This document shows, piece after piece, positions 1 to 64,000 of a DNA stretch of 64,000 nt. The translations under genes and the position numbers were made by a program. This stretch comes from Planctomycetota bacterium (GTDB lineage: Bacteria > Planctomycetota > PLA2 > JAEUHO01), in contig CBDCWP010000010.1 of the NCBI GenBank assembly GCA_965223505.1, positions 128,001-192,000 of the forward strand. Reading direction: 5' to 3'. Positions within the stretch are counted from its first letter, which is position 1; each line of letters starts with the position of its first letter. Under the pieces are notes generated by a model. That model was not told the DNA's origin, did not search any database, and saw only the letters and a list, made by a program, of their open reading frames with translations.

Positions 1-423
1 GCGCTGAACGGCGACCCGGTCGTTCGCCGCAGCATGAACGGTCCCCTCTCGCCGGAGGCGGGGAGCGACCTGTTCGACCGGGTCGCCCGATCGGACACCG
101 CCTGGGCCATCGTCGAAAGGACGTCGGGCGCCTACATCGGCCATGCGTTCCTCACGATCGGCGGGGACGAGCCCGATCCCGAGCTGGGCTTCCTGCTGGA
201 CCGGTCCTACTGGGGGCGCGGGTACGCGACCGAGGCGGCCGCGCGCGCCCTTCGCCACGCGACCGAAGCGCTCGGCTGCGCGCGCATCGTCGCCACGGCC
301 GACACGGACAACCACGCGTCGATCCGGGTGCTCGAGAAGCTCGGATTCGCGCTCGCGGACGAACGCACGGACGAGCACGGACCGTTCGGGTACTACGCGC
401 TCGTCTCGGCGCCGGACGCGTGA
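1..423 (+). CDS. GNAT N-acetyltransferase, RimJ/RimL family (probably 5'-truncated by window edge)
   Basis: ELGFLLDRSYWGRGYATEA and N-x-AS-x-RVLEKLGF motifs; frame is open from base 1. Confidence 0.85.
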   Translation, partial: ALNGDPVVRRSMNGPLSPEAGSDLFDRVARSDTAWAIVERTSGAYIGHAFLTIGGDEPDPELGFLLDRSYWGRGYATEAAARALRHATEALGCARIVATADTDNHASIRVLEKLGFALADERTDEHGPFGYYALVSAPDA

Positions 424-478
424 GGCAACCTCAACGGGCGCAAGGACTTGCGTTCACGTCGCCGTGTGGGAGGGGCGT

Positions 479-937
479 CTACACCAGGTTGTAGTTGATG
501 CCCATGAGGCCGATCATCGCGCCCACGACGCACCCGTACCCCATGTGGCCCACGATGTGGGCGATGGCCACCTCGGGCCCCGCCTTCCGGAACATCTCCA
601 CAGGATGGTTCTCGGAAACGAGCGCCACCAGGCCGAAGGCGACCACGATGCCGTGGAACAGCCCCAGGACCAGCCCCATCCCCGCGAGCGGGAGCATCTG
701 CGGCTCCGCGACCAGGGTCAACAGGATCGCGTACGGGAAGGCGAAGAGGATGCCCGCCGCGAAGTGGATGATCACACCCGGGATCAGGGCCCGCTTGTAC
801 TGCTTGGAGGCCAGGCTGCCGAGGGCGCGGATCATGTCCGCGTTGGCCCAGCGGCTGCGGTGGATGATCGTCATCAGGAACGTCATCGCGCACGTGCCGA
901 CCGCGCCCGCGAAGATTGTCTGGAAGAAGAGGACCAC
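479..937 (-). CDS. Integral membrane protein of unknown function (about 4 TM)
   Basis: 152-aa hydrophobic ORF with His in helices (IIHFAAG, LFHG, AHIVGH); divergent from act operon. Confidence 0.7.
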   Translation of the reverse strand: MVLFFQTIFAGAVGTCAMTFLMTIIHRSRWANADMIRALGSLASKQYKRALIPGVIIHFAAGILFAFPYAILLTLVAEPQMLPLAGMGLVLGLFHGIVVAFGLVALVSENHPVEMFRKAGPEVAIAHIVGHMGYGCVVGAMIGLMGINYNLV

Positions 938-1179
938 GTCCTGATTCTAGCGGCGGGGCCGTCTCAGCGCAGGGGGCGTCCTCGCATGCGCGGAAATTGG
1001 CGCACCCTTGACAACCGTCCGCGGTTGCGCCACCGGCCGGCATCTGTCGAGGGCGATTCTGGTTCGTTCGGGGTCGATTCCAGACAGTCGGATTCTGGCA
1101 AACGGAGGCCCTGAATCTTCTACGAGCGTTTCGCGCGGCACGTAGGTTGTGGCCGTCGAGCAGCACCGTGGGGACCCAC

Positions 1180-1785
1180 ATGTCCGGCGATCTCTTTACG
1201 CGCACCTTCGACCGTAGGGCGCGTACGCTCATTGCCACCGTCACCCTCTCAGCGATCTTCGGCCTTGGTTTCGGCATGTATTCGCTGTGGGGCGCCAACA
1301 TGGAGACCGGCTACGAACCGGCACAGCCGATTCCGTTCTCGCATGCCCTCATGGCGGGCAAGCACGAGATCGATTGCCTCTACTGCCACGGCAACGCCGT
1401 GAAGGGCGCGCACGCCGGCATTCCGACCGTCTCGGAGTGCATGAAGTGCCACAAGGAGATCCAGACGAAGGATGAAAAGGGCGAGCTCAAGCCGTCTCTC
1501 GCCATGCTGAACGACTACTGGGCCGAGAAGAAGCCCATCGAGTGGGTCAAGGTCCACGATCTGGCCGACTTCGTCTACTTCAACCACAGCCGGCACATGA
1601 CGGAGCAGGCCGGCTTGGAGTGCGCCGACTGCCACGGACCCGTCGAGACCATGGAGCGCGTGCGTCGCGTTCATTCGCTCAAGATGAGCTGGTGTCTGGA
1701 CTGCCACAAGCAGCCGGCGCCCGAGGGCGCACCCGCGCATCAAGAGACGCGCGCACCCATTCACTGCAGCACGTGCCACCGATAG
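1180..1785 (+). CDS. actA: Alternative complex III pentaheme cytochrome c subunit
   Basis: N-terminal TM helix, QPIPFSH motif, five CxxCH (CLYCH, CMKCH, CADCH, CLDCH, CSTCH), DFVYFNHSRH; ATG at 1180 chosen. Confidence 0.93.
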   Translation: MSGDLFTRTFDRRARTLIATVTLSAIFGLGFGMYSLWGANMETGYEPAQPIPFSHALMAGKHEIDCLYCHGNAVKGAHAGIPTVSECMKCHKEIQTKDEKGELKPSLAMLNDYWAEKKPIEWVKVHDLADFVYFNHSRHMTEQAGLECADCHGPVETMERVRRVHSLKMSWCLDCHKQPAPEGAPAHQETRAPIHCSTCHR

Positions 1786-1801
1786 GAGCCGACCGGACGA
1801 G

Positions 1802-4704
<2,903 letters not shown>

Positions 4705-4708
<4 letters not shown>

Positions 4709-6087
4709 GCGCCGACGATCGCAGCCCGCTCGATCCGCCCGAGCCGATCGAGGGCGGCAATTACGACTTCCAGAAGCTCGACGACGAGATCAACCGGCCG
4801 CTCGAGTCGTTTCCGACGGGGCGCTGGTGGCTCGCCTTCAGCATCACGGGTGCGATGGCGACGGCGTTCCTCGTCTGCTTCGTCTACACGATCGCGACCG
4901 GGATCGGCAGCTGGGGCAACAACAACCCCGTCGGCTGGGGCTGGGCCATCACGAACTTCGTGTTCTGGATCGGCATCGGCCACGCCGGCACGCTCATCAG
5001 CGCCATCCTGTACCTGCTGCGTCAGAAGTGGCGCACGGCCATCGCCCGCTTCGCCGAGGCGATGACGCTGTTCGCCGTCATCTGCGCGTTGCAGTTCCCC
5101 TTGATCCACACCGGCCGTCCGTGGCTCGCGGCCTACTGGTTGTTGCCGCTGCCGAACTCGAACGACATCTGGGTCAACTTCCGCTCGCCCCTCGTTTGGG
5201 ACGTCTTCGCGGTCTCGACCTACGGGCTCGTGTCGTTCCTGTTCTGGTACACGGGACTCCTTCCGGACCTGGCGCTCGCGCGCGACCGCGCCAAGCACCG
5301 CGTGCGCAAGCTCGTCTACGGCATCATGAGCCTGGGTTGGAACGGGAGCAACCGCGCCTGGCGCCACTACGAGAAGGCCTACCTGCTCTTCGCCGCGCTC
5401 GCGACGCCGCTCGTGCTCAGCGTGCACAGCGTCGTCTCGTTCGACTTCGCCGTGAGCATCATGCCGGGCTGGCACACGACGATCTTCCCGCCGTACTTCG
5501 TCGCGGGCGCGATCTTCAGCGGCTTCGCGATGGTCGCGACGCTGATCGTCGTGATGCGCAAGATGTTCAAGCTGGAACACATCGTCACGAACAACCATCT
5601 GGACGTGATGAACCGCATCGTCATCGCGACGTCGCTGATGGTGGGCTACGCCTACCTGATCGAGTTCTTCATTGCGTGGTACAGCGGGTCCGCGTACGAA
5701 CGGTTCGCGTTGATGAACCGCGCGTTCGGTCCGGACGCGTACCTCTATTGGGGCATGGTGGCTTGCAACGTCGCCATCCCGCAGCTGCTCTGGTTCAAGA
5801 AGATCCGCAGCACGGTCAAGTACCTGTACCCGATCGTCCTGCTCGTCAACGTCGGGATGTGGCTCGAGCGATTCGTGATCATCGTGGTCAGCCTCAAGAG
5901 CGACTACCTGACGTCGAGCTGGGGCGACTTCTCGCCGTCGTGGGTCGACATCGGCCTCTTCGTCGGCAGCTTCGGCCTGTTCCTCAACCTGCTGCTGCTC
6001 TTCTGCCGCTTCCTGCCGACCGTGGCGGTCGCCGAGACCAAAGCGGTCCTGCCGGGCAGCCAGCCGACGGGAGGACGCCATGAGTGA
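4705..6087 (+). CDS. actC: Alternative complex III ActC, NrfD/PsrC-family quinol-binding membrane subunit
   Basis: WGWAITNFVFWIGIGHAGTLISAIL, NFRSPLVWDVFAV, SVHSVVSFDFA, GWHTTIFPPYFVAGAIFSG; ATGA overlap with actB. Confidence 0.95.
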
Positions 6088-6637
6088 GTCCAAGAAGCTG
6101 GTCGGCGTGATCGGGCTCTTCGACGATCCCGACAGCCTGATCACCGCGGCGGAGACCGTGCGCGACGCCGGATACCGGCGGTGGGACTGCCACACGCCGT
6201 ATCCCGTACACGGGCTGGACGACGCGATGGGCCTCAAGCCGTCGCCGATGTCCTACATCTGTCTGGGGGCGGGCGCCCTCGGCGCGAGCGCGGCGATGCT
6301 CATGCAGTGGTGGATGAGCGCTGTCGACTATCCGGTGCGCATCGGCGGAAAGCCGATGTTCAGCTGGCCGGCCTTCATTCCGATCACGTTCGAGCTCTTC
6401 GTGCTGTTCGCCGCGCTCGCGACGATGGGGGGCATCGTGGTGCTCTGTCGCCTCGGCAAGTGGCACTCTCCGCTGCACGATTCGGGCGTCATGGTGGACG
6501 TGACGTCGCGCCGCTATGCGGTCGTGCTGAGTGAGCGAGACGAGCTGTTTTCCGAGGCGGCCGCCACGAAGCTGCTGGCAGAGGCCGGCTGCAACGACGT
6601 GCGGCCGCTCCACGAGCGCGTCGAAGGGAAGGCGTAG
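6080..6637 (+). CDS. actD: Alternative complex III ActD (DUF3341)
   Basis: TPYPVHGLDDAMG and GGKPMFSWPAFIPITFEL motifs. Confidence 0.93.
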   Translation: MSESKKLVGVIGLFDDPDSLITAAETVRDAGYRRWDCHTPYPVHGLDDAMGLKPSPMSYICLGAGALGASAAMLMQWWMSAVDYPVRIGGKPMFSWPAFIPITFELFVLFAALATMGGIVVLCRLGKWHSPLHDSGVMVDVTSRRYAVVLSERDELFSEAAATKLLAEAGCNDVRPLHERVEGKA

Positions 6638-6640
6638 CCG

Positions 6641-7270
6641 ATGTTGGAACGCATTCTCCAGGGGTGGAAGCCGATCTGGCGCCAGGGGCGCTGGAACGCG
6701 ACCCTCGTCGGGATCGCCGCCGGCGCCGTGATCGTCCCGCTCGGGTTCCTCGCGCTCCCGTACCTCGAGCTCTTCAACGACATGGCCGTGCAACCCAAGG
6801 GCAAGGCTCAGGGGCAATACGGCTGGTACACCGACCACCAGATCCCGGTGCAGCGCAATCCGGTGCCCGGCACGATGCCGATGAGCTACGTGCCCTACGC
6901 GATCGACGACGCGGACGAGAAGGCGGCGGTCAAGCGCGCCGAGGAGACGCTCGTCAACCCGCTCAAGCCGACGATGGCGGTGCTGACGCGCGGTCGAAAG
7001 ACCTTTGACACGATCTGCGCGACGTGCCACGGCAAGCGCGGAGAGGCGGACGGCGGGGTCGTCGGGCCGAACCTGTTCCCCGCGCCGCCGACGCTGCACA
7101 CGAAGGAGGCGCGCGCGTACAAGGACGGGCGCATCTTCCACATCATCACCCGCGGGCAGAACAAGATGCCCGCGTACGCGGACATCGTCGAGCCCGAGGA
7201 ACGCTGGGCCGTCATCCACTACATCCGCGCGTTGCAGCGCGCCAAGCAGATGAGCACGGAAGGGAAGTGA
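6641..7270 (+). CDS. actE: Alternative complex III ActE monoheme cytochrome c
   Basis: DMAVQPK, PVPGTMP, CATCH, DGRIFHIIT.G...MPAY, ERWAVIHYIRALQ. Confidence 0.9.
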   Translation: MLERILQGWKPIWRQGRWNATLVGIAAGAVIVPLGFLALPYLELFNDMAVQPKGKAQGQYGWYTDHQIPVQRNPVPGTMPMSYVPYAIDDADEKAAVKRAEETLVNPLKPTMAVLTRGRKTFDTICATCHGKRGEADGGVVGPNLFPAPPTLHTKEARAYKDGRIFHIITRGQNKMPAYADIVEPEERWAVIHYIRALQRAKQMSTEGK

Positions 7271-8481
7271 TGGGACAGGCCGACACCACCCCGTCCGTCG
7301 AAGCCGCGCCCGCCGGCAGCGGAACGCTCAAGAAGATCGGGCTCCTGCTCATCGCCGTGGGCGCGGTCCTGAGCGTCATGGCATTTCTGGACGAGGGCGA
7401 CCGGACCCGGTTCGGCTTCGCCTACCTCCTCGGCTTCGTGTTCGTCTGGGCCATCGTGCTCGGCAGCCTCTTCTTCGTCGCGCTGCAACACGTGACCAAC
7501 TCGATCTGGTCCGTCGTGGTGCGGCGCATCGCGGAGGCGCTGGCGGCGCCGGTGTGGATCCTCGCCCTCCTGTTCCTGCCGCTACTTGCGTTCGCCTTGC
7601 TCAACAAGGACTTCGGGATCTTCCCCTGGATGCGCGCCGAACACGACCACGTGATCGACGCCAAGGCGCCGTACCTCAACGACACGTTCTTTCTGGTCCG
7701 GACAGGCATCTTCTTCCTGGTCTGGATCGTGTTCGCCTGGTTCTTCGTCGGCAACTCCGTCAAGCAGGATGGTTCGAGCGGCGACGTCCCCCGCACCCTC
7801 AAGATGCGTAAGGTCTCCGGTCCGTTCATCATCCTGTTCGCGTTCACGGCGACCTTCGCCTCGTTCGACTGGATCATGAGCCTCGAGCCGCACTGGTTCA
7901 GCACCATCTACGGCGTCTACGTCTTCTCGGGCATGTTCCTGTCGGCGTTGGCCGCGATCACGTTGGGCGTGGTCGGGTTGCGCAAGTCCGGCCGCTTGCC
8001 CGAAGGCCTGATCACCAAGGACCACCTGTACAACCTGGGCGGACTGCTGTTCGCCTTCACGTGCTTCTGGGCCTACATCTCGTTCAGCCAGTTCATGCTG
8101 ATCTGGTACGGCAACCTGCCCGAAGAGACCGTCTACTACGTCCAGCGCATCGAGAACGGCTGGTTGCCGGTCTCTTGGGGCGTCGCGATCGTGCGGTTCG
8201 TGATTCCCTTCTTCATGCTGCTCTCGCGCGGCGCGAAGGTGGACCCGAAGCGCCTGGCGACGGTGTCGGTGCTGATCCTCTTCGGTCAGCTGGTCGATCT
8301 CTACTGGCTGATCATGCCGGCGCAGCACGGCACGGGCCCGAGCCTCGGCTGGCAGGAGTTCGGCCCGCCGGCGCTCTTCACGGGCGTCCTGCTCCTCTAC
8401 TTCGCCCTCTTCCTCGGCAAGCACAAGGCCGTGGCGGCGGGTGATCCGCTGTTCGAGAAATCCAGGAACTTTCACCTCTAG
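7270..8481 (+). CDS. actF: Alternative complex III ActF membrane subunit
   Basis: DWIMSLEPHWFSTIYG, FWAYISFSQFMLIWYGNLPEE; ATG 7270 overlaps actE stop (TGATG). Confidence 0.92.
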   Translation: MGQADTTPSVEAAPAGSGTLKKIGLLLIAVGAVLSVMAFLDEGDRTRFGFAYLLGFVFVWAIVLGSLFFVALQHVTNSIWSVVVRRIAEALAAPVWILALLFLPLLAFALLNKDFGIFPWMRAEHDHVIDAKAPYLNDTFFLVRTGIFFLVWIVFAWFFVGNSVKQDGSSGDVPRTLKMRKVSGPFIILFAFTATFASFDWIMSLEPHWFSTIYGVYVFSGMFLSALAAITLGVVGLRKSGRLPEGLITKDHLYNLGGLLFAFTCFWAYISFSQFMLIWYGNLPEETVYYVQRIENGWLPVSWGVAIVRFVIPFFMLLSRGAKVDPKRLATVSVLILFGQLVDLYWLIMPAQHGTGPSLGWQEFGPPALFTGVLLLYFALFLGKHKAVAAGDPLFEKSRNFHL

Positions 8482-8491
8482 GGAGTCGATC

Positions 8492-9346
8492 ATGTCTCGC
8501 GCACAAGGACGGCGACTGCTGAGCGTGTTGGCGCTCGTCTTCGCGTTCGCCGTCGCCGCATCAACCGCGCATGCCGAGGAGAGCACCTCCGGCTACGCCG
8601 ACGCCAAGACCGTCGGCGTCGACGAGAAGCTCGGCGACACGCTGCCGTCCGGGCTGATGTTCCGCGACTCGACGGGTGCCGAGGTCGAGCTCACGAAGCT
8701 CCTCGACCGGCCGACGCTCCTCACGTTGGTGTACTTCCGCTGTCCCGGCATCTGCAGCCCGCTGATGGACGAGGTGGCCAAGACCGTCGACGAGGTGGAG
8801 GAGCTCACGCCCGGCAAGGACTACAACATCATCACGGTCAGCTTCGATGCACGCGAAGGGCCCGAGATCGCCGCGACCGGCAAGAAGAACTTCCTGGGCC
8901 GGATGGAGCGCGAGGTGCCGCCGGAGGCCTGGCGGTTCCTCACGGGAGACGAGGAGAACATCGCGCGGCTGACCAACGCCGTGGGATTCAACTTTCAGCG
9001 CGACAAGGAGGACTTCAAGCACGCCGGGACGGTGATCTTCCTCACGAAGGACGGCAAGATCGTTCGGTATCTGAGCGGGCTCGCGATCCTGCCGTTCGAC
9101 ATGAAGCTGGCGGTGAACGACGCGGCCGAGGGCACGCCGCGCACGCTCATGCAGCGCATCCAGAAGCTCTGCTATGCGTACGATCCCGAGGCGCGCGCCT
9201 ACACGCTTCAGGTCAACCGCATCGTTCTCTGGCTGACGCTGCTCGGGGTCGGCGTCTTCGTCTTCTTCCTGGTCCGCAAACGCAAGAACGCACCCGTCGC
9301 CGCCCGCTCGTTGGGTGACGCGACGCCGGATGGAGGCGCAGCCTGA
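8492..9346 (+). CDS. SCO1/SenC-family copper chaperone
   Basis: Signal peptide, YFRCPGICSP (CxxxC), conserved His (FKHAG), C-terminal TM helix. Confidence 0.9.
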   Translation: MSRAQGRRLLSVLALVFAFAVAASTAHAEESTSGYADAKTVGVDEKLGDTLPSGLMFRDSTGAEVELTKLLDRPTLLTLVYFRCPGICSPLMDEVAKTVDEVEELTPGKDYNIITVSFDAREGPEIAATGKKNFLGRMEREVPPEAWRFLTGDEENIARLTNAVGFNFQRDKEDFKHAGTVIFLTKDGKIVRYLSGLAILPFDMKLAVNDAAEGTPRTLMQRIQKLCYAYDPEARAYTLQVNRIVLWLTLLGVGVFVFFLVRKRKNAPVAARSLGDATPDGGAA

Positions 9347-10983
9347 TGTCCGCCGACGCAACCACACCCGCTTCGCCGGACTACATCCGCGCGGAGAAGG
9401 GGCTGAAGTCGTGGCTCACGACCGTCGACCACAAGCGCATCGCGATCCTCTATCTCGTGATGATCGTGGCGTTCTTCTGCGTCGCCGTGTTGCTCGGCCT
9501 GGCCATGCGGCTCGAGCTGCTCAACATGGGCACCGACTTCCTGGACGGCCAGGCCTACAACCACGTGCTCACGCTCCACGGCGTGATCATGATCTTCCTG
9601 TTCATCCTGCCGGGCATCCCCGCCGTGTTCGGCAACTTCTTCCTGCCGATCATGGTCGGCGCGAACGACGTGCAGTTCCCGCGGCTGAACTTGCTCTCGT
9701 GGTACCTGTACGTCGCCGGCGCGATCCTGGCGTTGTTCTCGGTGACGCTCGGCGGACCGGACACGGGCTGGACGTTCTACGTTCCGTACAGCGCGATGTC
9801 GCAGGCCAACGTGATCATCCCGATGCTGGCCGCGTTCCTGCTCGGTTTCTCGTCGATCCTGACGGGCCTGAACTTCATCGTCACGATCCACCGTATGCGC
9901 GCGCCGGGCATCGGCTGGCGTGAGCTGCCGCTGTTCGCCTGGAGCACGTACGCGACGGCCTGGATCCAGGTGCTGGCGACGCCTGTGGTCGGCATCACAC
10001 TCGTGCTGGTGATTCTCGAGCGAATCACCGGTGTCGGCATCTTCGACGCTTCGAAGGGCGGCGACCCGATTCTCTTCCAGCACCTGTTCTGGATCTACTC
10101 GCACCCGGCCGTCTACATCATGGTGCTGCCCGCCATGGGCATGGTGTCCGAGATCATTCCGGTCTTCAGCCGCCGCCGCATCTTCGGGTACCGCTTCATC
10201 GCGATGTCGTCCATCGCGATTGCCGCGATCGGATCGCTCGTATGGGCGCACCACATGTTCACGTCGGGCATGGCGGACGAGGGCCGCGTCATCTTCTCGT
10301 TCCTCACGTTCTTCGTGTCGGTGCCCAGCGCCGTCAAGGTGTTCAACTGGCTTGCGACCATGTGGCGCGGGTCGATCAAGGTCGATCCGCCGATGCTCTT
10401 CGCGTTCGGGTTCATCTTCCTGTTCGCGATCGGCGGGTTCACGGGCTTGATGAACGCGTCCCTCTCGACCGACATCCACGTGCACGACACGTCGTTCATC
10501 GTCGCGCACTTCCACTACACGATGTTCGGCGGTACCGGCGTGATGTTCTTCGGCGCGCTGTTCTACTGGTTCCCGAAGATGTTCGGCCGGATGTACAACC
10601 GCAAGGCGGCGATCATCGCGTTCACGACGTTCTTCATCGGCTTCAACATGCTCTACATGCCGCTGTTCTTCGCCGGCCTCGAGGGCATGCCGCGCCGCTA
10701 CCAGGACTACCTGCCGGAGTACGCCGGCTACCATCGCTGGTCCACGTTCGGGTCCTGGGTCGCGGCGACCGGCGTGATCCTGATGATCTGGACGCTCGTT
10801 CGGGGGCTTCGCAAGGGCGCCAAGGCACCGGCCAACCCGTGGGGCGGAGCGACGCTCGAGTGGGTCGTGCCGTCGCCGCCGCCCACGCACCAGTTCGACC
10901 GCGCGCCCGAGATCACCCACGGCCCGTACGACTACAAGAACATCGAAGCGCCTGACGATCCCTGGAACGGGGAGACCCAATGA
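9346..10983 (+). CDS. ctaD: Heme-copper oxygen reductase subunit I, A2 type
   Basis: TVDHKRI, TLHGVIM, FWIYSHPAVY (YS motif of A2), WAHHMF, VAHFHY, GMPRRY. Confidence 0.97.
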   Translation: MSADATTPASPDYIRAEKGLKSWLTTVDHKRIAILYLVMIVAFFCVAVLLGLAMRLELLNMGTDFLDGQAYNHVLTLHGVIMIFLFILPGIPAVFGNFFLPIMVGANDVQFPRLNLLSWYLYVAGAILALFSVTLGGPDTGWTFYVPYSAMSQANVIIPMLAAFLLGFSSILTGLNFIVTIHRMRAPGIGWRELPLFAWSTYATAWIQVLATPVVGITLVLVILERITGVGIFDASKGGDPILFQHLFWIYSHPAVYIMVLPAMGMVSEIIPVFSRRRIFGYRFIAMSSIAIAAIGSLVWAHHMFTSGMADEGRVIFSFLTFFVSVPSAVKVFNWLATMWRGSIKVDPPMLFAFGFIFLFAIGGFTGLMNASLSTDIHVHDTSFIVAHFHYTMFGGTGVMFFGALFYWFPKMFGRMYNRKAAIIAFTTFFIGFNMLYMPLFFAGLEGMPRRYQDYLPEYAGYHRWSTFGSWVAATGVILMIWTLVRGLRKGAKAPANPWGGATLEWVVPSPPPTHQFDRAPEITHGPYDYKNIEAPDDPWNGETQ

Positions 10984-11639
10984 GCGAATCGACGACCCTC
11001 ACTCCCGACAGCGTTCCCGCGGACGACCACGCGGGGCACTACGGTGTGCCGGGGTACGACCCGACGAGCGCCAAGCTCGGCATGTGGCTCTTCCTCTTCA
11101 CCGAAGTGCTTCTCTTCGGCGGGCTCTTCGTGGCCTATGCCGTCTACCTCTACGCGCACACCTGGCAGTTCACCGAGGCGTCGGTCGAGCTCAGCGTGCT
11201 GATGGGCGGCGGGAACACGCTGATCCTCTTGACCAGCTCCCTGTCGATGGCGCTCGCCATCGCGGCGCTGCAACGCGGCAGGCCCGGGCTCTCGATCAAG
11301 TTGCTCAACTTCACGATCCTCTGCGCCGTGGCGTTCTGCGTCATCAAGACGTTCGAGTGGGGCGGCAAGTTCGAGCACGGCATCTACCCCGGCTCCGAGC
11401 GCGTGCTCGCCATGAGCTACGGCGGTCAGATCTTCTACAGCCTCTACTTCACGATGACGGGCCTGCACGCGCTGCACGTCCTCATCGGCGCGGCGCTGAT
11501 CATCTGGGCGAAGGCCAAGATCAAGGATGGAAGCGTCAACAAGGAGCGTGTGGTCCTGCTCGACAACGTCGGGCTGTACTGGCACCTCGTCGACCTGGTC
11601 TGGATCTTCCTCTTCCCGCTGTTCTATCTGATCGGTTGA
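10980..11639 (+). CDS. ctaE: Cytochrome c oxidase subunit III
   Basis: KLGMWLFLFTEVLLFGGLF, TGLHALHV, GLYWHLVDLVWIFLFPLFY. Confidence 0.95.
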   Translation: MSESTTLTPDSVPADDHAGHYGVPGYDPTSAKLGMWLFLFTEVLLFGGLFVAYAVYLYAHTWQFTEASVELSVLMGGGNTLILLTSSLSMALAIAALQRGRPGLSIKLLNFTILCAVAFCVIKTFEWGGKFEHGIYPGSERVLAMSYGGQIFYSLYFTMTGLHALHVLIGAALIIWAKAKIKDGSVNKERVVLLDNVGLYWHLVDLVWIFLFPLFYLIG

Positions 11640-11653
11640 GGCGCGGAGGCGAC

Positions 11654-11950
11654 ATGTCAGCTTCGAATCACGAACACGAAGAGCACCTGGTTCCGATCAG
11701 GACGTTCGTCAGCGTCTGGCTGGCGCTGGTCGCGTTGACCTTCGTCACCGTCGGCGCCGCCTACACCGACCTGAAGCACATGTCGGTGTTCACCGCGATC
11801 TTGATCGCGTGCATCAAGTCGACGCTCGTCGTCATGTACTTCATGCACCTGCGCTTCGAGCGGCGGATCTTCACCTGGTTCTTCGTCGCGGCCTTCGGGA
11901 CCTACGCGATCTTCCTCGTCCTGACGTTCGCGGACTACTACTACCGCTAG
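11654..11950 (+). CDS. ctaF: Cytochrome c oxidase subunit IV (CtaF family)
   Basis: IACIKSTLVVMYFMHLRFE; GGAGG RBS before ATG 11654. Confidence 0.88.
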   Translation: MSASNHEHEEHLVPIRTFVSVWLALVALTFVTVGAAYTDLKHMSVFTAILIACIKSTLVVMYFMHLRFERRIFTWFFVAAFGTYAIFLVLTFADYYYR

Positions 11951-11960
11951 GGGCCCAGCC

Positions 11961-13019
11961 ATGTTCCTCGCTTCCAGAGAAGTCATCGATAGCGTCAACA
12001 AGGCCTGGTACATCCTCACCGGTGTGAGCGTCGTGCTGCTGATCGGCATCATGGGCGCGCTCGTCTGGTTCGTCGTCAAGTACCACCGCAGCAAGGGCAA
12101 CGAGCCGACGGATATCCACGGCAGCACCAAGCTCGAGATCACCTGGACGGTGCTGCCGACCATCCTCGCCGGCTGGCTGTTCTTCGTGGGGTACGAGGGC
12201 TTCGCGCTCATGCGCGACGTGCCGGAGGACGCGTACGTCGTCGAGTGCGAAGGACGGCAGTGGTACTGGACGTTCCGCTACCCCAAGGAGGACGTCTCCT
12301 CGTCCGAGCTGGTCGTGCCCGTCGACACGCCGATTCGGGTCAACTTGACGTCGCCGGTCAACGATGTGCTCCACAGCCTCTACATCCCGTACTTCAAGGT
12401 GAAGGAGGACTGCGTTCCGGGCAAGTGGAGCTACCTCTGGTTCCAGGCGGACAAGATCAGCGAGTACAACGTCTTCTGCACCGAGTTCTGCGGCCGCGAC
12501 CACGCGCGGATGATCACCAAGCTGCGCGTGCTCTCGAAGGAGGACTTCCAGGCCTGGCTCGACGGCAAGGTGCGGGAGCGCTACCTGCCGGTGGACATTC
12601 CCGGCGCGAGCGATCCGACGTCCGAGAACATCGTCGCGCAGAATGGGCCGGTGCTGTTTCAGACGTACTGCGCGTCGTGTCACGGCAACGAGGGACAAGG
12701 CGGTCTGGTCGAGGGCGCGCGCAACTTCCGGGACCTGGCCGGCTGGAAGCGCGGGCCGAAGCTCACCGACATCTACCGCACGCTGACGGAGGGCCTCGAG
12801 GGCACACAGATGCGCGCCTTCAACAACCTGTCGCCCTGGCAGCGCCTCGCGCTGGCGCATCACGTCGTCTCGTTCAACCGTTCGGCCCAGCGGCCGAAGG
12901 CCTCCCAAGAAGAGTGGGAGGCCCTCGTGAAGGAATACAGCCTCGACAAGCCGCCGGTCATCACGCGGGAGTTTCCGATCGAGGACGCGATGAAGGCGAT
13001 CGCGGAGGACGCCGAGTAG
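11961..13019 (+). CDS. ctaC: Cytochrome c oxidase subunit II with C-terminal cytochrome c domain
   Basis: LEITWTVLP, QWYWTF, DVLHS, CuA motif CTEFCGRDHARM; fused CASCH...M heme c domain. Confidence 0.95.
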   Translation: MFLASREVIDSVNKAWYILTGVSVVLLIGIMGALVWFVVKYHRSKGNEPTDIHGSTKLEITWTVLPTILAGWLFFVGYEGFALMRDVPEDAYVVECEGRQWYWTFRYPKEDVSSSELVVPVDTPIRVNLTSPVNDVLHSLYIPYFKVKEDCVPGKWSYLWFQADKISEYNVFCTEFCGRDHARMITKLRVLSKEDFQAWLDGKVRERYLPVDIPGASDPTSENIVAQNGPVLFQTYCASCHGNEGQGGLVEGARNFRDLAGWKRGPKLTDIYRTLTEGLEGTQMRAFNNLSPWQRLALAHHVVSFNRSAQRPKASQEEWEALVKEYSLDKPPVITREFPIEDAMKAIAEDAE

Positions 13020-13931
13020 ATGAGCACCGCGCCGGTCCTCTCTTCGCCGCCCGTCATGCGGAACGTGACCGCGCGCCGTCCGTGGATCCGTAGCATGCTG
13101 GATCTCACGAAGGCGCGCATCACGATCGCGACGACGGTGGTGACGGGCGCCGGGTACGCGATGTTCGCCGGGTTCGAGACGGCGATGTGGCTCCCCATGG
13201 CGGGCGTGTTCGTGCTCGCGTGCGGATCGGCGGCCATGAACCAGGTTCAGGAATGGCGCACGGACGCGCGCATGGAGCGCACGCGCAACCGGCCGATTCC
13301 GTCCGGCGAGCTCTCGCCGGAGCGCGCGCTGTTGGTGTCGGTCGTGTTGATCGCCATCGGGTTGAACATCCTGGCCTCGGTCGAGCGGCACGCGCTGATC
13401 GTCGTGGGCCTCGGGGTGCTCGCGCTGGTTTGGTACAATGCGCTGTACGTCGTCTTGAAGCGCAGGACGGCGTTCGCGGCCGTGCCGGGCGCGCTCGTCG
13501 GCGCCATTCCCCCGGTGATCGGATGGTGTTCCGCCGGCGGCGTGATCTCGGACCCGACGATCCTCGAGGTCGCGTTCTTCTTCTTCCTCTGGCAGATCCC
13601 GCACTTCTGGTTGCTGGTCCAGATGTACGGCGCGCAGTACGAGGACGCCGGGTTGCCGATGCCGACGCGCGTGATGTCGGCAACGCAGTTTCGGCGCATG
13701 ACGTCGATGTGGATCCTCTCGGTCGCCGTGGCAGGTCTGGTGCTCTCGGTGACGCAGCGGCTCGAGATGCCGTGGAACGTGGGGGCGCTGGTCGCGTCGA
13801 TCCTGCTCGCCACGGTGACGATCAAACGTCGCAACGACGAGGGCCGGGTCACGGCCGTATCGCTGTTCAAGGCGATCAACCTCTACGCGCTCGTGATTCT
13901 CGGACTGGTCGTCGCCAACGCCTGCGTCTGA
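13020..13931 (+). CDS. ctaB: Protoheme IX farnesyltransferase (heme O synthase)
   Basis: DARMERTRNRPIPSG, GAIPPVIGW, FLWQIPHFW. Confidence 0.93.
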   Translation: MSTAPVLSSPPVMRNVTARRPWIRSMLDLTKARITIATTVVTGAGYAMFAGFETAMWLPMAGVFVLACGSAAMNQVQEWRTDARMERTRNRPIPSGELSPERALLVSVVLIAIGLNILASVERHALIVVGLGVLALVWYNALYVVLKRRTAFAAVPGALVGAIPPVIGWCSAGGVISDPTILEVAFFFFLWQIPHFWLLVQMYGAQYEDAGLPMPTRVMSATQFRRMTSMWILSVAVAGLVLSVTQRLEMPWNVGALVASILLATVTIKRRNDEGRVTAVSLFKAINLYALVILGLVVANACV

Positions 13932-13964
13932 GCGTACGCACCGAGCCGTGCGAGAATCGGGGCA

Positions 13965-14975
13965 ATGACCTCCGATCGACCGCCGGCAAGCGTGGGGCGT
14001 CGGATCGCGCGCACGCTGACTCACGTTGCGATTGCCTTCGTCCTCATCTGCGCCTCGTCGTTGTCCCTGGCACTGGTCGTTCGCATCGATCCGGCCGTGG
14101 TGCCCGACGAGCCCGAGACGTTGGAGATCGTGGTGTCGCGCATCCACACGTTGCGGTTCCACGTCGGGATCGCCGCGGCCGTCGGGACGGCTTGGCTGCT
14201 GCTTGCACGCCGCTGGCGGCTCGCGACGGTGGGAATGCTGGTCGTGGGCTGGGCAGTCGCGCCCGTCGTGTGGCCGGCGAACGCGCGCGCGCCGGACATC
14301 GAGAACGGCGCGTCGTTCAACCTCGGCGGCACCCTGGCCGACGAAGACCGGGTGTTCGCCGAGATCGAGGCGTCGAATGCCGACGTGCTGATCGTGCTCG
14401 AGTACTCGCCGGCCTGGCAGGAACGGCTGGGCGCGCGCCTGCGGGCCACGCATCCACACCGCGTCGAGAAGCCGCGTCATGACAACTTCGGCATCGCGGT
14501 CTTCTCGCGCGTGGAGTGGCGCCAGCAGGAGCGCTTCGTGTTGGGAAGGGTGGCGACGCCACAGTACCGCTTCGAGGTGCCGGTCGGGCCCGCGTCGATC
14601 GTGCTGTACGCGATTCACATCCTGCCGCCCGCTCGGCACCGGTACGTGGAGCATCGACGACAGTTCGCCGACCTGCTCGGCCGGCTCGACGACGAGGCCG
14701 CGCCGACGGTCCTGGCCGGCGACTTCAACTTCGTCGATCACGGGCCGCTGGCCGGCGCCCTGCACGCGCGTGGCTTCGCGAACAGCCGCGCGCTCGCCGG
14801 AAGCGGTCGGGGCGCGACGTGGCCGGTCAACGACTGGCTGCGGCACCTACCCGGCATTCGCATCGATCACGTCTACGTCGGTCACGGGCTGACGGCGACC
14901 GACGCGTGGCTCGGCGGCCACATCGAGAGCGATCATCTCCCCATCGCGACCACAGTGCAGTGGGCTGCGCCCTGA
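13965..14975 (+). CDS. Membrane-anchored endonuclease/exonuclease/phosphatase (EEP) family protein
   Basis: N-terminal TM helices; ADVLIVLE, LAGDFN, RIDHV, SDHLPI motifs. Confidence 0.85.
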   Translation: MTSDRPPASVGRRIARTLTHVAIAFVLICASSLSLALVVRIDPAVVPDEPETLEIVVSRIHTLRFHVGIAAAVGTAWLLLARRWRLATVGMLVVGWAVAPVVWPANARAPDIENGASFNLGGTLADEDRVFAEIEASNADVLIVLEYSPAWQERLGARLRATHPHRVEKPRHDNFGIAVFSRVEWRQQERFVLGRVATPQYRFEVPVGPASIVLYAIHILPPARHRYVEHRRQFADLLGRLDDEAAPTVLAGDFNFVDHGPLAGALHARGFANSRALAGSGRGATWPVNDWLRHLPGIRIDHVYVGHGLTATDAWLGGHIESDHLPIATTVQWAAP

Positions 14976-15005
14976 CAGCTGTCGCAAAGACGGCCGCGCG
15001 CCTGG

Positions 15006-17855
15006 TCAGTTGTCGAACGTGAATCGAATCGTCCAGTCGTCGAGGAACGCGCCCGGGTCCAAGGCGCCGACGCCCGCCGCGAGGAAGATCGTGATTCGAA
15101 TCTGAAGGAACTCATCGCCGTTCAGGCTCGCCATGTTGTCGATCCCGGCGTTGCCGACGTTGTCGGGTGCGCGTGTCACGGCGCCGGGGTGACCCGGCAT
15201 GTACGTCGGCGCGCTCTCGATGCCCGAGTCCAGGAAGTGGCCGATCGTTCGCCAGCCGTTGCCCACCGGCTCCGGTGTGCCGTCCGGGAGGATCCCGAAG
15301 CTCTGGGCCTCGATCAGAATCACGACCGATCCCGGTCCGGGACTCGAGATGGAAGGCGCGCCGGCGACGAAGTCCCCCTGCACCGGCTCGATGAAGGTCG
15401 GGTTGAACGGTCCGACCGTGAAGATCTGCGTGGTCGCCTGGGGCCTGAGCCCGCCGCCACTGAACCGGGTGGCGTCGAAGACGCCGCGGTAGAACCCCGT
15501 CGCACCCTCGCCGGGCGTGACGGCGGCGCCGCCCAAGCCGCTGATGATGGAGTCGCCGTCCTCGATCGCGAGCCGGCCAACGCCCCCTGGGCCGCCGTCG
15601 TTGGCGCCCGGGTCCCCGCCCTGCGTTACGCCACTCGGGCCGCCGGAGCCGCCCGCCGCGGTGATCACCGTGTCCGAGTTGAACTTCACCTCTTGGGGTG
15701 TGAGCAATCGCAGTCCGCCACCGCTACCCGCCGCCGCCGCCGCCGACGCCCGGGTTCCACGCGTAGTTCGGACTGAACGTCCCACCCTTGCCGTCGCCGC
15801 CGCGGGAACCTGCCACGTCGATCGTGCCCATGATGGAGATGTCACCTTGCGCCGTGAGGTCGATGAACCCACCGCCGGCGCCACCTGACGCGCCCGGCCC
15901 GCGGCCGATGTTGCCCGTGAACGGGCGCAGCTCACCCGCCGCGCCGCCGCCACTGCCCGCTTCGGGTGTCAGGAGCCGCCCGGCAGTCTGGCCGTACGTC
16001 TCACCGCCTTCACCCTCCAGCGGCAGATCCAACGTCGTGGGCTGGGTCCCACTGCCGTTCGCCTCACCCGGCATGCCGGCTTCGGCGTGTCCGCCGCCGC
16101 CGCCCGATGGTGTGTTTCGATTGTTCGGATTCTGCTGCGCGTTCCACTTCGCGGATGTGTTCCCCTTCCCACCCCCAGGACCGGTGTTCGTGCCGACCGT
16201 CGGGTCGATGCTCGCTCCGGTCATGAGTAGCCCTGGAAGCCGTCACCGCCGACGCGCCGCGCGTTGGCGACACCCGAAGGGACCACCGCCGCCGTCGCCG
16301 CCGCCGAGCACGCCGATCCCCCCGTCGGTCCCGGCGGTCGTCGTCGCAGTCTTGCCGTCACCGCGGCCTTGCGGAACACCGGTGCTCCCGTCGCCCCGTC
16401 CGAGCAATCGACCGAGCTTTTCGATGACGACGTCACCCTGCACCAGGATGATCGCCGGATTCTCGCCGATCATGCGGACCGTGATTCCAGCGCGAATGCG
16501 GAATGAAGCGAATTCCCAGATGACGGCGGTGGAGTTGTCGGTCGTGTTGATACACGAGTTCGAAGCACCGGTGTCGAGAATGGTGTCGACGGTCGGATCG
16601 AAGTGATCTTTGTCCGCGTTGTTCATCTGGAACGGATCGCTGCAACCGCTGGCGTCGCTGTTCGGCAGCGACGGGTCGACGAGGCTCGCACCGTTGTCGC
16701 CGTCGCCGGCAAACAGCAGGAAGCCCTGTACCACGCTCCGTGACCGCGATGTGTTCACGTCCGCCGTTGTGTCATTCTCGCTGTACGGCGTCTCGCCGTC
16801 GTTGGCCAGGACGTAGGAACTCGGGGTGCCGTCGAGATTTTGGGTCGTGAACGAGAGCGTGAACGGCGTCAACGGCTGTCCACCGAAGTCGGAGATGCCG
16901 AACGTGAGCGATACCACGATCAGGACGTTCTCCGGCAGGATTCCTCCCAACTCGGGGCTGTTCGGATGCTGTCCGAACACCGGGGAGATCACGATGCGCG
17001 TCGAATCGAAGTCCTGAAGCAGATGAACCGTCGCAGGCAGCGTCTGGGCACCGCCGGGCCATGCCATGCCGGTGTCCGACCCCCATGTGAGCGGATCCGC
17101 GTCCTGGTCGGTGACGTCGACACCGCCGGTCACGAACCCGACAGATTGTCGTTGGGGGCTTGGACCGACGCGCCGAACGCGCCGCCGACCTCGTGAATAC
17201 GTACGGAGACCGTGGCATTGGAGACGCTGCACGGATCCACGTTCTCGGTGAGCTCCATCTCGATGCGTTGCGGGTTGAGCGCCGAGCCGATGGACACCGC
17301 GGCCGTGCCCGGCTGCGGGGAGACCGAGCTCAGTACGACGGCGGGTGCCACCGCCGGGATCTGATCGAGGAACTTGGCGGGATCGTTGTCAGCGCGCGTG
17401 CTGAAGTTCCACGTGGTCGTCGCGTCGAGCGGTTGCCCGACCGTGTTCCGCACGGCGAATTGTTCGGGATAGCCGATGACCTGCACCCGATAGTCGGTAT
17501 CGGCTTTGAACGCGGCGTCGCTCAGATCGCAAAGACTCGGGAGACGCGGCTCGAACGTCACCACGCTTCCGTTGATGATGAACTGGCCGTCCACGGTGAG
17601 GCCGAACGCGCCGCCTTCGCGGATCTGAATCGACGCGGGGGTGATCGTCGCGCCGTTCACGGGTTCGCTGAATCGCCACTCGAGAATCGTGTTCAGCGCG
17701 ACGTTGTCCGTCGAGGCTTGCACGAAGCTGATGAGCACGAGGCCCTGCCCGTCGCCGGTCGGGCCCTGGCCGCCCGTGCCGCCGGCGCAGGAGGCGAAGA
17801 AGAGGATGGAAACTGCGACGATCGACGTGCAGCCGGTGCGGGAAGCGGTGGGCAT
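15006..17855 (-). pseudogene. Large Gly-rich surface lipoprotein with N-terminal Ig-like domain, broken by about 4 frameshifts (pseudogene or assembly indels)
   Basis: Signal/lipobox ILFFASC, Ig-like FSEPVN..TI..., Gly-rich GGGGGH/GSGGGAAG/GGAGGG repeats; coding signal passes between frames near 17137, 16280, 16225 and 15728. Confidence 0.7.
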
Positions 17856-18108
17856 GCGGAGGTCCCTCGGGCCGGGACCGGCGTCCCGCTTCGGAACGCC
17901 ACCCGCAGGTCCGTCGATCCGCGCGGCTGCAATGATCGTAGTCCCATGAACACTCGAACTGGAAGCGACAAAGCATCAGTTATGAGCAGATCTCTCATGT
18001 TCAAGTGAGAATGGACCCCGAAATGAAGTGGAACGGAAATTGATGAGAGGTGAGTCAGGCCTGTCGATGGCCTGCCTGTCGCGAGCCCAGCTTCCGATGA
18101 CGACTCCC

Positions 18109-19652
18109 TCAGCGGTGGGAGCTGCGGCACGTCGCGGGCCGCGTGCTGACGACCGGCGGGTCGTCGGGGGCGTACACACTGCCGTGAAGCGCTCTGGCCG
18201 CCGCGACGTCCGCCCAGATGCGGTCGCGCACGCGTTCGACCTCCTCGCACATGGCGTCGTTCCACGCGGCGTCCGACGGGCCGAGGGGGCGGCGCTCGCC
18301 GGGGTCGGCGGCGAGGTCGAAGACGGTCTCGTGCACGCGACCCGCGGCTCGATCGTATTGAATCACGAACTTCCAGCGTTCGGATCGCACACTTGCCAGG
18401 ATGGCGCGGTGGCCGGGGCCCGCGTTGTTGCGCGTCAGCCGCTCCTGCGAGATGACGGGACGGCCGGAAGCCTCGTTCGAGCACCGGCAAGAAGGAGCGA
18501 CCACGCGTGCCGGGCTGTGATGTCAGTCCGGCCCAGCCCATGAACGTCGGCAGCACGTCAATCAGCCCGACACACTCGTTCACGAGGGCAGGGCGGTCGA
18601 ACGGGGCGGGGCCGGTCATCACGAGCGGAATGTGGACCAGCTCGTCAAAGAGTTGCCGGCCGTGCCCGAGCATGCCGTGCTCGCCAAACGTCTCGCCGTG
18701 GTCGGCGGTGACCACGAGAAGCGTGTTCTCGAGCAGGCCCGCCGTACGCAGCTCGTCGACGGCGCGCTCCAGGACCGAGTCGACCCAGCGCACGCCGGCG
18801 AGATACGCCGTCCTCAACTCGTCGGCCAGCGCCGCATCGGGCTTCGCGGCGAATCCGTGGACGCGTACCCGACGACCTCGTTCTGGAAGTACGCGCCGTG
18901 GTGAGCGGTCATCAGCTCACGACCGGGCCGATCGAGCCAGGTAGACCCTCGTCATGTCGCGGGGTGTGGTGATCGCCGCCGGATCGAAGGTCTCCGCGTA
19001 CGCGCGAAGCTCCTCCGGCGTCCATGCGGCGTGCGAGTCCGGAACGCGGTGGTTGGCCCGACCGTACGGGTCGTGGGCCTCGAAGGTGTGCAGGTACAGG
19101 AAGAACGGCTTGTGGGGGTCGCGCTCCGATTGCCAACGCTCGATCGCCGGGCGGGTGCCCTGGAGGCCGAATCCCTCGTTCACCGATCCGCGCTGAATCC
19201 CTGTAAGATCGAGTGGTCGTCTCGACGAACCACGGCGCGCCGGTGAATACCGCGGTCTCGTAGCCGTGCTCGTCCCTCAGCAGCTCCGCGAAGGTGGTCA
19301 CACCCGCGGGCAAGTGCGGAACGCCCTTGGTCGAGTCGCAGCCGTGCTCGCGCGGAAGAAGTCCGGTCAGCATGCTGGTGATCGACGGAACGGTCCACGG
19401 CGCGGGCGCGGCAGCGCTCTCGAACGCGACGCCGTCCGCCGCCATCGACGCGAGGAACGGCATGTGCGCCGGCTCCTGGCCGGGCAGCGCGACGGCGTCG
19501 CGCCGCAATGAGTCGATGACGATGATGATCAGATTAGGCGCCGGTCGCGCCTCGGCGTTGCCGTCGCTTTGCGGCCGCGCACCGTCGTCGCCGCAGCCGA
19601 TGCCGACGGCGGCGAAAGCGACGAGTAGCACGATGGCTCGGAGAACGTTCAA
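18109..19652 (-). pseudogene. Sulfatase-like (alkaline phosphatase superfamily) lipoprotein, broken by about 5 frameshifts
   Basis: PNLIIIVIDSLRRD, APWTVPSITSMLTG, FFLYLHTFEAHDPY, VVTADHGETFGEHG..GHG..LFDELVHIPL, RWKFV lie in different frames; start TTG 19652 is a best guess. Confidence 0.8.
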
Positions 19653-19691
19653 AGGGCGGGCTTCCGTGCGAATTGGCGCGTCGTTCCTCTT

Positions 19692-19706
19692 TACCCCCAA
19701 GGGGTA
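19692..19706. promoter_or_regulatory. Inverted repeat TACCCC-CAA-GGGGTA, CsoR/RcnR-family-like operator
   Basis: Perfect 6-bp arms in an AT-rich intergenic stretch about 40 nt upstream of the sulfatase-like gene. Confidence 0.45.
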
Positions 19707-19832
19707 TGTGTTTGTCGCTTTCAAGTAGCGTGCGGAGGGCGGTTCGGCGGCCCAAGTCCCGGCAGCCGGATTGCCTGAATCGGCGAAGGGTAACACCGTT
19801 TCCGGCCTGTCTCGCGCGGTGTTTCGTTTCGA

Positions 19833-22800
19833 CTACGGAATGCGGATCTTGATGTTGCGGTACCACACCGGATCGCCGTGGTCCTGCAGCCCGATGTGTC
19901 CGCGCGGCTGGACGCCGAACCCTTCCATGTCCTGGAACTTGCTCTTCGCGATGGCGGCGTTCCATGCCTCGCCACCCAGCTCTACGTCGACGATCTTCCA
20001 CCCGTTCAGCCAGTGCTCGAGCCGGCCGTTCGCGACCACGATGCGTGCCTGATTCCACGCGCCGGCGGGGCGGGTGACATCGAACCGGGGTGCGAAGAGC
20101 GCGTAGCACGCGCCCGCCGACGTGAGGGTGGACCCGCCATCCGCGTGCACATCGTTGTCGAGCACCTGCATCTCCGGACCGGTGGTCCACATGGCGCCGC
20201 CGTCCTCCGTGAGGCGGTAGCACACCCCGCTGTTGCCGCCGGGCGCGAGCTTCCACTCGAGCTTCAGATCGAATTCGGCGTATTCGGTCTCGGTGACGAG
20301 GTCGCCGCCGGTTCCTTCCTTCGAGAAATGCAGCGCGCCGTCCTCGACACGCCACGCGGCGGGCGGCCCGTCCTGCTTGTAGCCGCGCCAGCCGGCAAGC
20401 GTCTCGCCGTCGAAGAGGAGTTTCCAGCCCGCGTCTTGCTCGGCTGGTGTCAGCCGGTTGGGAAGCGGCGGGGGCGCAGGCAGCTGGGCGTCCGTGCGGG
20501 GCCCGGGCAGGCGGTTGAGCGTGTACCACGCCTCCGAGCTCCACGGCCGGTCACCGGCGGCGTTGCGGATCGTGCGCGCCAGTCGGAGGTACACGACGTG
20601 CCCCTCCTCGAGCCCGGGGATCCGGAGCCACGCCTTGCGTCGGTCCTTCGAGACCGACGCGCCCGCGACCTCGAGCCGCTCGACGTCCTTCTTCGGGCCG
20701 CCGTAGCTCTTCGTCGGCTCGTACCACCACTGCTGAACGAGGTAGTCGGCCGGGTCGTCGCCCGAGACGTTCGCGAGCGGCTCGGTGAACTCGATCTCGA
20801 GTGTGCGGTTCGGCTTGACGCGCACCGCCTTCATCTCGAAGACGCTCTTGCCGTTGTAGGCGAGCCGCTGCAGCCCGTACTTGAGCTTCCCGGTCTGGCC
20901 CCAGTTGCCGCTGCTGCCGATGCCGCCGACGTACAACGCGCCGTCCGGACCCTGTCGCCAGCGGTTGATGCCGGCTTCGAGTCCCTGGATGAAGCGGAAC
21001 ACGCACCCTTGGTACTGCCCGCAGACCTTTTCGACGAACACGCGCTTGAGCCCGCCATGGGTGACGTCGGCATGCAGCATCTGTCCGCGCCAGGGTCCGA
21101 AGGTCAAGAGGCCCGGTTCGCCGGGTGAGTTGCCGATCTCGCCTTGGGGCAGCCAGACCACGGGTGGTTTCTCGGGTACGCCCTCCGTGCCCTCGAAGTC
21201 GACGGAGCGACTGCCGAAGAAGGCACCGGGCGAGACGTGGACGACCTTGCTGACCGGAAGCCAGTCGCCCTGGTTGTCCGTGACGAAGATCTCCCCGTGC
21301 ACACCGAGCCCGATGCCGTTGGGCGTACGCAGGCCGTGCGCGATCAGCTCGTAGCGCCCGTCGGGATCGATCTTCACGACCTTGCCGCGGTCGGGATTCT
21401 GGGGATGCGTGCTGGCGCCGCCGGGATTGATCGCCGTCGCGAGCGTCGCGTAGAACGCGCCGTCTTTGAAGACGAGACCGAACGCGAATTCGTGGAAGTT
21501 GCTCGTGACGCCCCAGCCGTCGGCGACCGTGCGGTATTCGTCGATGGCGCCGTCGCCGTCCCTGTCGATGAGCTCGGTCAGTTCCTGCTTCTGCAAGACG
21601 AAGATGCGTCCGTTCACGACCCGAATGCCGAGCGGCTCGGCGAGTCCGGCCGCGATGCGACGCACCTCGATCTTCGCGGGGTCGCCGGTTTCCGCGCCCT
21701 CGAGCACGTACACGCCGCCCATGGGTTCCCAGCAGCAGACGATCATGCGGCCGTCGGGCAACCAGTCGATGCCGCCGATACGAGGCTGAAAGCTCTCCGG
21801 GCGCGCCTGCGCGAGGTCGAAGGCCGGATGAACGCCGGTCAGCGGTTGGCCGTCGCCCGGAACACCCTTCGCCGCGACGGGGACCAGCTTCTTCTTGCCG
21901 GGCGAGGTCACACGCACCTCGCCCTTCGGCGCGCGCAGCGCTTCGTTCGGCACGATCGCCCAGTCCGCCGCGCCGGGCGGCTGCCACTCGAGCGTCAGCT
22001 GCTCGCCGCCGCCGTTCTCGAAGTGCTCGACGAAGAGCTTGTGGCGGCCCACGGCCAGCTCGAGCTTGCCTTCCATCGCGGTGACGCCGTGAAGCCCGTC
22101 GTGGTCGATGACGACCTCGTCGTTCAGATACAGGCGCGAGCCGTCGTCGGAGAGCAGCCGGAAGCGATAGACGCCCGCCGTCTCGACCTCCAGGAAGCCG
22201 TCGACGTGCGTGATGAACGTCTCGTCGATGTCGCCGAAGTCCCCGCGTTCCGTTCGCAGATCGAGCACCGGGATCACGTGCGAGACGTTGGGCGTCTGTC
22301 CCGGGACCAGCTTGCGGATTCGGCTCATGGACGCGCCGATGTGATAGACGCGAACCGAGACCCCGTTGCCCACGGGCGTATCCTTCGGATGCTCGACCAC
22401 GGCAGGCTCGGGAGGCGCCGCCGCCGTCGGCGCATCCTTGGCGCGGACGGTCGCTTCCTCGGCAGCCTTCGCCTCGGCGCGCTTGCGCAGCGCGTCCGCA
22501 TCGAAGAACGCCTCCACGTAGGTCGTGTCCCCCGGACGCAGCCGCACCATGATGTCGCGGGTCGGGAGCACCTTGTCCATCGGCGAGACCGGGCCGCCCA
22601 TGGTGGCCGCCTCGTTCGAGCGCGCGTGGACCAATGCTCGCACCGGCCAGCGCAGACGGATGCGGGGTGCGCGGCGGCTTCGCACCCGAAAGGTGCGCCG
22701 AAGCCCCGGTCGTCCCTGCTTGTCGCGCCGGAACGACGGCGTTTCCTCGACGGTGTACCAGCGTCGTCCGAATTGCATCGAGTAGCGCAACGTCACGGTT

Positions 22801-23168
22801 CGTCCGTCGACGCGGTACCCCAGGAACCGGCAGTCGTCGTTGCGCCACTCGCCTTCCATGTAGAAGTGACCGGTGTAGCTGAATCCGGTGCTCGTCGGCT
22901 GTGGGCCGTGCACCGTCGTATAGACGGCGCCGTCGAATTTCACGCCGCCCGACCAGGCGTTCTGGAGCTGGCAGAACTGCGCGTCGTACGTGAGCCACAT
23001 CTCCTCGTGCAGGGGCAGAGTCACCATGCGGGGGTTTCCGTCGAGCACCGAGCGGAAGACCGGCAGCGGATGGGGCGGCGGCGGTTCTTCGTTCGCCAGT
23101 GACGTGACCGGAGCGCCGATCAGAAGGGAGCCGAGGATCAACAGGATGCCGAGCCGTCGTGTGCGCAT
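19833..23168 (-). CDS. Secreted multidomain protein: PA14 domain, beta-propeller (glucose/sorbosone dehydrogenase-like) and C-terminal DUF1080 (3-keto-disaccharide hydrolase-like)
   Basis: Signal peptide; YRFRLLSDDGSRL..IDHDGLH (PA14); GLRTPNG, DNQGDW; GWKLLFDG, GNSGV, GPEMQVLD, GHIGLQDHGDPVWYRNIKIR (DUF1080). Confidence 0.85.
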   Translation of the reverse strand: MRTRRLGILLILGSLLIGAPVTSLANEEPPPPHPLPVFRSVLDGNPRMVTLPLHEEMWLTYDAQFCQLQNAWSGGVKFDGAVYTTVHGPQPTSTGFSYTGHFYMEGEWRNDDCRFLGYRVDGRTVTLRYSMQFGRRWYTVEETPSFRRDKQGRPGLRRTFRVRSRRAPRIRLRWPVRALVHARSNEAATMGGPVSPMDKVLPTRDIMVRLRPGDTTYVEAFFDADALRKRAEAKAAEEATVRAKDAPTAAAPPEPAVVEHPKDTPVGNGVSVRVYHIGASMSRIRKLVPGQTPNVSHVIPVLDLRTERGDFGDIDETFITHVDGFLEVETAGVYRFRLLSDDGSRLYLNDEVVIDHDGLHGVTAMEGKLELAVGRHKLFVEHFENGGGEQLTLEWQPPGAADWAIVPNEALRAPKGEVRVTSPGKKKLVPVAAKGVPGDGQPLTGVHPAFDLAQARPESFQPRIGGIDWLPDGRMIVCCWEPMGGVYVLEGAETGDPAKIEVRRIAAGLAEPLGIRVVNGRIFVLQKQELTELIDRDGDGAIDEYRTVADGWGVTSNFHEFAFGLVFKDGAFYATLATAINPGGASTHPQNPDRGKVVKIDPDGRYELIAHGLRTPNGIGLGVHGEIFVTDNQGDWLPVSKVVHVSPGAFFGSRSVDFEGTEGVPEKPPVVWLPQGEIGNSPGEPGLLTFGPWRGQMLHADVTHGGLKRVFVEKVCGQYQGCVFRFIQGLEAGINRWRQGPDGALYVGGIGSSGNWGQTGKLKYGLQRLAYNGKSVFEMKAVRVKPNRTLEIEFTEPLANVSGDDPADYLVQQWWYEPTKSYGGPKKDVERLEVAGASVSKDRRKAWLRIPGLEEGHVVYLRLARTIRNAAGDRPWSSEAWYTLNRLPGPRTDAQLPAPPPLPNRLTPAEQDAGWKLLFDGETLAGWRGYKQDGPPAAWRVEDGALHFSKEGTGGDLVTETEYAEFDLKLEWKLAPGGNSGVCYRLTEDGGAMWTTGPEMQVLDNDVHADGGSTLTSAGACYALFAPRFDVTRPAGAWNQARIVVANGRLEHWLNGWKIVDVELGGEAWNAAIAKSKFQDMEGFGVQPRGHIGLQDHGDPVWYRNIKIRIP

Positions 23169-23248
23169 GGCCGAGGATCATGGCCCGGCGCGGCGCGGAT
23201 TGGTAGGGTTCGGCCCCCGCGCGGTGCGCGCGGACGGAGGGCGCGTGC

Positions 23249-24493
23249 ATGAGCGACCGGCTCGGCGTTGGGATCATCGGTGCGGGCTTCGTGGGCCGCT
23301 TCCACATCCAGTCGTGGGAGAGCGTTCGGCACGCCGACATCCGCGCTGTCTGCAGCCGAACGCTGGACAAGGCCGAGAGCGGCGCGCAGCTGGCGCGCGA
23401 CCTCGGCGTGGGCGACGCGAAGGCGTTCGACGACGTCGAGGCGATGGTGCGGGATCCGAACGTCGACGCCGTTTGGATCTGCGTGCCCAACTTCGCGCGG
23501 TTGCCGGTGATGAAGGCGATCGCCGCGGTCGGGAAGGGCAACCTGCGCGGCGTGGCCTGTGAGAAGCCGCTCGGCCGCGACGTCTCCGAGGCGCGGCGCA
23601 TGCTCGAGCTCGCCGAGGAAGCGGGCCTCTCGCACGGCTATCTCGAGAACCAGTGCTTCATGCCGACGATCGTACGCGGCAAGGAGCTGCTGTGGCGTCG
23701 CGGGGCGCGCGCGACCGGCCGGCCCTATCTGGCGCGTTGCGCCGAAGAGCACGGCGGGCCGCACGAACCCTGGTTCTGGCGCGGCAACGAGCAGGGCGGC
23801 GGCGTGCTCAACGACATGATGTGCCACAGCCTCGAGGCGGCGCGCTTCCTCTTGCAGGATCCCGACAAGCCGCGATCGAGCCTTCAGCCGAAGACGGTGT
23901 CCTGCGACATCGCCTCCATCAAGTGGAGCCGCGACACGTACATCCGCAAGCTCAAGGAAGAGATGGGCGTCGACTACTCCGAGAAGCAGTCGGAGGACTT
24001 CGCCCGGGCGACGGTGGTCTGGCAATCCGATGAAGGCCACCCCGCCATCACGGAGGCGACGACGTCGTGGAGCTACGTCGGGCCCGGGCTGCGACTCTCC
24101 GTCGAGGTGATGGGCCCCGAGTACTCGATGCAAGGCACATCGCTCAACAATCACCTCAACGTCTTCTTCAGTCGCGAGGTCAAGGGCGACGTCGGCGAGG
24201 ACATCGTCGAGAAGCAGACGGCCGAGCAGGGGTTGATGCCGGTCGTGACGGACGAGGCGACCGAGTACGGCTACACCGGCGAGAACCGGCACATGGTCGA
24301 TTGCTTTCGCAACGGCACGGCGCCCTCGCTGACCTTCGCGGACGGCCTGGAGGTGACGAAGCTGCTGATGGCCTGCTACATGTCGGCCGAGCGCGGGGAA
24401 CGACTCGCGTGGGAGCCGGACGGACTCGAGGACTTCCTCCCCGCGGTGGCGCGCGGCGCGTTCAGCGCCGAAGACGCTTTCGAGGGCAAGTAG
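23249..24493 (+). CDS. Gfo/Idh/MocA-family NAD(P)-dependent oxidoreductase
   Basis: GIIGAGFVG, CEKP, GGGVLNDMMCH. Confidence 0.92.
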   Translation: MSDRLGVGIIGAGFVGRFHIQSWESVRHADIRAVCSRTLDKAESGAQLARDLGVGDAKAFDDVEAMVRDPNVDAVWICVPNFARLPVMKAIAAVGKGNLRGVACEKPLGRDVSEARRMLELAEEAGLSHGYLENQCFMPTIVRGKELLWRRGARATGRPYLARCAEEHGGPHEPWFWRGNEQGGGVLNDMMCHSLEAARFLLQDPDKPRSSLQPKTVSCDIASIKWSRDTYIRKLKEEMGVDYSEKQSEDFARATVVWQSDEGHPAITEATTSWSYVGPGLRLSVEVMGPEYSMQGTSLNNHLNVFFSREVKGDVGEDIVEKQTAEQGLMPVVTDEATEYGYTGENRHMVDCFRNGTAPSLTFADGLEVTKLLMACYMSAERGERLAWEPDGLEDFLPAVARGAFSAEDAFEGK

Positions 24494-25771
24494 ATGAACG
24501 CGACGCCGCCGCTCTCGTTCGGATTGAACAGCCGCCTCTCGTTGATGATGCTGCTGCAGTACGCCATCTGGGGCGCGTGGCTGCCGCTGTTCGTTCCGTA
24601 TCTTGCGAACCACCACGGGCTGGGCGGCGCGGAGATCGGGAACCTGTTCGCGATCGGCGCCGTGGGGGCGTTGCTGGCGCCGTTCATCGCGGGGCAGATC
24701 GCCGACCGCTGGTTCAACACGGAGACGTTTCTCGGCATCAGCCACATCCTGGGCGCCGTGCTGGTGTGGCAGCTCGCCACCGTCGAGACGTACGACGGTC
24801 TGCTCTGGTTCTCGCTGGCCTATTCGCTGATCTACGCGCCGACGATTCCGCTCACCAACTCGCTCTCGTTCCACCACCTGCCCGATCGCGACCGCGACTT
24901 TGGCAAGGTCCGCGTTTGGGGCACCGTCGGCTGGATCATCGTCGGCATCGGCGTCGGGCAGTGGCTGCTGCACCGGCACACCCCCGCGGGCGCCACGGAC
25001 GACGTCGTCAAGGCGGCGCAGGCGGCCGGGATCGCGGACGCGTTTCGTCTGAGCGCCATCTTGGGCGCGATCCTGGGCGTCTTCTGCTTCACGCTGCCGA
25101 AGACGCCGCCGCTGAAGGGCAAGGAGAAGTTCGCTCCGAAGGAGGCGTTCGCCGAGATCGTGTCGCGTCCGCGAACGAATCCCTTGTTCTGGCTCTTCCT
25201 CCTGGCGTTTCCGATCTCCTGCGTGCACCAGTTCTACTTCTTCCACACGGCGAACTACCTGACCAGCCTCGCGCTCGACTCCGAGCTCATTCAGAACGTG
25301 TTCGGCGTGGGCGGCGGCGGTCTGATGACCATCGGTCAGATGGCGGAGATCGTGGTGCTGGCCGCCATGCCGTTCGTCGCGAAACGCGTCTCTCGGCGCG
25401 CGCTGTTGCTGACCGGCGTCGCCGCGTACTGCTTGCGCTTCGCCGTCTTCGCGTACCTGCCCTACGGCTGGGCCGTCGTGCCCGCCTTGGCGCTTCACGG
25501 CCTGTGCTTCGGGTGTTTCTTCTTCGTCGCGTTCATGATCGTCGACGAAAACACGACGAGCGACGTGCGTGCCAGCGCGCAGAGTTCTTTCAACTTCATC
25601 GTCATCGGGGTCGGCATCATCGTCGGCAACCTCTTCGCGGGCATGGTCGACGAGCTGGCCGCGGGGGACTACCGCGTGCTGTTCGGCGTCCCGATGTGGG
25701 TGTCGCTGGGCGTGCTGGTCCTGTTGTTTGCGTTCTATCCTCGGAAAACCCGGGACAAGGCATCCGAATAG
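24494..25771 (+). CDS. MFS transporter, nucleoside:H+ symporter (NupG/XapB-like) family
   Basis: RLSLMMLLQYAIWGAW, GQIADRWF, FGKVRVWGTVGWI, TIGQMAEI, RASAQ. Confidence 0.88.
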   Translation: MNATPPLSFGLNSRLSLMMLLQYAIWGAWLPLFVPYLANHHGLGGAEIGNLFAIGAVGALLAPFIAGQIADRWFNTETFLGISHILGAVLVWQLATVETYDGLLWFSLAYSLIYAPTIPLTNSLSFHHLPDRDRDFGKVRVWGTVGWIIVGIGVGQWLLHRHTPAGATDDVVKAAQAAGIADAFRLSAILGAILGVFCFTLPKTPPLKGKEKFAPKEAFAEIVSRPRTNPLFWLFLLAFPISCVHQFYFFHTANYLTSLALDSELIQNVFGVGGGGLMTIGQMAEIVVLAAMPFVAKRVSRRALLLTGVAAYCLRFAVFAYLPYGWAVVPALALHGLCFGCFFFVAFMIVDENTTSDVRASAQSSFNFIVIGVGIIVGNLFAGMVDELAAGDYRVLFGVPMWVSLGVLVLLFAFYPRKTRDKASE

Positions 25772-25809
25772 GCGGTGGTGTCCTCGAAGAACGCAGGTAG
25801 AACGCTTCG

Positions 25810-26760
25810 ATGCCCGCGTCCGCCTACACGTTTTCGGAGGACCCGCAGCTTCATCCGCTGCGGCGGCGCGAAATTCTCTCCCGGCACCCGGAAGCGAAGG
25901 ATCTGACCGGGCCGTATCGACCGACGGCGTTCATCATCCTCGGGCTCGTCGGGGCCCAGCTGGCGTTGAGCTACTTCGTTCGCGACGTTCCGATCTGGTT
26001 GAATCTGGTGGGCGCCTACGTGGTCGGCGCCGTGATGAGCCACGCGCTCTACGTGATGATCCACGAAGCGACGCACAATCTGGTGTTGAAGAAGTCCTGG
26101 GGCAACAAGCTCATGGGCATCGCCGCCAATCTGCCGACCGTCGTGCCGAGCGCAATTCCGTTCCGGAAGTACCACCTGCTGCACCACGCCAAGATGGGGG
26201 AGCCGGATCACGACGCGGACCTTCCTTCGGCCGCGGAGGGTCGCTGGGTGGGCAACTCGACGCTACGCAAAGCGATCTGGATGCTCTTCTTCTCGATCGC
26301 GCAGTCGTTTCGGCCGGCGCAGATCCGCGGCGCGAAGCTGATCGACGGCTGGACGGTCGCCAATCTCGTCGCCGTCCTCGCGGTGGACGCCGCGGTCTGG
26401 ATCTTCTTTGGTCCCACGGCGTTGCTGTATCTGACGGCGTCGACGCTGTTCGGGCTGGGGCTGCACCCGCTCGGGGGCCGCTGGATCCAGGAGCACTTCG
26501 TCACGCACCCCGGCCAGGAGACCTACTCCTACTACGGCGCCGCGAACTGGATCGCGTTCAACGTCGGCTACCACAACGAGCACCACGACATGCTGAACGT
26601 GGCCTGGAACCGGTTGCCCGCGCTGCGTCGCACGGCGCCCGAGCTCTACGACGATCTCGTCTCGTATCGTTCGTGGACGGCGGTCTTGCTGCGGTTCATC
26701 TTCGACCGCAACCTGTCACCGCATTCGCGCGTCGTTCGGGCGGGCAAAGCGAGCCTCTGA
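25810..26760 (+). CDS. Fatty acid desaturase, sphingolipid delta-4 desaturase (DEGS/DES1)-like
   Basis: N-terminal HPLRRREILSRHPE, His boxes HEATH, HLLHH, HNEHH; GLHPLGGRWIQEH, QETYSYYG, FNVGYHNEHHD. Confidence 0.88.
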   Translation: MPASAYTFSEDPQLHPLRRREILSRHPEAKDLTGPYRPTAFIILGLVGAQLALSYFVRDVPIWLNLVGAYVVGAVMSHALYVMIHEATHNLVLKKSWGNKLMGIAANLPTVVPSAIPFRKYHLLHHAKMGEPDHDADLPSAAEGRWVGNSTLRKAIWMLFFSIAQSFRPAQIRGAKLIDGWTVANLVAVLAVDAAVWIFFGPTALLYLTASTLFGLGLHPLGGRWIQEHFVTHPGQETYSYYGAANWIAFNVGYHNEHHDMLNVAWNRLPALRRTAPELYDDLVSYRSWTAVLLRFIFDRNLSPHSRVVRAGKASL

Positions 26761-27060
26761 CCGGGGTAGGGGAGAGGGCATGCGAGTCGTGGCGCGTGCC
26801 GCTTGGTGGTTGCTCGAGCTGCCGTTCTTCGTCCTGTACTGCACGTCCTGGGGATGGGCGCACGCGCACCCGCCCGGCGGCCTCGCCGAGATCTGACGCG
26901 TCTTCTATCCGCGTCGCAAGACGCAGCCGATGTGGAGCGAGGTCTTCGCGTAGCCGCCGCGCCGGCACGACGGCCATGAGCGGCGCCCCGGGGCTGTTGA
27001 CGCGTCGCGGAAGTGCGTTGTAGCCTCTCGGCCCTCGACCCATAGGAGGAGGGCTTTCGC

Positions 27061-27582
27061 ATGCAGCAACACGGAAGATACGGACTCGCGATTCTGGGGC
27101 TCGCCGTTTTTGCACTCTTGCTCGTGCCCGAAGTCACGCAGGCCCGCACCCGCACCGGAACGGACCTGGGCGCGCGAGTGGCGGCCCTGGAGGAACAGCA
27201 GGCGACCAACGCGGAGGACATCGCCGCCAACGCGGCTGACCTCCTCGCGCACATGAGCAGCGGCGATCACGACGACCGCTACGTACGAGACAGTGGCGAG
27301 GATCTACGCCTGATCCGCGGGGGACTGGCGCCGGACGCTACGATCGTGTTCGGCGACGGGTTCACCGCGAGCAATCCCGAGACCGGCGTGTACGTGATCA
27401 CGTTCGACGAGGCGTTTTCGGACGAACCCGCAGCCGTCGCGACCATCTTCAATGACGAGGAGGGCGGCTTCACCGTCGTCAGGGTCGACGACGAGGTCGA
27501 CCAGGTGACGTTCAATACGTACGACGCCTCGAACGCCGCGGCCGACGTCGACATCGATTTCGTCATCGTGGGCCCGCAATAG
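27061..27582 (+). CDS. Secreted hypothetical protein with coiled coil and fibre-tip-like C-terminus
   Basis: GGAGGAGG RBS, signal peptide, LGARVAALEEQQ coil, HDDRY, GVYVITFDEAFSDEP. Confidence 0.7.
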   Translation: MQQHGRYGLAILGLAVFALLLVPEVTQARTRTGTDLGARVAALEEQQATNAEDIAANAADLLAHMSSGDHDDRYVRDSGEDLRLIRGGLAPDATIVFGDGFTASNPETGVYVITFDEAFSDEPAAVATIFNDEEGGFTVVRVDDEVDQVTFNTYDASNAAADVDIDFVIVGPQ

Positions 27583-27672
27583 CAGCCGAGACACGCACCG
27601 GCGTCCGTCGGAAGGCCGGTGCGTCACGTATCGCTGGGATCGCTCGCGCACCGCGTCGTGCGCCGCGGCCGC

Positions 27673-28353
27673 CTACCAGACGCCCGGGATGATCCGGAAA
27701 CGTACGCGGGCGGCGTACGCGGCGTAGCCGTCGAGCTCGCTGCGCAGCGTCCGGTCTTCGAGCGCCGCCCGTAGGAAGACCCACATCACGACCACGGCGG
27801 CCCCCGGCAGCGCCCACAGGCTGCGCAAGACCAGCGGGATGCCGAGCGTGAGCACGAGGAACCCGACGTAGCCGGGATGACGAACGTACCCGTACGGGCC
27901 CGTGTCGATCACGCGATGACCGCGGTCCGTCTGGATGCGGACCGTCGACTCGAAGTGCGGGTTGACCAGCATGGCCCAGAGCAAGAAGGCATAGCCGGCG
28001 GCGTACAGGCCGATGCCGACGTACACCCACGACGCGTGAAGCCGAGGCCAGCCGAACCGAACGCCGAATGACGGCACGACGACCAAGCCGACGAAGATCA
28101 GCTTCAACGCACCCATCAAGTAGAGGTCCCAGCGCTTCGTGCCCTTGCCGATGCGTGTCCTGCGGCCCACGAGCTCCGGCTGGAAGCGCGCCAGAAGCAA
28201 GGTCGTGACCAACCAGGTGAGGAAGATCAATGCGACGAAGATCCAGCCTTCGGGCCACTGCCAGGTCCCGGCCGGCCAGAACACCATGGCGAGCAGCGAG
28301 CCGAATCCGATCAGGATCAGCATCGATACGCGCAGGAGCTCGGGTCTAGTCAA
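27673..28353 (-). CDS. Isoprenylcysteine carboxyl methyltransferase (ICMT/PEMT)-family membrane protein
   Basis: VRIQTDRGHRVIDTGPYGYVRHPGY, EDRTL..ELDGY..YAARVRFRIIPGVW. Confidence 0.9.
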   Translation of the reverse strand: MTRPELLRVSMLILIGFGSLLAMVFWPAGTWQWPEGWIFVALIFLTWLVTTLLLARFQPELVGRRTRIGKGTKRWDLYLMGALKLIFVGLVVVPSFGVRFGWPRLHASWVYVGIGLYAAGYAFLLWAMLVNPHFESTVRIQTDRGHRVIDTGPYGYVRHPGYVGFLVLTLGIPLVLRSLWALPGAAVVVMWVFLRAALEDRTLRSELDGYAAYAARVRFRIIPGVW

Positions 28354-28954
28354 AGACGTCGCCCCAGAACGACTTCCAGCTCGGGCGGTCGGCCAGCCCG
28401 TCGATCAGCGCGAGCGGTGCGACGATCCAGATGAAGGGCAGTACGAGGCCCATCACGAAGTCCGTGTGCGAGTCGGCGCAGAACAGGATCACGTAGGCGA
28501 GCCAGCCGACGAGCAGCACGATGTGGAACGTTGCGGCGGTCTTGCGCCCGCCTTCCGCGGACAAGAGGCGAACGACGACCGTCGCGTGCATGAGCCATGC
28601 GATGCCCATGATCGACAGCACGACGATCTCGAACGCGTTGAGCGTGATCGGGATCTCCGGGCCGATGCTGAACACGGCGAGATCGTCGTCGGGCAGGTGC
28701 CGGCGCGCGGAGTGCAGCATGATCAGCGCGAAGACGAGCGCGATGGTGAGTGTCACGATCAACGTACGGCGCGCCGAGAGTCGCTTCGAGCGCTCCCAGG
28801 CGAGGTGGTTCTCGGGCTTCGGCTCCGGCTTGGGCCTGGAACGTTCCCTCCGGCGGGGCGTGGGCGGCTGCGACACGTCGACGAACTCGCGAACGTCGTC
28901 GGCGTGCCGCTCGCCACTGTCGGTGTTTTCGTCGGGGATCAAGGGATCGCTCAA
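28346..28954 (-). CDS. Hypothetical membrane protein (start uncertain)
   Basis: Charged N-terminus then four hydrophobic segments; stop overlaps next gene start. Confidence 0.55.
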   Translation of the reverse strand: MSDPLIPDENTDSGERHADDVREFVDVSQPPTPRRRERSRPKPEPKPENHLAWERSKRLSARRTLIVTLTIALVFALIMLHSARRHLPDDDLAVFSIGPEIPITLNAFEIVVLSIMGIAWLMHATVVVRLLSAEGGRKTAATFHIVLLVGWLAYVILFCADSHTDFVMGLVLPFIWIVAPLALIDGLADRPSWKSFWGDVFD

Positions 28955-29092
28955 GAGTGTCGTCGTTCGCTCCCAGCCGATGAAAATGTAGCTTGGATCA
29001 GGACGGTCGACACGAACCGGGCCGCGGAGAGCGCGGGCCGCAGGACCCGCCCTTGCGCGAAGATCCACCGATCTTGCGCAGGACGCGCGACG

Positions 29093-29434
29093 TCACGAGG
29101 CGTCCGGATCGACGGGGACGCGAATGGAGCGAATCCACCATCGGCCGACGCGCCGTCGGCCGTCCCGCCGGCCGATTAGGCGAATGATCGCCCCGCACTT
29201 CGTGCGCACCTCGAAACCGTGGCGGCGCACGTACTGATCGACGCCCGGCGCGTCACCGGAGCTGACCTCGCGCCAGGAGCGCCGGAGCGTCTCGACCTCG
29301 TAGCGGGTGCCGCGCCAGTGGAACACGTGCGGAAACCCGGGCTCGCCGCGACTCATGGCGGCGGTGTCCCAGGTGCCCGGCTCGGGCTCGATGCGCTCCA
29401 TGACGGAACGGAATGTCTCGTCGTCTGCGGCCAT
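29093..29434 (-). CDS. Small cytoplasmic protein, DUF6504-like
   Basis: GEPGFPHVFHWRGTRYEV....SWRE, YVRRHGFEVRT, RWW pattern. Confidence 0.65.
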   Translation of the reverse strand: MAADDETFRSVMERIEPEPGTWDTAAMSRGEPGFPHVFHWRGTRYEVETLRRSWREVSSGDAPGVDQYVRRHGFEVRTKCGAIIRLIGRRDGRRRVGRWWIRSIRVPVDPDAS

Positions 29435-29477
29435 CCGCTTCCGATCGTACGCGGCCCCGTATGCTCTGCGCTCGAAG

Positions 29478-31280
<1,803 letters not shown>

Positions 31281-31339
31281 ATCCGACCGGGCGTGAACCG
31301 CGCCGCCCCGATTCCGTCCAAAGGCGTATGGAGGTCCTC

Positions 31340-32965
31340 ATGCGTCGCCATCTCGCCCTCGTTTGCGTTCTGCTCCTCGGCGCCTGCGGGGAGCCTCCCC
31401 GGGAGGAACGCCACGAAGAAGCGCGGGCCTACGACCAGGTCGAGGTGCCGGAGGCCACGAGCCTATCGGGGCGCGCGATCGAGCGGCGCGAGGACGGCCC
31501 CTGGACGGTGCGCCGGGCGGCGGCCCCCGGACCGGCAAACGGAGCCGAGGAGAAGGCGCGCTTCTCCGGGGCGATGGGTGGCCCGCCCTCCGGGCCGGCC
31601 GGATCGGTCGAGGCGCCGGTGATGAAGGACGAGGAGATCGACGATCACGTCGAGACCGACCACGATCTGCCGCTCGCGGAAGGCGACCCGGAGGACGCGT
31701 CGGAGGCCGGCCTGTCCGACGCCCCGTTCGAGGGGCCGAGCAGCACGGGCGTGGTGGGCGTCGCCGGTGGCGGGGGCGCGCCCCGGCCGAGAGCGCCCGC
31801 GAGGACCGAACGCATGCGTGGACGCCTCGGCAGCGCCGGCACCCCGCTGAAGGCCGGCACCACCGATGACAACGAGCAGTTCGACGCCTTTCTCGAGTTT
31901 CTCGCGACGTGGTCCGACCGGGACGGCGTTGCCGATCGTTACGATCCGATCGACGTGCGCGACCGTCGCTATGTGCGCGTCGTCGACGGCAAGGGCGACA
32001 TCGTGCCCGCCGCGCGCGTCTACATCGTCGACGAAGCGCGGGACGCCGTCGTCCTCAGCGCGACGACGTACGGCGACGGCCGTGTTCCGTTCTACCCGCG
32101 GGCTCACGCCGCGAGCCTCGCGCCAACGCCCGAACCTGCGCCCGCAAACGGCTACCTCGTCGAGGTTCGCAAGGGCGACGCCCGCAAGCGCATGCGCTGG
32201 AACGGCGAAGACGACGAGCTGACGATCGCGCTCGATACCGAGATCGCGGCGGAAACCGTCGTGAAGCTCGACGTCTGCTTCGTGATCGACACGACCGGGT
32301 CGATGTCGGACGAGATCGCGCGCATCAAGGCGACGCTGCTGTCCGTGACCGGCCGATTGCGCGGTCTCGCACGCGAATTCGACCTGAAGTACGGCGCCGT
32401 GCTCTATCGCGATCTCGGCGATCCGTACGTGACGATGGCGCACCCCTTCACACGCGACGTCGAGGCGTTCTCGAAGGCGCTTCAGAGCGTGCAAGCCGGC
32501 GGCGGCGGCGACACGCCCGAGAGCCTCAATCAGGGCCTGGCGGAGGGCGTCGGTCGCCTTGCCTGGCGCGAAGGCGCAGCGAAGGTGATGTTCCTCATCG
32601 CGGACGCGCCGGCGCACATGGACTACGAAGGCGACGTCAAGTACGGCACGAGCCTCCGCGCGGCGCTCGACAAGGGCATTCGCATCCACGCCGTCGCGGC
32701 GAGCGGGCTCGACGCGTTCGGGAGCCTCATGTTCCGCCAGATCGCCCAGTTCACGCGCGGCAAGTTCGTGTTCATCGAATACGGGGGCAACGTCGCCCAG
32801 AGCGGCGCGAAACACGGCGTCAAGGGCGCCAAGAAGAGCAACAACCTCGACGACATCCTCTACGAGCAAATCGAGCGCGAGCTGGCCGAGTGGGGCCGCG
32901 AGCAACGCGCGACGGGCGCCGGCGACGCTGCGGCTGCGGTCCAGAGCGAGCAAACCAGGCGCTAG
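31340..32965 (+). CDS. VWA-domain lipoprotein
   Basis: GGAGG RBS, lipobox LLGAC, MIDAS DVCFVIDTTGSM, GGGDTPE, LIADAP. Confidence 0.85.
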   Translation: MRRHLALVCVLLLGACGEPPREERHEEARAYDQVEVPEATSLSGRAIERREDGPWTVRRAAAPGPANGAEEKARFSGAMGGPPSGPAGSVEAPVMKDEEIDDHVETDHDLPLAEGDPEDASEAGLSDAPFEGPSSTGVVGVAGGGGAPRPRAPARTERMRGRLGSAGTPLKAGTTDDNEQFDAFLEFLATWSDRDGVADRYDPIDVRDRRYVRVVDGKGDIVPAARVYIVDEARDAVVLSATTYGDGRVPFYPRAHAASLAPTPEPAPANGYLVEVRKGDARKRMRWNGEDDELTIALDTEIAAETVVKLDVCFVIDTTGSMSDEIARIKATLLSVTGRLRGLAREFDLKYGAVLYRDLGDPYVTMAHPFTRDVEAFSKALQSVQAGGGGDTPESLNQGLAEGVGRLAWREGAAKVMFLIADAPAHMDYEGDVKYGTSLRAALDKGIRIHAVAASGLDAFGSLMFRQIAQFTRGKFVFIEYGGNVAQSGAKHGVKGAKKSNNLDDILYEQIERELAEWGREQRATGAGDAAAAVQSEQTRR

Positions 32966-32967
32966 AA

Positions 32968-32981
32968 GCCCCGTTCGGGGC
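32968..32981 (+). terminator. Possible weak hairpin terminator GCCCC-GTTC-GGGGC
   Basis: 5-bp GC stem 3 nt after the VWA stop, followed by CGTTTC; U tract is poor. Confidence 0.25.
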
Positions 32982-33225
32982 CGTTTCGACCTGAACGATC
33001 CGTTCAGCAATGCGTGCAACGAAGCATGCAGTCGATGCCTCGTGCAACGCCCGTCGCGCGCCCCGACCGCCGCGGCGGGTCCACCCGCACCCCTTGCGCC
33101 GCCGAAGGCCGATGGGCACAATCTCGGGCCCAGAAATTAGGCGTTTGCAGCCTGGTTCGCGGGCCGGGGGCGCGAGGGCCGGGCGCGTTCCCCGTAGGGC
33201 GTTGGATGTTCGTGGCACCGGGTGG

Positions 33226-33241
33226 GGGCACGCGATTTGCC
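33226..33241 (+). promoter_or_regulatory. Putative sigma54 (-24/-12) promoter
   Basis: GGCAC-GCGAT-TTGC (GG-N10-GC) about 55 nt upstream of the NfeD-like start. Confidence 0.6.
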
Positions 33242-33295
33242 CCTGGGAGGGCGGCAACCCGAACCCGGGTTGCGCGGGCTTTCGGAGGACCGCAC

Positions 33296-33853
33296 GTGGA
33301 GCACACGATCTATCTCGTACTCGCCGTGGGCGGATGCAGCTTGATGCTGCTGCAGATCGTCCTGCAGGTGTTCGGCCTCGTGGACGACGTCGGCGACGCC
33401 GACATCGAAGCGGCCGACATGGACGCCGATCACGGCGCCGCGGGCAACTGGTTCTTCGGCTTTCTTTCGTTCAAAGCGCTCGTCGCGTTCTGCGGCGTCT
33501 TCGGATTGACCGGACTGATCCTGATCGACACCGACATGTCGACCTGGCTCCGCATTCTCTGCGCTCTGCAAGCCGGCGTCGTCGCGATGCTCGCGGTCGC
33601 GTGGCTCATGCGCATGCTGCACAACCTGTCCAGCTCGGGCACCCTCGACATCAAGAACACGATCGGCATCGAGGGAAAGGTGTACCTGCGCATCCCGGCG
33701 GAGAAGGGCGGCGCGGGCAAGGTCACGCTCGAGGTGCAGGGCCGCAGCGTGGAGCTGCCGGCCATGACCGACGGGGAAGAGATCGCGACGGGCGCACGCG
33801 TACGCGTGACCGAAGCCCTCGGCGACGACACGGTGAAGGTCGAGCCCGCCTAG
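33296..33853 (+). CDS. NfeD-like membrane protein with C-terminal OB domain
   Basis: GGAGGA RBS plus GTG; TM helices; IGIEGKVYLRIP...GKV..VQGR..ELPAMT; precedes flotillin. Confidence 0.85.
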   Translation: MEHTIYLVLAVGGCSLMLLQIVLQVFGLVDDVGDADIEAADMDADHGAAGNWFFGFLSFKALVAFCGVFGLTGLILIDTDMSTWLRILCALQAGVVAMLAVAWLMRMLHNLSSSGTLDIKNTIGIEGKVYLRIPAEKGGAGKVTLEVQGRSVELPAMTDGEEIATGARVRVTEALGDDTVKVEPA

Positions 33854-33878
33854 AAATCAACGAACAAGGGAGTTTGTC

Positions 33879-35516
33879 TTGCCTCATTCGCTCATGACGC
33901 CGGCCGCCAACTTCGACCTCACCGATCCCACGGTGATGCTCGTCGCCTTCGCGGTCTTGTTCCTGTTCAGCTTCCTGATCCTGCTGATCAAGCGCTACAA
34001 GCGCTGTCCGTCCAACAAGATCCTCGTCGTCTACGGCAAGGTCGGCGGCGGCGGCGCCTCGAAGTGCATTCACGGCGGCGGCGCGTTCATCTGGCCGCTG
34101 ATCCAGAACTACGAGTTCCTCGACCTCGAGCCGCGGCAGATCGAGATCCCGTTGCGCGGCGCGCTGTCGATCGAGAACATCCGCGTGAACGTTCCGTCGA
34201 TCTTCACCGTTGCGGTCGGGACCGAGACGGGCGTGATGAACAACGCCGCGATCCGCCTGCTGGGGTTGGGGCACAAGGAGATCGAGGCCCAGGCGCGCGA
34301 CATCATCTTCGGCCAGCTGCGCCAGGTGATCGCCTCCATGCAGATCGAGGAGATCAACCGGGACCGCGACTCCTTCCTCGAACGTGTGCAGTCGTCTCTC
34401 GAGCCGGAGCTCAAGAAGATCGGCCTCGTGCTGATCAACGTGAACATCACCGACATCACGGACGAGTCCGGCTACATCGAAGCCATCGGCCGTAAAGCGG
34501 CCGCGACCGCGATCCAGCAGGCCGAGATCGACGTCGCCGATCAGGAGAAGAAGGGCTCGGTCGGCGTCGCGGAGGCCAACCGCGAGAAGGACGTGCGGGT
34601 CGCGGAGGCGATCAAGGACCGCGACATCGGCACCAAGGCGGCGGATCGGGAGCGTCTCGTTCAGGTCGCGGACCTCGACAAGGAGACCAAGATCGGCGAG
34701 CAGCGCGCGGCGTATCAGCGCGACGCGGAGATCGCGGACGCGGAGCGCGAAAAGCGCGTGCGGGTCGCGGACGCGGACGCGCAGGCCGTCACCGGCGAGA
34801 ACACGGCCAAGGCGCAGATCGCCAAGGCGGATGCCGATCTGCAGGTCGAGCGCGCCGAAGCGTTCCAGCGCGGCGAGACGCGCAAGCGCGTCGCCGAAGC
34901 CGAGGTCTTCAAGGCGCAATACGAAGCGCAGGCGGAAGCCGCGAAGGCCGAGGCCGCGAAGGTCGAGCAGGAGAAGATGGCCGACCTCGTGGCGCCCGCG
35001 AAGGCGACCAAGGCCAAGGTCATGGTCGACGCCGAGGCGGAAGCCGAGAAACGGCGCATCGAGGCCGAGGGTGAAGCCAAGGCGATCTACGCCAAGCTCG
35101 AAGCCGAGGCGCGGGGTCAGTACGAGATCCTGGCCAAGAAGGGCCAGGGCTTCGGAGAGATCGTCCAGGCCTGCGGCAGTGCGCAGGCGGCCTTCCAGAT
35201 GCTCATGCTCGAGCACATGGATCACCTGTCCGAGAACGCGGCCAAGGCCATCTCGAACATCAAGTTCGACAAGGTCGTGGTCTGGGACTCCGGATCGGTG
35301 GACGGCGGCGGCAGCGCCACGTCGAACTTCCTCTCGAACATGGCCGGCTCGTTGCCTCCGATGCTCCACATGATGAAGGACATCGGCGGTGTCGAGATGC
35401 CGGAGTTCTTCGGCAAGCTCGTCGACGCCGAGAAGGCGAAGGACGTCAAGCCCGCCAGGCCCACCAAGCGTGGAAAGGGCGCGGACGAGGACAGCAGCGG
35501 CGGCGGCAAGGCGTAG
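33879..35516 (+). CDS. Flotillin-family SPFH protein
   Basis: RYKRCPSNKILVVYG, GQLRQVIASM.IEEINRDRD.F, NVNITDITD, long AEA coiled coil. Confidence 0.93.
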   Translation: MPHSLMTPAANFDLTDPTVMLVAFAVLFLFSFLILLIKRYKRCPSNKILVVYGKVGGGGASKCIHGGGAFIWPLIQNYEFLDLEPRQIEIPLRGALSIENIRVNVPSIFTVAVGTETGVMNNAAIRLLGLGHKEIEAQARDIIFGQLRQVIASMQIEEINRDRDSFLERVQSSLEPELKKIGLVLINVNITDITDESGYIEAIGRKAAATAIQQAEIDVADQEKKGSVGVAEANREKDVRVAEAIKDRDIGTKAADRERLVQVADLDKETKIGEQRAAYQRDAEIADAEREKRVRVADADAQAVTGENTAKAQIAKADADLQVERAEAFQRGETRKRVAEAEVFKAQYEAQAEAAKAEAAKVEQEKMADLVAPAKATKAKVMVDAEAEAEKRRIEAEGEAKAIYAKLEAEARGQYEILAKKGQGFGEIVQACGSAQAAFQMLMLEHMDHLSENAAKAISNIKFDKVVVWDSGSVDGGGSATSNFLSNMAGSLPPMLHMMKDIGGVEMPEFFGKLVDAEKAKDVKPARPTKRGKGADEDSSGGGKA

Positions 35517-35525
35517 CCTCGACAG

Positions 35526-36464
35526 GTGCCGCTCACCGCATGGATGCCGAGCCCGCCGGAGAGCGGGTTCCTCGAGACGCTTCGCGCGGCGCTTCACGAC
35601 GACGTGGACCTCGTGGTCGGCGACGAGGCGCCGCGCGACGCACACGTCCTCGTGAGCGGCGTGCCGACGGCGGCACAGCTCGCGGCGCTTCCGTCTCTCC
35701 AGACGCTGGTCGTTCCCTACGCGGGGCTGCCCGCGCGCACGCGTGCGCTGCTGCTCGAACAGGGTGACGACATCCGTGTCCACAACCTCCATCACAACGC
35801 CTCCGCGACGGCGGAGCTCGCCCTTGCGCTGTTGCTCGCCGCCGCAAAGCGCATCGTGCCGATGGACCAACAACTCCGCACCGACGACTGGACGCCGCGT
35901 TACGACCCGTCGCAGGTACGGTTGCTCGCCGGCAAGACCGCGGTCGTGCTGGGCGTCGGCGCGGTCGGGCGGCGCGTCGTTCGCGCGCTGAAGGCGCTGG
36001 GCATGGACGTCATCGGGGTTCGGCGCGACGACGCGCAGGAAATCGACGCCTTGCTGCCGCGCGCCGACGTCGTGATGTGCTGTCTGCCGGGCACGCCTCG
36101 AACCGACGGGCTGATCGACGAGCGCGCGCTCGCGCGTTTTCCGGCGGGGGCCTTGCTGGTGAACGTCGGTCGCGCCGCCGCCATCGACGAGGACGCGCTG
36201 TTCGCGGCGCTTCAGAGCGGGAGGCTGGGCGCAGCAGGTCTGGACGTCTGGTACGCGTACCCGCAGTCGGAGGACGAGCGCGCGCAGACGCCGCCGTCGG
36301 CGCATCGTTTCGGCGACCTCGACAACGTCGTCTTGAGCCCGCATCGCGGCGGGCAGACCGAAGAGACGGAGCGACTTCGGGCCGAGGGTCTCGCGAAGCT
36401 GTTGAACCAGGCCGCGGCCGGCGAGCCGATCGACAACGCGGTCGACGTCGAGCGCGGCTACTGA
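35526..36464 (+). CDS. D-isomer-specific 2-hydroxyacid dehydrogenase family
   Basis: GVGAVG, LVNVGRAAAIDEDAL, AGLDVW, NVVLSPHRGG, terminal RGY. Confidence 0.9.
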   Translation: MPLTAWMPSPPESGFLETLRAALHDDVDLVVGDEAPRDAHVLVSGVPTAAQLAALPSLQTLVVPYAGLPARTRALLLEQGDDIRVHNLHHNASATAELALALLLAAAKRIVPMDQQLRTDDWTPRYDPSQVRLLAGKTAVVLGVGAVGRRVVRALKALGMDVIGVRRDDAQEIDALLPRADVVMCCLPGTPRTDGLIDERALARFPAGALLVNVGRAAAIDEDALFAALQSGRLGAAGLDVWYAYPQSEDERAQTPPSAHRFGDLDNVVLSPHRGGQTEETERLRAEGLAKLLNQAAAGEPIDNAVDVERGY

Positions 36465-36479
36465 GCGGCGGTCCGTGCG

Positions 36480-36857
36480 CTAGTTCCGCGCGGCGTTCAG
36501 CGCCGCTTCCTCGTCGTCGTAGTGGGGCACGAGCCTACCGACGCCCGTGATGTCCAGCACCTTCATCGGTTGTTTCTGCACCCCGGAGAGAAGGAACTGC
36601 TTGCCGGCGTTCTTGGTCGAGGTGTAGCAGGCGGCGATGATGCCGACGCCGGCGCTGGTGATGAAGTCCACGTCGGCCATGTTGAAGAGCACGATCGAGC
36701 GGCCGGCGAAGTGCGCTTCCTTCGCTTCTTCACGAATCTGATCGAGGAACTCGTAGCATCCCTCGGTCTCGCCGAGGACGCCGTGCAGGCGATAGACCAG
36801 CGCGTCTTCGGCGCTCTCATCGCGTTCCACTTGCAGACGATGGGACTCGGTGTTCAC
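36480..36857 (-). CDS. STAS-domain anti-sigma factor antagonist
   Basis: VDFITSAGVGII, KVLDITG; GGAGG before GTG 36857. Confidence 0.85.
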   Translation of the reverse strand: MNTESHRLQVERDESAEDALVYRLHGVLGETEGCYEFLDQIREEAKEAHFAGRSIVLFNMADVDFITSAGVGIIAACYTSTKNAGKQFLLSGVQKQPMKVLDITGVGRLVPHYDDEEAALNAARN

Positions 36858-36920
36858 GGTTCGACCTCCGTGCGCTTCGGCGCGGGCGGACGATACCACG
36901 CCTCGGCGGCCGGGGGCCCG

Positions 36921-39689
36921 CTAGGGTCGAAGCGCTCGCTTCAGGCGCGCGGGCAGACTACCGGACGCAGGGTCGTCCTTGGTCCAGCCTCGCTGGATCC
37001 ACTCGCGCACCCGCGCGGCGTCACCGTGGAGCTCGATGCCGTCCAGCCGCTCCTGGTCGAAGATCGCGTGGAGCAACTCGAGCATCGTGGCACGGCAGAT
37101 TTCGACGTCTGCGCGCGCCGTCCGATCGAGCTCGAACGGATCGCGTACGCGAAACGCCGGCGGCACCATCCAGTGCGTGCCGAAATCGGCGGCGTCCCGC
37201 AGCGCGGGCGGCATCGGGAGGTAGTGGATCTCGATCGGGCGCTCGATCGGCGGCAGCGCTCTCGCCTCGCGAGCCGCATTGATCTTCGCGTTCGCATCGT
37301 CGAGGAGCATGGCGATCAGCTGATTGGCGAAGCGCTCCTTCGACGTGCTCAGCGCGCCGAGGCCGCGGTCCCGCGCGTACTTGACGCCGCCAAGGGCCGA
37401 GGCCTCAGCGACGAGGATGCGGATCGGACGCCACGTCGACGCGTCGTTCTCGTTCATCGTGATCCGGAGGGCGACGAGCAGAGAAAGCACACCCCGATTG
37501 TCGATGGTGCCGCCATCCGTCAGCCAGAACAGCTCCTCGACGTCGCCTTTCTTCAAGACGGCGCCGACATTCGAGAACACGGGTGGGAAGTTCGCGTTCG
37601 TCGCGGCGGCGCGACAGATCCCGAGCGCGGGGCCGGAGAGGAACACGTACGGGAGCTTCATTTCCCACGCGTCCGGGTCGGGCTGGATCGCAGCATGGGC
37701 AGAGGTCTCCGACAACCCGGCGATGTTCGTGAACACGCACCGTCCCCCGCTCTCGAAGGTCGTCGTGACCGATGCGTTCGTGCCGTCCACATCGAAGGCT
37801 GCAGCTTCGGGACGGCGCACCGCTCCCGTTCTCCTGGATCCCGAGATGCCGGTGTTGAACATCAGGCCCAGATCGGTGATGGAGTGCAGTGCGGTGTCGT
37901 TGCGGCCGCCGTTCCCGCCGCCGGCGGTGAAGGTCCGCACGAAACTCTCCGTGAGCACGTCGCCGAAGTGGGCTCCTTGCTGCAGGCGCAGCTCGGGCGC
38001 GCTCCGCACGACCTCCGCGATGAACTCGTGCGTGAGCTGCGTCTGGAACGTCTGCCACTGCTTCTCGGCGGTGAGCGCATCCTTGTGCAGCGCGTAGTAG
38101 GCCAGCGCCGCCCCGCCGCCGGAGACCGAACTGCCCGCCACGATGCGGCGCATCGCCTCCGGGTCGTGCACCCAGATGCCGTGCATCAGCGCCTCGGCGA
38201 ACAGCGCGGCGCGGGATCCCCCGCCTGAGACGGCCAGCAACAGCGCGGGCTCGTTCGTTTCCGAGAGTTTCGCATGCAGGTCGAAGGGTCGCGTGCCGTC
38301 TGCGTTGTCGCCGGCGTCGTTGGTCACCGCGATGCTCGTATTCTTGGTGTCGTTGAACCGGCTGTAGACGTTGACCGCCATCACGCCCAGCAGGACGGCC
38401 AAGAGGATCCCGTTGTAGATCGTCTGACGGCGTCGCATGGCGCGCAGATGGCGCGCGCCAGGGCCGTCTTTGTAGTCCTCCACGAAAACGACCTGTTTCG
38501 GGGTAAACGTGGGCTCTGCCGCCGGCTCCTCCGACGGCGAGGCGTCGTACGCCTCTCGTAGCGATTCGGGGGTCGGTAGCTGCTCGGCTTCTTTCGGCGC
38601 GTTCTCCGCAAGGATGGAGAAGAGGTCGATCGGCTCGAAGCTCTCGTAGCGCCGGGTCTTCCCGCCGGATTTCTCGATCGCCATGAGCCGCCCCGCTCCG
38701 TGCATCTGGATCGTGCAGCCGTCACGCTTCCCGTAGGCGATCTCCTTGGTCTCGTTGTTTGGGTTCAGGACGCGCATGAACCAGGCACCTGCGGTGATGC
38801 GCGTCCAGTAGTCATACAGCCAGAACAGCACATAGAAGCCCAAGACGTACGCGCCCAGCACCCGCGGGGCGCCCGCCATCACGACTTCGACGTACTGCAC
38901 GCCGAAGATGCGGCAGATCGCGATGAGGATCACCGCCACGGTCACGATCGCGGGCGCGCCGCTGGTGAGCAGACGTCCCACCCCGCCCCGTAGGATGGCG
39001 AGACGGTATTTGTAGTGCGAGATCGTCAGTAGCACGATGCCGACGACGAGCCACCAGCCAATGACGGGGCCTCTCGGTCCACAGACCAGGACGCCCACCG
39101 AGACGAACCACAGCAGGAGGATCGGCGTCTGGATCGGCGCCATGAAGACGGCGCGGATCAACGCGCGCCAGTCCCACTCGGTCTTGGTCGGCTGCCGAAA
39201 GAGCTCGGTCTCGTCCACGCATTCGTGGAAGTACTCGTGCATCTCATCGTGTGCGACGCGAAACAACAGCCACGCAAGAAGCTGGGACACCAGCATGCCG
39301 ATGCCGAGCACGAAGACGGCGAAGTAGCCCATTGTGTGCTCGAACGGCTTGTCGCTGTGTTCGAGCTGGTTGCCGTCCGCCAATCGAAACGTGAGCCATG
39401 TCATGCCCGCGATCACGGCAAAGTGCATGTAGCGCGCGAGCGTGAACGGGACCTTGTGCGCGAGGGCGGCCGAAAGCACGAGGAGCGCGAACGCCAGTGC
39501 GCACCACAGCGGCAGTCCCGCGCGTGCCGTGAACGGCAGCCACGTTCCGTACGAGGCGAGGAAGACGACCAGTGCGGGGAGGAGCAGTGAGTAGACCGTG
39601 TGACCGCGTAGCCACGGGAAGTCGGTCCGATTCATGAAGAGGTCGAAGCCGCGCAGTCTGTTGTTGATGACGCTTGCAATCCAGCCCAC
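36921..39689 (-). CDS. Multi-TM membrane protein fused to a patatin-like phospholipase domain
   Basis: About 10 N-terminal TM helices; SGGGSRAA, SSVSGG nucleophile elbow, LTDGGTIDNRG. Confidence 0.78.
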   Translation of the reverse strand: MGWIASVINNRLRGFDLFMNRTDFPWLRGHTVYSLLLPALVVFLASYGTWLPFTARAGLPLWCALAFALLVLSAALAHKVPFTLARYMHFAVIAGMTWLTFRLADGNQLEHSDKPFEHTMGYFAVFVLGIGMLVSQLLAWLLFRVAHDEMHEYFHECVDETELFRQPTKTEWDWRALIRAVFMAPIQTPILLLWFVSVGVLVCGPRGPVIGWWLVVGIVLLTISHYKYRLAILRGGVGRLLTSGAPAIVTVAVILIAICRIFGVQYVEVVMAGAPRVLGAYVLGFYVLFWLYDYWTRITAGAWFMRVLNPNNETKEIAYGKRDGCTIQMHGAGRLMAIEKSGGKTRRYESFEPIDLFSILAENAPKEAEQLPTPESLREAYDASPSEEPAAEPTFTPKQVVFVEDYKDGPGARHLRAMRRRQTIYNGILLAVLLGVMAVNVYSRFNDTKNTSIAVTNDAGDNADGTRPFDLHAKLSETNEPALLLAVSGGGSRAALFAEALMHGIWVHDPEAMRRIVAGSSVSGGGAALAYYALHKDALTAEKQWQTFQTQLTHEFIAEVVRSAPELRLQQGAHFGDVLTESFVRTFTAGGGNGGRNDTALHSITDLGLMFNTGISGSRRTGAVRRPEAAAFDVDGTNASVTTTFESGGRCVFTNIAGLSETSAHAAIQPDPDAWEMKLPYVFLSGPALGICRAAATNANFPPVFSNVGAVLKKGDVEELFWLTDGGTIDNRGVLSLLVALRITMNENDASTWRPIRILVAEASALGGVKYARDRGLGALSTSKERFANQLIAMLLDDANAKINAAREARALPPIERPIEIHYLPMPPALRDAADFGTHWMVPPAFRVRDPFELDRTARADVEICRATMLELLHAIFDQERLDGIELHGDAARVREWIQRGWTKDDPASGSLPARLKRALRP

Positions 39690-39748
39690 GCGGCTCCCCC
39701 CAATCGATCAATCGTCGGAGCGTACCCGGTGGAGCGAGACGGGCGCAA

Positions 39749-40726
39749 CTACCAGGCGTACGCCTCGGGGGCCGCACCGCCGGGGCCCGGGAAGATCTCG
39801 TCGAGCCGGTTCAGCTGCGCGGCGTCGAGCTCGATCTCGAGCGCGCGCAGGGACCCGTCGAGCTGCGCCACCGTCCGCGGTCCGAGGATCGGCGCGGTGA
39901 CCGCCGGGTTGGACAGCACCCACGCGAGCGCAATGTCCGCGGGCTGCTCCCCGGCGTCGTCGCAGAAGGCCTCCCACTGCTCGATCTTGGGCCGCTCCTT
40001 CTCGAGGCGTTCTTGCAGGAGCTCGCGCGCGCGGCGCGTGCCCTCGGCCGCCTCCTTCTTCAAGACGCCGGCGAGGAGGCCGCCGCCGAGCGGGCTCCAG
40101 GGCAACAGACCGAGACCGTACTGCTCGCACGCGGGAATCACCTCGAGCTCGATCGTGCGCGCGTTGAGGTGATAGAGACTCTGCTCCGAGACGAGCCCCA
40201 GGAAGCTGCGCGCCCTGGCGGACTCGTTGGCTTGGACGAGGTGCCAGCCGGCGAAGTTCGAGGAGCCGACGTACAGCACCTTGCCCTGCTGCACGAGGAC
40301 CTCCATGGCCTGCCAGATCTCGTCCCACGGGGCTGCGCGCCAGACGTGATGCATCTGATAGAGGTCGATGTAGTCGGTCTGTAGCCGCGTCAGGCTGGCG
40401 TCGCAGGCGCGGCGGATGTTGAGCGCGGAGAGCTTGCCCTCGTTGGGCCAGTCGCCCATGTCGCCGTAGAGCTTCGTTGCGAGCACGGTCTTCTCGCGCC
40501 GGTCGCCGCCCTGGGCGAACCAGTTGCCGATGATCGTCTCGGTGGCGCCCTTGCCGGCCGTTCCGCCGTAGACGTTGGCCGTGTCGAAGAAGTTGATGCC
40601 GAGCTCGTGCGCTCTATCCATCATCGCGAAGCTCTCGTCCTGCGTCGCGATGGGGCCGAAGTTCATGGTGCCCAGACAGAGGCGACTGACCGAGAGGGCG
40701 GTGCGGCCGAGCGTCGTGTACTCCAT
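39749..40726 (-). CDS. Aldo/keto reductase
   Basis: LCLGTMNFG, FFDTANVY, LATK, DYIDLYQMH, GKVLYVGSSN, PWSPLGGG. Confidence 0.95.
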   Translation of the reverse strand: MEYTTLGRTALSVSRLCLGTMNFGPIATQDESFAMMDRAHELGINFFDTANVYGGTAGKGATETIIGNWFAQGGDRREKTVLATKLYGDMGDWPNEGKLSALNIRRACDASLTRLQTDYIDLYQMHHVWRAAPWDEIWQAMEVLVQQGKVLYVGSSNFAGWHLVQANESARARSFLGLVSEQSLYHLNARTIELEVIPACEQYGLGLLPWSPLGGGLLAGVLKKEAAEGTRRARELLQERLEKERPKIEQWEAFCDDAGEQPADIALAWVLSNPAVTAPILGPRTVAQLDGSLRALEIELDAAQLNRLDEIFPGPGGAAPEAYAW

Positions 40727-40765
40727 GGCGTTCTCCGTCGACGGGCGCGGTAGGGTACCCGAAGC

Positions 40766-41467
40766 ATGGTCATCGCGATCGACTTCGACGTGTACGAGTT
40801 CGCCTGCGACGGCGCGCGGTGGGGCGTTCCCCACGCGTGGAACGTGCTGTCGAACGTGCCGTTCCTGTTCGTCGGCTTGTGGGGCCTGGTCACGATGGCG
40901 CGCGGCGGCGCCTTGTCGGACGGCCGGTTCCGCAACTGGACCGGTCTCTGGATCTCGACGGCCCTGCTTTGTTTCGGGTCCGGCGTCTATCACTGGGTGC
41001 CGGAGCCCTGGTCGCTGGCGCTCGATCGAGCGTGCATCGGGGGCATCATCGCGTTCATCGGCGCGCACGCCGTCACGACGTGTCTGCAGGTGCCGTCGAC
41101 GCGCGAGCTGTCTCTCGCCCTGCTGATCGTCTGCGAGCTGTCCGTGGGGGCGTGGTACCTGGGAATCGACGGCGGCTGGATGTACGCGACGCTGCAGGCC
41201 GGGGGGGGCGTGGGGGTGTTGCTGTTGTACGCGGTCGCGTGGCGCAAGGGCCGGCTGCGAACGTCACCGGCGCCGGTCTTCCTGTTCTCGGCCTGCTACG
41301 CCTTGGCGAAGATCGTGGAGGTGGGCGACCAGGTCGTCTGCGACTGGACGGGCGTGATCGGCGGCCACCCCTTCAAGCACCTGCTCGCCGCTCTGGGGCT
41401 GATCTTCCTGGGCGGCATGATGAAAGCGGAGATGGAACAGCATGGGCAATCCGTGGACGCAGGCTGA
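40766..41467 (+). CDS. Alkaline (phyto)ceramidase-like CREST-superfamily membrane protein
   Basis: PHAWNVLSNVPF, GSGVYHW (SxxxH), LDR, GHPFKH (HxxxH). Confidence 0.75.
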   Translation: MVIAIDFDVYEFACDGARWGVPHAWNVLSNVPFLFVGLWGLVTMARGGALSDGRFRNWTGLWISTALLCFGSGVYHWVPEPWSLALDRACIGGIIAFIGAHAVTTCLQVPSTRELSLALLIVCELSVGAWYLGIDGGWMYATLQAGGGVGVLLLYAVAWRKGRLRTSPAPVFLFSACYALAKIVEVGDQVVCDWTGVIGGHPFKHLLAALGLIFLGGMMKAEMEQHGQSVDAG

Positions 41468-42137
41468 GCACGCGCGGCATTGGTTGTCGGGGCCGCGGCC
41501 CGGCAACCCGTACTCGGACGAGCAATGGGGCGTCGTGTTGGCGCTCTGCGAGGCGCAGCGTCCGCGGCGGATCCTCGATCTGGGTTGCGGTCCCGGCGAC
41601 TTCGACCGGCGCCTGCTCGATCGCGCGCCGGAAGCGTCGCTCGTCTGCCTGGACGCGTCGGAGACGATGCTCGAGCGCGCGCGTCACCGGCTTCGCGACG
41701 ACGAATCGCGCGTTGCGTTCGTACGGGCCGAGGTCGAAGACGACTGGACGGGACAGACGGGCGCCGATTTCGACGCGATCCTCGCGCTCAATGTGGTTCA
41801 CCATCTCGACGGCCCGGCCAAACGCAGTGTGTTCGCGCGCTGTCGTGACGGGTTGCGGCCCGGGGGACTGCTCGTGCTGAGCGATCGGGTGACCGTGGAC
41901 GAGCGCTGGTTCGGACACTACAAGGCGCTGTGGAACCGCGCGCGGCGAACGCACGACTACGAGCCGCTCCCGGCCGACTACGGCCACGACGACCACCTCG
42001 AGCAGAACGAGCGGGCCGGCGACGTGCCGGACCGATTGCGGGATCAGCTCGAGTGGATGTCGAACGCGGGGTTCGACCCGGTCACGTGTTTCTGGCGGCA
42101 CGCGAATCGCGCCGTGTTCGGTGGGTTGCGCGGGTAG
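41442..42137 (+). CDS. Class I SAM-dependent methyltransferase
   Basis: ILDLGCGPG, LDAS..ML, FDAI...VVHHL, LRPGG. Confidence 0.9.
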   Translation: MGNPWTQAEHARHWLSGPRPGNPYSDEQWGVVLALCEAQRPRRILDLGCGPGDFDRRLLDRAPEASLVCLDASETMLERARHRLRDDESRVAFVRAEVEDDWTGQTGADFDAILALNVVHHLDGPAKRSVFARCRDGLRPGGLLVLSDRVTVDERWFGHYKALWNRARRTHDYEPLPADYGHDDHLEQNERAGDVPDRLRDQLEWMSNAGFDPVTCFWRHANRAVFGGLRG

Positions 42138-42209
42138 GTAGGGGCAGCCCTTGTGGCTGCCCAACAGCCGTACGCGTCCGAATTGGGCGACCACGAGGGT
42201 CGTCCCCCC

Positions 42210-43637
42210 TCAGCGCGCGAGATGCTCGGCCAGCACCTGCGCGACACAACACGTCACGGCCTTGCCCGTCGGGATGTGCAGGAACTCGTTGGGACCGTGT
42301 GCGTTCGAGCCCGGTCCCAAGACGCCCGTGATCAAGAACTGCGCCTTCGGGAACTTCTCGCCCAGCATGCCCATGAACGGAATCGTCCCGCCTTCACCCA
42401 TCAGCACCGCCGGCTTGCCGAAGTACGCCTCCGACGCCTTCGTGACCGCCGATTCGAGCCACGGCTCCAGCGGCGGCGAGTTCCAACCGCTGCCCGGCAT
42501 GTGGACGTCGAACGAAACGGTCGCGCCGTAGGGCGGGTCGGCCTCGAGTCGTTCCTTGATCCGCTGCGCGGCCTGCTCGGCGTCCATGGTCGGCGGGACG
42601 CGGACGGAGAGCTTCAGCGCGGTGTGGGGGCGCAGCACGTTGCCCCCGTCTTCGATGGCCGGCAAACCGCCGGCTCCGGTCACCTCGAGGGAAGGCCGCC
42701 AGGTCCGGTTCAGGACGAGATCACGTAGGGTCGTCTCGCCCGGTCCCGCTCGTTCCGCGAACGGGAACGTGTCGCGGAGTTCCCGTCCCAACACCTCCCC
42801 CGCCAGCTTGGCCTGGGTCATACGGTCCGGCGGGACGTCCACGTGGAAGTCCGCCATGACGCCGGTGCTCTCGTCCTCGATCCGGGAGAGCAGTCGGCGG
42901 GCGATGCGGAAGCTCGACGGCACCACGCCGCCCGCGTTTCCGGAGTGGACGCCCTCGCGCAGGATGTCCACCCGTAACGTGCCGACGACGATGCCGCGCA
43001 GCGACGTGGTGAGCCAGAGCTGTTCGTAGTTGCCGCAGCCCGAGTCGAGACAGATGACGAGGCTGGGATCGCCGATGCGCTCCTCCAGCGCCTCGATGTA
43101 CGCCGGCAGGTCGTAGCTACCGCTCTCTTCGCAGGCTTCGATCAGCACGACGCAGCGCGCGTGTCGGCCGCCGGCCTTGCGCAGCGCCTCGATGGCGGCG
43201 AGCGACGCGAACGCCGCGTAGCCGTCATCCGCACCGCCGCGGCCGTACAGCTTGTCGCCCTCCAGGACGGGCGTCCACGGCCCGAGGCCATCGCGCCAGC
43301 CGGTCATCTCCGGCTGCTTGTCGAGATGCCCGTACAGGAGCACGGTGTCGTCGGTCTCGCCCGGGATCTCCATGTAGATGAGCGGCGTACGTCCCTCGAG
43401 ACGCACGACCTCGAGCTGCAGTCCTTCGATCGGCCGCTCGCGGCACCAGGCGGCAATGAGCTCGACGGCCTCGTCCATGTGGCCGTGCTCGGCCCAGTCG
43501 GCGTCGAACAGCGGGGACTTGCACGGAATGCGGATGTACGTCGTCAGCTGCGGGACGATCTCCGCGTCCCAGGTCTTCGCGACGAACGAGGTCAAGACGT
43601 CCTGATCGAGGGACGGCGTGGCTTCGGCGGTGCTCAT
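42210..43637 (-). CDS. M20-family metallopeptidase
   Basis: YGHLDKQP, LYGRGGADDG, EESGS, GGTIPF, NAHGPNE. Confidence 0.93.
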   Translation of the reverse strand: MSTAEATPSLDQDVLTSFVAKTWDAEIVPQLTTYIRIPCKSPLFDADWAEHGHMDEAVELIAAWCRERPIEGLQLEVVRLEGRTPLIYMEIPGETDDTVLLYGHLDKQPEMTGWRDGLGPWTPVLEGDKLYGRGGADDGYAAFASLAAIEALRKAGGRHARCVVLIEACEESGSYDLPAYIEALEERIGDPSLVICLDSGCGNYEQLWLTTSLRGIVVGTLRVDILREGVHSGNAGGVVPSSFRIARRLLSRIEDESTGVMADFHVDVPPDRMTQAKLAGEVLGRELRDTFPFAERAGPGETTLRDLVLNRTWRPSLEVTGAGGLPAIEDGGNVLRPHTALKLSVRVPPTMDAEQAAQRIKERLEADPPYGATVSFDVHMPGSGWNSPPLEPWLESAVTKASEAYFGKPAVLMGEGGTIPFMGMLGEKFPKAQFLITGVLGPGSNAHGPNEFLHIPTGKAVTCCVAQVLAEHLAR

Positions 43638-43659
43638 GCCGCGAATGATAGAGGCGCGC

Positions 43660-44925
43660 CTACCGCACGGGAATCCTGGCGGCGACGAGCCGCCCCGGAT
43701 CGCCGGTGCGGCGGAACTCCTCGAGCATCAGCTTCACGTCGCCCTCGAGGTCCTTCACCACCTTGCCCCGCACGATGAACTGCTTCCCCGCGAGCACGTC
43801 CTCGGGCGAGACGAGATACGCGACCTTGTGGTTCTTGGCGCCGGTGGCGGTGAGCGTGCCGTCCTCGGCGAGCTCGCACTTGACCCGGAAGTCGCGCGAG
43901 ACGTCCTGCGGCGCCTCGATGTGGAAGCGGCCCTCGTACCCCTGCTGCACGTGACGAAGGTGGCGATCGACGGACACGGGAATCGTGCGCCGCTGCTCGC
44001 ACGCCCAGGTCAGGACGTTCTGCAGGCGCAGATGATGCGGACCGGGATGCCGTTTCGGGAACGGGTTGCCGCCGTAGTCGGCGTCGGTGTACGTGATGAG
44101 CTCCGGGTCTGCGCCGGCCTGTTTCAACCGGTCGACCATGCCCTTGGCGTGCTCGTAGGGCGTGATTTCGTCACCCTCGCTGTGCAGCACCCTGATCTTC
44201 AGATTCGTCAGGTTCGGCGCATGGCGGTAGATCAGGGCCGGCATCACAGTGCCGCCCGCCGACTCCGGGATGATGGCCGCGAATTGGTCGGGGAACGAGA
44301 TCGCGTAGTACCAGGTGTAGAAGCCTGCTTGCGAGAGGCCGGTCATGGCGAAGCGGTCGTGATCGACCGCGTAGTTCAAGCGCAGGTGTGTGAGCGCGTC
44401 GAGCATGACCTGGGCCAGCGCCTGGTCGCGGCGCAGGAACTGCTGCTCCTTGAAGCGCTTCTTGTCGTTCTGGTGCTTGACGATCACCGGACGGAAGAGA
44501 ATGTACTTGTCGCCCCACTTGCCCGCCCAGAAGGAGATGCCGGCCTCCGCGTCGACCGCGCCGTGATCCGGCAACACGAGGACGGGAAAGCGCGTCTTGT
44601 TGTCGTAGCCCTTGGGCAGGTAGATCGAGTAGACCCAGTTCTTTCCCAGGCTTTCGAACTCGACGCCGTGCGTCGTCGTCTCGGCCTTGCCCTTGGTCAG
44701 CGGCTTCATCGTGCGCAGGGCCTCGGCGGCGACGGCGACGTCGTCCTTGATGGCTTTGAGCGCCTTCTTGAGCGCCGACTTCTGCTTCTTGGGCTTGGCC
44801 GCGAGGTAGTCGGCCACGGCTTTGCGAACCGCGGCAGGCACCTTGACCTCGTCCGCGGCAACGCGCCGGTCGGGCGCCACCCAGAGCAGCGCCAGCAACG
44901 CCGTGAACATCACACCTGTCCGCAT
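43660..44925 (-). CDS. Secreted alpha/beta-hydrolase (esterase/peptidase-like)
   Basis: GGAGGAGG RBS, signal peptide, YLPKGYD, TGLSQAG nucleophile motif, HSEGD. Confidence 0.75.
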   Translation of the reverse strand: MRTGVMFTALLALLWVAPDRRVAADEVKVPAAVRKAVADYLAAKPKKQKSALKKALKAIKDDVAVAAEALRTMKPLTKGKAETTTHGVEFESLGKNWVYSIYLPKGYDNKTRFPVLVLPDHGAVDAEAGISFWAGKWGDKYILFRPVIVKHQNDKKRFKEQQFLRRDQALAQVMLDALTHLRLNYAVDHDRFAMTGLSQAGFYTWYYAISFPDQFAAIIPESAGGTVMPALIYRHAPNLTNLKIRVLHSEGDEITPYEHAKGMVDRLKQAGADPELITYTDADYGGNPFPKRHPGPHHLRLQNVLTWACEQRRTIPVSVDRHLRHVQQGYEGRFHIEAPQDVSRDFRVKCELAEDGTLTATGAKNHKVAYLVSPEDVLAGKQFIVRGKVVKDLEGDVKLMLEEFRRTGDPGRLVAARIPVR

Positions 44926-45065
44926 CGATCCTCCTCCCGGCCGGGCCCTCAGCATAGCCGTTCGAACGCGTCCCGGGGGCGAGCGGCGACTCGCCGGAAA
45001 CGGTGACGGCGACCGCCCGGCCGGTACCTTGTCGGGTTCCAGAACGGTTTTCGGAGGACCGCGCC

Positions 45066-47006
45066 ATGACCGCTCAAGCCGAGACCCGCCGCTTCGAGGC
45101 GGAGGCCCAGGAGCTGCTGGGTCTGATGATCCACTCGCTCTACACGCAGAAGGACATCTTCCTGCGGGAGCTGATCTCCAACGCCAGCGACGCGCTCGAC
45201 AAGCTCCGGCACGCCGCGTTGACGGACGGCTCGTTGCTCGCCGAGGACGAAACGCTCGCGATCCGGCTCGAGGCGGACAAGGACGCCGGGACGCTGTCGA
45301 TCATCGACAACGGCATCGGCATGACCCGCGACGAGATGGTCGAGAACCTCGGCACGATCGCGCGTTCGGGCACGCGCCGCTTCCTCGAAGAGCTGAAGGC
45401 GGCGAACGCGGAGCAGGCGCCCGAGCTGATCGGTCAGTTCGGCGTCGGTTTCTACTCGAGCTTCATGGTCGCCGACGAGGTCGTCGTCGAGTCCCGCAAG
45501 GCAGGCGCGGCGCAGGGCGCGCGGTGGTCGTCGCGGGCCGACGGCGAGTACACGCTGGAGGACGCCGACGTCGCGGAGCGGGGGACGCGCATCACGCTGC
45601 ACCTGAAGCCGCTCGACAAGAAGGACAAGGACGCGCAGAACTTCCTCGAAGAGTGGACGCTGCGATCGATCGTGAAGCAGTACTCGGACTTCGTCGAGTA
45701 CCCGATCCAGATGGACGTCGAGCGGGACGAGCCCGTGCTCGACGACGAAGGCAAGCCGAAGCCCGGCAAGACGACGAAGGTCGTCAAGACCGAGACGCTC
45801 AACTCCATGAAGCCCCTCTGGCTGCGCGACAAGCAGTCGATCAAGAACGAGGAGCACGCCGACTTCTACCGGCACATCACGCACGACTGGAACGAGCCGT
45901 ACGCCAAGATCCACTTCACGGCCGAGAGTCCGGTCGAGTACACGGCGCTGCTCTATCTGCCGAAGCAGCGGCCCATGGAGTGGATGGAGGGACCGACTCG
46001 CGAGAGCCGGCTCTCGCTCTACGCGCGGCGCGTGCTGATCATGCCCGAGTGCGAGGATCTGCTGCCGCCGTGGCTTCGTTTCGTGCGCGGCGTCGTGGAC
46101 TGCTCGGACCTGCCGCTCAACGTCTCCAGGCAGACGCTGCAGGCGAACCCGGTCACCGCGAAGATGCGCAAGCACCTCGTCAGCAAGCTCCTGCGCACGT
46201 TCGGCGAGAAGCTCAAGAAGGACCGCGAGGGCTACGGGGCGTTCTTCGGCGCATTCGGACCCATCCTGAAAGAGGGCATCTATCAGGGCGACGACGACAA
46301 GAACCGCATCAGCAAGGTGTGCTTGTTCGCGAGCACGCACGGCGACGAGCTGACGACGCTCAGTGAGTACGTCGAGCGCATGGCGGACGACCAGGACGCG
46401 ATCTACTACATCACCGGCCTCGACAAGGAGACGTTGGCGAAGTCGCCGCACCTCGAGGCGTACAGGGCGAAAGGTCACGAGGTGCTCGTCCTGTCGGATC
46501 CGGTCGACGAGTGGATGCTGCAGAAGCTGCCGACGTTCGAGGAGAAGCCGCTCAAGGCGATTCACAAGGGTGACGCAGGTCTGGAGACCGAGGACGACAA
46601 GAAGGCGCGCGAGAAGAAGCAGGAAGAGAGCAAGGACCTGCTCGAGGCGATGCAGAAGCAGCTCGACGAGTGGGTGGGGGAGGTGCGCTTCTCGAGCCGT
46701 CTCACCGACAGCCCTGCGGTGCTGGTCTCGCCCGAGGGCTCGATGGGGCCGGCCATGGAGCGCGTCATGCGGGAGATGGACAAGAACCTCCCCGGCATGC
46801 GCCGCATCCTGGAGCTCAACCCGGATCACGCGCTCGTCGCGCGGCTCGAGGCGTGGCACGACGAAGAGCCCGAGGGCGAGCGCTTCGTCGACTACACCGA
46901 CCTGCTCCACGGCCAGGCGCTGGTGCGGGAAGGGGAGCAGCCCCCGGACCCCGCTCGGTTTGCGTCGCTGGTGACCGCGCTCATGCTGCAGGCCGCCGAG
47001 TCGTAG
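45066..47006 (+). CDS. htpG: Molecular chaperone HtpG (Hsp90)
   Basis: IHSLY.QKDIFLRELISNASDA, DNGIGM, NLGTIARSGT, IGQFGVGFYS, DLPLNVSR, ILELNP. Confidence 0.98.
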   Translation: MTAQAETRRFEAEAQELLGLMIHSLYTQKDIFLRELISNASDALDKLRHAALTDGSLLAEDETLAIRLEADKDAGTLSIIDNGIGMTRDEMVENLGTIARSGTRRFLEELKAANAEQAPELIGQFGVGFYSSFMVADEVVVESRKAGAAQGARWSSRADGEYTLEDADVAERGTRITLHLKPLDKKDKDAQNFLEEWTLRSIVKQYSDFVEYPIQMDVERDEPVLDDEGKPKPGKTTKVVKTETLNSMKPLWLRDKQSIKNEEHADFYRHITHDWNEPYAKIHFTAESPVEYTALLYLPKQRPMEWMEGPTRESRLSLYARRVLIMPECEDLLPPWLRFVRGVVDCSDLPLNVSRQTLQANPVTAKMRKHLVSKLLRTFGEKLKKDREGYGAFFGAFGPILKEGIYQGDDDKNRISKVCLFASTHGDELTTLSEYVERMADDQDAIYYITGLDKETLAKSPHLEAYRAKGHEVLVLSDPVDEWMLQKLPTFEEKPLKAIHKGDAGLETEDDKKAREKKQEESKDLLEAMQKQLDEWVGEVRFSSRLTDSPAVLVSPEGSMGPAMERVMREMDKNLPGMRRILELNPDHALVARLEAWHDEEPEGERFVDYTDLLHGQALVREGEQPPDPARFASLVTALMLQAAES

Positions 47007-47023
47007 CGGGGCGTCCCGGCGTC

Positions 47024-47326
47024 CTAGGCGTCCACGTCCCTGGCGATCTGCTCGAGGCGCGCCACGTGTGCCAGGAAGGCCTTGCGGCCCTTGGCCGTCA
47101 GATTGCAGGTCGTCAGCGGCTTCCGGTCGACGAACGACTTCGTCACGGCGACGTAGCCGGCGTCCTCGAGCTTGCGTAGATGCACGCCCAGGTTGCCCTG
47201 CGTCATGCCGAGCAGCGTCTTCAGGTCCGAGAACGTCGCCTTCGGGCGCGTCACCAGCACCGTCACGATGCCCAGGCGCGCCTGGGACAGCAGCATGACG
47301 TCGAAGTCGTTGTGGCGCTGGGTCAC
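47024..47326 (-). CDS. Winged-helix transcriptional regulator (HTH_34-like)
   Basis: RLGIVTVL, FSDLK.LLGMTQGNLGVHLRKLEDAGYV, LTAKGRKAF; GTGA overlap with upstream gene. Confidence 0.88.
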   Translation of the reverse strand: MTQRHNDFDVMLLSQARLGIVTVLVTRPKATFSDLKTLLGMTQGNLGVHLRKLEDAGYVAVTKSFVDRKPLTTCNLTAKGRKAFLAHVARLEQIARDVDA

Positions 47327-47952
47327 TCGGCTCCCTGTGCGACTTCCCTGCGCATCGCACGCACCCGGCGTTCGGCCCGCAGTCCGGGCACCAGCAGCCC
47401 GAGCCCCATGAACGGCCCGAGGATGTAGCCGTTTTGGACCGGGAAGATCATGGCGAGAACGACGCCGACGAAGATGAACAGCCCGAAGCCGATGAACTCC
47501 TTGCGGTAGACGACGCCGATCATCGTGGCCATCACGGCGTACACCCAGCCCCAGACGACGGGGGCGTTCTTGCCGTCGATGAAGCCGATCGCGGGGCCGG
47601 TGGACGACAGCACGATGCCCGCGCCCACGCACAGCCATGCGATGGTGCCGATCTGATTGGAGATGACGGTGTTCTCGCCGGGCAGGCGCGGCTTCTTGCG
47701 CAGTCGCGCCTCGCCCCAGAACGTCAGCGTCATGCCGAGCACGAACGAGATCACGCCCGTCCAGATCATGCCCGCGGTGTTGCCTTGCGCATCGAACCAG
47801 TGGGCGAGGGGGTACCAGATCAAGACGATGGCGCCCCAGTGGACGAAGTGAAACGCGTGCGGATCGATGTGCAAGTCGGTCTTGCGGACCAGCTCCCGGA
47901 TGAAGTCGAGGTCCTTGATCGCGCTGTGGCGGTCCATCGCGGCCTCCATCAC
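47323..47952 (-). CDS. Hypothetical membrane protein (about 6 TM)
   Basis: A..DL.FIRELV N-terminus and hydrophobic helices, coupled to the wHTH gene. Confidence 0.75.
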   Translation of the reverse strand: MMEAAMDRHSAIKDLDFIRELVRKTDLHIDPHAFHFVHWGAIVLIWYPLAHWFDAQGNTAGMIWTGVISFVLGMTLTFWGEARLRKKPRLPGENTVISNQIGTIAWLCVGAGIVLSSTGPAIGFIDGKNAPVVWGWVYAVMATMIGVVYRKEFIGFGLFIFVGVVLAMIFPVQNGYILGPFMGLGLLVPGLRAERRVRAMRREVAQGAE

Positions 47953-48809
47953 TCACCCAGCCCTTCGAGCTCCTTGCGAAGCGACGTGCTCTCGGGATGG
48001 CGCGCGATCGCCGACTCCAGCGCCGCCTTCGCCTTGTCGCGCTTGCCTTGCTTCACGTAGAGACGCGAAAGCTGCAGATACGTCTGCACGTGCTTCTCCT
48101 CGGGCGCGTTGCGTTCCTGGACCTCGCGCACCTTCTCGAACTCGCGAATGGCGTCGGGACCCTTGCCGAGGAAGTCCGGGTAGTTCGCATAGCTCATCCC
48201 GATCGAGAAGCGGGCGTCCCAGTGGTTCTCGTCGCGCTCGAGCACTTCCTTCCACTGCTTTTCGGCCCTCATCGCCCAGTCGCCCTTCTCGGGACCGTCG
48301 GGCACGGTGAACAGCTTCAAGATGTAGCCGTTGGCGAGCTCCATTCGGGCGTCGATGTTCTCGGGATCGGCCTCGACCTTCTTCTCCATGCCGCCGAGCA
48401 TGGCTTCGAGCGTCTTGCCGTCCTTGACGAGCGCCCAATACTCCTTCTGCTCCTCGTCGCTCAGCTTGCGTTCCCAGTACTTGGGGGCGAGCTCCGCGAG
48501 GCGGGCGATCCGCTTCTCCGCCGTGTCCGGCGTCTCCGCATCGGGGGCGGGCGTGTTCGCCGCCGTTCGCGCGGGCGGCGGCGCGACCGGTTCCGACGCG
48601 GGGCCCGGCGCGTCCGGCCGGCCCTCGAGCTGGGCGCGCTCGCGTTCCTGCATCTGCTGCGTCAGTCGTTCGATGGAGGCCTCGATGCGCTCGAGGCGCG
48701 CTTCGTCGAGCGCGCTGTCGTCGGCGGGGGACTCGTTGAGGATGGATACGACACCGACCGCCAATGCGCCGAGGGCGACCACCATCGCGGGAATGCTCAT
48801 GTTGTTCAT
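47949..48809 (-). CDS. Membrane-anchored tetratricopeptide-repeat protein
   Basis: N-terminal TM, coiled coil, Pro-rich linker, DPENIDARMELA and other TPR-like helices. Confidence 0.75.
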   Translation of the reverse strand: MNNMSIPAMVVALGALAVGVVSILNESPADDSALDEARLERIEASIERLTQQMQERERAQLEGRPDAPGPASEPVAPPPARTAANTPAPDAETPDTAEKRIARLAELAPKYWERKLSDEEQKEYWALVKDGKTLEAMLGGMEKKVEADPENIDARMELANGYILKLFTVPDGPEKGDWAMRAEKQWKEVLERDENHWDARFSIGMSYANYPDFLGKGPDAIREFEKVREVQERNAPEEKHVQTYLQLSRLYVKQGKRDKAKAALESAIARHPESTSLRKELEGLGE

Positions 48810-48856
48810 CGGACGTCTCCGGCCCCTGTGTGGGGCTGTCACTCTATGTGGTCTGA

Positions 48857-48884
48857 AAAATAGACTAGTTTGTGGAGATGTCAA
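48857..48884 (-). promoter_or_regulatory. Putative sigma70 promoter for TPR-membrane-wHTH operon
   Basis: Minus strand TTGACA-16 nt-TATTTT in AT-rich intergenic DNA. Confidence 0.4.
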
Positions 48885-48911
48885 CTCTGCGCCGCGAGAA
48901 ATTCGGCGGGG

Positions 48912-49517
48912 CTAGGGGAGGGCGGCCGCCAGTGCCGTGAGGTGGCGCTGGAGGCGGCGGCCCGTCGGCGTGGCGCGGTACCGCGTGGACGGCGGGTAGC
49001 CCGACTCGACGATGCGCCGCAGCCAGCCGCACGCCTCGAGCTCCTTGAGCGCCAGGGCCAGCGCCCGCGGCGAGATCTGGGGCAAAACGGCGCGCAGTTC
49101 GCTGAACCGACAGGCGCCGCGGCCCACGGCCGCGAGCGTGGGGCACGACCACTTTTGGAGCCCGATCCGGACGTGGTCCGCGCTGCGGAGCGCGCGCCAG
49201 AGCGACCGCACGGGCGCCGCGATACGTACGCCGGCGGGTCCGAGGACGTACTCGGGGCGCATCGGGTGCCCGTAGCCCGGATTGCGCACCACCAGATCGA
49301 GCCGCCGCAGCTCGTCCAGCGTGCGGCGCAGGCTGTCGCGGCTCACGCCCAGGCGCTTGACCAGCGTGACGAACTTGCACCCCTTCGAGCGCGCGACCTC
49401 GGCGACGACGGGGACGCTCCACCGATGGTGGAACAGCGCGACCAGCCGGGACGCGCCCACAGGATCGGCGTCCTGGGCGGAGGGGGATCGGGCCGTGGTC
49501 CGGGCGGCGGGCGCCAT
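48912..49517 (-). CDS. Tandem HxlR-type winged-helix regulator
   Basis: Two units: RWSVPVV...KF..L...L..SL...L and KWSCPTL...RFSEL...ISPRAL...LKELE..G. Confidence 0.75.
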   Translation of the reverse strand: MAPAARTTARSPSAQDADPVGASRLVALFHHRWSVPVVAEVARSKGCKFVTLVKRLGVSRDSLRRTLDELRRLDLVVRNPGYGHPMRPEYVLGPAGVRIAAPVRSLWRALRSADHVRIGLQKWSCPTLAAVGRGACRFSELRAVLPQISPRALALALKELEACGWLRRIVESGYPPSTRYRATPTGRRLQRHLTALAAALP

Positions 49518-49532
49518 GCGATCAAGCCTAGG

Positions 49533-49568
49533 TTGACACAAAACAGTATCAAGTATAAAAACCGTACT
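49533..49568 (+). promoter_or_regulatory. Putative promoter/operator between HxlR-type regulator and VOC gene
   Basis: TTGACA at 49533, TATAAA at 49554 (15-nt spacer, suboptimal), inverted repeat AGTA-N9-TACT 49552-49568. Confidence 0.45.
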
Positions 49569-49605
49569 CCGGTGATGGGATACCGGTGCTGAAGGAGAGA
49601 CACGA

Positions 49606-49986
49606 ATGGCTTCATCGCTCGGCTATGACGGCGGGATCACCGCGGCGCTCGGTGTGAGCAACCTCGACGACGCGATCGCGTGGTACAGCGGCGTTCTGGG
49701 CTTCGAGCTGCTCTACAAGCTCGACGAGATGGGCTGGTGCGAGCTCAAGACCGAGACCGGGGGCGTGAACGTGGGCCTGTCCCAGGTCGAGAGCGTGGCC
49801 GCCGAAGGCGGCGCGACGCTCACGTTCGGTGTCAAGGACATCGGTGCGGCGCGGACCGAGCTCGAAGGCAAGGGCGTTCGCTTCGACGGCGAGACCCAGG
49901 TCATTCCCGACATGGTCAGCCTCGCGACGTTCTTCGACCTGGACGGCAACAAGCTGATGTTGTTCCAGGACCTCTCGTCCAAGTAG
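49606..49986 (+). CDS. VOC/glyoxalase-family protein
   Basis: AAGGAG RBS; VSNLDDAIAWY..VLGF, TFGVKDI, FFDLDGNKL. Confidence 0.9.
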   Translation: MASSLGYDGGITAALGVSNLDDAIAWYSGVLGFELLYKLDEMGWCELKTETGGVNVGLSQVESVAAEGGATLTFGVKDIGAARTELEGKGVRFDGETQVIPDMVSLATFFDLDGNKLMLFQDLSSK

Positions 49987-49998
49987 GCGTCCGCCAGG

Positions 49999-51057
49999 CT
50001 AGGCCCACACGTCGGCGACGGCGTGAGATGCCGCGATGGCCTCGGCGGGGTGGGTGACGTCGAGGCCGCGCGGCCTGCCGGTGTCCACGCGTGCGAACAC
50101 GAAGTGCACGTGCGTGTCCCCCCGCTGTTCCAGCTCCCGCGACCACGCGTCGTAGTTGCGGTGCGATGCGAATGGCTCGAGGTGGGTAGCGATGGGCTCG
50201 ATGCCGAGCAGGTGGACGTCGATGTGCGCCTTCGGGAAGGCCTCGCGCAGCAGGTCGAGCAGTCGGACGCGCTTCGTCTCGTCGCCGGGGCTGTAAGTGA
50301 TGATCTCGAAGCGGCCGTCGGCATGCAGCCGGCACGGCGCTTCCTCGAGGATCGCGCGGATGACGTCGAGGCCGTCGGCGCCGCCGTGCGAGTGCAGGAA
50401 GTGCGATCCGCCCGGGGGGACCAGCTCGAAAGGCGGATTCACGAGGATCACGTCGAAGCGACGTTCGGCCGCGAACGGCTCGAACAGCGATCCCTGGTGC
50501 AGCGTGATCGCGCCGCGTTGATCGTTGAGCGCCATGTTGAAGCGCGCGAAGGCGAGCGCGCGCGGGTTGATATCGACGCCGTCGACAGCGGCTGCGCGCT
50601 CCGCGGCGAACAGACTGTTCACACCCGAGCCGAGACAGAGCTCCAAGACCCGGTCCTTCGGCCGGACGTCCATGTGCCGGACGAGATAGACTTGCTCGAA
50701 CATCAACGAGAAGACCTGGTCTTCGCTCCGGTGACTGAGCAGGTCGGTGGCGATCAGCTTGCCGTCGAGCTCGAACACGCGCACCTGCGGGCGGTGAAGG
50801 TCCGTGTCGCCGTGCGTGCGCGACAGCCCCGCCTGCGCGAGGACGCCCGAGATTCGACGATCTTCGTCCGCGAACGTGAAGCGCGCAGGTTCGGCGCGCA
50901 GAAAGAAGGCATCGAAGCGCTCGGGATCGGACCTCAGCCAGCCCGCGAGGCCGTCTCGCGCGCGCCGCATCGCGTCGGGCTCCAGGACCGTGGGGGGATC
51001 GAACGCCGTGCGCTCGCCCGCCCTCGACGCCAGGAACCTGCGAAATGCCTCGAACAT
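49999..51057 (-). CDS. PrmC/HemK-like class I N-methyltransferase
   Basis: VLELCLGSG, VDINPRAL, GSLFEP, FDVILVNPPF, GGADG. Confidence 0.85.
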   Translation of the reverse strand: MFEAFRRFLASRAGERTAFDPPTVLEPDAMRRARDGLAGWLRSDPERFDAFFLRAEPARFTFADEDRRISGVLAQAGLSRTHGDTDLHRPQVRVFELDGKLIATDLLSHRSEDQVFSLMFEQVYLVRHMDVRPKDRVLELCLGSGVNSLFAAERAAAVDGVDINPRALAFARFNMALNDQRGAITLHQGSLFEPFAAERRFDVILVNPPFELVPPGGSHFLHSHGGADGLDVIRAILEEAPCRLHADGRFEIITYSPGDETKRVRLLDLLREAFPKAHIDVHLLGIEPIATHLEPFASHRNYDAWSRELEQRGDTHVHFVFARVDTGRPRGLDVTHPAEAIAASHAVADVWA

Positions 51058-51116
51058 GGGCGCATTGCACGGAAGGGGGCCGTCGGAATCAACGCCCCGC
51101 CCGCATCTCTCGGGAA

Positions 51117-51138
51117 ACCTTTTACAACTGTAAAAGGT
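51117..51138. promoter_or_regulatory. Perfect palindrome ACCTTTTACA-AC-TGTAAAAGGT, probable repressor operator
   Basis: 10-bp perfect arms, AT-rich, between divergent genes; core TACAnnTGTA. Confidence 0.7.
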
Positions 51139-51174
51139 CGGCCTAGCATGCGTCGACCCGTACCGAGGGCCGCC

Positions 51175-51636
51175 ATGAAGACGATGTCGTTCGATTTCCG
51201 TTGCACACCCGAGCAGCTCTGGCCCTGGCTCACCGAGCTGGAGCGCCAGAAGCAGTGGATGAAGGGGCTGCTCGAGAGCGAGCTCGTCGAAGGGGACGGG
51301 GGTGCCGGCTCCAAGATCCGCATGAAGATCAAGGAGGGCGGTCGCGTCGCGGAGTACGACGGACGATTGACCGCGTTCGAGCCGGCGAAGGAGCTCGCGC
51401 TCGACATGACCGGCGGGTGCTTCAAGGAGGGGCAATCGTTCTCGATCGTCTATCGCCTGCATCGCCTCGGCGACGGCGGCACTCGCCTCGACATTGGATC
51501 CGACGCGAACGGCATGTCCGGCGTCACGTGGCGGCTCTTCGGCCGGCTGTTCATGTGGCTCGGCAAGATGCAGCTCAAGCGGCACATGAAGACCCTGAAG
51601 CGCCTGGCCGAGACGCCCGAACGCCAGGTCGCGTAG
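51175..51636 (+). CDS. SRPBCC/START-like protein
   Basis: TPEQLWPWLTELERQKQWMKGL, GAGSK, C-terminal helix LKRLAE. Confidence 0.8.
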   Translation: MKTMSFDFRCTPEQLWPWLTELERQKQWMKGLLESELVEGDGGAGSKIRMKIKEGGRVAEYDGRLTAFEPAKELALDMTGGCFKEGQSFSIVYRLHRLGDGGTRLDIGSDANGMSGVTWRLFGRLFMWLGKMQLKRHMKTLKRLAETPERQVA

Positions 51637-51749
51637 CGCCTGCGGGGGCGCCCGTTTCGCCGCTGCCATCTTTCTGGAATAATGCCGCCCCGGCCCGATC
51701 CGGCACGCGGGCACAAGGGGGGAGTCCGCGACGTCGCCAGGAGAACCTC

Positions 51750-53762
51750 ATGCGCTCACGCAAGCGTTCCGTCATCCGTATTGCCGCAGCGGCACTCACG
51801 CTCGCGCTGGTCACGGGAGGCTGCGGCGGCGGCGGGGGGCCGGGCTTCGTCATTCCGCTGCCGGTCGCGGGTCTGGCGCCCGCGGCGCAGATCTGGGTGC
51901 AGGACGCGACGATCGGCACGGGCGGCGGCGGCCAGTTCTTCCACGGCCAAGGGGTGGACGCCGACGGCGATGTGGTCGGCTACGAGTGGGACTTCGAGTC
52001 CGACGGCACGTTCGACAGCACCGATCAATTCGCGATCTTCCCGTACGCGACGGAGGGATTGAAGACCGTCACGTTGCGCGTTACGGATGACGAAGGCGCG
52101 ACGACGACGGCGACCGCGGTGATCTCCGTTCGAAACGCACCGCCGACCGCCTCGGCGCCGACGCTGAACGTCCGCGCGTTCACGCTCTGTGCGCAGGCGA
52201 GCAAGGAGATCCTGTTCATCGCGGAAGCAGAAGACCCGGACGGCGACGCGATCACGAACTTCGCCTGGGACTTCGAGTCGGACGGCACGATCGACGTGGC
52301 CGTCGACCCGACCGGCCGCCAGAAGTTCACGTACGCGACGTCCGACACGTTCAAGTGCACGTGCACCGTCACGGACGCCGACGGGGCCACCACCGAGGCG
52401 TCCGTGGCCGTGGCCTTGTGCGACCCCGGGACCGTGCCGGAGCTGCCGCCGGCGCTGCAGATCGTGCGAGGGGACGGCATCCGCCAGACCACGGCGGGTG
52501 GATCGATCACCTTCTGCGCCGTGGGCGGGGACGTCGACGGAGGCATGCTGCCCGACGCGAGCTACACGTGGGATCTGAACAACGACGGCATCTTCGACAA
52601 CGGCGTCGGGCAGACGGTGACCACCGACTTCGGATCGGTCGTCGGCGCGTACAACGTGCGCGTGCGCGCGCTGGACGACGAGGGGAACTCCGCCGAGGCC
52701 ATGATGACGGCACTGGTGCTCGCCGCGCCGGGAGCGGCTGGCCCGCCCAACGCGAGGGCGTGGGCCGAAACGATCCTGGCTCCGTCCGGCGAGGCCATCC
52801 AATTCCACGGGCGCGGCAACGACCCTGCAGGGGATCCGGTCACGCTCAGCTGGGACTTCGACGGGGACGGCATCGAGGACTCGACAGCCAGCAACCCCAT
52901 CTTCACGTTCCCGGTGCCGGGCATCTACCGGCCGACCTTGACCGTCACGGACGGAGCGGAGACCGCCGAGGCCGACCTGACCGTCGTGATCGAGGACTGC
53001 AACGACGCAGGTCCCGGGCCGTACTTCTGGTTCGACTGCGACCCCGTCACGATCTTCCACGGCGGCAGGGCCACGATCTCGATGGGTCCGGGCGTCGTCG
53101 CGGGCAGCTCGCCGACGATGTTCTCGGTCAAGAGCATCAACGGGACCATCGGCGGCGACTTCGCGGCCGCCGAGCTGGCGACACCGGGGCTCGGTCCGCT
53201 GCCCACGGGACTGATGGCGGTTCCGGGCGTCCCGATCGCAATCACGATCGACTCCATCGCCGTCGACGGTCCGCCGGGTCTCGAGGTCTACACCGTCACG
53301 ACGCGTCTGGTGGACCCGGGCGTCCGCGTGCAAATCCTCAAGTGCCGGCTCAGCGTGGCCCACGACGTCGTGAACGCGACGTTCGACATCGCGCCGTTCG
53401 AGATAAGCGATCAATGGAACGCGCACATGCGGGTGCGGGTGAATGCCGGAGGCCAGCCGTTCGGCGGGATCCTGCCGGAGGTGTTCGCGGTCGAGATCCA
53501 CCGGATGGATCAAACCCCCAACATGACCAACCTCAACTTCGTTCCGATGACGATCACGCCCGGCTGGATTCCGGCGAACATCCCCGAGGGGATCCAGTTC
53601 GGATCCATGACGCCGCTGGTCGACGGTGGTTCGGACCTCGAGTTCACCTTCAACTACCAGACCGGCGCCGGCGTTGCCGGACCGCCGGTGACCCAGGGGA
53701 CGATCATCCTCCGGGGCAACAGCGGCGAGATCGTCGGCCGGCAGGCGATTCCCTATCCGTAG
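51750..53762 (+). CDS. PKD-repeat lipoprotein
   Basis: AGGAG RBS, lipobox TGGC; four PKD-type motifs YEWDFESDG, FAWDFESDG, YTWDLNNDG, LSWDFDGDG. Confidence 0.85.
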   Translation: MRSRKRSVIRIAAAALTLALVTGGCGGGGGPGFVIPLPVAGLAPAAQIWVQDATIGTGGGGQFFHGQGVDADGDVVGYEWDFESDGTFDSTDQFAIFPYATEGLKTVTLRVTDDEGATTTATAVISVRNAPPTASAPTLNVRAFTLCAQASKEILFIAEAEDPDGDAITNFAWDFESDGTIDVAVDPTGRQKFTYATSDTFKCTCTVTDADGATTEASVAVALCDPGTVPELPPALQIVRGDGIRQTTAGGSITFCAVGGDVDGGMLPDASYTWDLNNDGIFDNGVGQTVTTDFGSVVGAYNVRVRALDDEGNSAEAMMTALVLAAPGAAGPPNARAWAETILAPSGEAIQFHGRGNDPAGDPVTLSWDFDGDGIEDSTASNPIFTFPVPGIYRPTLTVTDGAETAEADLTVVIEDCNDAGPGPYFWFDCDPVTIFHGGRATISMGPGVVAGSSPTMFSVKSINGTIGGDFAAAELATPGLGPLPTGLMAVPGVPIAITIDSIAVDGPPGLEVYTVTTRLVDPGVRVQILKCRLSVAHDVVNATFDIAPFEISDQWNAHMRVRVNAGGQPFGGILPEVFAVEIHRMDQTPNMTNLNFVPMTITPGWIPANIPEGIQFGSMTPLVDGGSDLEFTFNYQTGAGVAGPPVTQGTIILRGNSGEIVGRQAIPYP

Positions 53763-53879
53763 TCGCGGCCCCGTCGCGCAATCGGAGCGGAGCGCGAAGC
53801 GAAGCGTTGTCTCGCTGCGTCGTCCCGCGTAGCGTGCGCGGCACGGACGGATCGAAACCCAGGGAAAAGGAGGAAACTC

Positions 53880-54557
53880 ATGTTCATCAAGACGGCGCGG
53901 CGGTCTCATCTTGCAGTCTGTGCAATCGTGCTCGGCATGGCGCTCGGCGCGTGCGGCGGCGACGGAGACAACGGCGGCGGCGGGAGCGCAGGGGCCGATG
54001 GCGCCGCGTCACCCGACGAGCTCGTCAGCAAGATGCAGGTGGCGGTCAACAACGACGACTTTCCGGCCATGCTGCCGCTGCTGGTCCCGAAACAACGCGC
54101 GATGATCACCTTCGGCGTGTACATGGGCGCGGAGATGATGGTCGGCATGAGCACGAGGATGGCGGGGATGGGCGGCGACGAGGGGCAGGCCGCGGCCAAG
54201 AAGCTGAGTGACGACTGGTCCGCCATCAAGAAGCGGCACGGCCTTCCGGGGGACAAGGGCGCGAAGCCGGAGGGACTCGACACCGACGACAAGGATCAGA
54301 TGATCGAGGGCATGAACAAGCTATTGGGCCACGTGGACCACGCGGCGTTTCTGAAGGACGCGCTCGCGTTCATGCGCGCCAACAAGGACCCCGATGAAGA
54401 GGGCGGCGCGATGGACACCATGAAGGGCACGTTCAAGAACCTGAAAGTCGACGGTGAGAGCGGCACCGTCGAGCTGGAAAAAGACGACGGGACCGAGACC
54501 GTCGGCATCGTCAAGATCGACGGTCGGTGGTACGCCGACCTGAAGGACACGATGTAG
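53880..54557 (+). CDS. Hypothetical lipoprotein
   Basis: AAGGAGG RBS, lipobox LGAC, C-terminal KIDGRWY. Confidence 0.8.
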   Translation: MFIKTARRSHLAVCAIVLGMALGACGGDGDNGGGGSAGADGAASPDELVSKMQVAVNNDDFPAMLPLLVPKQRAMITFGVYMGAEMMVGMSTRMAGMGGDEGQAAAKKLSDDWSAIKKRHGLPGDKGAKPEGLDTDDKDQMIEGMNKLLGHVDHAAFLKDALAFMRANKDPDEEGGAMDTMKGTFKNLKVDGESGTVELEKDDGTETVGIVKIDGRWYADLKDTM

Positions 54558-54584
54558 CGTCGGGCGGCTACATTCGTCGGGATC

Positions 54585-54944
54585 TCACGGCATGAGATAC
54601 GCCGCGGCCGTGAGCACGGCCGCGGTGATCGACGCCTGGAGGTAGAGCCGGCGCGACTTCGCGCGTAGCGCGTCGCGCAACGCCTCGTCGTCGATCGCTT
54701 CCGTCTTGCCGTTCACCTCGCGCACACCCTGTGCGGCGCGCGCGACTCACGTGCCCGCCGCGGCCTGGAAGAAGCTCAGGCCCGCGACGAACAGCGGCAA
54801 GAACAGAAGCAGGCGCCAGGTCTTCGCGAACCCCTGCTGGTCGAACCAGAACAGGATCCCGCCGCAGACCAGGAGGATCACGAAGCCGCTCCACCAGCGT
54901 TTCGAGCGGCCCCCGCGGTCGAGATTGGTCGCGTTCTTGGACAA
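54585..54944 (-). CDS. Small membrane protein with in-frame UGA (codon 66), candidate selenoprotein
   Basis: Frame reads ...FFQAAAGT-UGA-VARAAQGVREVNG...AAVLTAAAYLMP; 48 of 53 codons after UGA end in G/C; hairpin follows; TTG start is a best guess. Confidence 0.72.
54719..54738 (-). promoter_or_regulatory. SECIS-like hairpin CGCACA-GGG-UGUGCG
   Basis: 6-bp stem (+2 bp after a bulged C); loop starts 18 nt 3' of UGA 54749-54747. Confidence 0.6.
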
Positions 54945-55001
54945 GGTCGAGCTCCCGCGCCAACGCGCTGCCGCCGGATTGCATCCTACACTTGCTCGGC
55001 C

Positions 55002-57161
55002 ATGAAACTCCGTCGCGCCCTTTGCCTGATTGTCCTGATCTCGGCCTCCCGAGGACTCTGTGTGCCGAGCGCAGACGGCGAGGAACGGATCGAGCGGCGC
55101 GCGCCGGGCACGATCGTGCTCCGCGGCGACCCCGACCGCGTCGCCGGACACCGCATCGTGCCGGCGTTCCCGCGGCTGCGGTTCCGGCGGCCGCTCTACT
55201 TCGGCTTCCTCCCGGACGGTTCGGGCCGGCTGTGCGTGTTGGAGCAGGACGGACGCGTCTTGCTGTTTCCCAACGCCGACAACGTCGGCCCGGAGCAGGT
55301 CCACGTCGCGCTCGACATCCGGCAGAAGGTCTATCGGAAGCACAACGAAGAGGGCCTGCTCGGCATCGCGTTCCACCCGCGGTTCGCCGAGAACCGAACG
55401 CTGTTCATCCACTACTCGGCCAACGGCCCGCGCCGCGGCGTCGTCTCGCGCTTCCGGATGAATCGCGCGCGAACGAAGATCGATCCCCGGAGCGAGCGCG
55501 TCGTCCTGGAACAGCGCCAACCGTGGGGCAATCACAACGGCGGGGGGCTGGAGTTCGGTCCGGACGGGTACCTGTACATCACGTTCGGCGACGGCGGCGC
55601 CGGCGGCGACCCCCAGGGCAACGGCCAGAATCTCGGCACGTGGCTGGGCTCGATCTTGCGCATCGACGTGGATCGCAAGTCGCCGTACGCGGTTCCGCCC
55701 GACAACCCATTCGTCAAGCACCGCGGCGCGCGCCCGGAGATCTGGGCGTACGGTCTGCGCAACGTGTGGCGATTCTCGTTCGACCGGCTGACCGGCGATC
55801 TGTGGGCCGGCGACGTCGGTCAGAACGCGTGGGAAGAGATCGACCTGATCGTCAAGGGCGGCAACTACGGCTGGAAGATCCGTGAAGGCGCGCATCCGTT
55901 CCGCGGGCAGGGCCGAACGGAAGGCTTGATCGATCCGGTGATCGAGTTCGACACCTCCCAAGCGCGATCCATCACCGGCGGCTACGTGTACCGCGGCAAG
56001 AAGCTCCCGGGCCTCGTCGGTACGTACGTCTACGCGGACTATGCGACCGGCAACGTGTGGGGCTTGAAGTGGGACGGCGAGACGGTGCGCGAGAATCGCT
56101 TGCTCGGCCGCGGCCGCAGCGTGTCGAGCTTCGGAGAGGACGCCGACGGCGAAGTCTACTTCACGTCTTTCGACGGTCGCATCTACACGTTCACACGTCC
56201 GCGTCATGCGAACGCGGGCGGGCGATTCCCGCGCAAACTCTCCGAGACGGGTCTGTTCACCGACACCGCCGCGCTGACGCCGCACGCCTCGCTGATTCCG
56301 TACGAGGTCAACGTGCCGCTCTGGTCCGACGGGGCGGCGAAGCAGCGCTACGTCATGCTGCCGGGCATGGAGCGGGTGCGTGTCGGTGCCGACGGTCGCT
56401 TCACGTTCCCCCAGGGCACGATCTTCGTGAAGACGTTCTTCGCCGGCACCTCGGCGAAGGCCCCGCGGCTCGAGACCCGACTCTTTGCCCGTCGTGACGA
56501 GGGTTGGCGGGGCTACACGTACGTCTGGAACGAGGCGCAGACCGACGCCGAGCTGATCGACGGCCGCGTCACGGCGCCGACCTCCGCCCAGGCGCGTCGC
56601 GCGGGACTGGCCGACCGCTGGACGTTTCCGAGCCGTTCGGACTGCATGAGCTGCCACACGGAGGCAGGGGGCTCGGTGCTCGGTTTTCGCGCGGAGCAGC
56701 TTCACCGCACGAACGAGCACTTCGACGAGGCCACCGTCAGCCGGCTCGAGGTGCTGCAGCGCATCGGCGTCTTCGAGGAAGGCGCCGACCCACGCGCCGT
56801 GACGTCGTTTCCGCGGTGGGACGACGGCAAAGCACCCCTCGACGGCCGGGTCCGCGCGTACCTGGATACGAACTGCGCGAGCTGTCATCAGCCGGGCGCG
56901 CCCGGCAACGCTCGCATCGACCTGCGGTACGACACGCCGCTCGGCGAGTCGCGCATGCTCGAGGAGCCGCCGGGCGACGACGACCTGGGCGTGCCGAACG
57001 CGCGCATCGTCAAACCGGGCCGTCCGAATCAGTCGCTGCTGCTGCTTCGCATGTTACGCACCGACGAGAAGGGCATGCCGCACATCGCCCACGAGTCGGT
57101 CGACCGCAAGGCCGTCGACCTCGTCACGCGATGGATTCGATCGCTGCGTCCGCTGAAGTAG
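55002..57161 (+). CDS. PQQ-dependent sugar dehydrogenase (GSDH beta-propeller) fused to a diheme cytochrome c domain
   Basis: EEGLLGIAFHP, NHNGG.LEFGPDGYLY, EIWAYGLRNVWRFSFD, GGNYGW; YEVNVPLWSDGA.K.R, CMSCH, CASCH. Confidence 0.9.
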   Translation: MKLRRALCLIVLISASRGLCVPSADGEERIERRAPGTIVLRGDPDRVAGHRIVPAFPRLRFRRPLYFGFLPDGSGRLCVLEQDGRVLLFPNADNVGPEQVHVALDIRQKVYRKHNEEGLLGIAFHPRFAENRTLFIHYSANGPRRGVVSRFRMNRARTKIDPRSERVVLEQRQPWGNHNGGGLEFGPDGYLYITFGDGGAGGDPQGNGQNLGTWLGSILRIDVDRKSPYAVPPDNPFVKHRGARPEIWAYGLRNVWRFSFDRLTGDLWAGDVGQNAWEEIDLIVKGGNYGWKIREGAHPFRGQGRTEGLIDPVIEFDTSQARSITGGYVYRGKKLPGLVGTYVYADYATGNVWGLKWDGETVRENRLLGRGRSVSSFGEDADGEVYFTSFDGRIYTFTRPRHANAGGRFPRKLSETGLFTDTAALTPHASLIPYEVNVPLWSDGAAKQRYVMLPGMERVRVGADGRFTFPQGTIFVKTFFAGTSAKAPRLETRLFARRDEGWRGYTYVWNEAQTDAELIDGRVTAPTSAQARRAGLADRWTFPSRSDCMSCHTEAGGSVLGFRAEQLHRTNEHFDEATVSRLEVLQRIGVFEEGADPRAVTSFPRWDDGKAPLDGRVRAYLDTNCASCHQPGAPGNARIDLRYDTPLGESRMLEEPPGDDDLGVPNARIVKPGRPNQSLLLLRMLRTDEKGMPHIAHESVDRKAVDLVTRWIRSLRPLK

Positions 57162-57164
57162 CGC

Positions 57165-58148
57165 CTACAAGAACTTGGTCTTGAGCTTCTCGGCGATCTT
57201 CTGCGCTTCCTGGCCTGCCTTGGTGTTCTCGTACTTCTTCTTCGTCAGCGACTTGATGATGGCGTACTGCTTCTTGTAGTTCGACTCTTCCGCCATCTTC
57301 GCTTTGGCCTTCGCGAGCTTCTTGCTGGCATCCACCTCGAGCTTGAGCTCCTTGTCCTTCAGGATCTCCTTGGCGGCGGCCTGCGCCTGCTTGCCGTAGT
57401 CGTGCCCCTTGAACTCCTTGGCGACGCGCTCGTAGGCGAGGAACGCGTCGTACACGTTGCGCTCGCGCAGCGCCGCCGCCGCCTCCTCGAGCGAAGAGGT
57501 CGCGGTCCACTCCAACCAGGCCTTGATCTCGTTCGCGGCTTCCAGCTCGTCGCCTTCGACCTTTTCGCCCTCGATGGCCGCGTTCACCTTCTTGAGCGCG
57601 TCGGCGAACTTCTGCTTGCCGATGGCCTTCTCGACCTTCGAGAGCGACGCCGGGAACGCCGGAAGGAGCCGGATGCTCGCCAGGGCCTCCTCGATCATCT
57701 CGGTGGTGACGGACGCCGGGTGGTCCACGACGAGCACCTTGCCGCGCGCGTCGATCAGAACCGCCGAGGGGTAGCTGTTGCGGCCGTACGCCGCCATGGA
57801 GTCGGTTTTCTCGCTGATGATCGGGTGCTTCGCGTCGGTCTTCTCGATGAACGCCTCGATGCGCGATGCCGGTTCCTTCGAGATGGAGATGACCGTCAGG
57901 CCCTTGGGGCCGTACTTCTCGTGAAGCTCGTCCAGGTGACCCACCTGGTTCACACACGGGCCTCAGGTCGTTGCGAAGAGCTCGAGGAACACGACGCGCC
58001 CGCGCAGGTCCTCGAGGGTGACCGGGTCGGTGTTGAAGAACTCGTCGCCCTCGAAGGCGGCGGCGGGATCCCCGACCCCGGCGACGGCCGAGGTGCTGGA
58101 CAGGAGGAGAACGCCGAGGACGGCGCCTGCAACGGCGATCTTGCTCAT
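57165..58148 (-). CDS. Exported TlpA/AhpC-TSA-family redoxin with UxxC motif (in-frame UGA, codon 62), candidate selenoprotein
   Basis: Signal peptide, TLEDLRGRVVFLELFATT-UGA-GPCVNQVGHLDELHEKYGPKGL, cis-Pro YPSAVLIDARGKV, helical C-terminal domain. Confidence 0.9.
57932..57948 (-). promoter_or_regulatory. SECIS-like hairpin CCAGGUG-GGU-CACCUGG
   Basis: Perfect 7-bp stem; loop starts 22 nt 3' of UGA 57965-57963. Confidence 0.75.
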
Positions 58149-58201
58149 CGAACACTCCAGATCGAGTTGCCGCGAGTATAGCGCTACGCGCCGAAATCCG
58201 G

Positions 58202-59302
58202 CTACGCGCTCGTCAGCACCACGGCGCCGGCTTGCCCGAGAAGGCCGCCGGTCAGGACCAAGACCCCGTTCGAGGCCCGTTGGGCGGCCAGCGCGACGAC
58301 GATCGACTCGTGGGCTGCGGCGAGATACCCCAAGTGCTTCGACGGCGTCCAGGCCTCGGCTTCGAGCGTCGCAACGGCCGCGTCCGCCTCGGCGCGGGCC
58401 GCCGCGGTCGCGCACGGGGGCGTCACGACGAGGGCGATCCGCGCTCGGCGCGCGTCACGCAACGCGCCCTGAAGCGCCGCCGCCAGCGTCTGTCGTTCGG
58501 GCCCGTAGCCCACCGCCGGCCCCGTTGACGCGGCCGATCCGGCGATGGTCGCGAGCGGACGCGCGCCGCGTCGCTCCGCGTGCGCGCGCGTCTCGATCAC
58601 CAACGCGCCCGCGCCGTCGCCGGGCTCCAGCGCGTCGAGCTCGAGCTGATCGATCTCGTGCAACGCGACGGGCGCGCTGCCGACCGACGCGCCGACGACG
58701 ACGGCGAGGTCGAGCCGTCCGGTCGCAACGGACCGGGCTGCGAGCGAGAGCAGGTGTTGCGACGTCGCGGAGAACCCCGCCACGCTCGTGTTCGCGCCTT
58801 GCAGCTCGTACCAGGTAGCGAGAAACGAGTAGACGTTGTTCTTCAGGTTCTCGAGCAGGAAGAACGGCTTCACGCGGCGCGCGCACGCCTGGTTGAGGGT
58901 CTTTGCCTCGTACGTTCGCCCTTCCGGGTTCGCGGCCACGAACCCCGGCCGGAAGTCCAGGCACGCCCACTCGGTTGCGTCGCCCTGTGCGAGATAGAGT
59001 CCCTTTCTCGGGCCCGCGATCTCGCCGCCGTCCAGCCCGGCTTGCAGCGCCGCCTCGCGCGTGGCGTCCACGGCGAACCGGCCGCTGGCGCTCAGGAACT
59101 TGATCTGGCTCTCGAGGTCGCGCGGCACGTCGCAGTGGATCGACGTGTCCTCGATGCGCGCGCCGCGAACGGGCGTTGCGCCGTAGAGATTGCGAACGGC
59201 GGACGCGCCGGATGTCAGTTGCGACGTCGTGGTATCCACGCCCCGCCCGAGCGCGGTGACGACACCGGCGCCGGTGATGACGACGTCGCACTTGTCGTTC
59301 AC
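58202..59302 (-). CDS. Ketosynthase-like protein lacking catalytic Cys (chain-length-factor-like)
   Basis: VVITGAGVVTALG, PGDGAGALVIE..HAERRGA; active-site position reads GANTSVAGFSATS; no HGTGT. Confidence 0.75.
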   Translation of the reverse strand: MNDKCDVVITGAGVVTALGRGVDTTTSQLTSGASAVRNLYGATPVRGARIEDTSIHCDVPRDLESQIKFLSASGRFAVDATREAALQAGLDGGEIAGPRKGLYLAQGDATEWACLDFRPGFVAANPEGRTYEAKTLNQACARRVKPFFLLENLKNNVYSFLATWYELQGANTSVAGFSATSQHLLSLAARSVATGRLDLAVVVGASVGSAPVALHEIDQLELDALEPGDGAGALVIETRAHAERRGARPLATIAGSAASTGPAVGYGPERQTLAAALQGALRDARRARIALVVTPPCATAAARAEADAAVATLEAEAWTPSKHLGYLAAAHESIVVALAAQRASNGVLVLTGGLLGQAGAVVLTSA

Positions 59303-59751
59303 GACGACTCCGGCGCGCCGCGAAGCATGTCGAACGACCGCCGGGCCGCCTCTCGCGAGGCGAGATCCTCGAGCGCGGTCACCCGTGCTTCGAACTCGAT
59401 CACGGCGGCGCGTTCGCCCTCGACCGACGCCTCGGCCCGGTAGGCGCGGCGTGCTTCGTCGTCCGACGCCGTCCGCTCGATCGACAGGTCCACGCGGTCG
59501 CCCGGCGCGGCGAACCGGTAATAGCGGGCGGAGACGACGCGATCCAAGAGCACCCAACGCTCGAACGCCGAGGACGACGCCTCCATCCAGCCGGCGAGCT
59601 GTGCGAGCGCCTCGAGAATCAGCATGCCGGGCAGGATCGGCCGCTCGGGAAAGTGCCACTCGAGGTAGTCCTCGCTCATGGCCACGTTCTTCCAGCCGGT
59701 TGCGCGGTCGGCCTCGATGGACCGGATCCGATCGACGAGCAGGTACCTCAT
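59299..59751 (-). CDS. FabZ/FabA-like 3-hydroxyacyl-ACP dehydratase
   Basis: YLLVDRI, HFPERPILPGMLILEALAQ, PGD; ATGA overlap. Confidence 0.88.
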   Translation of the reverse strand: MRYLLVDRIRSIEADRATGWKNVAMSEDYLEWHFPERPILPGMLILEALAQLAGWMEASSSAFERWVLLDRVVSARYYRFAAPGDRVDLSIERTASDDEARRAYRAEASVEGERAAVIEFEARVTALEDLASREAARRSFDMLRGAPESS

Positions 59752-60146
59752 GCGCCCGCCCTCTGGAGGATCACCGATGCCATGGCGTGCGCGCCGGTGT
59801 GGGTCAACGAGACCGACGCTGCTCCGAGCGCCTGCGTGCGGGCGACGCGCAGCGGCCGTCCCGAGAGCCGAAGCGTCGGCGCGCGGCCTTCCCGCACGAC
59901 TTCGATCTCCTTGAGCGCGCGGTCGATGCCGGTGGGCGTGATGCCGATGCCCAGCGCCTTGAGCGCGGCCTCCTTCGCCGCGAAACGGGCCGCGAAGTGC
60001 GGCAGCGGATCCGGGTGTCGCCGGCAATAGCTGCGCTCGTCGTCGGTGAACACGCGCGCCTCGAACGCTGCGTGCCGCGCCATCACATCGCGCAGATGCG
60101 CGACGTCGACGAGGTCGATGCCGTGGCGAACCGAGCCCTTCTTCAT
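59748..60146 (-). CDS. acpS: Holo-ACP synthase (phosphopantetheinyl transferase)
   Basis: GIDLV, RVFT..E, AARFAAKEAALKALG, VSLTH. Confidence 0.92.
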   Translation of the reverse strand: MKKGSVRHGIDLVDVAHLRDVMARHAAFEARVFTDDERSYCRRHPDPLPHFAARFAAKEAALKALGIGITPTGIDRALKEIEVVREGRAPTLRLSGRPLRVARTQALGAASVSLTHTGAHAMASVILQRAGA

Positions 60147-60898
60147 GCGACCGACATCCCTCCGTCGACCAGGAAACCCTGGCCCGTAATGTAGGCGGCG
60201 TCGTCCGAGCAGAGGAAGAGGACCAGGCCCGCCACGTCTTCCGGCGTGCCGAACCGTCCGGCCGGAATGCGTTCGAGGACCTGATCGCCGGCACGCCGCT
60301 TGACCACCGCCGTCATGTCCGTGTCGATGAAGCCGGGCAGAACCGCGTTGGCCTGGATATTGCGCCCCGCCATCTCCAGGGCGGTGGCGCGCGTGAACGC
60401 GAGCACGCCGCCTTTGGCCGCGGCGTAGTTGGCCTGCCCGACGCCGCCGCGCACCGAGCTGATCGAGGCGATGTTGACGATGCGACCGGCGCGCGCGCGC
60501 ATCATCGGCCGCAGCGCGGCGCGCGTGCAGAGATAGACCCCCGTGAGATTCACGTCGATGACGCGCTGCCAGTCCTCGGGTCGCATCGTGAGCAGCAACG
60601 TGTCCTTCACGATGCCGGCGTTGTTCACGAGCGCGTCGAGGCGACCGTGGTCATCGAGCACACGTTCGAAGAGCGCGCGTACGCCGTCTTCGTTGCCGAC
60701 GTCGGCCCGGACGGCTTGGGCGCTGCCGCCGGCGGCCTCGATCTCCGCGACCAAGGACGCGGCGTCATCGGCGGACGACGCGTAGTTGGCGATCACGTGG
60801 GCGCCGTTCGCTGCGAGACGCCGGGCCACCGCCCGTCCGATGCCGCGGGAAGCGCCCGTCACGAGCGCGACGCGGTCATGCAGGTTGTCGCGAATCAT
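60143..60898 (-). CDS. fabG: 3-oxoacyl-ACP reductase
   Basis: TGASRGIG, NNAGI, GQANYAAAKGG, PGFIDTDMT. Confidence 0.92.
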   Translation of the reverse strand: MIRDNLHDRVALVTGASRGIGRAVARRLAANGAHVIANYASSADDAASLVAEIEAAGGSAQAVRADVGNEDGVRALFERVLDDHGRLDALVNNAGIVKDTLLLTMRPEDWQRVIDVNLTGVYLCTRAALRPMMRARAGRIVNIASISSVRGGVGQANYAAAKGGVLAFTRATALEMAGRNIQANAVLPGFIDTDMTAVVKRRAGDQVLERIPAGRFGTPEDVAGLVLFLCSDDAAYITGQGFLVDGGMSVA

Positions 60899-62124
60899 GC
60901 GTCGTCTCCGAAAGCCCGCACCGCCAAGACGGCGTTCTGTCCGCCGAACGCGAAGGAGTTGTTCAGCGCGGCGGTGACCACCGCTTGCCGGCTCGCGTCC
61001 GGGACGAGGTCCAGATCGCATGCCGGGTCCGGTTGCGTCAAGTTGCGTGTCGGCGGCACCGCGCCGCGGCGGATGGCGAGGACGCAGAAGATGAACGCGA
61101 CGCCGGCCGCGGCCGAGAGCAGATGGCCGATCGCGCCCTTGCCGGACGACACGGCCAACGCGGCGGCGTGATCCCCGAACACCGTGTGGATCGCCCGGAC
61201 CTCGGCGGGGTCGTTGCGCTTCGTCCCGGTCCCGTGGGCGTTGACGAACTGGACCTCGCTCGGCGCGAGTCCGCCGTCGCGCAGCGCGGCGTCCATGGCT
61301 TCCGCGGCGCCGCGGCCGTCCGGCGGCGGTGCGGTCGTGCGATAGGCGTCCAGCGAGGAGCCGTAGCCGGCCACCTCGGCGTAGATGCGCGCCCCACGGG
61401 CGCGGGCGTGTTCGAGCTCCTCGAGCACGACGCAGCCGGCGCCCTCGCCCATGACCAGCCCCGAGCGCTTGCGGTCGAACGGCTTGCAGGCCGCGGCCGG
61501 ATCGTCCCCGACCGAAGCGGAGGCGCCCAGCAGCACGAAGAAGACGAGTCCCAGCGGGTTGATCATCGAGTCCGCGCCGCCGGCGATCATCCAGTCCGTC
61601 TCGCCCCGGCGAATGCTGCGAAACGCGGCGCCGAGCGCCTGGTTGGACGCGGAGCAGGCCGTGGTCACCGCGTGCACCGGACCGCCGAGACCCAATTCCC
61701 GGGCCAACAGTACGGCCGGCAGCTCCGCCGTGTTGCGGATCAGACTCTCCGGATGGACCGCCGCCGCATCGTCGACGCCGACGTCCTCGAGCCGGTGGAC
61801 GCCGGGGCCGGAACCCAGGATCACGCCGGCCCGGTCGTGCGCCCCGCGTTCGATGCCGGCGTCGGCAGCCGCGTTCGTTCCGGCGGCGACGCCGAACAGC
61901 GTGCGCAGATCGCATGCCGCGGCGGCAGGCAGGGAGGTGCGCAGGCGCTCGACCACGGCGTCGTCGACCTCGCCGACCGCGCCCGTGGGGGGGCGCGTCG
62001 CACCGTGCCGCCGCGACGCCGTGACGCCCGCGTCTCCGCCCAGCATGCGCTCCCACACCGTGTCCACGTCGTCTCCGAACGGTGTGACCAGCCCCAGCCC
62101 TGTGATGACCACGCGCCGGCTCAT
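60895..62124 (-). CDS. Beta-ketoacyl-ACP synthase (FabF-like), intact Cys-His-His
   Basis: TTACSAS, PFDRKRSG..MGEG, NAHGTGT, IGHLLSAA, NSFAFGGQN. Confidence 0.93.
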   Translation of the reverse strand: MSRRVVITGLGLVTPFGDDVDTVWERMLGGDAGVTASRRHGATRPPTGAVGEVDDAVVERLRTSLPAAAACDLRTLFGVAAGTNAAADAGIERGAHDRAGVILGSGPGVHRLEDVGVDDAAAVHPESLIRNTAELPAVLLARELGLGGPVHAVTTACSASNQALGAAFRSIRRGETDWMIAGGADSMINPLGLVFFVLLGASASVGDDPAAACKPFDRKRSGLVMGEGAGCVVLEELEHARARGARIYAEVAGYGSSLDAYRTTAPPPDGRGAAEAMDAALRDGGLAPSEVQFVNAHGTGTKRNDPAEVRAIHTVFGDHAAALAVSSGKGAIGHLLSAAAGVAFIFCVLAIRRGAVPPTRNLTQPDPACDLDLVPDASRQAVVTAALNNSFAFGGQNAVLAVRAFGDDA

Positions 62125-62564
62125 GCGCCGAGGACCCCGCCGTAGTACGCGAACCGCTTCCGCAGGACGTCGGGTTCGGGATGGGGGAGATGACCGTACA
62201 AGACCCGGCCGATGCGCGCGACCTCGACCCCGTCGACCTCAGCCCACGCGTGCCCGATCGACCCCTTGGGGTTCGTGCCCCGTAGCTCGCCGAAGAGCGT
62301 CAGCGTGCGCCCGGGACCGATCTCGGGGACCACCTCGACGTCCTCCAGCACCGAGAGAACGACCATGAGCGTGTAGTCGTGGCGGTGGATCGCGAGCCAA
62401 CCGAGGAGCTGCACCATCGCCTCGATGATCAGCGACGACGGCACGAGCGCCCTGCGATCGAAGTGGCCGCGCAGGTACTCCTCGGAGATCGACAGTGACT
62501 TCACGCCCTCGATGCGGTTGCCGGGCTCGAAACGGGTGACGCGGTCGAAGAGAAGGAATCTCAC
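62121..62564 (-). CDS. Second FabZ-like dehydratase (divergent)
   Basis: FLLFDRV, GHFDRRALVPSSLIIEAMVQ; GTGA overlap. Confidence 0.8.
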   Translation of the reverse strand: MRFLLFDRVTRFEPGNRIEGVKSLSISEEYLRGHFDRRALVPSSLIIEAMVQLLGWLAIHRHDYTLMVVLSVLEDVEVVPEIGPGRTLTLFGELRGTNPKGSIGHAWAEVDGVEVARIGRVLYGHLPHPEPDVLRKRFAYYGGVLGA

Positions 62565-63511
62565 GGCGACTCCAACAGGATCGCAGCGCAACCGCCGTGG
62601 CTGGCCCGCGTGAGCACGAGCGCGCTGCCCGCGCCGGTCGCGTGGAAGTGGTCCACGCAGGCGACGAGATCGACGAGCGGTTCCGCCGCGCCGCGGCTCG
62701 AGCGCACGGCGCCGCGTTGCTCGACCAGCGCATCGGCGAGGCCGTAGGCCTGGAGCTCGAACCACAGGTCCAGTGGCGCGCGGACGTGCCCGACGCTCTG
62801 CGGATCGCGTTCTCGAAGCACCGTGCGAATGGCGCGCGTGCAGGCGTCGCCGGAGCCGTACTCGAAGGTCGACGTTCCCGCGACGACGAAGGCCAGGGCA
62901 GCGACCCCTCGATCCTTCGCCGACGCCTCCGACTCGAGCACGCACGCCGCGCCCGCCTGCTCGCGTTCGGCCGGCTCACCCCGCAGCGCGTCCCGTAGCC
63001 GGGCGGGCGTCGTCAGGTCCTCGGACACGCCCGCGCACAGCGCGGCCTGTGCGGCGCCTTCGTCGATGGCGTGATGGGCTTCGATGAGCGCGCGCATGCC
63101 GGCATCGGACTCGCTGGCCAGGACGGCGTTGTCTCCGCGAATGCCGAGGTCGGTGGCGATCTGTCCCGCCGCGACGTTGTTCAGCATCGCGAGCGGCCAC
63201 AACGGGTGAATCGAACGGTACGCGCCCGCGAAGAAGCGGGCTTCGTCGATCCGCCCGTCCACGCGCGACGCGTCGGCGGCCGCGACGAGATCGTCGGCGC
63301 CGTCGACCATGCCCATGCCGAAGAAGAGCCCCACGCGGCGCGGGTCCAGCTCCTGCAGACGTCCCCGGCGGTACGCCTCCGGCGCGACCGTCTCCAACAT
63401 CCGACCGTGCGCGCCGAGAATGCGGAGCGCCGGATCGGCATCGACGTCCATCACGTCCGACGACGCCATGTCGCTTCGACACGCGGCCGTGATCGCGACG
63501 CGCCCGGCCAT
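62561..63511 (-). CDS. Short ketosynthase-like protein lacking catalytic Cys (chain-length-factor-like)
   Basis: HPLWPLAMLNNVAAGQI, GDNAVLASESDAG at the TAC position, AGAACVLE; no HGT. Confidence 0.72.
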   Translation of the reverse strand: MAGRVAITAACRSDMASSDVMDVDADPALRILGAHGRMLETVAPEAYRRGRLQELDPRRVGLFFGMGMVDGADDLVAAADASRVDGRIDEARFFAGAYRSIHPLWPLAMLNNVAAGQIATDLGIRGDNAVLASESDAGMRALIEAHHAIDEGAAQAALCAGVSEDLTTPARLRDALRGEPAEREQAGAACVLESEASAKDRGVAALAFVVAGTSTFEYGSGDACTRAIRTVLRERDPQSVGHVRAPLDLWFELQAYGLADALVEQRGAVRSSRGAAEPLVDLVACVDHFHATGAGSALVLTRASHGGCAAILLESP

Positions 63512-64000
63512 CAAGCAGCCGGTCCCAGGCACAGACAGCCGTTCTGCCCGCCGAACCCGAACGAACTGGAGAGCACGACCGAGTGTTCCATCTCGCGCGC
63601 CTCGTTGGGCACGTAGTCGAGGTCGCAGCGCCGGTCGGGAAACTCGTAGTTGATCGTGGGGAGCACCACGCCGTCGCGCATGCCGCGAAGGCTCAGGATC
63701 GCTTCGATCGCGCCCGCGGCGCCGATCGTGTGCCCGAGCATGCTCTTGTTGCTGGAGACAGGCACCCGCGCGGCGCGCCCGCCGATCACGCGCTTGATCG
63801 CGAGCGTCTCGACGGGGTCGTTGGTCGGTGTCGAGGTGCCGTGGGCGTTCACGTAGTCGACGTCGTCGGGCGTGAGCCCGGCGTCGCGGATCGCGCGCCG
63901 CATGGCGAGCACGGCCCCGTCGCCGCGCGGATGCACGTCGGTGATGCGATAGGCGTCGGCCGAGTCTCCGTATCCGAGGATCTCGCCGAGCGCGTCCACC
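63511..64000 (-). CDS. Beta-ketoacyl-ACP synthase (FabF-like), 5'-truncated by window edge
   Basis: [37 protein letters not shown]. Confidence 0.92.

Follow-up and report, generated by a model that had tools for sequence, protein, structure and literature searches.

UGA is decoded as selenocysteine (Sec) through an in-frame hairpin, a textbook mechanism, and in Escherichia coli fdhF the GGUC loop of this hairpin begins approximately 19 nt after the UGA. Most selenoproteins adopt a thioredoxin-like fold, and Cys exchanged for Sec at an aligned column constitutes a classic Sec/Cys pair. Links to selenium exist both for rhodaneses, which can carry the element, and for the DedA proteins, one of which affects selenite resistance. 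PF11127 (YgaP-like_TM, formerly DUF2892), known from E. coli YgaP as the two-helix membrane part joined to a rhodanese, is small, with an N/D-x-x-R-x-x-R-x-x-x-G motif at its N-terminus, two transmembrane helices, a conserved Cys just past a Thr at the end of helix 2, and an association with rhodanese. Described membrane selenoproteins, namely the putative mercuric transport (PF02411), YeeE/YedE (PF04143) and SO_0444 (NF033936) families, have Sec for Cys at or near a transmembrane helix. Altogether, 119 prokaryotic selenoprotein families with model accessions are compiled in Table 1 of a 2026 review (PMC13188914).

Here we analysed a window of 64,000 nt from a Planctomycetota bacterium, i.e., the whole stretch of DNA under study, with a G+C content of 67%. 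On its minus strand, between two plus-strand genes, a frame runs into an in-frame UGA and continues for 53 further codons, as the preliminary description had claimed and direct reading bore out (Table 1). The TTG is the sole in-frame ATG/GTG/TTG located 45-85 codons upstream of the in-frame TGA. Codon usage is of the same kind on both sides, with G or C in the third position (GC3) of 62/65 codons upstream and 48/53 downstream; counting confirmed the latter value and its five exceptions, GCA71, GGT73, GAA82, CTA93 and TAT116, the first two of which had already been singled out. Within the downstream segment GC3 reaches 0.91 in the frame of the gene vs 0.73 and 0.52 in the other two frames. We are highly confident, judging from the sequence, that the UGA at codon 66 is read as Sec within one gene for a 119-residue inner-membrane selenoprotein. 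In the proposed mechanism, SelB and tRNA-Sec would decode this codon with the assistance of a GC-rich hairpin situated in the coding sequence just 3' of the UGA, and the product would belong, as its Sec form, to a widespread and unnamed family of approximately 120 residues, composed of an N-terminal N-I-G-P-x-x-R-R-x-R motif, two transmembrane helices, an invariant T-C/U-V, a short helix and a beta-hairpin, and of a third helix that would re-enter the membrane.

Table 1. Positions of the selenoprotein gene, its predicted parts, surrounding features and one fused relative
Feature	Position	Strand	Basis or remark
Selenoprotein CDS (predicted), 119 aa	54585..54944	-	TTG start, Sec codon 66, terminal TGA included
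TTG start	54944-54942	-	
Terminal TGA	54587-54585	-	
Shine-Dalgarno-like GGGAG	54952..54956	-	7-nt spacer to TTG; read directly
Helix 1, residues 10-37, transmembrane	54834..54917	-	AlphaFold2 model
Helix 2, residues 41-63, transmembrane	54756..54824	-	AlphaFold2 model
In-frame UGA, predicted Sec66	54747..54749	-	T-U-V motif, end of helix 2
Most stable hairpin, candidate SECIS	54718..54745	-	11-bp stem, +2..+12 with +19..+29; loop GCACAG
Alternative hairpin CGCACA-GGG-UGUGCG	54721..54735	-	-7.0 kcal/mol; pair probability ~0
Beta-hairpin, residues 74-83	54696..54725	-	AlphaFold2 model; basic segment after Sec66
Long helix 3, residues 87-117	54594..54686	-	AlphaFold2 model; C-terminal part is the third hydrophobic segment
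ORF from in-frame GTG, 46 codons	54725-54585	-	
Terminator-like stem-loop with T run	54485..54504	-	~80 nt past the stop, inside the 3' end of the convergent gene
Divergent neighbour, 719 aa	55002-57161	+	
TlpA-like selenoprotein gene	57165-58148	-	UGA at 57965-57963
Fusion gene L098 (own locus)	1616-2980	+	~455 codons, two in-frame TGAs

The convergent plus-strand neighbour is a 225-aa gene of no family, and the divergent one encodes a glucose/sorbosone dehydrogenase (PF07995) that carries a cytochrome c domain at its C-terminus, its start lying 57 bp from that of the selenoprotein gene; neither neighbour gives a functional clue. The terminator-like stem-loop, found in a scan that returned one site vs 0.2 expected and matching the consensus only, is a possible transcript end. 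All-against-all clustering of the flanking ORFs at 153 loci revealed no gene neighbour shared beyond single lineages; an upstream esterase occurs in one planctomycete family and short-chain dehydrogenases in eight loci, neither of which is informative.

We then turned to the identity of the family. The window protein matched no Pfam or NCBIfam model, and when 79 family members were scanned against both collections, every hit stayed below threshold. None of the 119 families in Table 1 of the 2026 review fits a T-U-V three-helix membrane protein; its Pfam, NF and TIGR accessions are absent among the families of the 79 members (first 25 of 46 Pfam and all 25 NCBIfam), and entries with only cd or PTHR numbers were set apart by their description rather than by a model scan (PMC13188914). 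Passages on deep-Sep (PMC12013277) and in a 2026 preprint devoted to intergenic features deal with other families, and the main texts of the open full-text literature contain nothing relevant on a selenoprotein together with DUF2892 or on YgaP together with selenocysteine. Database names are limited to "hypothetical protein" or "uncharacterized membrane protein". The family, for which the preliminary description could offer no name either, is apparently undescribed and widespread in bacteria of many phyla.

Set against the described membrane selenoproteins, the window protein likewise has its predicted Sec for Cys at a transmembrane helix, but it has no sequence match to PF02411, PF04143 or NF033936, from which it differs in size, topology and motif. 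The features of PF11127 named at the outset are shared by the window family, which has beyond these a short helix, a beta-hairpin and another helix, its third; its motif reads T-C/U-V-x-L-A-A-R-G vs T-x-x-C-P/G-M in PF11127. The window protein gave no hit to PF11127 at E <= 10 (gathering score 25.3 bits), and a PF11127 search of the genome did not find the window gene at E <= 1 but found a true member elsewhere. Weak sub-threshold hits were obtained for 7 of the 79 members (best E 0.0011), and hhalign against an alignment of 15 true PF11127 domains from related genomes placed Cys on Cys with a probability of 4%. With this value, and with no member at the gathering score, we do not claim homology to the YgaP-like transmembrane domain. 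The true YgaP-like domain of the same genome (G000:C43:90769-90933, 39 bits) stands at the end of a longer open frame, in which it is preceded by a sequence (GGIEAY…) like that closing a rhodanese domain in several relatives.

An AlphaFold2 model computed with the family alignment (pLDDT 96.8, pTM 0.87) supports the 119-aa, approximately three-helix membrane protein that had been proposed. Helix 1 is preceded by the conserved N-terminal motif N-L/I-x-x-x-x-R-x-x-R, with N7 invariant and R16 present in at least 90% of the homologue alignment, and helix 2 carries a conserved WRL...F-Q-A motif that ends just upstream of Sec66. The predicted Sec itself sits in the turn before a short helix (residues 67-72), i.e., directly after a transmembrane helix as the preliminary description had it. 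Searches of the PDB gave a best E of 0.12 with a sequence profile, no match at E <= 0.001 by fold using Foldseek, and generic helical bundles only using VIA-align (best Z 7.2), and the absence of a thioredoxin fold, also part of that description, held up in these fold searches. The family is thus membrane-embedded and devoid of the fold that is usual among selenoproteins. Lys and Arg number five at the N-terminus (residues 1-16), one in the loop (residues 35-43) and eight after the Sec (residues 66-99); by the positive-inside rule, therefore, the N-terminus and the Sec-bearing segment, including the beta-hairpin, probably face the cytoplasm, and the selenol would be positioned at the membrane-cytoplasm interface. 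Four Cys forms (P0028, P0061, P0062 and P0080, and in part P0029 and P0084) have an extra N-terminal domain of approximately 60 aa with the pattern Y-x-CPxCG...H-T-x-x-H...CPKC, which is zinc-ribbon-like and matches no Pfam family at threshold; such a CPxCG...CPKC domain fits a cytoplasmic N-terminus.

The DedA-rhodanese selenoproteins (NF041203) are another described system with a connection to the family. A DNA scan across species (see below) uncovered 13 loci, closely alike and probably of one lineage, in which the present domain is fused to further domains; nine of them run past the first domain, four are cut by the end of the locus and four more are broken or incomplete. At least five fusion genes are complete (L080, L084, L098, L120 and L139), and in these the present domain with its TGA forms the N-terminal part and is followed by a VTT/DedA domain (PF09335, E 6e-15) and then by a rhodanese domain (PF00581, E 3e-12) whose active-site loop LYCSU includes another TGA, giving a protein of approximately 455 aa with two predicted Sec residues. 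The second TGA stands in L-Y-C-S-[TGA] and is followed by the hairpin CAGCGCC-CGGGU-GGCGCUG and then by 50 codons. The best NCBIfam match of the rhodanese is rhodanese_LYCAU (NF041203), with 79 bits where the cut-off is 115. A word-index protein search returned no longer, fused homologue at E <= 1e-5, which is weak evidence; the fusions came from the DNA scan. The Sec of the window protein is a different residue in a different domain from that of the DedA-rhodanese proteins, and rhodanese and VTT domains are absent from the window protein itself, being present only in its fused relatives. The decoding mechanism is ordinary, and what is apparently new is the family and its fusion partner; through the fusion with a second Sec, two sets of proteins without an assigned role each gain a definite partner that can be tested.

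With regard to function, we propose that the protein, anchored in the membrane, would accept or relay sulfane sulfur or selenium delivered by rhodanese-type sulfurtransferases. We tentatively regard such a membrane relay with rhodanese-type enzymes as the likeliest function, and we favour it because one lineage fuses the domain to DedA/VTT and rhodanese with a second Sec, which suggests a sulfur/selenium relay without proving it. On the other side of the balance, the fusion is probably limited to that single lineage, the window's genome holds no rhodanese above the NF041203 cut-off (a probable rhodanese fused to the true YgaP-like domain is encoded elsewhere in it), no gene neighbour is conserved across lineages, and the similarity to the YgaP-like transmembrane domain is not significant. 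A more specific version, namely a two-selenol relay in which the family and the DedA-rhodanese selenoprotein would shuttle sulfane sulfur or selenium between the cytoplasm on one side and the membrane or periplasm on the other in soil and sediment bacteria, is possible but rather doubtful. If true, it would supply a membrane step that bacterial sulfur/selenium trafficking has so far lacked, as well as a first functional handle on DedA-rhodanese proteins. The explanation as a whole, within which the function is the tentative part, we hold to be strongly probable.

Handling of a soft metal or metalloid ranks second after the relay, and we consider it unlikely. Here the selenol would bind or move Hg, Cu, As, Se or Te at or across the membrane in a MerT-like manner, with no sulfur relay involved. 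The single invariant Cys/Sec at the membrane interface would suit this role, as would a Cys just before the N-I-G motif, which is present in 117/155 motif-bearing Cys-form database proteins vs 35/121 Sec forms and would provide two soft ligands; the 2026 inventory, moreover, contains membrane selenoproteins of this kind, the SO_0444 Cu/Zn efflux transporter and a putative mercuric transport protein (PMC13188914). However, the window protein lacks this N-terminal Cys and matches neither PF02411 nor any other metal-transport model, and among the neighbour clusters no metal-resistance genes adjoin it. We keep the sulfur/selenium relay as the preferred function.

The genome is equipped for Sec insertion, all four components named for checking in the preliminary description being present: selA (437 bits, C8:37088-38197) adjoins selD (338 bits, G000:C8:38315-39232), which has an in-frame TGA of its own in G-G-[TGA]-A-A-K, and these are accompanied by selB (336 bits) and a 99-nt tRNA-Sec (selC) with the anticodon TCA. 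TGA is an ordinary stop in this genome, where it ends 378/1028 long high-GC3 ORFs.

To follow the column at codon 66, the read-through protein was used in an exhaustive, profile-free homologue search, which returned 333 cluster representatives at E <= 0.001, mostly of approximately 120 aa. We aligned 78 of the best 150, i.e., those of about 100-130 aa with a near full-length match, excluding fragments and N-terminally extended forms. Cys occupies the column in 77 of these 78 database homologues, in agreement with what the preliminary description expected of a Sec site, and Trp in one. Genomes were searched in six frames with stops read through and counted. In 61 related genomes there were 20 matches (E <= 0.001, the window's own gene included), 19 with exactly one TGA and one with none. 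The family profile, run against 40 genomes of the window's order, likewise gave one TGA inside 19 of 20 matches; the matches at this level were confined to the window's own family (18/28 genomes), and the 11 genomes of the sister family in the same order had none with this profile. In a sample of the phylum (301 genomes), 27 genomes had a match, 20 with one TGA, six with no stop and one with TAA, and in the translations the TGA always lay within T-[TGA]-V. Five of the six stop-free matches were translated, giving four Cys and one Ser, and the sixth (G204) is partial. In the Ser form (G218:C18:37848-38195) the codon at the Sec/Cys column is TCG and the hairpin is absent.

The distribution beyond the phylum was surveyed by scanning one genome per species with a codon-neutral pattern of Q-A-x3-T-[TGH]-V-x-L-A-A-R-G. 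At least 118 loci were found, with 103 TGA, 11 TGC and 4 TGT among the matches listed; as the pattern requires the residues most typical of Sec forms, the ratio 103:15 is no estimate of prevalence. One TGA locus (L173) is by its appearance probably a chance match, and L091, L121 and L148 diverge downstream as if frameshifted. Record titles, tallied by hand, were available for 80 scan loci, of which 71 are TGA loci. Gemmatimonadota names account for 23 of these, Methylomirabilota, Rokubacteria or NC10 for 17, "Deltaproteobacteria" or Binatia for 12, Chloroflexota for nine and Acidobacteriota for three, with one each for Poribacteria, Verrucomicrobiia, Zixiibacteriota, Ignavibacteria, Spirochaetaceae, Planctomycetota and an unclassified bacterium, making at least 11 phylum-level labels. 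By these titles the Sec form is common in poorly known groups, i.e., Gemmatimonadota, Methylomirabilota/Rokubacteria, Binatia, Chloroflexota and Acidobacteriota. A cultured organism with a Cys-form member, of use for genetics, is Melghirimyces thermohalophilus DSM 45514 (L110, NZ_FMZA01000006.1).

Conservation of the protein runs on past the TGA and profiles match through to the C-terminus. The region after the UGA, another point raised in the preliminary description, is conserved in related genomes, and a profile built from Cys-form homologues matches the window gene over positions 6-122 across the TGA with 132.5 bits. These data bear on a reading in which the UGA is a true stop, so that a two-helix peptide of 65 aa would be made and the 46-codon GTG ORF would be a separate small gene or be left untranslated. 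Annotation appears to speak for it, since 58 of the best 120 clusters, all 65-92 aa in length, end in Q-x4-[TVIL], exactly at the TGA, and an in-frame GTG occurs eight codons after the UGA. However, those eight codons encode V-x-L-A-A-R/Q-G, the most conserved motif of the family, the Cys forms are continuous proteins of approximately 120 aa, profiles score across the TGA, the frame and its GC3 continue unchanged, and a hairpin goes with the TGA forms; taken together, these make a true stop very improbable. The Sec form stands in databases as "hypothetical proteins" of 67-72 aa that stop at the Sec codon; a model of the family would correct what would then be an error made systematically in annotation, and more selenoproteins would be counted in these groups.

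Decoding of the UGA as Trp, Cys or Gly, through a reassigned code or near-cognate read-through, is as improbable as a true stop. The one homologue with Trp at the column (P0098, …QAQDET-W-VALAQRG…) can be cited in its favour, and its Trp may stem from a TGA that was translated with a TGA=Trp code. Against it stand the use of TGA as a stop throughout the genome and at the end of this very gene, the full Sec machinery including a Sec-type selD, the Cys found at the column elsewhere, and the specificity of the hairpin for TGA forms. Least credible of all is a pseudogene, in which a Cys-form gene would have acquired its TGA by a nonsense mutation of recent date or through an assembly error: TGA is one base from TGC or TGT, but it stands at the same column in more than 100 species, the downstream frame is intact with a GC3 of 0.91, and the TGA is retained in contigs (not reads) of two other runs, those from the second run of the same sample having no differences over 54608-54947 and a 151-nt contig from a different study having six, none at the TGA. 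Sequencing error, which the preliminary description had marked for checking, is thus countered by independent contigs, and Sec remains the preferred reading of the codon.

We next examined the hairpin across the family. For 30 Sec forms of the window's phylum a gap-free alignment was obtained over the 39 nt that follow the TGA, and a helix of +12..+18 with +24..+30 closes a loop GGUNN starting at +19; 80% of cells pair, five of the seven pairs are changed on both sides, and the observed covariation exceeds 500/500 shuffles. A larger set comprised 124 distinct Sec-form sequences (125 distinct 45-mers minus L173), for which the scan pattern had fixed three bases of the 5' arm and none of the 3' arm. 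Here the core hairpin, a 5-bp stem of +14..+18 with +24..+28 and the loop GGUNN at +19, is paired in 89% of cells, again with covariation above 500/500 shuffles. A register slid by 2 nt still pairs in 82% of cells, nearly as well, because the arms consist of (CG)n, and structure and coding are entangled because the arms are two Arg codons that the protein also conserves. The covariation across homologues that the preliminary description had called for is present but modest.

A comparison between Sec and Cys forms is the cleaner test of the hairpin. At least four consecutive pairs from a GG-starting loop at +19 are formed in 109/127 Sec forms vs 5/19 Cys forms; codon +8 ends in G in 121/127 vs 11/19; and pair 15-27, in which both bases are third positions, is formed in 116/127 vs 9/19, with the qualification that the 127 Sec forms include L173 and that the sequences are related, so that these counts overstate independence. 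Five Cys forms (L077, L099, L106, L124 and L144) have a full Sec-type hairpin, and these may be recent Sec-to-Cys conversions. No SECIS family of Rfam matched at permissive thresholds.

The window's own copy departs from the family pattern. At codon 72 it has CAG (Gln), in contrast to the CGC (Arg) of most Sec forms, and the consensus register is broken because of this substitution, which is normal for the family (Gln in 16/79 aligned members at this position). The most stable fold is instead the 11-bp stem (-22.4 kcal/mol, pair probabilities 0.88-1.0), which takes essentially all of the predicted ensemble; the 50-nt stretch after the UGA has a z of -2.43, with 3/200 shuffles folding equally well. 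The loop of this fold does not start with GG. In the family the apical loop begins with GGU at +19, about where the GGUC loop of fdhF begins; the candidate hairpin of the window copy begins in frame right after the UGA, as in fdhF, with another register and loop. The preliminary description had advanced CGCACA-GGG-UGUGCG as the SECIS. This hairpin exists, with its loop starting 18 nt after the UGA, and it contains the rare GGT codon of Gly73, retained in the window copy as the counterpart of the conserved GGU loop start. However, it is mutually exclusive with the dominant 11-bp stem and the family hairpin lies in another register; in view of its computed stability (Table 1), the 6-bp fold is probably not used here, and the proposal that it serves as the SECIS is disfavoured. 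A second selenoprotein gene in the same window, of the TlpA-like thioredoxin fold, has its UGA in …ELFATT-U-GPC…, followed by a 7-bp stem with a GGU triloop.

What the first reader, a model, noticed from the sequence alone, without database searches (positions are those of the whole stretch)
57165..58148. Exported TlpA-like redoxin with a U-G-P-C active site split in two by the ORF caller
Seen: ORFs 57963..58415 and 57165..57953 are the same frame, joined by TGA-GGC-CCG-TGT, giving FATT-U-GPC exactly where TlpA/ResA proteins have WATWCxxC. A perfect 7-bp hairpin (CCAGGUG/GGU/CACCUGG) has its loop 22 nt downstream, and its GGUC apex resembles the E. coli fdhF SECIS loop. It has a signal peptide and a roughly 170-aa Lys/Ala-rich helical tail. 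Established: UxxC thioredoxin-fold selenoproteins occur in bacteria. Inference: an extracytoplasmic selenol oxidoreductase.
Basis: partly seen in the sequence, partly recalled or inferred. Interest (0 to 1): 0.78.

Follow-up and report, generated by a model that had tools for sequence, protein, structure and literature searches.

The report
Planctomycete-wide exported TlpA selenoprotein family
Two apparent genes here are one gene whose internal UGA codon is almost certainly read as selenocysteine, giving a likely exported disulfide-reducing enzyme of a known kind; relatives with an in-frame UGA occur in about 3 in 10 of the genomes sampled from its phylum, and gene callers cut them in two.

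Summary
Confirmed. The minus-strand frame 58148-57165 encodes 327 residues with one TGA (codon 62) at the first Cys position of a TlpA/ResA-type CxxC. The genome has tRNA-Sec, selA, selB and selD. Homologues with the same architecture (signal peptide, TlpA-like domain, 168-residue helical tail) occur in 115 of 301 sampled genomes of the phylum (inferred to be Planctomycetota); 91 carry an in-frame TGA, and all 91 have selA or tRNA-Sec. In 134 matches from hand-picked loci, the site was TGA in 100, Cys in 28 and lacked CxxC in 6.

The hairpin is weak evidence alone (14% of synonymous recodings give one), but rare-codon choices and a covarying outer pair in 29 relatives support it as the SECIS. 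The tail resembles CpoB/BamD-type TPR hairpins only weakly and is also fused to esterases.

Most likely function: an envelope disulfide reductase recharged by a DsbD/ScsB-type protein; substrate unknown. UxxC TlpA/redoxin selenoproteins are already catalogued, and this scan found this kind before, in the paralog and in other genomes. What this adds is the breadth of an unnamed subfamily and its SECIS variation.

The parts
58155..58158 (-). GGAG ribosome-binding-like site 6 nt before the ATG; a TATACT -10-like hexamer lies at 58175-58180
   Evidence: Sequence. The sigma-70 scan found no full promoter, so the hexamer is only a hint.
57165..58148 (-). Whole gene, 327 aa plus TAG
   Evidence: full-length homologues of 313-354 aa align end to end
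58080..58148 (-). Predicted Sec-pathway signal peptide, about residues 1-23, no lipobox
   Evidence: Basic N-terminus plus hydrophobic stretch here and in nearly all of 30 aligned homologues (the chosen start of L025 is too far upstream, and L029 lacks the basic residue); pLDDT under 50 for residues 1-19
57672..58079 (-). TlpA/ResA/DsbE-like thioredoxin-fold domain, residues 24-159; E56 nearly invariant and P127 invariant in 30 homologues
   Evidence: Pfam PF00578 and PF08534 over cut-off; structural match to 3gl3 DsbE Z 20.2, rmsd 1.8, 134 aligned, and to ResA 2f9s Z 17.9; alignment
57963..57965 (-). In-frame TGA, codon 62, inferred selenocysteine at the attacking position of U-G-P-C; C65 is at 57956-57954
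57932..57948 (-). SECIS-like upper stem-loop: 7 bp, GGU loop at +22 to +24, encoded by the Q-V-G-H-L codons; the predicted lower stem extends to about +55
57168..57671 (-). 168-aa all-helical C-terminal domain (8 helices), weakly TPR-like, with no Pfam family
   Evidence: AlphaFold pLDDT 97.7; no Pfam hit for this member; profile hits CpoB E 3e-5 and BamD E 0.006 over 30-90 positions; best structural Z 8.0-8.3 with rmsd above 6

Best explanation
This is one gene whose in-frame UGA sits at the first cysteine position of a TlpA-like CxxC site and is very likely read as selenocysteine, giving a protein that is predicted to be exported and that likely works as a cell-envelope disulfide reductase. 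Shown in sequence: the frame, the UGA position, the fold class, the Sec machinery and the conserved hairpin. Inferred from the established bacterial SelB/SECIS mechanism: SelB with Sec-tRNA binds the GGU-loop hairpin 22 nt downstream and inserts Sec62. Inferred from TlpA/ResA chemistry: after export and signal cleavage, the Sec62 selenolate attacks a disulfide or oxidised thiol on a client, Cys65 resolves the mixed bond to a Se-S ring, and a DsbD/ScsB-type membrane protein recharges it. The genome has two such proteins, one with its own UxxC. Least certain: the helical TPR-like tail serves as a docking or localisation module that holds clients or an envelope partner. The client is unknown; envelope peroxiredoxin-like proteins or mis-oxidised exported proteins are the likeliest.
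For: Sec reading: tRNA-Sec 69 bits (cut-off 47), selB 336 (242), selA 507 (268), selD 338 (125), and selD has its own TGA. TGA is an ordinary stop in 714 of 1945 confident long ORFs, so there is no global reassignment. 91 of the 115 genomes with a full-length hit have a listed match with an in-frame TGA; 89 of these have selA and the other two have tRNA-Sec. Of the 24 hit genomes without a listed TGA, 7 lack selA. In 134 matches from 131 hand-picked loci, the site was TGA in 100, Cys in 28 and lacked CxxC in 6; TGA never stood at the second Cys position, and the frame stayed open for at least 253 codons after every TGA. SECIS: in the 29 UGA genes with Gly/Val at codon +8, codon +8 is GGT in 10 of 18 Gly (0.9 expected) and GTT in 6 of 11 Val (0.5 expected), and codon +10 is CTG in 26 of 29 (10.5 expected). 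The stem register holds 4.83 pairs against 0.83 in synonymous recodings, and the outer pair is Watson-Crick in 21 of 29 against 10.8 expected. A GGU/GUU-loop hairpin follows 14 of 19 UxxC/UxPF candidates in this genome against 3-5% of true stops and Cys codons (the pattern was chosen after seeing the candidates). Reductase role: fold class; DsbD_N + DsbD_TM + Thioredoxin_7 protein on C11 with DFTADW-U-ATC and a second DsbD-like gene on C36. Precedent: ScsB passes electrons through TlpA to the envelope peroxiredoxin PprX in Caulobacter (PMC3322552, passages).
Against: There is no protein- or RNA-level evidence. No link to the DsbD-like genes or to any client was shown, and they lie on other contigs. 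The hairpin in this gene alone is unremarkable. 32 of 71 UGA homologues outside the Gly/Val group do not fit the published SECIS model. Six family matches have lost the CxxC altogether, and the tail is also fused to esterases, so the architecture does not always serve redox chemistry. Related genomes are not independent, which inflates every cross-genome count.
Confidence: 0.7

Rival explanations
1. Same selenoprotein, but it works as an envelope chaperedoxin or isomerase: the helical tail holds unfolded exported proteins while Sec62 protects or reshuffles their cysteines, as CnoX does in the cytoplasm.
For: Thioredoxin domain followed by a TPR-like helical domain, the same order as in CnoX (PMC8129009, passages). 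Family members without CxxC exist, as E. coli CnoX has SxxC. The best structural neighbour of the tail is the co-chaperone P58(IPK), Z 8.0-8.3.
Against: Those Z-scores, with rmsd above 6, are within the range the tool calls a common arrangement for helical bundles. The same tail is fused to alpha/beta-hydrolases (L139, L249, L264), which suits a general docking module better than a redox holdase. The thioredoxin domain is of the TlpA type.
Confidence: 0.15
2. Same selenoprotein, but dedicated to one maturation pathway: ResA/CcmG-like reduction of apocytochrome c, TlpA-like oxidase assembly, or service to the neighbouring ketosynthase cluster.
For: The best NCBIfam hit is ResA (69.7 bits). The genome has a cytochrome c assembly gene and six COX1-family matches. 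The upstream ketosynthase-like gene is conserved in 4 of 30 loci, and the convergent GSDH/cytochrome c gene in 2 of 30.
Against: The score is far under the ResA cut-off (170). The cytochrome c assembly gene is on another contig. 26 of 30 loci show no match to that upstream gene within 1.5 kb, some loci being short. There is no membrane anchor or lipobox.
Confidence: 0.1
3. The TGA is a true stop, a sequencing error, or is read as another residue: a pseudogene, two separate small proteins, or a changed genetic code.
For: The hairpin alone is not significant. There is no expression evidence.
Against: TGA stands at the same codon in 100 matches across the phylum with intact downstream frames. It tracks with the Sec machinery. 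Contigs agree at the site. TGA is a normal stop elsewhere. The downstream ORF would start after Cys65 and so have neither redox residue nor signal peptide.
Confidence: 0.04

Closest known systems
[quoted passage not shown]
   Same: Same Pfam domains over cut-off, same UxxC motif with Sec at the first position, coding-region SECIS.
   Different: The table names no form with a C-terminal helical/TPR-like tail, and the main text has no 'Planctomyc' or 'periplasm'. I could not compare with the table's representative sequences.
'Thiol-disulfide isomerase-like thioredoxin' and AhpC/TSA selenoprotein candidates of planctomycete P1 (Kim et al. 2016, PMC4807772; section 17 and Table S9 read)
   Same: Planctomycete thioredoxin-fold genes split in two at UGA by the annotation; the two isomerase-like ones had no SECIS call, like many Pro-type members here.
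Caulobacter TlpA in the ScsB-TlpA-PprX envelope pathway (PMC3322552, passages); Bacillus ResA and Chlorobium DsbE structures
   Same: Exported TlpA/ResA-type thioredoxin fold acting as a reductase fed by a DsbD-family protein.
   Different: Those have Cys, not Sec, and the solved domains align only to residues 22-160; scores are under the ResA (69.7 of 170) and TlpA (34 of 230) NCBIfam cut-offs.
NCBIfam NF041054 (ResA-like WAxxUGC) and NF041382 (VPGUxxT thioredoxin-like selenoprotein, type 1)
   Same: About 350-aa thioredoxin-fold (seleno)proteins; NF041382 weakly matches the tail (residues 160-319, E 2e-4; 17 of 30 homologues hit the model, best 6e-16).
   Different: Different motifs, and scores far under cut-off (42.6 of 300; 20.5 of 350).
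CnoX/YbbN chaperedoxin (PMC8129009, passages)
   Same: Thioredoxin domain followed by a TPR-type helical domain; some members lack CxxC.
   Different: CnoX works with the cytoplasmic GroEL/ES and DnaK systems; this protein has a signal peptide, a TlpA-type domain and Sec.

Membership tests
Bacterial UGA-Sec selenoprotein | In-frame UGA aligned to a conserved Cys of homologues | tested here: met
   100 TGA and 28 Cys at the same column in 134 matches
Bacterial UGA-Sec selenoprotein | selA, selB, selC, selD in the genome | tested here: met
   all over cut-off
Bacterial UGA-Sec selenoprotein | SECIS: 3-9 nt loop, stem of 4 bp or more, G in the first two loop positions, 16-37 nt from UGA, MFE at or below -7.5 | tested here: met
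   3-nt GGU loop at +22, 7 bp, -21.6 kcal/mol; criteria from PMC13188914; 29 of 29 Gly/Val-type UGA genes fit against 3 of 27 Cys genes (with suboptimal folds allowed and no energy limit)
Bacterial UGA-Sec selenoprotein | Selenium actually in the protein | not testable with these tools
   needs 75Se labelling or mass spectrometry
TlpA/ResA/DsbE-like redoxin (PF00578, PF08534) | Pfam score over cut-off and TlpA-type thioredoxin fold with CxxC and the conserved Pro | tested here: met
TlpA-like family cd02966 | CDD model hit | not testable with these tools
   CDD is not among the libraries; NCBI names a Cys homologue 'TlpA disulfide reductase family protein'
ResA (NF002854) / TlpA (NF047696) | Score over curated cut-off | tested here: not met
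   69.7 of 170 and 34 of 230
ResA-like WAxxUGC (NF041054) | WAxxUGC motif and cut-off 300 | tested here: not met
   motif is FATT-U-GPC; 42.6 bits
VPGUxxT type 1 (NF041382) | VPGU motif and cut-off 350 | tested here: not met
   20.5 bits, tail only
Peroxiredoxin (Sec type) | PxxxTxxU motif | tested here: not met
   positions -7 and -3 are Leu55 and Ala59; motif as given in PMC13188914
CnoX/YbbN chaperedoxin | Thioredoxin domain plus saddle-shaped TPR domain | tested here: inconclusive
   tail is only weakly TPR-like
CnoX/YbbN chaperedoxin | Cytoplasmic location, hand-over to GroEL/ES | tested here: not met
   signal-peptide-like N-terminus in this protein and its homologues (a crude rule)
CnoX/YbbN chaperedoxin | Holdase activity | not testable with these tools
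   needs an aggregation assay

The most novel reading that the evidence does not exclude
This family is the hub of a selenium-based electron relay in the planctomycete cell envelope (Sec-DsbD/ScsB to Sec-TlpA to exported clients), old in the phylum and running in oxygen-respiring cells, with a TPR-like tail that makes it an exported selenol chaperedoxin. In addition, the need for a SECIS pushed the conserved Pro eight residues after the attacking residue to Gly/Val in two lineages, while most Pro-type members use hairpins at other positions or a SECIS class not yet described.
Probability: 0.2. Interest if true: 0.7.

Novelty: new member of a known kind. Interest (0 to 1): 0.4.

Why it matters
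The gene alone is an expected kind of selenoprotein. Three things give it some value. First, scale: a Sec form is predicted in 91 of 301 genomes sampled across the phylum, yet 28 of the family's entries examined in protein collections are N-terminally cut pieces that begin just after the site, so the family is hidden from annotation. The 2026 review and the BSepDB paper do not mention Planctomycetes in their main text (the BSepDB database itself and its figures were not seen). Second, the review says aerobic bacteria rarely keep selenoproteins, whereas this genome has six COX1-family matches and 19 UxxC/UxPF candidates, nearly all with signal-peptide-like starts. Third, the family is a ready test set for how a coding-region SECIS trades off against protein sequence: Gly/Val with a fixed hairpin versus Pro with variable or no canonical hairpin, and at least 13 Sec/Cys changes on the tree.

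Tried and rejected
Hairpin significance from this gene alone: not significant. Genetic code change: rejected, TGA ends 714 of 1945 long ORFs. Peroxiredoxin, WAxxUGC and VPGUxxT membership: rejected. Fixed operon context: not found; the upstream ketosynthase-like gene matched in 4 of 30 loci and the downstream GSDH gene in 2 of 30. Promoter and terminator scan: none found. Tail fold: Foldseek gave no match at E 0.001, VIA-align best Z 8.0-8.3, no Pfam family recurs among 30 tails, and Atlas hits with named TPR families scored under 0.9 with a low recognition value; CnoX was not listed in these searches, which does not exclude it. Tail homodimer prediction: no verdict, score 0.00. Sequencing runs: no RNA holder listed; run X3 and the low-share run X4 had no piece bridging the TGA among those shown. 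Two origins of the Gly/Val hairpin: the tree with those codons masked needs two changes in 200 of 200 bootstrap trees, but the AU test does not reject one clade (p 0.10), so convergence is not shown. A shared structure among the 71 other UGA genes: no consensus fold. A single-sequence scan of genome contigs found nothing. The coding-potential scans for read-through were noisy, with more TAG than TGA hits; only the motif-restricted scan separated them (UxxC: 22 TGA against 6 TAG). Haft and Tolstoy 2025 (mSystems) is not held in the library, so I could not check it for this family. Searches for print on this family found no paper naming it.

Full report
OBSERVATION. The minus-strand frame from ATG 58148 to TAG 57165 gives 327 residues with a single TGA at 57965-57963, codon 62, in FATT-U-GPC. 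A GGAG lies 6 nt before the ATG. Pfam AhpC-TSA and Redoxin pass their cut-offs across the TGA. The protein collection holds only the 262-aa downstream piece. Contigs of two runs of one sample, possibly the source of this DNA, show no difference across the codon. The 7-bp hairpin and the +22 loop are as described.

MACHINERY. The genome (92% complete) has tRNA-Sec with a TCA anticodon, selB, selA and selD over cut-off, and selD has its own in-frame TGA. TGA is an ordinary stop in 714 of 1945 confident long ORFs. The best full-length named relatives are mostly Planctomycetota MAGs, so the phylum is inferred.

FAMILY. Among 40 relatives, the best hit in 29 loci plus this gene and its paralogue on C43 gave 30 full-length sequences, 24 with TGA and 6 with Cys at the site. 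A profile of these hit 115 of 301 genomes drawn across the phylum at E 1e-55 or better. From the 150 listed matches (6 more were not listed) I tallied by hand 91 genomes with an in-frame TGA. Of these, 89 have selA and the other two have tRNA-Sec. Of the 24 hit genomes without a listed TGA, 7 lack selA; one of three such genomes checked still has tRNA-Sec. I fetched 100 further loci by hand, choosing both TGA and non-TGA rows, so the next ratio is not a random sample. Of 134 matches over 150 bits in 131 loci, 100 have TGA at the first Cys position, 28 have Cys, 6 have no CxxC, and none has TGA at the second position (the script stopped on an error after printing these counts). The frame stays open for 253 or more codons after every TGA. 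On a FastTree tree of 126 rows with the site masked, the Sec/Cys label changes at least 13 times, 10 of them forced by well-supported branches, with Cys rows often nested among Sec rows. The tree is unrooted, so 'Sec is old and often reverts' is an inference.

SECIS. In this gene alone the hairpin is weak evidence: the Q-V-x-H-L codons are partly self-complementary, 13.7% of 1000 synonymous recodings give an equal stem, and the folding z-score is -1.04. Comparison supports it. Codon +8 is Pro in 25 of 28 Cys genes and 66 of 100 UGA genes, but Gly or Val in 29 UGA genes, including this one. I defined that group by the loop codon, so its leading G is circular; the synonymous choices are not. They are GTG at +7 in 22 of 29 (11.1 expected), GGT in 10 of 18 Gly and GTT in 6 of 11 Val at +8 (0.9 and 0.5 expected), and CTG at +10 in 26 of 29 (10.5 expected). 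The stem register holds 4.83 pairs against 0.83 in recodings. The outer pair is C-G, U-A or A-U in 21 of 29 against 10.8 expected; on 18 of them the covariation score was reached by 1 of 500 shuffles, with one covarying pair only. The Cys members nested in this clade (L030, L037, L038) have lost the loop and the perfect stem. The structural part of the published consensus (PMC13188914, passages) is met by 29 of 29 Gly/Val genes, 39 of 71 other UGA genes and 3 of 27 Cys genes. So nearly half of the others have no canonical SECIS by my test, in line with BSepDB's 87.4% overall (PMC13326102, section 11). Within this genome, 14 of 19 UxxC/UxPF candidates have a G(G/U)U-loop hairpin against 3-5% of controls (pattern set after seeing the candidates). 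The Gly/Val type falls in two separate groups, but one origin is not rejected (AU p 0.10).

PROTEIN. The AlphaFold model (pLDDT 92.7) has a disordered N-terminal 19 residues, a thioredoxin fold to about residue 157 and eight helices after it. The domain matches DsbE, ResA and TlpA structures (Z 20.2, 17.9, 15.0). It lacks the peroxiredoxin PxxxTxxU motif, and no NCBIfam family is reached. The N-terminus looks like a signal peptide without a lipobox, and the mature chain has no transmembrane stretch (crude rule). The tail folds confidently alone (pLDDT 97.7). It has only weak links to periplasmic TPR proteins: CpoB E 3e-5 over 33 positions, BamD E 0.006, best structural Z about 8 with rmsd above 6. 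A tail profile hits 46 of 61 genomes of the phylum. Among 30 such loci most carry a TlpA-like domain, but three carry an alpha/beta-hydrolase (two checked in Pfam, weak esterase hits under cut-off), so the tail is a mobile module of exported proteins.

CONTEXT. Upstream on the same strand is a ketosynthase/FabA/ACPS cluster ending 54 nt before the ATG; downstream, convergent, is a GSDH-cytochrome c gene. These neighbours recur in 4 and 2 of 30 loci within 1.5 kb, which is ordinary synteny rather than a fixed operon. The genome has two DsbD-family genes. The one on C11 has DsbD_N, DsbD_TM and Thioredoxin_7 domains with U-A-T-C in the last; the one on C36 has Cys. All 19 UxxC/UxPF candidates passed my signal-peptide rule; two of the starts it chose (C11, C12) are spurious, and I ran no control for the rule. 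There are six COX1-family matches, some of which may be nitric oxide reductases.

MECHANISM. Sec insertion by SelB and the hairpin: about 0.95. Export: about 0.9. Envelope disulfide reductase fed by DsbD/ScsB, as for Caulobacter TlpA (PMC3322552, passages): about 0.7 overall. A chaperedoxin or isomerase role (0.15) and a dedicated maturation role (0.1) remain open. No client or partner was shown.

COMPARISON WITH WHAT IS KNOWN. UxxC selenoproteins with PF00578, PF08534 and cd02966 domains are in the 2026 inventory (PMC13188914, section 7 parts 1-2 of 3). Split thioredoxin-like selenoprotein candidates in a planctomycete were listed in 2016 (PMC4807772, section 17 and Table S9). deep-Sep (PMC12013277) had no hits for my terms. 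I found no paper naming this architecture, but could not see Haft and Tolstoy 2025 or the BSepDB contents. Earlier notes of this scan report the paralogue and similar genes in other genomes with the same verdict; I treated them as leads only.

VERDICT. Real, well supported and of a known kind: a new member of the TlpA-like UxxC selenoproteins, belonging to an unnamed and widespread planctomycete subfamily. Interest 0.4.

Noticed in passing
L141:649-2706 (+), G000 contig C11: DsbD/ScsB-type membrane electron transporter whose C-terminal thioredoxin domain has an in-frame TGA in DFTADW-U-ATC, followed by a GGUCC-loop hairpin; a likely selenoprotein electron donor for the envelope.
   Followed up: partly
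L051:1477-2496 (+), G000 contig C43: Paralogue with 42-45% identity, the same U-G-P-C site and tail, and a weaker hairpin.
   Followed up: partly
G000 genome-wide: About 19 UxxC/UxPF read-through candidates, nearly all with signal-peptide-like starts, plus CU, UC and CxU candidates that I did not check; a large exported selenoproteome.
   Followed up: partly
L139 (G000 C44), L249, L264: The same helical tail is fused to alpha/beta-hydrolase (esterase-like) domains with a GFSxGG motif.
   Followed up: partly
L174, L182, L183, L235, L237, L239; P0026, P0046, P0068, P0132, P0150, P0160: Full-length family members with no CxxC, which suggests a non-redox role for the architecture.
   Followed up: no
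L018 (G000 C8, selD): [quoted passage not shown]
   Followed up: no
window 58202-63999 (-): Type II fatty acid/polyketide-like cluster with several ketosynthase-like genes, some apparently degenerate, FabG-, FabA/FabZ-like and ACPS genes; the adjacent ketosynthase-like gene sits upstream of the orthologue in 4 of 30 loci.
   Followed up: partly
G000 genome-wide: TAG is the commonest stop codon (1113 of 1945 long ORFs, against 714 TGA), which I recall as unusual for a GC-rich bacterium; it may relate to heavy UGA recoding.
   Followed up: no
G000 C40:191174-192297: Array of 11 tRNA genes in about 1.1 kb.
   Followed up: no
L228, L231 (G161, G228): Tandem pairs of this family in which one copy has TGA and the neighbour has Cys, a possible selenium-independent backup.
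   Followed up: no
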